A DNA stretch of 64,000 bases. Source: Convolutriloba macropyga (taxonomy: Eukaryota). Positions 1 to 64,000 of this stretch are shown here, piece after piece. How positions within the stretch are numbered: the first letter of the stretch is position 1; the number at the start of each line of letters is the position of its first letter. The stretch is taken from positions 41,230,001-41,294,000 of the forward strand of contig NC_134478.1 in NCBI RefSeq assembly GCF_964194025.1, given 5' to 3'. Under the pieces are notes generated by a model. It was not told where the DNA came from and searched no databases. It saw only the letters and a program-made list of their open reading frames with translations. Made by a program: the position numbers and the translations under genes.

Positions 1-278
1 CAAAAATGGCGAAATTTTAGTCTAAAACTCCGAAAAAAGGTGAATGAAATCAACGGAATTCACTCTATTTTCTCGAAAGTTTAAACCACGATATCTCCCT
101 GTCAAAAACGAAAATCACAAAAATCTTTTTATTTTCATATTCTACGCTGGACAAGTTTTCTAATGATACTAGTTTCAACTCTCTACGATGAATATATCGA
201 TCGGCCAAAATTGACTGAACAAAAAAAAACCCAGTTGAGTATATAGTTCCTCCCCCCTCAAGAGGGGTCGGAACAATA

Positions 279-365
279 AGGCACGTGCGTCTGTGGGGGG
301 GGGGGGGGCAAATAATATGCGCCCACTAAGCTTGGGGGGGAGGGGGGCACAAACGGAAAAGATCC
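279..365. mobile_element. Right half of the same MITE family
   Basis: GGCACGTGCGTCTG...ATATGCGCCCACTAAGC...GGCACAAACGGAAAAGATCC. Confidence 0.75.
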
Positions 366-1153
366 AAAAAAGGTTACGCCTTATATTTAAACAAAGAGGG
401 CTTGCTTATTAAGCTTCAATCAAAATAATTGAAACTTTAATCAAAAAGCCCAAAACTGAAATGCGGAAACTATTTATTGCTGAGGCATGTATGTGTTTGC
501 TTCTACATGTTTCAGTCTGTCTATTCTGGGGGTCTGACTTGTATCTGTCAATCCCAGGGTGGCCAGAGCCCGTTTAATCTGTCTCGAGGTCTGGCTCACT
601 ATCCTGCTGGGGGTCTCTTCGGTTTGGTCCAATTTAGCCACAGTCTGTTCAATATGGCACAGGGTCTGGGTTTGTTTCGTCCGGCCCAGAGTCGTGTGTC
701 GCTCTGCATGGTCTGACCCACGGTGACCAATTTCTGTTCGGTTGGACCAAATTATTGCTTGGCTCCGTTTGGTCTAACTTAGGGTGGCCAATTTATGTGC
801 ATAATTCACTTTCGGTATAGACCTCCTGTCTGCGACCCAAGGACGTCTGACCCATACCTCTTTTCGACCGAGTACCTCATCAGGGATCTCATTCTTCCAT
901 TCACCTTCTCTTTAGCCATATTTAGTTTGAAGCACTACTTTGAAGTACTGGAAGTATGTACTTTGAAGCAATCACATTTACTCTTGGCTAAACTGATAAA
1001 AGGTCGTAAAAAATTAAAATCTACGTAAAGGTAATGAAATAAACAAGGAGAAAGGCGTTGTAATGTATTTGACCTTACTGATGCGCAACTGTTTTCAACG
1101 TTATCAACTATTATTGGACATATATACTTTCAAGCATCAAACATCACTGGTAC

Positions 1154-1374
1154 CTGAATATCGCGATGCATCCATGAACTGTTTAGAGTGGATTATGAGC
1201 CCTGGAAATGTGTCCTGTCCAGGATACGACACATAGTTAGGATAGTTGAAGTGACCGGAAGCTACTATCACATAGTCGAAAGTCTCTTCCGATTCCTCTT
1301 TTGTCGGCAGATTTATTGTTTTTACTTGAAATTTGGACAACTTTTTGTCGTATGACACGTTATCGACCCATGTA
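1154..1374 (-). CDS. FMO-like, coding exon 3 (further exons presumably lie beyond the left window edge)
   Basis: TWVDNVSY...FDYVIVASGHFNYP...FPGLIIHSKQF (FMO signature FxGxxxHSxxY/F). GT donor at 1153. Confidence 0.9.
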
Positions 1375-2612
1375 CTTACGTTGCCCGGTTTTATTCCTCA
1401 GAGTTTTATGCTAGACAAATTTTGTTGGCACGTCAAGCGTCGCATTTTTTGCTGAAATTTATATCAGTTTATATCATTTCTGTTCTTACTTTAGTATCAA
1501 AGACATCATACAAGCGGCGTTTATCTTTGACAAATATTTAAAAATTGTTGAATCTAAGCTTGTAAGGGAGAGGAAAAACCTCAGCTTGAAAAAGGCGTAT
1601 GAGGGAAATGACAAATCATTTCCAATGTTTGCTCACTTTTATCCACTTTTTATTGCGATAGAAACTAACATAACTACAGAAAGTCAAGTGAAAAAAAATA
1701 AAACAACAATAATAAAAAACCCGCATATAAATTTCTTTTCATAACTAAGGAAAAATTTTGAAAATTAAACCAATTTTGAGCAGTAAATAACGTGTTACTA
1801 TGTCTTGTACTCAAATATTTTTGAGCGGCAACTAAATTGTTAGTGTGTCTTGAATTAAAAATTATTTTTGATCTGTGAGTTCTTGGTTTTTGCATCTTGT
1901 ATTTAAAATTACTTAAAATACAAGTTCACTTCAACGGGTGAGTAGTATCACGAAAACTGCTCTGCATAAAGAGATCCCGTATAGGGTGATCCGTAGTAAA
2001 CCCAATCTAATTTGATATCGAAAAACTATTAAAAAAGCTTAACAATTATTTAATGATCTCGAAAGGTAGTAATAAAGCGGATATACAATAACGAAAGCGA
2101 ATGGCAAAAATGTATTATGCAGACATATTTTGAACCGCTGAAACTGTGATGTGTAGAGCTTCCCGTATCATAAGCGGTAAGAAGGGTTTTTGTTAGATAT
2201 TACTGGTTTATACAAATAACCTTCCGATATTATCTTAAATTTCGTATCTGCATATCCTTTCATGAGTGTTTGTTTCCGTTCGAAAGATTCAACCGAATAC
2301 CTTTGGATTATAACAAATTCGGAATTAACACTTTAGACAACTCTAAATGTATTAATGGTATTAATACAATTTTTTATTCTTCGGACGAAATAATAACTTC
2401 AACATTCATGAGAAGTTTTTTGTTTTTTCCTCGCCGCATTTGTTTTTTTTTTGTTTTCATCAACCAGCCGCTTATTCACCGCATTTCGTACATTTTTTAG
2501 CTGTGAATAGACCTGAAACATCGGATTTGCGTGTCGGGTGTTTTACATTTAAAACCAGTGCCATAAAATAGCTTGGAAAATTAAGTGGATTCGAGGAATA
2601 AAACAGAGCTGC

Positions 2613-2837
2613 CTGAATGTTATATATTTGTGCAGATCGAATTTGTCAGCATATTCTTTCAGATAGTTCAGCAAGTATGGTCTGTCCGGATAGAACGGAA
2701 ATCCAGTGACGTTGGAGACATCCAGCGGGAAGAGAAGCTCTGGCAACTCGATCAGCTGTTTGGCCCCATTGCTGATGAGGTTGTGGTACATGCCAGAGTG
2801 CACTTCAATCCCGTCCTCTTCTATGCCTTCCACGCCC
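2613..2837 (-). CDS. FMO-like, coding exon 2
   Basis: Acceptor TTTTTCCAG at 2838. Encodes VHSGMYHNLISNGAKQLIELPE...YLKEYADKFDLHKYITF, typical of FMOs. The best donor is a GC at 2612. Confidence 0.85.
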
Positions 2838-3312
2838 CTGGAAAAATTGGTTCTTCTACATATCGAATGGAAAAAAGAATGAGATTTTTTTGAGCTGATA
2901 AAAACTCTTCAATATAAGTTTTCATTCAAAAGTTCGGGTCGAGGTTCCACAGGGAAAAATTTTACACTAGTGGTCAATTCTTACAAGACGTGTGGTTATT
3001 TTTTGTAATATTTGTGGTTTTCAGAGTGATTTTTCAGCGTTTTACTCGACCAAAAATTTAAATCTTGAAAAAACTAACTGCTAGCCCGGTAAAAATTGTA
3101 CGCAGGCTGTTAAATAAATACCACCGGATCTGTTCTGTTCCCCCTACCCTCATGCTTTGTGAGCACAAAAACTTCACGACACCCAGGCCTACGCACTATT
3201 ATTTAGATAGTATCGCGCAATATAAAAATACACAAATCTTAATTGGGGGGCATACGAAACATTGCGGGCCGAAACAGAATAGATCCCAATATTTAAAACG
3301 AGTACAAAAATG

Positions 3313-3464
3313 GGATATTTTCCGTTTGTGCCCCCAAGTACTTTATGCGCCCCCAGTTACAGAGCACGTGCCATTACACAGTAAAAATTTGGCACGTGCG
3401 TCTGGGGGGTGCAAACAATATGCGCCCACTAAGCTGGGGGGGGGGGCACAAACGGACAAGATCC
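3313..3464. mobile_element. ~152-bp MITE with GG...CC TIRs and 8-bp TSD (Merlin- or hAT-like)
   Basis: TIRs GGATATTTTCCGTTTGTGCCCC / GGGGCACAAACGGACAAGATCC. Perfect CAAAAATG duplication at 3305-3312 and 3465-3472. Confidence 0.85.
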
Positions 3465-3489
3465 CAAAAATGATAAAATGATTGGGCCA

Positions 3490-6377
3490 ACTGTTTGGCA
3501 TACATCGAAAACAAGGAGGCTCTGAAACGTGCGTTTGCATATAAAGTTCCGAACCCGATCATCCACATTTTTGTCTACTTAAATGTCTAACAAATGAGGA
3601 AGAGAAAGAAACTTTTCAAAAATACATATCCTGTTCGAAATCAATTGGTTAATGAGTAAAAAAAAAGGTTTCAATAAAAAGGTTTCAAACAACCAAATGA
3701 AAAATATAAAGCCGCATTAGAGAGCCAATGGTAACCACTATTAATAAGACTACCGGAAAAAAACAACAAAACAATAAAAACATTAGTTACGGCCATATTC
3801 AAAACATATTTTTTAGAAATCAGTCAAAATGGCGTCTGATAAGACCAGACGAAAGTCTTATTAACTTACAAAATAATATCAAAAGATAAAGAAAAGAGCA
3901 TCAGAAAAAGAATAACTTGTGCATCTCCAGAAGTTATATAAGACAGGTCATCCATGAGACTAGGTAACAAATGGACGAAAAAGGCGAAATTTGAAATTAT
4001 GTTTACATGACTGAATGAAATTAAATTCGAAGTAAACAAAAGCAATAGCTATCACCTGAAAAATTTTGATAAATTTTTTTACCATGAGAACTCATTGAGA
4101 ATTATCAATGTCCACAATACGCCATAACCCTACAAAAAAGCGACAAACATGCAAAAATCAAAAAGTCACTTTTATTTTGAAAGCCATAACTTTTATTTTG
4201 AAAGCCATTGCGAATTATTATTAATGTGGTAATTGGGCAACAAATTTTTTTAAAAATAAAAAATTGTCAAATATCCAAAAATTAAAATTCCTTTGTGAAA
4301 ACTCAAAGAATCAGAGCCATAAAACCGTAATCAAAAAATGATAAATTTTTTTTGTCCAGACAGATGATGCAACTTCTGTTTAATGCAATTATCCTAAAAT
4401 TCTAAAATTGGACAGAAATAAGATTTAAAAGGGCAAAGTTCAAAAATCACTGCTGATTCCAGCTTTCGTTTAGGTCTCCACGGCGACTTTTAATAAATAA
4501 AGTCTAAATAGCATGAGAACAAGAAATCAAAAGAAAAAAAAACATCAGAAAAAAACTTGTACATCTCCAGAACACATATGTGACAGGTCCATAATGAGAC
4601 TGGGTAACAATTTAACAACAAGTGTGAAATTTGAAAACAAGTTTACATGACCGAATACAAATAAATATGAAATAAATAAAAACAATAGCTATCACCTGAA
4701 AATATTTGAAAGGTTCTTTTGCCACAGAAAGTCTATGAGACATATCAAAATCCACAATGCGTCATAACACTACAAAGAGGCGAAAAATATGCAAAAACAA
4801 AAAAAAAGATAAACTCTCAGATTAAAAACGCTATTGAAGCCGTTAGAAAAAAAGAGATATCCATTAAAACGGTTATATATGTTCAACCACTTTCGTTGTG
4901 AAAGCCATTGCGAAACGTTATTAATGTTGTAATTGGAAAACAAAATTGAAAACAAATTAAAAAGAGACAATTTTCCAGAAAACAACAACATTTTGTGAAA
5001 ATTCGAAAAATCAAACCCATAAAACCGTTAATGAAAAAACGATAAAAAACCAATTTGTTTAGACAGATGATGCAGTCTCTGTTTACTACAACCATGCTAC
5101 AATTTGACAAAAACAAGATTTAAAATGGCAAAGTTAAAAAACCAACGGTTTTTTAAATTAAATAACCAATAGAATTTTAACAAATCTAAACTAGGTGAAA
5201 TCAAATGTCATTTCATAGAAACCCAGGAGACTAAGTCTTCAGACTACAAAATAACAATGAATGCAGGCAGAACTAAAAATTCCACAAACAGTTTTACAAA
5301 AACACGAATGTATAGGCATTAAAAGCAGAAGTTATCAATTGGAAAGTTTACGACAGTTCAATAGGGTTACGTTTGAACACCAATAGGCCCTCTTTTTAGA
5401 GGAATCGGCATAAGGAAAACAAAAAATTGCAATAGGCAATGTCCAGTGTAAAGAACTCAAAAACATTTTCATGAAGCCACATTGAGTAAGAGCCATAAAA
5501 GACTCACCTGCAACATAAAATATTTGGGTCGCATTTAAACTGCAATAGGCCTTCTTTTTAGAGGAATACCCGACATGGAAAAAATTATAACAGGCGAGGA
5601 CCAATGTAAGAAATTAAAAACATTTTTATGAAGTCACATTGAGTCGGGGCCATAAAACCACCATCTGCAACATAAAATATTAATGGATTAAAAATTGCTT
5701 GAAGAAAGTTGAATTATGAAGTAGATGGGATTCATCACTAATGACACAAAGTTACAGGCTGTCAAAAAGAAGAACCAAAGGTGCAGAGTTTAAAGTTCGA
5801 TCATTTTTTTTAAATATTTCAATGCACTAATTCCATTAGCTGTCATCTGAAATCAATGAAATCGCTCAACTGTGACTCCAGATTTCGCTTAGGTTTCCAC
5901 TGAGACTTTTAGTGCCCCTGAAAATGTAATACGACTTCAAAAGAACGACTGAGAAACCAATTATATAAAACAAAACAAGAAAAAAAACTGAGAAACCAAT
6001 TATACTTTGTGAGAAAAATTTGAGATCAGATTTCTGGATCACACGAGTCAGCAACTCACCTATGTGATTATAAGCAAAACCAATAGAATCATTGACAAAA
6101 AATTGAGAGAATTTCGGCAAAATTGATGAAAAATTGTGAAAAATTACAAATTTTTTATTTAGAAAACAAGAATTTCGAAAATAAAATCTTTCTAATTCTA
6201 TGTTCTATGTTGTATGAGCTCTTTTTATTGATACCCCTCACAACACTCTACGATGAATTCATCATTTGGGCAAAATTGATTATATGACTGAACCAAATTG
6301 ATGAATGTATCGATGAATTGACCGAAAAAAAAACAGTTGAGCATATAGTACCTCCCCCACTAATAGGCCGGAACAAT
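3490..6377 (-). repeat. ~2.9-kb non-coding interspersed repeat inside FMO intron 1
   Basis: Both ends match the reverse complement of 14387-17330 (e.g. terminal ...CAGTTGAGCATATAGTACCTCCCCCAC...GGAACAAT). The same terminus occurs at 1-277. Internal duplications are visible (3890-4480 vs 4540-5150). Confidence 0.6.
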
Positions 6378-7799
6378 AAAGGCCTTCTATTTTATAACCT
6401 GCTCAAAAAATGATCAAATGTTAATCATCTTTAGTTCAGTTTTCGTACGCAGATGAAACAACTTCAACCTTTTTAGACAAGTACCGCCAAAACATAACAC
6501 AAAAAAAAACTTATGGCAATTTCTTGTCTATTCGATTTCAAACAAAAATTGTTTATGGAAGAAACGACACACAAATCAAAACATTTAGCGTAGAGCAACT
6601 AAACTCTGTCATTGTAATACTAATTTTAATGGAGAGACATAAAAAACACTGGGGGAGAGAAAATTGATCCAAACTACCTCTTGAACGCAATTGCTTTCAG
6701 TCCAATTCTTAGGTTCACCTCTTAAAAAATCTGAAGTTAAGAAACCGTTTGAAATTTCATTTATCTGGTCGGTTGTATGCATCCATATTTGATCAATTCT
6801 CGTTGCAACAACAACAAAAGTTGCATAACTTAAAGTTGACATAACTTTTTATAACTACCCGTTGGCATTCGAAAAGTGGCTGGAATTAAGTGGCGGAAAA
6901 ACCTTCTAATTAGCTGCAAGGTGGCATAAGTTATGCAACTGTAATCTAAACGAAAATTGATTAAAAATAGCATCACACGGCTAATTGCCCTATTGAATTT
7001 AATCAAGCAATCGGCGTTGCCTTAAAATCTGATAACCTCTCAATGGAGATAACAACTGTGAGTTAATGTTCATTTTTTGCTCAATTTGACCTCTGCTTAG
7101 TTGAGATTTAATTTCTAACATTTTCTTTCAATGCTTTACGCTATCTTTTCTGCCATTTCAATGACTAGAAAACTCACTTCAACCTTTCGGACAAGATTTG
7201 AGTTATCAGTTCATCACTTTCTGGTATGTTGCCGCAAAAACGGGGGGAAGCTCATTCAACAGCGTCACCAGTTAATATAACGCTAATGTTGATCTGGTTT
7301 GCCAATAATGATAATGTAACTCTCTGTTCACAATATTGACTATCCCAAAAAACCTACTGTTGCGTTATGGACTTTCGCCAGCTGAAGAAAAACGTTTTGC
7401 TCTAAATACAAAAAGTTAATTTCTCTAGAGAGAATAAGAATAGATAACAAAGATAATAGAGATTTACTGGAGGAGTCTATTTAATAGATCAATGTCCTGA
7501 ATCGACGCAGGAATGCAAGTGACGCGAAAAGAGCAGGTACTTATACTCGGCAGCAAGGAAGCCAATCGAAAATTGAGTCTACTGTTACATTGTGTTTAAT
7601 GGTAGAATAATAGTGTCTATCTACTTACCGCTGATAGGATAAACAAAGCAATAGACAGCAGCTATTAATTTTACCAACTTAATAATTGAAATTCCCATTA
7701 TTTATTCCAAAATTGTCACATTAGTTGTACAGATGAGAGAAATATTCATACTTTCCAAGATTTGGATTTTGATTTTAAACTTATGCTCTTTTACTTGAA

Positions 7800-8720
7800 A
7801 CCCCAATTAGACTTGAGCTCACTGCGTAGAGTCTGCTCCCATCAAAATTGTTTCTGAATTTCTCCACCTTCGATGCGGATGAGATTTTCGTGAAGAGGTC
7901 TGCTAACATTTTTGCAGCTGGAACGTAGTGAACTGAGAAAGACCCATCCTACGTCTTTGTCCCGACAGAAGTGAATTTTTGTCTCGATGTGTTTTCACCT
8001 CTTGTGCTTGACTGGATTTTGGAACAGTTTAATACAACTCTGGTTATCTTCCCCAATTACTATTCGGTGTTTCTGTTGGATACCAAAGTCCGCTAGCTGT
8101 TTCATGTAAAGTGCTTTGTGAAATGGTGATTTCCTACCCTGATACAATCCCTCTGATGACAAGAGAGCAGCTATGGCCTGCTTCTTGAAAGCCCTGCCGA
8201 TTCAAAAGGCGCCTTAATTGCTTTCCCCGCTAGATCGCAGGTAGACGTTTTTGTGTACCGTAAGTGTTCAGAAGGTAGCCGCACGTAAGTGTTCAGCATT
8301 TTCAACCTTGAAGATAACTGAAGAGTCACTTTCCGCATGTCCATGTTTTTTGTTTTAGGCGCTTTCTATTTTCTGCACAGAATGATGACTGTGAACATGA
8401 TTTCTGGCCTCGTCTATTCTCCACTTTTTCGTCCCCCTTCTGTGCTGCCTGAAGTTTCAAAATCAAGTCAACTGGAGTCCTTGAGGATTTGCATAAATCC
8501 ATTTGAAACCGCTCAAGCATTGTCTCTATGTTGCATTGTCTGATTCTGAGGCCAAGAAACCAGTGTAGTCTCCCTCTGCCTTCCATGCGAAATGTTGCCT
8601 ATAAAACTTTCTTGTCGTCCATCGGAGATCACTGTCATGCTTCCAGATGTTTCTATGATGTCGTTAACCTAGACCCGGCGACTTCCACTTATACATCCCG
8701 GTCAACCAAGTAACTCACTG
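7800..8720 (-). pseudogene. Degraded Ty1/Copia RT-RNase H fragment in FMO intron 1
   Basis: V*VNDII (decayed xVDD), GRLHWFLGLRIRQ...CKSSRTP, and IVIGEDNQSCIKLFQNPVKHKR*KHIETKIHF (Copia RNase H). Confidence 0.8.
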
Positions 8721-9367
8721 CTTTCTTTCCCGGAAATCCCAGTAGTTGTATCAGGAATTTTTCATTAGCTGCTAAAAATGAAATTTCTTTGTGGATACCA
8801 CTATTTCTCCAGCTGGAAATCAGGGAAATTTAGCAGGTATGTCCCCGTGAAAAACAAACGCAAAAGCGATATACTGAATTTCTTGTTGTTACTTAAGAAA
8901 CCCCGTTATTTTTGACGAAAGCTTGTATCTCTGGTAAAAGTTCCCAGTTATTAGATCGCGTGAATTATTTTAGCTTCTTCGAGACCTGCTCTTTTATCTC
9001 TAATTTCGTCTTTTTTTCCATAACTTCTGATTTGTGGTTATCCGAAAACAAACCAACTAGGTGACTTATTTAAGTTGTATTCGACATAGCACAGGACGAG
9101 GTGCCAGGCCGAATTGGCTTATGACTACTCAATCTTGCGAAAAATTGTGAATTTTTCGCAAGAAGTGGTTTTGAGCACCCTTGAGCCTGGTCAGTGTCGG
9201 ATTTGACATGGAATATAACGTGCGTAAAATACACGTTAAGCTTTGAGAATAAGTTTCCTAGATTAAATTTTTAAATGATTATATTTTTGCAAATATACGG
9301 GAGTGGTAAAAGATTTATTTTGTGATCCAAACAAAAACATCCAAAGCATTTTAGTGGCTTTTCTAAC

Positions 9368-9513
9368 GTGAAGTTCCAAACTCCCCCAACTGAATCGTAT
9401 CTCTCGTAGCACACCACCTCATAATTGTCCTGATCCAGATTGCACTGTAGGGCTCTCAAAGTTGTCAGTCCAGATGGACCAGCTCCAATAACACACACTC
9501 GTTGTTTTCTCAT
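9368..9513 (-). CDS. Flavin-containing monooxygenase (FMO-like), coding exon 1
   Basis: MRKQRVCVIGAGPSGL (FAD-binding GxGxxG) ... YERYDSVGGVWNFT. GT donor (AC|GTTAGA) at 9367, phase 2, matching the exon 2 acceptor. Confidence 0.88.
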
Positions 9514-12500
9514 CACTGATGAAATACAGAATTAACGCATGCTAAAATTTTGTTTCCACCCCCCACTTGAACAATTTTTTCTTTACCACCCAGGCTGAGG
9601 TGACAGTGGATACGTCAAGACCCAACGCGCGAAGGTCTGAATACAAGCACTTTCCGCCTGGAAAGATCTGGACGTACTGATTTCCGTCTGTACCTCAGCT
9701 CAGTATGCCCAATTATGCCCAAAAACTTATGCCCACTTAAATAGGCGTAAAATTTCTATTATTGGGGTGTAAATCTACCCAGGGAGGGTTGAGAATTTCA
9801 CAAAAAAAATCTGCAAAAGTTGAATAAAGATCAATAACTAATACGGAAGAGAATAATCGCACCACTGCTTCGCTCTTAATCCGTTACTCACTGTAACACT
9901 CAGAGGTGAAAGGTGTTATTTCACTAATATAAAAAAATGAACAATGAAAAGTTAAAAATTGTCATTTTACCGAATGATTATGAATAATTATTAATCAATT
10001 AATTAAATAATAATTAACATTTAGTAAATAATTAGCTCATTTAAGCTGTTCAACAAGCTGTGCATGGCTGTTAACACAGTTGAACAAAGTGTTAACCAAA
10101 TGGGTTTAATACCTGCGTTGCGCGACCCATGTCAATCTGACAAGAGCTGGCTTGGGTCGCGCACGTCAACCTTGTTTTTATCACCCAACAGTTGATCAAT
10201 ATGCAAGTCCTAATTTCGAGTTAAAGTTGGAAAACACAAAAAATGCAGTTAGGCAATTGTCTTTAATGCTCAAATCGAAACATACCTTATTGCAGTTGCA
10301 GTCTTATTCCAAATAAGCAAGCTGTTGCTTGAAACGTATTTCAGTTGTTAGCTAGAAATTATTCAACTTGACTAATTGCTCCAAATTTCCAGCTGCCTAA
10401 TTGTGGTCATTGTGCTAATTGAGTTTTAAGTCAATCTAGCAATGAAATATACTTATTTCACAGCATCCTGTAAACATATCAATGTGTTATCTTATTGAAA
10501 AACATTACATTAAGAACACATCATCATACATTAGGAGCTGAGACAAAGATGGTCAAGTGATCTCATTTTATACAAAGTTCTTACGCCACTCGTCCGCAAT
10601 ATGGGCTCAATTTTTGTGCCAGAAAGGCCAATTTTTCAAGCTCAAAATGGTATGAACTACTGGTGTAACTGAAAATGTGGTGAACTGCTAGCTTGACTGT
10701 TACATAATTGTAATAACAAAGTTAATTGTTAATTCAATGTGTTCAGAGTTTCACAAAACCTTTTTGCGTAATCTACAAGAAAAACTAAAAGAAAAATAAA
10801 TTATTTACGGGATCAAATTTTACAAATGATCATGAACATTATCTGACAATTTATTTATTAATTGAAATATGCAACGGGAGGACACCATTAACCCTTACGG
10901 TCCGTTTTTAGGTCAATTTTTGGGAAATAAGAATATTTTGTTGCTTTTAAATGAAGACCGTGAAGAACAACAAACAATTAGCAATTCCCATAAGTAAAAC
11001 CACAGTTTTGCCATCTAGAGATTCAGCAATCCAAAAAACGGTTTCCTTATGCCAAAAGAACCCATAAAATTATTTTTTAGTCCTGGCGTTTTTGCTTATT
11101 AGTTACGTTTATGAATAACCAAATTATTTGCACGCAAATTATGCATTCTGAAATCTTATTCAATTTTAAAAAGTCGTAAGGATAAACTACAGTCTAAAAA
11201 GTTTTTAAGTCTAAAAGGGATTGAGTTGTGACCAATTTTAGGGAAACAAAAGTTGTTTGTTTGTTTTCTGTCTCTTCGCAGCAATTCTTTTCTTATTTTC
11301 TTAAATGTAGTCATCTGGGAATTTAGTTGGAGTTTTCAGTTTCAATGGCCACAGCTCTTCATGTTGGTTTTAAAAGATCTTTTATTTGCATTGATGTCTT
11401 TGAGCGAATGCTGAAACTCAGGCGCTCGGTATAAGAAAAGGAGGGAAGCGACAAAAACAGGAAAAAACCTGATTTTTTCCTCCGTCAGGTTTTGTTGCTT
11501 AGAATTCTGATGCTTAGAATTACATCGGGTAGATTTCTATCTAACAACCGTAGAGCTGTTGGCTTTGGTAACAGCCAGCTGGGGCTCAGGAAGGCTAGCA
11601 TTGGGAGGGAGTGGAGAGTATTCTGTGGTGAGAGGCCAATCGCCCGGGGTTGGGGAACGAGAGGGGTCCAAGTCTCCAGATGTATGAGGGTGGACGGGGA
11701 TGAGCAGTGGGCATCTGGGGGAGGGGGGGGGGGGGGGGTTGAGTGTGGGAGGACAGCTAACTGAGGGAATTCAACTCTATAAGAATCGATCTTAACAGCA
11801 TGAACTTAGGTCTCCTGAAAAGTATGGGCTTCACCTGTTCATCCCGTTTTTGGTGACAAAACTCAAATGGTCAGACAAAAAATAAGACAAGCAAAAATCA
11901 CAAAAAAATGGCAGGACTAATATAACTGCTACATAATTAATTGCTACGCTTGAGAGCAATTAAAAACAAACAAATAACGTAAAATGCTGTCTTAATTTTG
12001 TTTTGAAAATATTGTTGTACCGTATTAAGTTACTGGAAGCTTTAGAAACCTCAATGCTCGTTAATTTGTTCGGTTTTTAAGTTCTCATGTGGATATTTAG
12101 GAGAGCTATTCAATTGTTGCTCTCGGAAGAAACAAAGATAGAATAGAAAATGACAGGTTTTCTGGGCTAAAAATGCAATTTGAGCAAAGCAGCCAATAAC
12201 TCAAAAACTCACGTTAATATTTTTTAGACTATTGAAGATGAAATGGTAGTCTATAGGCCTTGCTGACTTCTATTTCTCATTGAAGCAACTGATGATTGCA
12301 TTATTTTTTCACAGCAAAAAAGTAAACTTTATTTTGCATTTCTGTAGATCGCAGAATTACATTACCTGGTCTTCATTTAAATCTTTGAGGTGCGAAAATA
12401 AGTTCATCTGAACTACGTGGTCGAACTAGAGAATTCCTAAGAGCAACATATGTTATGCTATCTGAAGTTTAAGGAACTTGCTAGCCAGCAATGAAACCAC

Positions 12501-13104
12501 TTCTGGCAAAGTGTATCAAGAAGCTGCGTTCTATCACTTTCCAAACGGCAATTGAATGCTGCGAAAACGACCCAAAACTCAAAAAGTGTTCGACCCCATA
12601 TATAGATAGAAATCTTCTACACGCGTATTGTATTGCATCAGGATTACTCAGTTTTGGTTTTAGGGTTCTCTAGCTTACAGATACTCATAGTTAAAAACGG
12701 TCACATTTGGAATCAAAGTGCAAATAATGCTGTCACATGATATTTGCTCTCCAAACTTCATCTGAGAGTTCGAAATTTTTGGTCGAACACACTCAGATGA
12801 TTTCATTCAGCATTCAAGCAATTCATCTTCACTTAGAGGTAAAAATACAATTGTGTATCAGTTGGCTGACGTTACACTTTAAATTACCTACAATTACTTC
12901 ATACCTGCGTACCGTCCAGTCATACCTCAACAATGATGCAATTTGCAATGCAAACAGGAGAAAGCACACATTTTTGTTCTATAATTGCTTGCTCCACTTC
13001 ACTACGCCGCCAATCTTAAATTCAGTTGGGAGAAAATCAGAACAAACATTTGATTCTAGATAATTAATAAGTCAATGACAAACAAAAAGATCAAAAACTT
13101 CTCT

Positions 13105-13737
13105 TCACACTACAAGTCTATAAGTCACATATCTTCCAGCAGTTTCAGACTTCCTAATAATTCTCACAACATCGCCCCTCTGGAGTCCAAAGTACCTCGC
13201 GACCGGATCCCCCATCTGGATTCTGGGTAGCTGATGATCCTTCAGTTTGTACCTCGTCAACAGTTCTTTCTTTTCCTCGGCTGTCATCAATACATGTTCA
13301 GGCACAAGCATATGTTCAGTGATGTTAATGAGCAATTCACATTCCATAAACTGTTCAAGGGTGTATTTAGGAGCCATATCTGTCAATGCAGCTTTAGCTG
13401 ATGGAGTCATACCACCTTGAACAATGATGATTGCACGTGTTATACTTTCTTCTTGCATCCTTTGACAATAATGCTTAATAGTCTTGATTCCAATCTTAGG
13501 TTCTTCAGGGAAGAAAACGAACATCTGATTTGTCGGGTCGTCGTTATGGGCAACCAATACAATGAGGTCTGATCTCGCGGGTTTTCTCTGACTCGGTGCA
13601 TTGCCAAATTTCTCGATGAACTGTTCGAGTGTTTCGTCCAATTCATCTTGTGTTACTAGGTATCCACGATCATGGCACAACTGCATGATGGTCTTGCGGA
13701 TTCTCCACAATTTGTAAGTTTCAGCTTCGTCATCCAT
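13105..13737 (-). CDS. POLR2E: DNA-directed RNA polymerases I/II/III subunit RPABC1 (RPB5), no intron in CDS
   Basis: 210 aa, [28 protein letters not shown]...DPVARYFGL...[13 protein letters not shown], readily recognisable as metazoan RPB5. Confidence 0.97.
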
Positions 13738-39290: not shown

Positions 39291-42200
39291 TTGTGCTATT
39301 CGGATACGCGCAATTCGTGGAAGCGTTTGTTTTTCTTCTGCTATTTTTGGTGGGGGTGTACCGAGTAGCTTGCAGTATGGACTGTGGTGGTATTAGGTAC
39401 AGCCATCTGGCTAACTTCATTGTTCCTTCCCACTGGTCAATCTATTTCAGGTCCCTGGTTTTCCTACAGCAGTCGAAAATTTGGTTTATGCCATGTGGTA
39501 CCACTTCATATTCTGGACAGCAGTTTTCATCATTGTCATAGACCCCACTCAAGTAGTTTTTAGGTGAGGGCAGTGTCCAGTTCTCAGTTGTGCTAATTGG
39601 ATACGTACAAATCGTGGCAGCGTCTGTTCTTCTCCTGCTGTTTTTGGTGGAGCTGGTCCTATTTGCTTCCTATCTTTGTTCAAAGAAGTCTACCTGCAAT
39701 AAAGGTTTTGGCTTCTGTGTTATAAGGAAAAAAATCCCGTTTTGTCTTTTTCAGGCACTCCAATAAATTTTAAACAACATTTTGGCTCGAACTTTAGGAA
39801 ATTTGCCTATTGGAAGTTTGCCTAGAAAATCAATAGCTAAGTCAAGAGCGATTCTCATTTTTATTCAGTTCTCTCTTATTTGTTGTTGGCGTGATTTTTT
39901 AATCAACAGTCAGATAACAAATTTGCAAAAAAATTTCATATCTCTCATGTGGTCGTTTCTTCTTTTGCAAAATGAAAGGAATTTGCCATAGTGGAATTTG
40001 CATTGCTTGCTAGTAATGGTAGACTATTTGCTGGTTCACAATAAAAAGCGAACGACAACGCCATCAATAATTTTGCTTATCGTTTGATCAAAATGATACT
40101 GTTCAACCAGCTTGATACTCATTTTTCAATAGCTAACTGAAGCAAGCGAAGCTCGTTCTTTTCCAGTTTTCTCTTTTTTTGATAGATTATGTTTTATCTA
40201 TTTCTCAAAAAGTTTAAACATATCTTCAATTTTAGGGGTTGTACGATCTAAGCATGTCAACCGTGTTATTATTAATCAATCGATTGAAAGATTACTAAAA
40301 TTTTTATACTGAAGAAAACTTTTTAGCACAGACTGCTGCCCTTTAAGTGACCGCCATTCCAATTTTAATTGTTGGCATTATGAAAACTTAAAACACAACC
40401 TAATACTCTGAAATTGTCAACTAATTCACTTTCATCATGAACAACAATATTTCAAAAAGTAATTTTTTGGTAATAACATGGCACGCTGCAACATGATAAT
40501 CGAAAGCAGCAACAAGTTTTTGTAAGAAAATGTAAAAATTTTTTTTAGGTATTCATGAGATAAATCTTTTTTTGTATCTCCTGCGGGTGTATTGTCTTTT
40601 CTGGCATTCGATGGCATGTGCATGATCCCAATGTTTGATCCCTGTGGATTTTTCTTTACATGCTCACCTATACTGCATCCTAAGAATAGTTAAGGGCAAC
40701 AAAGTCACTAAACTAGTTGCTTCTTTAGGTCAATTTGATACATTTCAGTCAACCATTTTTTAATAGTTAGGTAAAGCGCGCGCATATTGTTATTATTCAA
40801 TTTGCTCTGATTGTTGATGGTTTGATTCTTTAAAAGATTCCTTTTGTCTGTAGCTAGTGTGCGCTCAGGGAGAAAAACCTACAATGGGGCCATTTATTGT
40901 CTAAAAAGTCCAACAAAAACCTATTGAAGCGTTTGCATTTTTTTCCAGAGAAAGTTTAAAGAAAACCATTAGTTTTATTTGAAACCATTAAACATTATAA
41001 ACAAATGAAGAAAGAATAATTAAATATATTTGAACAAATTAAAAAATCCCTAAAAATTTTATAAGAGGCCCTTAGCTAAAATTTTCTGTTTGCAGTAATT
41101 GAAAACCTACCAGCAGCATCAAACGTGTTTGCAAATACTTACTGAAAAATCTTTTCATGAAATTCTATTTTATTCTTTGCTGCTCTCGTACCGATTAGAA
41201 TTTTTCAAATTTTGTAGAGACAGAACTCACAAAAATCTGAGAGACTTGCTCAACAAGATAGGGTGAATCTGGACATCAAACCAGGGTACAGCCAGACAAA
41301 AGCGTCTTGCCAGTAAAGCAAATATTTTAAGTAATGCGTATTTGACAAGTTCTGGTGACGCCTTCGGGTGAGCTTCCAGTTCGTGGCAATGACTTTCTCC
41401 CAATTGGCTACGCTTTATTTTGCTTTGAATTTAACGGAAACCTAATTTTAGAACTTGTCAAAGACTTAGAAAAACATGAGAGTGGTAACTCAAGTTATTA
41501 TTTCCCAGAGATTTCTTTAGATAAAGAATAATTTTCTGGTTTTAAAAATTTTCTGGCAAGTTTCCAAAATTTCCAAACAAAAATGCAAATTTCCAAATAA
41601 TTGCATTTTTTTGAGCTAGCAGCAAAAACATCTCACGAAATCTTGATCATAATAATAAAACACTTACACAAGTCCAAGAATTAAATGAATCAGAAGCTTG
41701 AAAACTGTCGCACTATTGAGATAGACCTTGAAGAGAAAACGAAGACGCAGTCAAAGTTTTATGAAGATCCGTTATACCTTTATGTGTCAACAAACTCCTA
41801 CCGCAATGATCAATAAACACGTTAAAAGGCAAAATTATTAATATCCTTTTTGTGTCAGACATTAACATACTTGAAGGTAGTATGCCAGAACAGATTGTTT
41901 GCAATGAAAACCTTTTTGGGGCATAACCATCCGCCAAAATGCATGACAAAAAATTAAAAAAAAACTACCTCTGACAACGGATTATCAAAGATGGCAAAAC
42001 TTTTCGAGGAAATATTACTTTTTTTGTACCTGCGATAAAGGCAACAAATTGTGTGTTATGATAAAACGACAGCAATTTATCTCATTAATGCGCCCCATTT
42101 TATCTATTTCAGACAATCCATTAAAATTTAAACAACAAATTGACTCCAACTTTTGAAAATGCGCCGGGAGCTATCTTCGAAGCTTCGAGTCTGATAGCGA

Positions 42201-44001
42201 GACAAAAACTTCAAACTCTTGAGCAAGCGGCAAATGAGCAAGTTTAATAACTAGGTGTTGAAGGTTTTTACACAAATATTCCTGTATCTGAAACCATTGA
42301 TATTGCTTTGCTATGTTTTTACTCAAGTGACACCCTTTTGCATTCTGAATGATCAACGCCTATATTAATACTCAAGCTAGCTGTGGAAAAAGTTTATTTC
42401 AGAATTACGTTTAAATGCTACTTCCAACATAAAACTGTTTTGCAATGAAATTTCTGTGGCACAAGTTGTTGCCAATACTTGGAATAAATCTTTTGAAGGA
42501 AAACTAATTGTTGAGAATGTGATGTGCTCTGGAGAAAGAAAAATTTCAAAACAAAAGTGCCCCGACTGTTATTAAAGAGTAGCTTGGAAATTGCCATGTG
42601 CATATGTTGATTTCCAAAAACGTCTCGCAAGCGAATCTCCGCATCATCTTGCAAATTCGGTTAATTAGACCAGCACATCATTTTTGGGCTTATTCTGAAT
42701 GAAAATTTTTCACAAGCTTGTTGGTTCTAATCTTGGGTAGTTCAATTTGTACGCAACTTCTGCTTTGACACTCGTGGTCTGATGGCATCAACGTTCTAAA
42801 CTGTTCGTTTTTCAAGATTTTTGCTGCAAAAAGATCATAAAGCTGCAGAAACATAACTTAGACAGAGGCAATATGTTGTTTATCCGGAGCTGTTGTACAA
42901 AAATTTTGTTTCGTTTAAGTTATCCACCTAACCACCCTAACCACCTCTCCGAAATTTTTCTAGAGACGTCAAGTTTATTCTCAAAAAAAATAAAAAGTGA
43001 GATCCGTACAAGAAAATTAGGAATATCAAAGGTTTATAAAGGACAAAATTTGCTGCCATTTTGAGGTGAAAGAAAACATTTCTCCTCAGAAGATAAAATA
43101 AATTTTTCCTTTTTTGTCAGTCTAGTATTGATATGGGTGTGCCAGTTCATGTCAGCAATAACGTTAACTCTTTGATCTTTGTTTTTTTGGGTTGCTGGAG
43201 TGGCTGACCCTGAAGGAAAAAGCGGCATTGCGATCAGAAAAATAATTGGCAGAATTTTTCGGCAGCTAAACCCATTGTGTTTTCTTTGACACAACTTTTG
43301 AGAGGATCAAGATCACTCTGAAATTGTTTGGTCGCATTGTTCGTCATGTTGTGACATTGAAATTGATATTGCTGGTTATTAGGACAGAAAGTCTTTTTGA
43401 CAGAAAATCCAACATTTGGAAATCGGCATAGCTTTTCCGGTTGGGATTTTTGGGCGGAGTGTCGTATGTACAACTGAAATTTTTGTAGTAAATTAATTTA
43501 GCTATAAGGCAGCCAATGTCGTCAAAATGAAACTGACTGAAAATCAAACCATTTGGTCAGAGCTATGAGCACCGCACAGTTCTTGTTCTTTGTTGGAATT
43601 CCTTAGCTTTACGAAGATGGCCTTAGACGAAGATGGCTTCATCTGTTATTTCAAAGACAAGCCACGTCTCAGTTCAACAAATTACGTTGCAGTAAGTGGC
43701 TCTTCCACTGATATCAAGAGGACCTCTGGATTTAAAAGTGAACATTTTTTAAAATATTTCTTAACATATATTTTGCATGGTTATGCAATATTGCCGTTGA
43801 AGTCATCTGCAACCACCAGTGCGACCTATTCCATTTCGAACTGTTGCTAATACTCAAATTTTTTGATTCGGCGATTTTTTCTTACCACTCCATCTTTTAT
43901 CTGTTTGCTTCAATTCGGCGGATAATTACTTGGAGCTTATGTACATTTTCTCCCGAACTGCTTCGAAGATCACGTTAATGAAAGTATGATATTGCAATCT
44001 T

Positions 44002-44155
44002 GGATCTTTTCTGTTTTTGCCCCCAGTACGTTATACGCCCCCAGTTTCAGAGCCCGGGCCATTGCATAGTAAACCATTGTAAAAATATGGCACGTGCGTC
44101 TGGGGTGCAAATAATATGCGCCCAATAAGCTGGGGGGCACAAACGGGAAAAATGT
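44002..44155. mobile_element. Same MITE family
   Basis: Same TIRs and internal GGCACGTGCGTCTGGGG. Left flank GCAATCTT. Confidence 0.75.
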
Positions 44156-44829
44156 GCTTTCTTTTTTGAAAGAAAACTTAGGTTTTTCCCATTATAGCCC
44201 GCCCCGTGAAAATACAGCCCGTCATTCTGGTATATATACAATGATTAAGGGGCTCTTGGTTATCGGTCTACTAAGCTCGGAGAGGCTTGGTCAACACGGG
44301 AGGGGGAATTTGGGCTTCAAACAAAGGTACAGCGAGACAAAAGCGTCTTGCGAGGGAAGCAAATATTTTATTCACGTACGTAATTGTCGGTACATTGGGT
44401 GAGCTTCCAATTCATGGCCCTGACTTTCAGCTTGGTTTAGCTGCCAATAGCCTACGCTTTTTTTGTTTTCAATTTTAAGGAAACTAATTTCGGAAATTGT
44501 CAAAAAAATGGAAAAACATGAGAAGGGTAACTCAAGTGTTTCTTTCCCAGAGAATCTTTTTGAGAAAAAAATCCTACTTTCTGGCTCTGAATAATTGCAT
44601 TTTCTTCAGCCGACAGTAAAAACTTTCATCGAATCTTGATATTATTTATAAAACTGTTCAACAAGTCTGAAATTTTATACCACAAAAGATGACTACTAGA
44701 AAAATATATAAAAATGAATCAAAAGCTTGAAAACTGTCGCACCATCGAGATAGTCCTTGAAGAGATAACGACGAAGCAGAGAAAATTTCATAGAGATCCG
44801 AACTACCAGTATTTGAACAAGATTTAACA

Positions 44830-45760
44830 AAGGATTGTCAATTTAAAACATTCTTACGAACGTTTCCAAACTTTGAGTTCATCGTCAGGATATAAACAAT
44901 ACAAAATTCTAAAATAAAAATAACAAAAATCACTAAACTCACTCATTCAAGCAAACTTAAAACGAAATTTTACATATCCGCAGTCGTATCTACAAAACTT
45001 TACATCTGAGTAAATAAACATTACCGATTTGATGTAGCAGATGCAGAATTTGATGAAGCACATAAATTTCCCTAAACATACTTTGGTTTTGTTCAACTGT
45101 AAAATTAAAATTTTCGATGGATAACGTGTCCTTCTTTCAAGTTGAAATTTCATCTCCAAGTTAAGCTTTCAGTGTCAAGTCTCGTGTTCGGTATTCGTCG
45201 CGCTTATTGATGGCTGGCTTCAGTGTTCCTATATAGAGCGCCTATATAGAGCGCCTAACCCTAACCCCTCTAGTGTCATTAACCTATATTGGTTGCCGCA
45301 CTGATCTTATATCTTCCACTGGAAAGCTGTTTTATCACCGTTACACTCAATTGCATATATTTCTATCGGTGAGTCCGCCTTGGCATGCTCTGCAACACTT
45401 GTGGTAATATGTCAGCATGTCTGCTTTACATAGAGGGATTTGCATCTATTACAAGTGAGTTCATAAACCAAGTGAATTTGAGGTCTTTATCAAAGCTAGA
45501 CTTATGGCTAGGTAAACGGCTCTTAAGTTTCCCAGTGGTGAAAATTGTACAGGATGAATTTTGTTCAGCTTCCTTACAAATTCATTAGAGATGATGACTC
45601 TGTACTGTAATACAAATTGTTGTTTCTCAGTATTTTTCTGTTGTTTTACGGTTGCACCCGCGTTATATCCTTTGTTGTTACTTTCGCAGCTGGGTAAATG
45701 TATCCTTGACAATATTCCCTCCCCAATGCCTAGGATATTGATTACGTTCCCAGTATTTAT
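44830..45760 (-). mobile_element. Penelope-like element 3' fragment (GIY-YIG endonuclease + 3' UTR)
   Basis: VYELTCNRCKSLYVKQTC*HITTSVAEHAK...LMTLE/ALYIGTLKPAINKRDEYRTRDLTLKA*. Confidence 0.75.
44835..44900 (-). ncRNA. Degenerate minimal hammerhead ribozyme motif
   Basis: CUGACGA-UGAAC(UCAAA)GUUUG-GAAAC-GUUC-GUA in the Penelope 3' UTR. Stem I is imperfect. Confidence 0.5.
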
Positions 45761-47699
45761 CAACAAACTCCAATCGCACGCACCAATAAACACGCTAAAA
45801 GACAAAATATTAATATCCATTTTAAATCAGACATTAATAAACTTGAATGTAGTATGCCAGAACATGGTGTTTGCAATGAAAACCTTTTTGAGGAATAACC
45901 ATCCGCCAAATTCCACGCTAAAAAATTTTAAACAATTAAGACAAACTACCACTGACAAAAGTTTTTCAAAGATGGCAAAACTATTCAAGGAAAAATTACT
46001 TTTTTATTCCTGCGATAAAGATAACGAAATGTATTTTATGATAAAAACGACCGCAATTAGTCACATTAATGCGCCCCATTTTATCTATTCCAGGCAATCC
46101 ATCAATATTTAAACAACAATTTGACTCCAACTTTTGAAAATGCACCGGAAGCTATCTTCGAAGCTTCGAGTCTGATAGCGAGACAAAAACTTCAAACTCT
46201 TGAGCATGCGGCAAATGAGCAAGTTTTATCACGAGGTTTTGAAAGTTTTTACAAAAGTGGTCCTGTATCTGAAGCCATTGATGATTCTTTGCGGTGACAT
46301 TTCTTTGAATTTTGAATGATCAGCGCATACCTTACTACTCAAACTAGCAGTCAGAAACGTTTATTTAAACTGTTCGTTTTTCAGGAGTTTGCTGGAAGAA
46401 GATCATAAAGCTGCAGAAACATAGGCAGAGGCAATATGTTGTTTATCCGAAACTGTTGTACAAAAATTTCGTTTCGTTTAAGTTATCCACCTAAACACCC
46501 TTTTCGGAAATCTTTCGAGAGACGTCAAGTCCATTCTGAAAAAAGAGACGAAGTGAGATCCGTACATGAAAATCAGGAAAAGCAAAGGTTTGTAAAGGTC
46601 CAGGTCTGTTGCCATTGTGATGTAAAAGGAAACATCCTGAGAAGATAAAAGACATTTTTCGCTTTCTTCAGTCTAGTTTCAATATGGGTGTGCCAGTTTA
46701 TGTCAGCAATAACTTTAACGCTTTGATCTTTGATATTATTGCTTTGCTGGAGTGGCTGATCTTGGAGGAAAAAGCGGCATTGAGAACCTCAAAAAAAAAA
46801 TGGCGGAATTTGTCGGCAACTAAAGCCATTGTGTTTGAGGACATCAAGATCAGGAATTTGTTTGGTCTGATTGTTCGTCATGTTGTGGCATTGAAATTGA
46901 TATCGCCGGTTATAAAGGCAGAAAGTGTTTTTGACAGAGAATCCAAGATTTTGGATTTGACATAGCTTTTCCCGTAGGAATTTTTTGGCGGAGGGTTGTA
47001 TATACAGCTTAAACTTTAGTAAGTTACTTTAGCTATCGGGCATTCAACTTCGTCAAATTTAAACCGATTGAAAGTCATATACAAAAAATCATGTATTTTT
47101 ACAATAAATATGACGACAAAATCTCAAGTACATGGAGAATTGATTGCGGATGTACCGAATGCAAAGAAGTGAAGAAACTTAATTTCTCTTAAAATACGAG
47201 CTTAGAAATGCTAAAACTGAGGTTCCCGTGACCCAAGAGATTTTGCTCTAAAGTCTTTATTATTATTATTAATTGCTCTCAATGGAAGTTTGTACCAATT
47301 ATATTAGCCCTGTCGTTCTTTTTACGCGATTTTTCGCTTGACCGCTTTATCGTCTGACGCTTTTGACTTTTCGTCCTCAAAACCGGTATCAACAGATAGC
47401 GCCCAGCGGGCATTAATTGCTCTTAGAGCCGTTCAGTTCTGTTTCAGCTCAAACTGTTTCGGAGACTTATACTTATAGTTATAGTGTGAAGGGCTGTTCT
47501 TAGAGGTTGAAGACACCCGCCAGTGTAGACCCCCCTATCGCCGCCACCCCCCACTGTGCTGTTCCCCCACCCAGTGCCCCCCCCCCCCCAATTAGCCCCC
47601 GGTGCACCCCCCCATGGCTAGCTACTGACAAGCAGCCGCTGGCTAAAAACGCAAATTTATACTATTTTGCTATTTTTTTCAATTTTTTCAAAAATATTT

Positions 47700-48900
47700 G
47701 ACAATTTTTTTTCTTTTTTTATCAGCCCTAGGTGTCAAGGAACATCCTCTGCGGTATGATAATAGGTTAGTGCATTGTTTCTAATGGTAATGGAGTGGTT
47801 TCAACATTTTAACCTCACGAATTTTAGCAATTTTTTGACAAAACGTGCAAATTTTTCAAATTTTTTGACATTTTTTTCCTTATTCAGGTTTTTCCAGACC
47901 CAGGGGCCAGAAAACATCCTATGGGGTTTAATAATAAGTTACTGACAAATTTTATACGGTCATTGATTAGTTTTTCAACTTTTTAATGTCACAAATTTTA
48001 ACAATTTTTGATAAGACTTGCTTTTTTCAAGTTGTTTTGAAATTTTTTGTCGGTTTTCAGATTTTTCATCCTTAAGTACCGAGAACCTCCTCTCTAGGGT
48101 TAACAAATAGTTTTTTGAATAGTTTCTAGATTGAACAGATTGTCTTGAAGGATCTTAACATCACGAGTTTTAGCATATTTCAGATATTTTGTGCCATTTT
48201 TTTCCATTTTTTTAATATATATAGTCATTATTCAGAGTTTTTGAGCCTCAAGGGTCAAAAAAGCTTCCGTTGGGGTTTGATCTTAAGGTACTGAAGTTTT
48301 TTGTTGGTCTTGGATTAATTTTCAACTTTTTAATATCACAAGTTTTAGCTATTTTTATAATAAAACTTGCAATTTTAAAAAAAAAAATTTTAAAATTTTT
48401 TGTCATTTTTTTTAGGTTTCTCTAGCCTCAAGAACCACGGAATTTCCTCTAGGGTTTGATAACATCTTAATGCGTAGTTTAAAGATGTAATGGCATGTTC
48501 TTCAAGATTTTAAAAACACGAATTTAAGAAAAAATTTAAAAATATTTTCAGTTTTTCATTTTTTTGATTTTTTTCCGGCAAAAGAGGCCCTGGTGCCTCC
48601 TCCAAGGTTTGATAATAAGCTGCTGAATAGACATAGAGTTAATGGGATTGTGATCAACATTTATTATAACTCCAGTTTTTGTACTATTTGGTAAAAATTC
48701 AACTTTTCATATTTTTGGAAAATTTTCATGTTCCAATCTTATGGGTCTTTCAGCCAGTGAAAATATTTCAGGCTTAAAACAGGGATACTGGATAGTCTCT
48801 TGAGACAAAGAAATGGTTCATAAGATGATAGTGTCTTGAATTTTAGCAAGATTTTGTTAAAATTTGCAATTTTCAATTTTTTTGATTATTTTTTGTCCAT
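47700..48900. repeat. Degenerate ~175-bp tandem repeat, about 6-7 units
   Basis: Recurring AGCCTCAAG..AACATCCTCT..GGGTTTGATAATA block at about 47724, 47898, 48069, 48244, 48424 and 48590. Confidence 0.6.
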
Positions 48901-51900
48901 TTCAGAGTTTAACGACAACTACTGGCCAACGAAACTTTTCAATTCTCGGAGATGGGTTAATTGACAGACCATTTGGGACAAAAAATGGTTTTGATTTTTT
49001 TTATTGCGAAGTTGAAAACTTTCTTTAAAATTTTGCCTATTTCAGTCTTTTTCTATATCATTTATTTTTAACAAGGTTAGAAAGCTAGAAGTTGCAGTGT
49101 AGAATTTCCCTTTCCTTCTCTTTCTCGTTAACGTTTTATCTCTCTCTCACTCTCTTTTTTTTGTTGATACCGCACTTCAGCTGCTTATATGTGGCGTTTA
49201 AGTTATCCACCTAACCACACTTTTCGGAAATCTTTCAAGAGACGTCAGGTCCATTCTCAAAAAAGGGACGAAGCGAGATCCATACATGAGAATTAGGAAA
49301 AGCAAAAGTTTGTAAATGACCAGGTTTGTTGCCGTTTTGATGTAAAAAGAAACAAGTGGAGAAGATAAAAGACAATGTTCGCTTTCTTATCTAGTTTCAA
49401 TATGGGAGTGCCAGTTTATGTCAGCTATAACGTTAACTCTTTGATCTTTGATATTATTGCGTTGCTGAAGTGGCTGACCCTGGAGGAAAAAGCGGCATTG
49501 CGAACCTCAAAAAAAGAATTGGCTGAATTTGTCGGCAGCTAAACCCATTAAGTTTGAGGGAATCCAGATCAGGAGTAAGTTTTGTCGGATTTTTCGTCAT
49601 GTTGTGGCCATGAAAAGGATATCGCCGGTTATAAAGGCAGAAATTGCTTTTGACCGGGAATCCAAGATTTTGAATTTGACATAGCTTTTCCCGTAAGAAT
49701 TTTTTGGCGGATGGTTGTAAATACAGCTTAAAGTTTAGTAAGTTAGTTCAGCTATCAGGAAGTTGACTTGGTCAAATTGAAACTGATTGAAAATCATATA
49801 CAATAAATCATGTACTTTTACAATAGAAATGACGAGAATATCTCAAGTACATGGAGAATTGGTTGCGGATGTACCGAATGAAAAGAAGTGAAGAAAATCA
49901 AATTCTTTTAAACCAAGGGTTTAGAAAAGCTAAAACTGAGGCTCGCGGGACCCATGAGATTTTGCTCTAAAATCTTTATTATTTTTATTATTAATCAAAC
50001 GAAGTTTGTAGAAATTATATTAACCCTGTCGGTCTTTTTTTATGCAATTTTTCGCTTGACCGACTTACCGTCTGACGCTCTATCGTTCTCAAAAACGGGA
50101 TGAACAGGTAGCGGCCAAAGGGCATTAAGTGCTCTTAGAGCCGTTGTGCTCTGTTTCAGCTCAAACTGTTTTGGAGACTTAACTTTTCAAATTTTTTCAT
50201 TATTGTTTTTGCTTTTCTGAGTTTAACGACCATTGCTGGCGAACAAAAATTTTTCAAGTCTCAGAGATGGGTTAACTGATAGAATTTTCAAGACAAAAAT
50301 TAGTTTTTATTCTTTTGCGAAGTTGAAAACTGTTTTTTAATTTTGCTTTTTTCAGTTTTTTTCTATATGATTGAATTATTAACAAGTTTAGAAAACTAGA
50401 AGTTGCAGTGTCAAATTTCCCTTTCCTTCTCTTTCTCGTTAACGTTTTATCTCTCTCTCTCTCTCTCACTCTCTTTTTTTGTTGATGCCACTCTTCAGCT
50501 GCTTGTGTGTGGCATAATGTCACCATCTCTGATCCTCGTTATCAATGAGTTGTAGTTGAAATGTTTTTTTATCATAAATGATCTAACAGGCACTTTTAGG
50601 AAACCGTTATTAATTGCTCTTAAAAGCAATTTGTAGCAAATATATTAATCCTGTTTGTCTTTTATGCAACTTTTTCGCTTGGCCCATTTTTCGTCTGGCT
50701 CATTTGACTTTCGTATCCAGAAACGGGATAAAGAGGTAGTGCACTGAGGTCACTAAATCGTTGCTAGCTGTTGACGAAGCCAACCGTTCGCTGGTCGTTT
50801 GAGAGCAGTTCGCCCGACGTTATTCGGTTATGTTTATTAATATATCATTTTTCAGAGCTAGAAGCACTGCAGAACTCTTTTTCTTTGTTGGACTTTCTTA
50901 GCTTACGCTAGCCTGGGAGGAAGATGGCTTCATCTGTTATTTTTAGAGACAAGCCACGTCTCAGTTAAACAAATTACGTTAATATTAGACCTCAATTTCG
51001 CTGTTAAAGAAAATAATCAATAAAGTTAGGCTGGATCACTAATTTTGAAAGTTGATCAAGCAAGAAGTCATTATTTCATGCTTTTTCAAGCGTCTCACTT
51101 TCAATATTTCACGTTTCATATCACACTAGACTTTGAAATTAATCAGTTTTTCGCTCCTTTCTCACATTTGTCTCGAACGGTTCAACAATACAAAATGGTA
51201 TAAAATGAGCAATCAACTGAGCAAACTTAGAAAAAGTTCTTGGAAGCCTTATGGCATGTTTCTTGGAAAATTTTATTGGAAGCCCAATTTTTTCTCATGA
51301 GACAAAGCATACACTTTTCGAAGATATTTAAAGGGGAAAATTGAAAACAAGAAACAGTCACAAAATATCACAACTTCGTCAAAAGGAGTTTTTTATGGTC
51401 TATAATTGAGTCCCTGTAAAGAAATATTTTTTAAATAAATTTCTCATTTTCTAAAAACCATAAAGAGTGACAATGAGAGCGACACAAGAGAGCCGGCTGA
51501 GAACCTGTGCGATCCATTCGCTCCTAAAGTCTTATCAAGGAATTCAGGAAAAATCTATTATTTGGGTTGAACGATTATTCAATTGTTGGATTGATTCACT
51601 GCACGAGAATTATAATTGAATTCTCGCTTTGAGTTTTGAACAGCAAAATTGGGGTCTAAGTAAGATAGAATATAGTTCTGGGAAGCCTTCGGCAATTCGA
51701 GCTCAGCCTCGGGCGCAAGCGGCCTCGGCTTTGAGCTCTAATTACCTTAGGCTTCCGAGAACTATACTCATAACATATACTTGTTTAGTGAAACTGCGTT
51801 GCTGTAAGTGGCTCTTCCACTGAGATGAAGAGGACTTCTGACATTAAAAGTAAACATTTTCTTTAAATTTCATCTCTTTTGCATGGTTATGCAATATTGC

Positions 51901-52320
51901 CGTTGAAGTCATCTGCAACCACCAGTGCGACCTATTCTATTTCGAACTTTTGCTAAAACTCAAATTTTGATTCGGCGATTGTTTCTTACCACTCCATCTT
52001 TTATCTGTTTGCTTCAATTCGGCGTTTAATAACTTGGAGCTTATGTACATTTTCTTGCGAACTGCTTCGAAGTTCTCTTTAACGAAAGTATCATATTGCG
52101 ATTTTGGATCTTTTCCGTGTGTGCCCCCCCAGTACGTTATGCGCCTCCAGTTTTAGAGCCCGTGCCATATTACATAGTAAATCATTGTAAAAATATGGCA
52201 CGTGCGTCTGGGGGTGCAAATAATATGCGCCCACTAACCTGGGGGGGGCACAAACGGAAAAAATCCGCAATCTTTTTCGAAAGAAGAAAACGTGGGTCTT
52301 TCCCATTATAGCCCATTTCT
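48870..52320 (+). repeat. Mosaic of duplicated blocks
   Basis: 49197-50183 ~ 46478-47475; 48870-49195 ~ 50185-50515; 50860-50980 plus 51800-52315 ~ 43560-44200. Confidence 0.7.
52106..52266. mobile_element. Same MITE family (paralogous site to the 44-kb copy)
   Basis: TIRs intact. Flanks GCGATTTT / GCAATCTT form a degenerate 8-bp TSD. Confidence 0.8.
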
Positions 52321-53139
52321 AAGGATTCAGGAGTGCCTCAAAATTGGAGGCCCTTAACGGAGAGTCGTTCGTCTACCATCTTCTTTTGAGCGTTGTGCCA
52401 TTTCGCAATTGTCAAGATTTCGACACTTTTTGAAGCTATATCTTGAACAGTTTTACAGACCTTTTGCAGTTCTTTTCAATAGAGTTAATCATTTTCAAAT
52501 GTTATTCTCCTTTTTCTCGCTCAGCGGGTATACCTGTGATGCGTTTCATGAATTTGGAAGCAGAGGACCTGCTCCTCCAGTGCAGGAGAAAAATAGGGGA
52601 CTTAGGGTTGCCTTCGCAAGAACTCTGATTCATTCGCTAATCATACTTTTTTCCTGATTTGCTCGCAATATTTGTAGGCTTCTTTAATTGATTTTCGACA
52701 GGTTTTTATATCTTGACATAAAGTTTTCGATGGAAAGCTGAATGAATATTAGATCTTTCTCATACTTACCTCAACTTTTGGTTGGAAAAAGTTTTGGTTA
52801 TAAATATGAAATTCATTTTGAGATCTACTATGTTTTTCCAAGTTGATCAATAAAATACTTATTGGAACAAATGGCATCTAATAGAATCTTGAAAAATTGA
52901 ATGTAATTACTTGAAAACAACTAGCTTAACGTGCTGTGCTAAACTTCTGACTAATTATTATCGACGAGTGTTCTTGGGCGAGTTTTGTCTTTCTTGTGAA
53001 GTTCTTCAATTTTTAGACAGTATACAAAACATAGAATTTGGAAGCCGATGAATGGTTTTATATTTTTGTTACGGAATGATTGCACTAACGTTCTCACTGC
53101 AACTCCTTTTGCTCTTATTGACGATGTTTATATGCCACG

Positions 53140-53569
53140 TATAGCAGCCGCCCGTGCGCAATATGTATTATCTTTTGTAGTTGAGCGTGGTACTTGTTTA
53201 AAATACAAGGATTGAAGTTTAATTGATAAGTAGATAAAAGCAGAAGAGAATTGTTTCAAATAAATGAAGATCAAATTGAGTGATCAACTCTGAAGGTAGG
53301 TTTATTGTTCAATGAGTGAGTTTTATCCTCAGTTTTGCCCGTATCCGATATCGGTTCTATCACCGTGGTAAATTAACCAAGTAAATACTGATATGTCACA
53401 ATTGTTAGTATTGCTCGAAGCCCGAGCTTTGTCTATTTCAATCTGTCGACACCTATCAAGATTGTGTCAGTCATTAATCAAGTAATAAATTAAAATTTAA
53501 ACTAAATCTTTGACCTTGAAACCCAAGGTTTTTAGTACACCCCTTTTTTACATACGTGTGACACTCACA
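53140..53569 (-). repeat. 3' LTR
   Basis: Direct repeat of 59763-60192, preceded by the PPT. Confidence 0.95.
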
Positions 53570-53582
53570 CTGCCCCCCTCTC
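53570..53582 (-). other. Polypurine tract GAGAGGGGGGCAG
   Basis: Directly 5' of the 3' LTR. Confidence 0.88.
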
Positions 53583-53698
53583 AATAAGAATAGAGTGTGC
53601 CACTCACTCACATAAAATCAAACAAATTTTACATCTCTCGATACATACGCGTTTTAAAATATAAAAAGTTTGTACTTTTCATATCAAAAGTTTAGGTA

Positions 53699-54556
53699 TC
53701 AGTTTTCGTCATTCATGACTTTCTCTGCCTCGTCCAGCCCGAAATTGTTGTACGCTTCTCGCGCCCCATCGTTTATCAGTATTTGGTATGCTCGATTAAT
53801 GGTCTTGAAAAACTCCTCATCTCCACCAGCATCAGGGTGAGTCAACAAGCTCATTTTGTGGTAGTGTTTTTTGATCTGATCTTTTGAAGCAGAACTTTTT
53901 ACCAACAAAATCTCGTACAATGTCGCAGGCCGATTCAATACATTTTTATTTCGAATCTCGAATAAACACTTCTCTGTGGCCTTCGTTTTGGCTCTCTCGT
54001 TCTTCAAAGAATGCTTTTGTCTATCAATTATAGTGTCTTTCCTTCGGCACTCACTCGCCAAGTACTGGTTATAGTTTTCCAACTGCTGAAGCTCTGACCT
54101 CAATTGGTCATTCTCTTTCTCCATGTTTTCCAGTGCTTCGCTCTTTTTATCAGTATTGACTTTTAGATCGGCTAACTCCTGCTTAAGTAAGTCGATTGAC
54201 TGCTCTTGTTCGGCATTTCTAGCTGCCGCCGCCTTTAGGTTATCTCTTAGCGCCCCACACTCGGCGCTCAGTTTTCCCAATGCTTCTCTTGTTGCCTCTT
54301 TGGCTTTTTCGCAATGTCTGTCTAGTTTTTGTCGAAGCTCGACAAGATCTTTTTGGAGTAAAGAGTTTGTACTCTTCAATTTCTCTAACTGCGCGCACTG
54401 GCTTTGCAGTTCCACTTCAGTCTGCAGAGCTCGGGACCGAATATTGGCGGGTGCCAGAAGTTCTAGTGTAGACACCTTCCGAGTCCGTGACAGATAAGAT
54501 TCCACTCGGTACACTCCCGGGGAAATCTCCGATATAACTTTCCACAACTCTGGCAT
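53699..54556 (-). CDS. Accessory protein: coiled coil + C-terminal DnaJ J-domain
   Basis: TLYEILLVKSSASKDQIKKHYHKMSLLTHPDAGGDEEFFKTINRAYQILINDGAREAYN shows J-domain helices I-IV with HPD, preceded by about 160 aa of heptad-rich sequence. The first in-frame ATG is at 54556, but the frame is open to about 54623. Confidence 0.85.
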   Translation of the reverse strand: MPELWKVISEISPGVYRVESYLSRTRKVSTLELLAPANIRSRALQTEVELQSQCAQLEKLKSTNSLLQKDLVELRQKLDRHCEKAKEATREALGKLSAECGALRDNLKAAAARNAEQEQSIDLLKQELADLKVNTDKKSEALENMEKENDQLRSELQQLENYNQYLASECRRKDTIIDRQKHSLKNERAKTKATEKCLFEIRNKNVLNRPATLYEILLVKSSASKDQIKKHYHKMSLLTHPDAGGDEEFFKTINRAYQILINDGAREAYNNFGLDEAEKVMNDEN

Positions 54557-54647
54557 ATAGTACACATATTCACCAATTTGTGGGGTCTCACTGCCTGCTA
54601 TGTTTAATAGAAACCATTTTTGGTTCTAAAGTTTCTCAAAATTTTCA

Positions 54648-54812
54648 GTCTTGATCTCAAGACTTCTCCCTTATTTTTAATTGTCTTGACCTCAAGACAA
54701 CTCTTTTTCATTTTTTTTTGGTCTTGAACTCAAGACAACTAATTTTAATTTTTTTTTGGTCTTGAACTCAAGACAAGTCATTTTCATTTTTTTTCCGTCC
54801 TGAACTCAAGAC
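54648..54812. repeat. Array of five 16-bp palindromes GTCTTGA-NC-TCAAGAC
   Basis: Units start at 54648, 54683, 54721, 54759 and 54797 (the last has one mismatch), with T-rich spacers. Confidence 0.92.
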
Positions 54813-54834
54813 AAGTCATTTTCATTCTTTTTTT

Positions 54835-55175
54835 TTACACAACCGACTCTTTCAAGGACTCTTTCTCTTCAATCATTTTTTTTTGTTCTTGACGCTCATT
54901 AATTAATTTGAGTAGTTGATTATACATACGTGTTCCCGTTACAGGGTCGAGATTCCGCAACAGTTGTTGCCAGGAAGCTCCATTAATGACTAATCCTAAA
55001 TAGATGAACAATTTAGGAAAATTTTTCACAACTTGGAATATGAGGTAGACTGTTAAGACTGACACAGCAATATCCTTAGCTTTTAACCAAACGTATAAGC
55101 TTTCAATTTTTAAGTTACGAAAAATTGTTATTTCATTCGTTAGAAAAAATTGTTTTTGGAACTGAGCGTTCCAAT
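54835..55175 (-). pseudogene. C-terminal remnant of a membrane-anchored, possibly env-like ORF
   Basis: Frame is open from the integrase breakpoint: NWNAQFQKQFFL...KDIAVSVLTVYLIFQVVKNFPKLFIYLGLVING, followed by a charged tail. Confidence 0.5.
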
Positions 55176-58100
55176 TCTTCTATTGTTCGATTTGTTCGTT
55201 CAATCATCGCGTTCCCTTGTGGGTGGTAGGATGTGGTTGATGTCCTCTGAATTCCTAGTTCACTGCAGAGACTACGAAACAATTTAGACATGAAGTTTGA
55301 CCCTTGGTCACTGTGTAGATTGACTGGACAGCCGAATCTTACTATCCAGTGTTCAACAAACGCTTTTGCCACAGTTTTTGCCTCTTGATTGGGTAACGCT
55401 ACAGCTTCGTACCACTTACTGAATTGATCACCGATAAGCAAAATGTACTTGATTCCCTGAGACTCGGGAAGTGGACCCATGATATCAAGAGATACTTGCC
55501 AAAATGGATGACTAGGTTTCCATTTTGAGAGTGAATGCCGATGTTTCTGCTTAGTGCCTTTCCTTTTTAGGCAAACGTCACAGCTTTCTATCCAGTTTCT
55601 TACGTCCCTTCTCATGCACGGCCAATAAAACCTATCGCAAGCTCTTTTGTACGTTTTCTCTATACCAAAGTGTCCTGCGCTAGGCGAATCATGCAACAGC
55701 TCAAGAACGTTGGACACTCTACCCCAGGGTACCAGCATTTGGTAAACAGTTTCAAAGTTAGGTTCTGTTTGGTGTTTTCGATACAAAATCCCTTCTATGA
55801 GAAAAAGATTTTTATACTGAACCCAGTATTTCCATAACTCCTTTGAAGCTCCGTTTCTCATTTGCCGTGGTTCGGGTCTTTTTTTGTTTATGACCCATGA
55901 ATATACTTCTTTGAGTATATTGTCATTTTGCTGCGAATCTCGCAGTTTTACTCTCTGCAGCTTGTGTAACTGCCAACCTCGACTACTATAGTCGGTATCG
56001 TCTTGCTCTACGTCTAGCGCAATAGCGTTAACGAAAGATGTTTGTTCCTCATCTTCTGTGTTTATGCGCGAAAGACAGTCAGCGTGTGGGATTTTCTTTC
56101 CTGCTCTATGCTTGATGTCAAAATTAAATTGCCCAAGTTTCTCTATCCATCTTGCGACCATACCGTCTGGTTCTTTAAAACTATAGATCCACACGAGAGC
56201 CCTGTGGTCTGTTATAATTAAAAAGTGCTGACCAAGTAAATAGTTTTTAAAATAATGGGTAAAATGAACTATTGCGAATAATTCCCGCTTAGTTGCTGAG
56301 TAGTTTCGTTGACTTTTACTCAAAGTTTTGCTAGCATATGCAATAACTCTATCCTCAGTTCCTTGTTTTTGTGTAAGAATTGCTCCGATGCCTGTCAACT
56401 ATGCATCGGTAGTTAATGTATATTGATCCCTATCGTTTGGATATCCTAAAACTGGGGCTTCTTTTTCTTCAACTCTGCTACCGCACTAGTGCACTCTGTA
56501 CTCCATTCAAATTTATTTGATTTATTTAGTAACCTGTAAAGAGGTTCTGCTGTTTTTCCGAAACCCGGAATGAATTTTCGATAATAGCCCACAAGGCCCA
56601 GAAAAGCCCTGACGTCTTTTAGGGATGATGGTTCTTTCATTTTTTCTACCGCTCTTACTTTCTCTGGGTCGACCTCGACACCACTCTCAGATATAATATG
56701 TCCTAAAAAGCTGAAGCGCTTTTGGAAGAAATTGCATTTTGATCCTTTAATCTTTAATCCATTCTCCGATAAACGTTGGAAAACCAGCTCTAACCGTTTA
56801 AGATGTTCTTCAAAATTTCTTCCGAAGACGATAACGTCGTCTAGATAAACTAAAGCTACTTCGTAAGAGAGACCAGCAAAAATTAATTCCATTAGGTTTT
56901 GAAAAGCTCCTGGTGCAGAAGCTAGTCCCATAGGGAGCCTCTTCCACTTATATAGGCCCAAAGGTGTAATAAAAGCTGTTACATTTTGACTCTCTTCTTC
57001 CAGCGCCATTTGAAAGTATCCCGACAGAAGATCAATGTTTGAGAAGTACATGTTTCCCTCCAGTGAATCAATAACCTCATTAATTCGCGGTAAAGGCCAG
57101 CATGTTTTCTCTATTTGTTTGTTTAGACCACGGTAGTCTACAACTAAACGGTAGGTTCCGTCTTTTTTTGGTACCAGTAATGATGGTGCTGCCCAATCAG
57201 AGTGTGTTGGTTCGACTAAGTCATCTCGTTCCAAGTCTTCGACAATTTTCTTCATGGCTTTTCTTTTCTCAAAGCTCATGCTGCCGTATGTACGTCTGAA
57301 TGGCACAGCATCATTTTTTAATTTTTATGATAAATTCGGTCGCAAAATCCCATATCATTTGAGTTTCGCGAAAATATCATTTCATATTTTGTGCAAAGTG
57401 ACCTCAGTTTTGACATTTCCTCACAAGACAAGCTCATTGAACTTGAGTTCACGTGTTTGTTGAAATTAAATTCGTCTCTATGCTTTTTATTATTGTCGGG
57501 GTTATTTTGTTGTACTCTTGAAATGTTTTCAATGTTTTCCGCACATGCGATTCTCGCATTTTTGTAAACTTTCTTTGATTCTAATGTAGGATTCAGAGCT
57601 CGAACCCATGCGACATCATCAACCATGTCATTCAGCGATCTCGCTATTAATAAGTGTGATTTGTCTTCAAACCCTTTCATAGGTTCGACTATAATTTCTG
57701 TTTGCTGTGTTATGTTACCTTCTTCATCGATAATTTTGCATTTAATGAAACCCTTGCAGCGACGAGGTAATTCTTGATCCTCAGCAGCAATTAAAAACAG
57801 ATTCCTATTACTTCGTTGGTATGGGGCCAATTGTAATGTTTTCCCAATCGCCCCGCAAGAAAGTTCGTTCTTTCTGAGATTTAAAATACAGTCAAAATTG
57901 TACAAGAACTCCATGCCTAATAAACAAGGCGTTATCTCAATTCTGGTCACTAGAAATTTGACTGTTATTTCACATGTAAATTTCTGAAGTTGAACTTGAA
58001 TATCTGTTGACCCCATTATAGGCATTTTCCCGTTATTGGCAGCTATTATATTTTTATTGCACATTCTGATCTGGCTTGGTTCCCCCAATTGCTTGTAGAG

Positions 58101-58274
58101 TGTGTCGCTTATAATATTAACACTACTTCCACTATCAATTAAGGCCATTATTAATTTGTCTTTTATCATTATTTTTGCGAACAACGCCTCCACTGGGCTG
58201 TTTCCGCCACGCAAGGTTTTTACGTAGCCGGCTGAAAATGAAGCCCTGCCATTTCCAGCTAATTCTCTTTTAAA
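55157..58274 (-). pseudogene. pol: Pol (protease, RT, RNase H, integrase) with frameshifts, a stop and a C-terminal deletion
   Basis: LIDSGS, YLDD, TDA*LTGIGA (stop at 56399-56401), H..H..CDVC, DIMG/SDQG/IERTNR. Frameshifts at about 57320 and 56460. Integrase ends shortly after the catalytic Glu. Confidence 0.92.
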
Positions 58275-59290
58275 TACGGACAATTTCGTTTGAAGTGATT
58301 CGGGCTCCCGCATTCGAAACCATTTTTGCATTCCCTAGATGCATGGTTTCGCTGACCGCAACGGCGACATTTTTCTTTCTCGAAACTCACCGCTGCCTTC
58401 GACTGCTCGGCACGACTCTCGTGCGATCGATCTCGGCTTCTGTTCTCACCTCCCGGTGTTAGCGAACGCGCTCTACTTTCGTAATTGTTTCGTCTATGCT
58501 CAGCGCTGCTTCTAGTATAGCCATTAGTATTTCTATTTCTATCTTCGTTCTCTCTTGAACTTCGCTGACTACCGCGCAGAAACTCTTTTGGCCGCGCTCC
58601 TTGCGATGAAAACTTTTGATTCTCTCGCCTATTAGGTTGATTAGTCTGCAGTGTTTGCACTAAATCGTTAATCGAATTAACCAGTTGTGTGTTTTCATTC
58701 GACTGGATGGCAGAAACCCGCGGCTCATTATCCTCCTCCTCAATTCTCGTGACTGCTTCAATGTGTAGTGCTCTTTCTAAAGCTTTGTCTAAAGTCATAT
58801 CCGCGTCACCCAAGTTCTTTCTCAGGTCGAGTCGCACCTGACTATTTTCTATGCCTTCGAGGAATCCTCTCAAAATGAGATGTTCTCTTATCTCATTAGA
58901 CTCCTGAGGGTATGCTTTCAAGGCTAAAGTTTGCAAATCACCGAGAAAATCTGTTAATTTTTCACCAGGCTGTTGGACTCTCCTAGCTAGCCTCCCCCGG
59001 AACACTACTGGTTTCTCATTATAATGTTGTCTGAAAGCCTTTACGGTTTCGTCATAACTTTTTCTAGTGTCCTCCGAAAGTGTACGATAGAAATCAATGG
59101 CCGACTTTTGTAACCTTAACGCGAAATAATGCGGCCGTTCATCAATTTCGGTCTCGGCGCCGTTTACTGTTTCTTTTCTTTGCCACTTTTGGAGTTGTGA
59201 CAAGAGCTCAAAGTGTGTAATGTAACTTTCAAAATCATTTGATCCATTAAACGGTTCCGGTAACAGCGTTTTTGAGGAGTGCCGCGCCAT
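58259..59290 (-). CDS. gag: Gag (capsid + nucleocapsid)
   Basis: PEPFNGS...F, RVQQPGEKLTDF (MHR-like), CRRCGQRNHASREC, and a second knuckle with the first Cys replaced by Gly. Confidence 0.92.
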   Translation of the reverse strand: MARHSSKTLLPEPFNGSNDFESYITHFELLSQLQKWQRKETVNGAETEIDERPHYFALRLQKSAIDFYRTLSEDTRKSYDETVKAFRQHYNEKPVVFRGRLARRVQQPGEKLTDFLGDLQTLALKAYPQESNEIREHLILRGFLEGIENSQVRLDLRKNLGDADMTLDKALERALHIEAVTRIEEEDNEPRVSAIQSNENTQLVNSINDLVQTLQTNQPNRRENQKFSSQGARPKEFLRGSQRSSRENEDRNRNTNGYTRSSAEHRRNNYESRARSLTPGGENRSRDRSHESRAEQSKAAVSFEKEKCRRCGQRNHASRECKNGFECGSPNHFKRNCPYLKEN

Positions 59291-59747
59291 CCTTATTTTA
59301 TTTAAAAGCTGTTGTTATTCAAAATATTCAACTAATTCTGTTCGAAACTCGAACTATTTTTCCGACACTCTAGTTAACAGCTTTTAAATATGATTGAAAC
59401 TCTAATTCCCTCGTCAATAAATGCAAAAAAACTCGAGGTTTAATGCTTGAGTTTAAGTCAAATTAAGTCAAATTAAAATACTGATGTTTCTGAACGCTAT
59501 TTTATTATCAAAAAAACATGTACGCCCTGATTTATGCTTTTCGAATTTTTAGGGAGTACTCACTTTATAGTTCCAAGATGGCAGTTGTTGTTGTCGAATC
59601 CCGACAGCAGTCCACAATTCCTCTTCCGGGTCGTGATGTTAAGACGTCGAACTCGAGTTTAAAAATTGGTTTTCAAACAAAAAATAGATTTCTCTTGTAT
59701 TAGTACAACGCTCAATGTTATTGGGTGGTGGTTTTCTATTTACTTTT

Positions 59748-59761
59748 AATCTCTGTCGCCA
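59748..59761 (-). other. Primer-binding site TGGCGACAGAGATT
   Basis: TGG-starting motif 1 nt after the 5' LTR. The priming tRNA was not identified. Confidence 0.8.
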
Positions 59762-59762
59762 C

Positions 59763-60192
59763 TATAGCAGCCGCCCGTGCGCAATATGTATTATCTTTTG
59801 TAGTTGAGCGTGGTACTTGTTTAAAATACAAGGATTGAAGTTTAATTGATAAGTAGATAAAAGCAGAAGAGAATTGTTTCAAATAAATGAAGATCAAATT
59901 GAGTGATCAACTCTGAAGGTAGGTTTATTGTTCAATGAGTGAGTTTTATCCTCAGTTTTGCCCGTATCCGATATCGGTTCTATCACCGTGGTAAATTAAC
60001 CAAGTAAATACTGATATGTCACAATTGTTAGTATTGCTCGAAGCCCGAGCTTTGTCTATTTCAATCTGTCGACACCTATCAAGATTGTGTCAGTCATTAA
60101 TCAAGTAATAAATTAAAATTTAAACTAAATCTTTGACCTTGAAACCCAAGGTTTTTAGTACACCCCTTTTTTACATACGTGTGACACTCACA
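59763..60192 (-). repeat. 5' LTR (TGTGAG...GCTATA)
   Basis: No mismatch to 53140-53569 seen by eye. Confidence 0.95.
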
Positions 60193-60199
60193 CAGGTTT

Positions 60200-60960
60200 T
60201 GGATCTCTTTCGTTTGTTTGCACCTGCTTTGTTATTTCATTTTTTTTGCTCAGCAACCCCCAAGTGAACGCTTGTGCCATATTTAACATCAAACTCACTC
60301 TGCAATGGAATGTGATCTGTAAAGAAGGGAATAACGAAAAGATTATTTTTTCTGACATTTTTTAATTTCAGACATTGACTTAGCAACTCTGTAGAGTAGC
60401 GTTTTCTGCTTTCAACTTTAAGGTACACGCTATATACAGACAACTGATTTTATACATTAATGTTAGATTCTGGATGCCAAGCAGAACAATTATACAAGAC
60501 CTAGAGAAATTGCAGCACGCAGCACCAAGATGAATTTAAGGGGGTTCACAAAGCTACAAAGAGCGACTAGTCCAACTCCAGATTCTGTCACTGATTTCGT
60601 TTATTGAAATGCATGACCTCATGCTGTTCCTTGCGATAACTAGTGGCAATTCGACATACAGTGCAAACATCTTAAAAAACACAACAAATTCCAACCCGAA
60701 GGCAGAGGTAGAGGCAAATTTAAAATCAAGAAAATAAGATTAACCCGTGCTGGTGACAACTTCTTCCCTAGAACACAACTGTTCAATTTTTAACGAAGAT
60801 CTTTTCGAGATATGACCCCGAATTGTGCAAACAATAGGAAAAATATTTTGGAGTTTTTTTACGAGCAAATACTCAGAACTAAACAAACGCCATTGAAGAT
60901 TACTTTGCAGATGTGAAAATTGCAACTTCATGAGCAAATTAGAATAAAACTTATTCTAAT
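60200..60960 (+). pseudogene. Decayed CR1-like LINE 3' remnant
   Basis: VRFWMPSRTIIQDLEKLQHAA resembles the LINE C-terminal W.P.....I..LE.VQ..A motif. Confidence 0.45.
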
Positions 60961-61499
60961 TTTTCAATTGAAGAAAAGGGGCACAAAAGAAACCGAGAGA
61001 TGAACTCTAAATTCTTATCTACGTTTACTAATACGAGTTAGACTACAGTCGGGATGTGGGGCCAATCATCATGTGGCTCGAGCAAACAACTATTTCTCCT
61101 TATAGCCCCCATTATGGTATATTACACCAGGATTGTTGTGATTAACTTAATAAATTGTCTCCAAGTGCACCCGGGAGGCTTTTTAATTGTTTCAGCTCTT
61201 GATTATGGTTTTTAACTGTGGTATCAGAGGCCGGACTTAAGAGTAGCCCAAGATACCGGACTGTTTGAGTAGCCCCAGATACCGGGGATTTCAGATTCCA
61301 GCAAAAGAATTTATACGAGTTATCTGCGATTGCACATTTGGTATCAAGCATCTGGCGAGAGAGCTCTCCGCATCAGCTTGATTGTTAACCTAAATTTTTG
61401 ACCATACTCAATTTTTTTAGTCAAACATTTGGGTGTGAGCGTTCTCAACATTTGTTTGGTTAATTAGTTTAGGCCCCTAGGGGCCACATCCCTTAGTCC

Positions 61500-64000
61500 C
61501 CCTTTATCCCAAGTTACAATGGTGCCGCCACCACCGCCCGAACTTCTCGGCAGTATTCGTAACGAGCCTTGCAATGTACAAGTGAGTGTATTTTGTGTCA
61601 AATGCAAGAGAATATATATTCACTTGAGTTGTTTGGAAGTTTCAAGGGTCGCTTATGTCAAAGGAATGCTCTGCTGGTCATGCGCTGGTCATTTTACTCT
61701 TATCGTTGCAGCAGAACTATCTGCGCTGGACAGAATTACAGCCGTTGAGAAAATGCTCGAATTTTCTGTGATCCTGTGATCCGCGAAGTGTTGATTCTGT
61801 GATCCGCGAAGTGACAATGCTACGCAGTGAAATAGCGATGATAAAGAAGCCGGAATTCCCTTTTCTAAAAGCTGCAAAAATTGGACCGCCCGGAATTGAA
61901 ACGACAGCTCATCCAGTTATCACAGTTCAACAGTAAACAAAAAGAGAAATTCGGACGAATTTGAAGTTGAAACTGCAAAGAGAAAAGTAAGATCAACCAA
62001 GGAAGTGAAAACAGGAACGAACACCAACCCAGCAGTTATCAAGGGTGTCAAAAACCCCAGAAGCGTCGTTATTCATTTGTAGGGCAATTAAGTCAAAATA
62101 AAACAGCATCAGAAATGGAGGAGTACTGTGCAGAAAATATCGTTGAACTACTTCATATTCGCCAAATTTTGAAGTCAGAAGTTCACCTTAAATCTTTCCA
62201 TTTTGTATTCAAGTTTGATGAGGAGAAAGTTGAGGTACCTAATTTCTGGCCTCAAAGCGTTACGGTGTCAAGATTTTTACCTGAATGAAGCCAACCGTGA
62301 TTGGCTAAAAAATTTGGATCAAAATTGATTACCAGCCTGTCCTCAAAAAAACAAAAGGCGTAACAAACATCTAGAGAACTAAATTTTTGTCTAAACATTG
62401 TAAGCTCTGTCAGGAGTAAAAGGAAAGATGTAAATGCCCTCTTAGAATCAAATAAATTTTTTTTTTTGGAATATTTATAGAATAGTGGATTACGAACAAT
62501 TCAGATGACGATTTTGTTTTAAAGCAGTGTTGTCCCCCAGCATTTCTGTTTTATAGTGCACCTAGGGTAAATACAAAGGTGGAATTTGCCTCTTTTACAG
62601 ATGTGATCTCCTTGTGGAGAATTTCGAAGTATTTGCCTCTGACGCTTTTGAATGCTGTTTTGCTTCATTAACTGTTAGGGCTGGCACTTATTTTGTAATC
62701 GCTGTTTATTGACCACCTGGATTAATTGTTAAATCTTTCATTGATCATTTTTCTTTTTGAAAACAGGCTACAATTTGACAAGATTGTGTTCCTGGGTGGT
62801 TTTAACATTTCACTGAATGTAAATAATTAAGCATCGAAAATATGAAACTCATTTTTTGAAGATTTTGGCCTGACTCAGTACGTCTGCGAGCAAACGCATA
62901 GAACTTGTGGGATTTTGACAATATTATAGCGTCAAACAATATTTCAATTATTTTTTAATCGAATTGGAACATTCGTTTATTTGCCTCTCGGTCAGCAATG
63001 TGAAACAACGCGAATCTCGACACCAGTTGATGTATAGAAATTGGAAGAATTTTGACGCGGAGGTTTTGTTATTGAAGCTATGGTTTAAGTTTGATTTTGC
63101 TTCATGTATTGATGAAGCATGGATGTATCACAGATTTAGACTGTTTTGGATTTCGTTCTTTTACTAAAAAAACAATATACTAAACATCAAAGTCCATTTT
63201 TTGACGAGCTTTTGAGTTTTAAACGAAAAAAGAAAAGCAGAGCGTAAATATAGAAAGTCGAAAACATTTATACTAAAATCTGAATGCAAAATGTTCCCCA
63301 TATGTTTTTGGAAAATTTAGAAAAGCGTAAACTCTACATTGAGAATGCGTTGATGGAAAATTATAACCGTTGAAACTTTTCCACCTTTAATTGCTTCTTG
63401 GTCAAGATGTAGAACAGCTCACGAAAAACGAAAACAAGAAACAGCTTGCATACTTCAACGAGTTCTTCATATGTAAAGTAGAGATTGTTTTTGCATCGCT
63501 TATCACTATGATAGGTCCTGAATTTCTGAAAGCTGAAGTTAACTTATTGAATTCGTTCAGAGTTGTTCAGAGTTGTCGATAAGTCAGTTTAGAGATTTGA
63601 TTTCGGCTTCGTCAAAAAGTACCTTTCCACTGGAAATCAGTCCGACACATGTTGTTTAGTCATTCAGAATTATTTTTTTCTCGTTCTCCTGAAAATTCTT
63701 AATTTTTCACTAAAGTGCCATTTTTCGCAAAAGCCCCACTTGACAAAAGCAAATTCTTCTTTAGTCATTCAGAATTATTATTTTCTTGACCTCCTGAAAA
63801 TTCTCAATCTTTTGCTGAAGGCGGGATTTTTTTCCCAGTCCTATAGAATGGCCATTGTTAAGCCCCATGAAGAAATCAAGTTCTGATGGCAAAGACTTCT
63901 CAAACTATCGATCTTCCCAACCCTAAGTTACTTTTCTAAACTATTAGAACCGGCGACTTTTATGCAAATGCGTGAACATCTTGAAACGATCAGTCTTTTT
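61500..64000 (+). pseudogene. Decayed CR1/L2-type LINE (PHD-like ORF1, APE, start of RT), continuing past the window
   Basis: FCVKCKRIYIHLSC...CWSC, NFWPQSVTVSRF, IAVY*PPG, FLGGFNI, QYVCEQTH, DFSNYRS...FSKLLE. Confidence 0.7.

Follow-up and report, generated by a model that had tools for sequence, protein, structure and literature searches.

Analysis of a 64,000-nt stretch of the Convolutriloba macropyga genome (hereafter the window; G000:C11:41230001-41294000, from an assembly totalling 1,175,981,408 bases) revealed an intact flavin monooxygenase (FMO) gene that carries, at a lineage-specific position, a 1238-nt intron with GC-AG borders, whose two ends can pair with each other and are single-copy in the genome. 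On balance, this intron (intron 2 of the gene) is probably a spliceosomal intron born from an insertion, in which the helix that joins the ends would be a relic of the inverted repeats of the inserted DNA and probably aids splicing.

Host gene and exon layout

The minus strand of the window contains a bacterial-type FMO gene, which the public record lists as trimethylamine monooxygenase-like. Besides the three exons and two introns listed in Table 1, four more FMO exons were located up to 24 kb past the window start, giving seven exons and six introns in total, and the matches to PF00743 coincide with the FMO exons. The public protein P0159 (424 aa) matches the window exons at 100%, and its residues 4–422 align with residues 3–420 of the bacterial Tmm structure 5ipy (E 3e-97), ungapped at the exon 2–exon 3 junction. 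The seven exons all keep an open frame, and together they follow bacterial Tmm collinearly over 419 residues. P0159 retains the FAD, FMO-identifying and NADPH motifs (GAGPSG, FPGLIIHSKQF, GAAYSAED), the second of which is the FxGxxxHxxxF motif borne by exon 3, and its product length equals that of the sister paralog P0151. By its full length, collinearity and conserved cofactor motifs, the host is a bacterial-type FMO gene of the Tmm kind. The published assembly of C. macropyga comprises 1,175.98 Mb in 15 chromosomes, and poly(A) RNA-seq exists for the species (PMC13650328).

Two further observations concern the surroundings of the gene. A G-run-rich element (GGCACGTGCGTCTG...G-run...ATATGCGCCCACTAAGCT...G-run...CACAAACGGA) occurs as two direct copies on the plus strand (window 268–370 and 3386–3470), situated in introns 3 and 1 and so bracketing exons 2 and 3 together with intron 2; it is probably a dispersed short repeat. 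At 13108–13773 on the minus strand, an intronless open frame of 222 codons reads as a complete RPB5/RPABC1-like RNA polymerase subunit; it may have arisen as a retrogene, or the gene may simply have few introns.

Table 1. Features of the FMO gene and of intron 2, in window coordinates; a slash marks a splice border, and signed numbers are positions relative to the borders of intron 2.
Feature	Position	Strand	Description
Exon 1	9368–9513	−	ATG at 9513; GAGPSG FAD motif; donor CAC/GTTAGA
Intron 1	2838–9367	−	6530 nt, GT-AG; pyrimidine-rich acceptor (tttttccag)
Exon 2	2613–2837	−	225 nt; 3' end ACA TTC AG, phase 2
Intron 2	1375–2612	−	1238 nt, GC...AG (CAG/GCAGCT ... CGTAAG/T); found in this gene alone
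5' arm of closing helix	2593–2609	−	RNA GCUCUGUUUUAUUCCUC; +4 to +20
Alternative GT donor CUG/GUUUUA	2555–2556	−	Only in-frame GT with the same acceptor; 57 nt into intron 2
Dispersed-repeat fragment	1741–2139		About 70–78% identity to the interior of a repeat family whose length is at least 2 kb; 45-nt tandem repeat at 1774–1910
Unpaired upstream AG (−38/−37)	1411–1412	−	UGA stop at 1398–1400 follows if used
3' arm of closing helix	1383–1399	−	RNA GAGGAAUAAAACCGGGC; −25 to −9; AG inside at 1397–1398
Acceptor region AACGUAAG/UA	1370–1379	−	5' splice hexamer GUAAGU overlapping the 3' splice site
Exon 3	1154–1374	−	221 nt; begins T ACA TGG; donor CAG/GTACCA

Splice borders of intron 2

On the minus strand, the borders of intron 2 read ...AAATATATAACATTCAG/GCAGCTCTGTTTTATTCCTCGA...CTCTGAGGAATAAAACCGGGCAACGTAAG/TACATGGGTC, or, with the adjoining exon bases, CAG/GCAGCTCTGTTTTATTCCTCGA ... 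GAGGAATAAAACCGGGCAACGTAAG/TAC. Aligned to bacterial Tmm, exon 2 runs up to residue 122 and exon 3 resumes at residue 124 without insertion or deletion; residue 123 (Tmm numbering) corresponds to the codon split AG/T across the intron. With GC at +1/+2 and AG at −2/−1, the junction is in frame and supported by homology. P0159 reads ...HKYITFSTWVDNVSYD... across this junction, and the borders of the public gene model are exactly GC...AG at 2612/1375, a model that may derive from protein homology alone and as such would be no independent proof of splicing. When all G...AG border pairs were enumerated within ~60 nt of the borders with the frame kept open, a collinear protein was restored only by the GC pair. 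AG is present at both junctions, and the cut can formally be shifted 1 or 2 nt to the left; among the shifted cuts, spliceosomal rules are fitted only by GC-AG.

GC donors usually offset the C at +2 by an otherwise strong consensus, AG/GCAAGT. The donor of intron 2 (CAG/GCAGCT) lacks this compensation, since positions +4 and +5 are occupied by G and C, and its complementarity to U1 is limited to −3 to +1, +3 and +6. At the other end, the pyrimidine fraction at −25 to −4 is 0.27, below that of every other intron among the 15 of the family (0.36–0.77 in the 14 control introns). Two further AGs (−38/−37 and −24/−23) lie between any plausible branch site and the true acceptor. The first of these leads into a UGA stop and must therefore be skipped, and none of the enumerated pairs using the AG at 1411/1412 gave a stop-free junction. 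The acceptor is also overlaid by a perfect GTAAGT hexamer (AAC GTAAG/T), which could have arisen by chance, be left over from the insert or serve as a binding site for U1.

Other borders, or an excision that is non-spliceosomal as in the nonconventional introns of euglenids, appear very improbable. The GT donor at 2555 (CTG/GTTTTA), joined to the same acceptor, gives an open frame without a shift; its use would add 19 residues that are seen in no homolog, an insertion at a site where none occurs from bacteria to acoels, and GUUUUA is itself a poor donor. The euglenid type of excision is, to our knowledge, not known in animals. The helix of intron 2 does begin at +4, comparable to the pairing of +4 to +6 with −8 to −6 in euglenid introns (PMC11282704), but the G at +1 and the 3' AG are kept, as the spliceosome needs.

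Pairing between the intron ends

A repeat finder detected 17-nt arms near the two ends of intron 2, complementary as DNA at 15 of 17 positions and including a perfect 12-mer (1388–1399 and 2593–2604). In the RNA, base pairs can form at 16 of the 17 positions (15 Watson-Crick pairs and one G.U), with a single U.C mismatch. The duplex between the 40-nt ends was calculated at −24.2 kcal/mol with a helix of 17–18 bp, and the closing helix was present in both the minimum-energy and the centroid folds of a 1258-nt stretch containing the whole intron. End duplexes of the control introns, all of them GT-AG (five each from this gene and its sister paralog, and four from S. roscoffensis), ranged from −2.8 to −13.3 kcal/mol. 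Intron 2 combines the end pairing of hairpin-closed non-canonical introns with their non-GT donor and their weak or absent pyrimidine tract.

The chance level of this pairing was estimated from random local segments. Duplexes of −24.2 kcal/mol or lower between 40-nt ends were found in 67 of 29,736 segments (0.23%). A perfect repeat of at least 12 nt within 30 nt of both ends was found in 12 of 195,879 segments (6e-5), a frequency at which a handful of 12-bp terminal repeats would arise by chance in a genome with, as a rough figure, 10^5 introns. A structure-first scan of the window for hairpin introns joining open reading frames recovered intron 2, together with many false positives in transposon ORFs.

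These results agree with most of the preliminary description of this DNA. It had placed an FMO intron with GC...AAG borders at 1375–2612, which is borne out by homology, reading frame and the public model; it had called the GC donor poor and the acceptor devoid of a pyrimidine tract, as the donor sequence and the lowest pyrimidine fraction among the 15 introns confirm; and its perfect 12-bp inverted repeat, said to be extendable by about four pairs, was recovered within the 17-nt arms, at 15/17 as DNA and 16/17 as RNA.

Pairing was also inspected at two other loci. In a NIPSNAP gene on C6 (L047; C6:74699167-74702388), a perfect 12-bp inverted repeat (TCCAAGGAACTG and CAGTTCCTTGGA, at 1669–1680 and 2013–2024) brackets a stop-filled interruption of ~350 nt, and its 5' arm appears to cross the exon-intron border. 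Among the GT donors checked by eye, none fitted the frame of this interruption. The helix of FMO intron 2 is unrelated to it in sequence. In a candidate GC-AG intron of UQCC1 on the same contig, the repeat finder detected no pairing at both ends.

Lineage-specific gain of intron 2

The preliminary description had named presence or absence of the intron in FMO paralogs and orthologs as a check, and intron 2 proved absent from eight paralogs, from Symsagittifera and from other relatives. In all eight paralogs of the same genome, exons 2 and 3 are contiguous and share a reading frame, and one codon occupies the site. In S. roscoffensis, a single 150-aa exon of P0160 spans the site and the intron is also absent from P0156/P0008; P0002, P0004, P0005, P0008 and P0278 (fragments or proteins) are likewise uninterrupted there, and no orthologous copy of intron 2 was recovered. 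By comparison, the remaining five introns of the gene are GT-AG; all are common to the C6 paralog and four to S. roscoffensis, including intron 1, whose position is common to both. The paralog-specific introns found in L015 and L018 are plain GT-AG introns.

In a maximum-likelihood tree, this gene (C11) and the C6 paralog P0151 were sisters (support 99/97) within the acoel clade, with branch lengths of 0.24 and 0.16, respectively. Judged by these sequence comparisons, intron 2 is a lineage-specific gain in the Convolutriloba lineage, its position created by insertion. Because the C11 and C6 genes are sisters and the C6 gene lacks the intron, the gain postdates a duplication within that lineage. 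The serine codon split by the intron reads AGT in this gene, whereas the sister paralog L014 has TCA at the site and other paralogs have AAG or CAA, so the codon changed class around the time of the gain.

The same survey showed that the bacterial-type, Tmm-like FMO family has expanded in acoels to at least 10 genes (among them loci L014–L022), some of which form a tandem cluster on C15. Tmm-like proteins of bivalves grouped with proteobacterial Tmm in the same tree (82/86), apart from the acoel clade.

Origin of the inserted DNA

A DNA search of the 1.18-Gb genome for both end segments of the intron (366 and 473 nt) returned no other copies. Searches with the whole intron and its ends likewise matched the end segments to their own locus only, and gave two weak internal matches. 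The middle of the intron holds the dispersed-repeat fragment listed in Table 1, and the copies of that family (loci L002–L010) are 93–96% alike among themselves. The divergence of the fragment (70–78% identity) relative to the mutually similar copies of the family indicates that the insert is composite and not young; no source locus survives. Many copies of this repeat occur as same-strand pairs ~6.7 kb apart, resembling the long terminal repeats of retroelements, and the 45-nt tandem repeat of the family varies in copy number. Rfam and tRNA scans of intron 2 for known RNA genes gave nothing above noise, and look-ups of P0159 and of the exon-1 ORF for a second haplotype or other assemblies gave no match.

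With one mismatch allowed, the arm pattern GCYCKGTTTTATTCCTC had 44 matches in the genome compared to 14 for the reversed control, an excess due to the internal sequence of an unrelated repeat (GCTCGGTTTTATCCCTC). One locus, L033, resembles the 5' end of the intron at 30 of 35 nt and was rejected as a relative, having no partner arm and no further similarity. The inverted repeat of intron 2 is subterminal, beginning 3 nt and stopping 8 nt inside the borders. TTCAG and GTAAG match at three of five positions, and at the junctions only AG is repeated.

Introners are families of similar introns with at least four members per genome (PMC9860276), and intron 2 belongs to no such family. The preliminary description fared less well on this subject: the introner-like identity that it proposed does not hold in the defined sense, with no similar introns and both ends single-copy in 1.18 Gb; its decayed target site duplication (TSD) TTCAG/GTAAG reduces to the 3/5 match with AG alone duplicated; and the genome search it suggested for the terminal repeat elsewhere yielded matches that are unrelated repeats or have no partner arm. 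With single-copy ends, intron 2 was rejected as an introner in that sense.

Several of these features would also suit an ordinary minor-class GC-AG intron gained in another way, for example as filler DNA at a double-strand break, with the end pairing a matter of chance or a neutral relic without effect on splicing. GC-AG is an accepted U2-type border pair, the intron ends have neither a family nor a TSD, and an old mid-intron fragment of an unrelated dispersed repeat is expected of captured genomic DNA. The end-duplex energy has a p of only ~0.002, and a 15/17 repeat in an intron of this age could persist through slow decay without selection. We nevertheless consider this origin rather unlikely, since the perfect run of at least 12 has p = 6e-5 per intron, the pairing falls together with the weakest donor and the weakest pyrimidine tract of the 15 family introns, and the inserted DNA has no source locus in the genome. 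Although intron 2 shows no hallmarks of a transposon, the helix would most simply, and most likely, derive from a decayed non-autonomous element with inverted ends, as judged by the analogous cases of Fritillaria, Amoebophrya, euglenids and introners (PMC11282704; PMC9860276).

Sequencing data and integrity of the gene

Four sequencing runs from one study, representing three samples, provided DNA-like contigs at the locus. In all three samples, contigs spanned both borders of intron 2 at 100% identity with the intron included. Neither an intron-less allele nor a spliced joint was found among the DNA-like contigs of the three samples, which also contained no variants in the helix arms. Word searches with exon 3 and P0159:50-198 recovered no transcript-derived fragments of this gene. 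In one of the three samples (run X4), the contig graph branches at window 2634/2635, 22 nt inside exon 2; the depth to the right of the branch is doubled (119 vs. ~60), with no alternative among the contigs listed on the left. This branch could represent another allele, or else a duplicate that has 2635–3285 in common with the locus and diverges beyond it.

A further alternative is that the 1238 nt are a gene-disrupting insertion, unremoved or poorly removed, in a young pseudogene or silent paralog, the public model being a homology-driven artefact. No RNA run was among the runs matching the exons, the copy may be redundant among at least 10 paralogs, its branch is longer than that of the sister (0.24 vs. 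0.16), and both donor and acceptor are weak. Set against this are the seven open exons, collinear with Tmm over 419 residues and with cofactor motifs kept, and the presence of the insertion in 3/3 samples. Moreover, the insert looks old (the fragment is ~77% identical, compared to 93–96% among the copies, and has no source copy), and a long-dead gene should show stops or frameshifts. On these grounds we regard loss of function as improbable. Because a gene broken for long should have decayed, whereas this one is open and collinear despite an old-looking insert, we infer that intron 2 is probably spliced.

Comparison with known intron systems

Insertion-born, hairpin-ended introns with off-consensus borders are a kind already known, and GC-AG is the mildest departure from the GT-AG rule. 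Introners, reported from Micromonas, Aureococcus, dinoflagellates and many aquatic eukaryotes (PMC9860276; PMC11282704), resemble intron 2 in occupying new, lineage-specific positions in once-continuous exons, in carrying inverted repeats near their ends and in having the AG of the exon edge recur at the 3' splice site; dinoflagellate introners commonly have GC donors (PMC11282704). Intron 2 differs from them in its single-copy ends, its subterminal repeat and the lack of a TSD beyond AG.

The MITE-derived introns of the tunicate Fritillaria borealis (Henriet et al., 2019, via PMC11282704; PMC13326754) are similarly species-specific odd introns with inverted repeats, alongside canonical GT-AG introns at conserved positions. 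Their removal is presumed there to proceed via the U2 spliceosome (PMC11282704; PMC13326754). Their borders are mostly AG-AC and AG-AT with TSDs, whereas intron 2, with its predicted splicing, keeps the G at +1 and the 3' AG and deviates only at +2 and in the consensus around it.

The nonconventional introns of euglenids share with intron 2 the missing pyrimidine tract, an end helix starting from +4 and a suspected MITE origin, and are of variable length (PMC11282704). They have pyrimidine/purine borders, unlike intron 2, and are excised as full-length circles, probably in a non-spliceosomal way (PMC11282704). The helix also differs in extent, with 17 bp in intron 2 compared to ~3 conserved pairs in euglenid introns.

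In the structure-dependent introns of teleosts, RNA structure replaces the need for U2AF2 (PMC4691745). That model is similar to the proposal made here, in that end pairing brings the splice sites together and can take the place of recognition of the tract (PMC4691745). The teleost arms, however, consist of (AC)n and (GT)n repeats, and the introns are GT-AG (PMC4691745), whereas the arms of intron 2 are the unique sequences GCUCUGUUUUAUUCCUC and GAGGAAUAAAACCGGGC in a GC-AG intron and so fall outside the repeat type that defines the teleost case. Our literature search found no description of such introns in acoels.

Proposed mechanism and significance

According to the favoured reading of an insertion-born spliceosomal intron, ~1.24 kb of non-coding DNA would have been inserted, in the Convolutriloba lineage, into an exon that all relatives have uninterrupted. 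The insert would be removed at CAG/GC...AAG/U, the sole border pair that restores the collinear protein. The helix of +4 to +20 with −25 to −9 would loop out ~1.2 kb and bring donor and acceptor within a few nucleotides of each other. It would also bury the decoy AG at −24/−23, with the true AG located 8 nt past the helix foot. The helix itself, single-copy today and decayed in part, is most likely a remnant of inverted ends that the inserted element once carried.

A wider proposal is put forward here as a real but tentative possibility: C. macropyga, an acoel only distantly related to tunicates, may harbour a genome-wide population of young introns derived from inverted-repeat elements, in which the donor keeps only the G at +1 (GC, GA or GG) and no pyrimidine tract is needed, as an end-clamping helix defines the splice sites. 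FMO intron 2 would then be a datable member of this population, with a helix needed for its removal.

Intron gain in animals is rare and its mechanism usually invisible, and the gain of intron 2 is cleanly bracketed. Of six introns in this gene, five are old, canonical and shared, and it is the remaining one that has a weak GC donor, no pyrimidine tract and clamped ends. If RNA confirms its removal, the gene would constitute a test bed with five internal control introns, and could show whether end pairing replaces splice-site consensus in a bilaterian.

Follow-up and report, generated by a model that had tools for sequence, protein, structure and literature searches.

A fourth gene in an env-bearing Gypsy element: a predicted class C J-domain co-chaperone with signs of purifying selection

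What would a J-domain do between the LTRs of a Gypsy element, and is the frame encoding it a gene of that element at all? The window, i.e., the whole stretch of 64,000 nucleotides from Convolutriloba macropyga that was analyzed, contains on its minus strand a Ty3/Gypsy LTR element with an LTR pair, a primer-binding-site-like sequence, a polypurine tract (PPT), gag, pol, and a further open frame with a J-domain, here called the J gene. The parts are given in element order with window coordinates; family A is the family of this copy and family B a second one from the same genome.

59763–60193, minus strand: 5′ LTR, in element sense starting with TG and ending with TATA; 431 of 431 positions identical to the 3′ LTR
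59749–59762, minus strand: primer-binding-site-like sequence TGGCGACAGAGA, identical in family B
59558–59563, minus strand: candidate splice donor (AA/GTGAGT) in the leader, also present in the family B leader
58259–59290, minus strand: gag, an open frame with two CCHC knuckles (PF00098)
55176–58334, minus strand: pol, PR-RT-RNaseH-IN (PF13975, PF00078, PF17917, PF17921, PF00665)
55175–55176, no strand: junction of a ~2.73-kb deletion, from alignment to a full-length sister
54835–55175, minus strand: C-terminal remnant of env with hydrophobic anchor and tail, near-identical to the end of a 666–677-aa sister ORF (PF24664)
54642–54863, no strand: spacer of 38-nt tandem repeats between env and J gene in family A (~20 nt there in family B)
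53699–54625, minus strand: accessory J gene, delimited by stops; its earliest in-frame ATG is at 54556, and homology with the other lineages sets in at ~54583
54430–54583, minus strand: predicted N-terminal SH3-like β-barrel (Tudor/KOW/PWWP-type), from pLDDT and fold matches
53945–54420, minus strand: predicted coiled coil of ~158 residues, differing in length among lineages
53747–53920, minus strand: J-domain, with HPD at 53839–53831
53571–53585, minus strand: PPT, ~115 bases beyond the J-gene stop
53140–53570, minus strand: 3′ LTR, 431 of 431 positions identical to the 5′ LTR

The first-pass annotation had described an uninterrupted ORF of ~285 aa with a long coiled coil and a complete J-domain including HPD, in element sense between the LTRs and just before the PPT, and this description holds in both content and placement. 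The stop-to-stop frame comprises 308 codons, and the protein has 285 aa when counted from the first ATG. Pfam DnaJ (PF00226) matched the ORF with an E value of 3.7e-16 and 59.4 bits (cut-off 27.8) over model positions 2–63 of 63; the rest of the ORF matched coiled-coil families below threshold. In the AlphaFold model, residues 56–213 form a single helix, and the J fold, in which helices II and III flank the HPD, matches the J-domains of Sis1, DNAJB9, and Tid1. Class C proteins have this J fold but neither the G/F region and zinc finger nor the C-terminal domain of DnaJ; in Pfam, DnaJ was the only domain above the cut-off, and the J gene is predicted to encode a co-chaperone of class C.

The 64 N-terminal residues, when folded alone, gave a small β-barrel (pLDDT 90–94 over residues 11–50). 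Structurally, it matched PWWP, Tudor, KOW, and SH3 domains about equally well (Z ∼7); the best VIA Z scores were 7.5 (rmsd 7.8, 60 aligned), 7.4 (1.6, 50), and 7.3 (1.3, 50), with KOW domains tied and the range spanning 7.5–7.2. The barrel profile had no significant match among PDB sequences and Pfam, the ESM Atlas yielded no usable match for the barrel, and all matches of the relative P0347 there were under 0.8. The same N-terminus had been likened to the GPY/F module that ends Gypsy integrases. Of this claim, the SH3-like barrel stands as a predicted fold, but the integrase origin is unsupported: the GPY motif is absent from the alignment; hhalign against integrase C-termini returned a probability of 0.7% and a score of 12.9, which at least 6 of 60 shuffles exceeded (the profiles being shallow, Neff ∼2.8); PF22938 was not matched by the barrel at E ≤ 10; and full-length sisters of the element possess a separate integrase C-terminus of their own (PF22938, E 1.3e-7). 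An integrase domain occurred in none of the best 120 of 150 matches of the barrel profile to longer proteins. RSV integrase was found among the Foldseek matches of the barrel at rank 38 (E 0.14), behind Tudor, PWWP, and SH3 domains.

Other parts of the window contain tandem 4.5–4.8-kb duplicates with ORFs at 30215–32049 and 34861–36540 (plus strand), the products of which seem to resemble a zinc-finger plus tyrosine-recombinase-type protein. Long uninterrupted frames are present at 13105–13773, 20777–21586, and 21967–22359 (minus strand), which we take to resemble RPB5 (an RNA polymerase subunit), V-ATPase subunit D, and an ESCRT-III Snf7-type protein. Two kinds of LINE-type reverse transcriptase fragments were recognized by eye at 23171–25267 (plus strand) and 25730–29477 (minus strand).

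When the 1.18-Gb genome was searched with the J protein as query, at least 134 matches of the family A J gene were found, a lower bound because 132 of 2724 candidates were scored. Twenty sisters were selected where integrase and J matches were paired. They are mostly 9.7–9.9 kb long (∼9.8 kb), their LTR pairs are 94.5–99.8% identical, and their ends are defined by target-site duplications, with a perfect 4-bp duplication in 11 of the 20. The sisters share the order gag, pol, env, 38-nt tandem spacer, J gene, and PPT. Their env is an ORF of 666–677 aa with hydrophobic ends, matching PF24664 (Monjiviricetes, chuvirus-type fusion glycoprotein) above the cut-off (E 1.7e-10); against PDB sequences, Env had no match at E ≤ 1. 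Because gag, pol, env, and J gene are all present in full-length sisters, the element is an env-bearing, four-gene Gypsy element. The copy in the window is a deletion derivative that has lost ∼2.73 kb at 55175, with which the C-terminal part of the integrase and the greater part of env are gone, and env was absent from the first reading of this copy. Its env remnant amounts to the last ∼113 codons, and its pol, which carries lesions, is split into three frame pieces and severed within the integrase core. The deletion is private to this copy (1 of 30 J-gene loci); the other 29 of these first 30 loci lack integrase directly upstream. The target-site duplication of the window copy agrees at three of four letters. 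Its LTRs (53140–53570 and 59763–60193) have two letters in common that each occur in at most 1 of 39 sister LTRs. Since the pair shares rare letters despite a broken and deleted interior, the copy probably descends from a parent that was itself defective and was mobilized in trans, unless homogenization has made its LTRs alike.

Judged by its sequence, the element fits the gB-type errantiviruses as described in the retrieved text of Chary and Hayashi (eLife 2026, PMC13524379), with an env after pol that is related to chuvirus/herpes gB fusogens and with several highly similar copies. To see how regularly the J gene accompanies it, copies can be picked irrespective of that gene: with an integrase probe, 35 of 40 family A copies were followed by a J gene in the same orientation, at a distance of up to ∼6 kb. 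Of the remaining five, two had a partial or inverted J piece, one was cut inside the integrase, and one had a downstream stretch too short to judge; the fifth was without a J gene, and its PPT and the initial 30 bases of its LTR were missing as well. Short derivatives of family A (L009 and L011 on G000 C3933, L003, and L015) have nothing but the env tail and the J gene behind the primer-binding site, and lie partly in tandem arrays with common LTRs and a unit of ∼2.2 kb; short family B derivatives with 1.8-kb spacing are located at G000 C10 58.95–58.97 Mb. That the J gene is kept in these derivatives is not evidence, because the loci were found by J-gene search.

Family B, which was found via distant homologues, has at least 138 matches in the genome. 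It is ∼54% identical to family A in gag, ∼54% in pol, ∼31% in env, and ∼27% in J, and its env also matches PF24664 above the cut-off (E 8e-15). The order gag, pol, env, J was found in 9 of 10 stretches, with PPT and LTR directly behind J; the tenth was broken by a family A insertion. At one locus (L131, G000 C7 48.60–48.61 Mb), a family A fragment lies inverted within a family B copy. Recurrence in most integrase-picked copies and in a second family is what was expected of an accessory gene of the lineage, as the first-pass annotation had proposed, and not of a one-off transduction. Other env-bearing families of this genome propagate without a J gene: the J profile matched none of 30 loci of other PF24664-bearing families with the flank covered. 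Two unrelated PF24664 Gypsy-like families, with env frames of 898 aa and 769 aa, also have post-env ORFs, of 274–284 aa and 611 aa, without Pfam match (L268:1527–2348 and L269:1317–3149; G000 C6 and C2); a second copy of the family with the 769-aa env has additional ORFs downstream.

Protein searches returned more proteins with the layout of barrel, coil, and J-domain. The 13 representatives comprise nine lineages at 25–44% identity and one J-only fragment, and HPD is present in all 13. In the J-domain tree (midpoint root; the degraded relatives P0148 and P0199 excluded), they group with 100/100 support apart from 22 other J-domains, the database matches that served as outgroup. The barrel is present in all full-length lineages. 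Barrel and J-domain, the latter being the best conserved part, are conserved across lineages and the coil varies in length, which is the pattern of a targeting module, a spacer, and an Hsp70 activator. Four representatives searched against this genome matched at 50% or less and thus stem from other assemblies. One cluster of relatives, whose 20 members differ in length and lie on long contigs, resembles a multicopy repeat, and the relatives presumably sit in LTR elements as well; locus scans with single proteins gave one weak match of 36 residues, located in a metagenome record of 1.8 kb, whereas viral contigs gave no match. For P0137 and P0357, two J-gene lineages that are 27% identical, the longest contig is 10,100 bases in both cases, and they may share one contig.

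The env of errantiviruses is expressed from a spliced subgenomic RNA. The GTGAGT of the leader was found in 19 of 28 family A and 11 of 22 family B stretches. A pyrimidine-rich CAG precedes env in 20 of 29 family A stretches, and in family B a TAG lies two bases ahead of the J start codon in 14 of 22. Since both families have a leader donor and an AG just before env and J gene, respectively, the J gene would be translated from a spliced subgenomic RNA. In four genome-sized contig sets, the joints listed included none from leader to J gene, which has no bearing on expression. In family A, there is no in-frame ATG ahead of the first barrel strand, and 25 of 29 stretches have ATA at the codon aligned to the family B start (the other four had no match), so the family A barrel may be clipped. 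Translation of family A could possibly start at a non-AUG codon, in an upstream exon, or at a later methionine.

Because copies decay neutrally after insertion, variants were split into those found in a single copy and those common to three or more copies. This was done with 40 copies per family, 18 family A and 12 family B loci having been removed as duplicates of places already included or as tandem twins, and pN/pS was computed without a transition-bias term. For the J gene of family B, pN/pS was 0.96 for single-copy variants (316 N, 88 S) and 0.14 for common ones (31 N, 59 S; 0.15 without CpG sites), with a Fisher p of 4.5e-15 for variants that are, in the common class, not independent events. 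The common-variant values for its domains were similarly low (barrel 0.13, coiled coil 0.16, J-domain 0.11), as were those of family B gag (0.16), RT-RH (0.08), IN (0.05), and env (0.14; 12–15 copies). Family A is younger than B and has few common variants. Its J gene had a pN/pS of 0.44 (18 N, 11 S), which is not significant (p 0.13; 40 copies), and 0.24 with 28 copies; the J-domain alone had 0.19 (3 N, 4 S; p 0.027), and the barrel few common variants (2 N, 0 S). The integrase of family A likewise missed significance (p 0.12). The HPD motif is preserved in 37 of 40 family A and 33 of 40 family B copies. The constraint that had been asked for in this ORF (dN/dS below 1) is seen, as pN/pS of common variants, in family B, but not significantly in family A. 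Disabling lesions are a different matter: in the 20 family A sisters, the J gene had 1.34 per kb compared with 1.25–1.80 per kb for gag, RT-RH, integrase, and env. The remark that the J ORF is open while pol has lesions is therefore correct for the window copy, in which pol is broken, but as evidence it reflects chance. The low J lesion rate in family B (0.36 per kb) was rejected as a signal; it is an artefact, as the copies were picked via unbroken J matches. On the variants analyzed, the J gene is under purifying selection, significantly so in family B, and we put the probability that it is a real, selected accessory gene at about 0.92. While pol diverged to 54% identity between the families, the lineage retained this fourth gene.

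How such a protein might act is suggested by its architecture. A conserved barrel, a variable spacer, an HPD-containing J-domain, and the lack of a secretion signal argue for a class C J protein that would bring Hsp70 to one client. It is likely that the protein works through Hsp70, which would tie the element to the central chaperone of its host. No signal peptide or membrane anchor was seen in the sequence of the J protein, so that its action would be cytosolic. We favor the following sequence of events: the barrel would dock on the element's own particle, either the Gag shell or the Pol complex; the J-domain would switch on cytosolic Hsp70 at the particle; and Hsp70 there would help assembly or uncoating. 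The particle as target, to which we give slightly less than even odds, is placed first by analogy with viral class C J proteins, for which the retrieved part of PMC3486835 describes roles in replication and capsid morphogenesis. A complex prediction of the barrel with the 203 N-terminal residues of Gag, run without alignments, scored 0.00, a value informative neither way. The particle reading is weakened by the other env-bearing families of this genome that propagate without a J gene, and the Tudor/PWWP/KOW matches of the barrel would be equally compatible with a chromatin or small-RNA target in the host.

A silencing factor as the client is placed second because of the Tudor/PWWP-like fold and because Hsp70 can, according to the retrieved part of 10.1101/423210, cause piRNA biogenesis in Drosophila to collapse and transposons to become active. 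The barrel would then bind a PIWI/Argonaute complex, a Tudor protein, or a chromatin mark, and Hsp70 would dismantle or misroute this factor, lifting the silencing of the element. The best barrel folds are indeed PWWP, Tudor (PHF19, TDRD3, SMN, Krimper), and KOW domains, a host J protein that binds a specific Argonaute is described in the retrieved part of PMC11194074, and the J gene diverges between the families as fast as env (27% identity in J versus 54% in pol). However, the tied Z of ∼7 is a level common for small barrels, and all three domains of family B are under strong purifying selection, so that nothing at this depth points to an arms race. The methyl cage of Tudor domains needs aromatics at the turn between the third and fourth strands, whereas aromatic residues of the barrel alignment (assessed by eye) are kept in the first three strands and not conserved at this turn. 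Counter-defense is, on balance, doubtful. Still less likely is its widest form, an old lineage of "complex" invertebrate endogenous retroviruses in several animal genomes, with a spliced accessory Hsp70 co-chaperone whose Tudor-like barrel aims Hsp70 at piRNA or chromatin silencing.

The J protein could also manipulate Hsp70 in general, as a decoy or stress modulator that sequesters or activates the chaperone (for instance, raising chaperone levels or blocking cell death) without a specific target. A phage J protein stabilizes a heat-shock factor through DnaK (retrieved part of PMC3486835), and the J-domain is the part conserved best. However, the barrel is retained in all full-length lineages and, in family B, selected as strongly as the J-domain, which suggests a specific partner and makes general manipulation improbable. 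That the J gene is a neutral passenger, i.e., a fragment of a host DnaJ picked up in a single transduction and kept because it lies next to the 3′ LTR, is very improbable and appears largely refuted by the common-variant pN/pS of 0.14: although family A alone is short of significance, lesions accrue after insertion as in pol, and one integrase-picked copy lacks the gene, such decay is expected in every retrotransposon gene, the gene holds the same position in two families with J proteins 27% identical yet open with HPD, and the nine lineages form one clade. Action on the particle of the element remains our preferred reading, and with the small, defined J protein one could study what Hsp70 does for retroelement particles or by what means elements withstand piRNA silencing.

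To our knowledge, env-bearing Gypsy elements of invertebrates are described as three-gene elements. The first-pass annotation knew of no LTR retrotransposon with a J-domain module, and none was found in the top-ranked full-text literature (subscription journals, Repbase, Dfam, and GyDB lying outside this scope); PMC9004415, PMC9940879, and PMC3852528 mention Gypsy and DnaJ but are, in their retrieved parts, unrelated. The element is read as a gB-type errantivirus in which selection maintains a predicted co-chaperone gene, a combination not found described for retrotransposons in the literature searched. Closest are the gB-type "ancient errantiviruses" (PMC13524379), which, in the retrieved text, share the Ty3/Gypsy pol, the order gag-pol-env, many similar copies, LTRs with a primer-binding site, and an env related to chuvirus/herpes gB glycoproteins; the element described here differs by its fourth gene behind env. 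The retrieved text of that article has no match for DnaJ, J-domain, accessory, or chaperone, its seven supplements have none for DnaJ, J-domain, ORF4, or HSP40, and the annotation pipeline, as described there, covers gag, pol, and env only. The unnamed post-env ORFs of two unrelated env-bearing families in the present genome suggest that surveys annotating these three genes alone miss accessory genes.

Anakin of mosquitoes (Dezordi 2020, PMC7642597) is likewise an LTR element with a chuvirus-like glycoprotein (fusogen), but belongs to BEL/Pao rather than Gypsy, and its abstract does not mention a J gene. Accessory genes as such are known from bdelloid LTR retrotransposons, the ORF3s of which encode a GDSL esterase, a DEDDy exonuclease, and coiled-coil or TM ORFs (Rodriguez 2017, PMC5408684). 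These are also family-specific ORFs before the 3′ LTR of Gypsy-like elements from invertebrates; in the retrieved text, however, DnaJ has no match, and the ORFs replace env and show no clear departure from neutrality, whereas the J gene lies behind env and is, by its variants, under purifying selection. The protein itself finds its best parallel among virus-encoded class C J proteins, which recruit host Hsp70 (PMC3486835, retrieved part): polyomavirus T antigens, the J protein of Molluscum contagiosum, and Rki of phage RB43 likewise have the J-domain only, fused to a virus-specific part. Those are proteins of DNA viruses and phages, not of retroelements, and the J-domain predicted here lies at the C-terminus, preceded by an SH3-like barrel and a long coil. 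The J gene would be the retroelement counterpart of the J-domains of polyomavirus T antigens.
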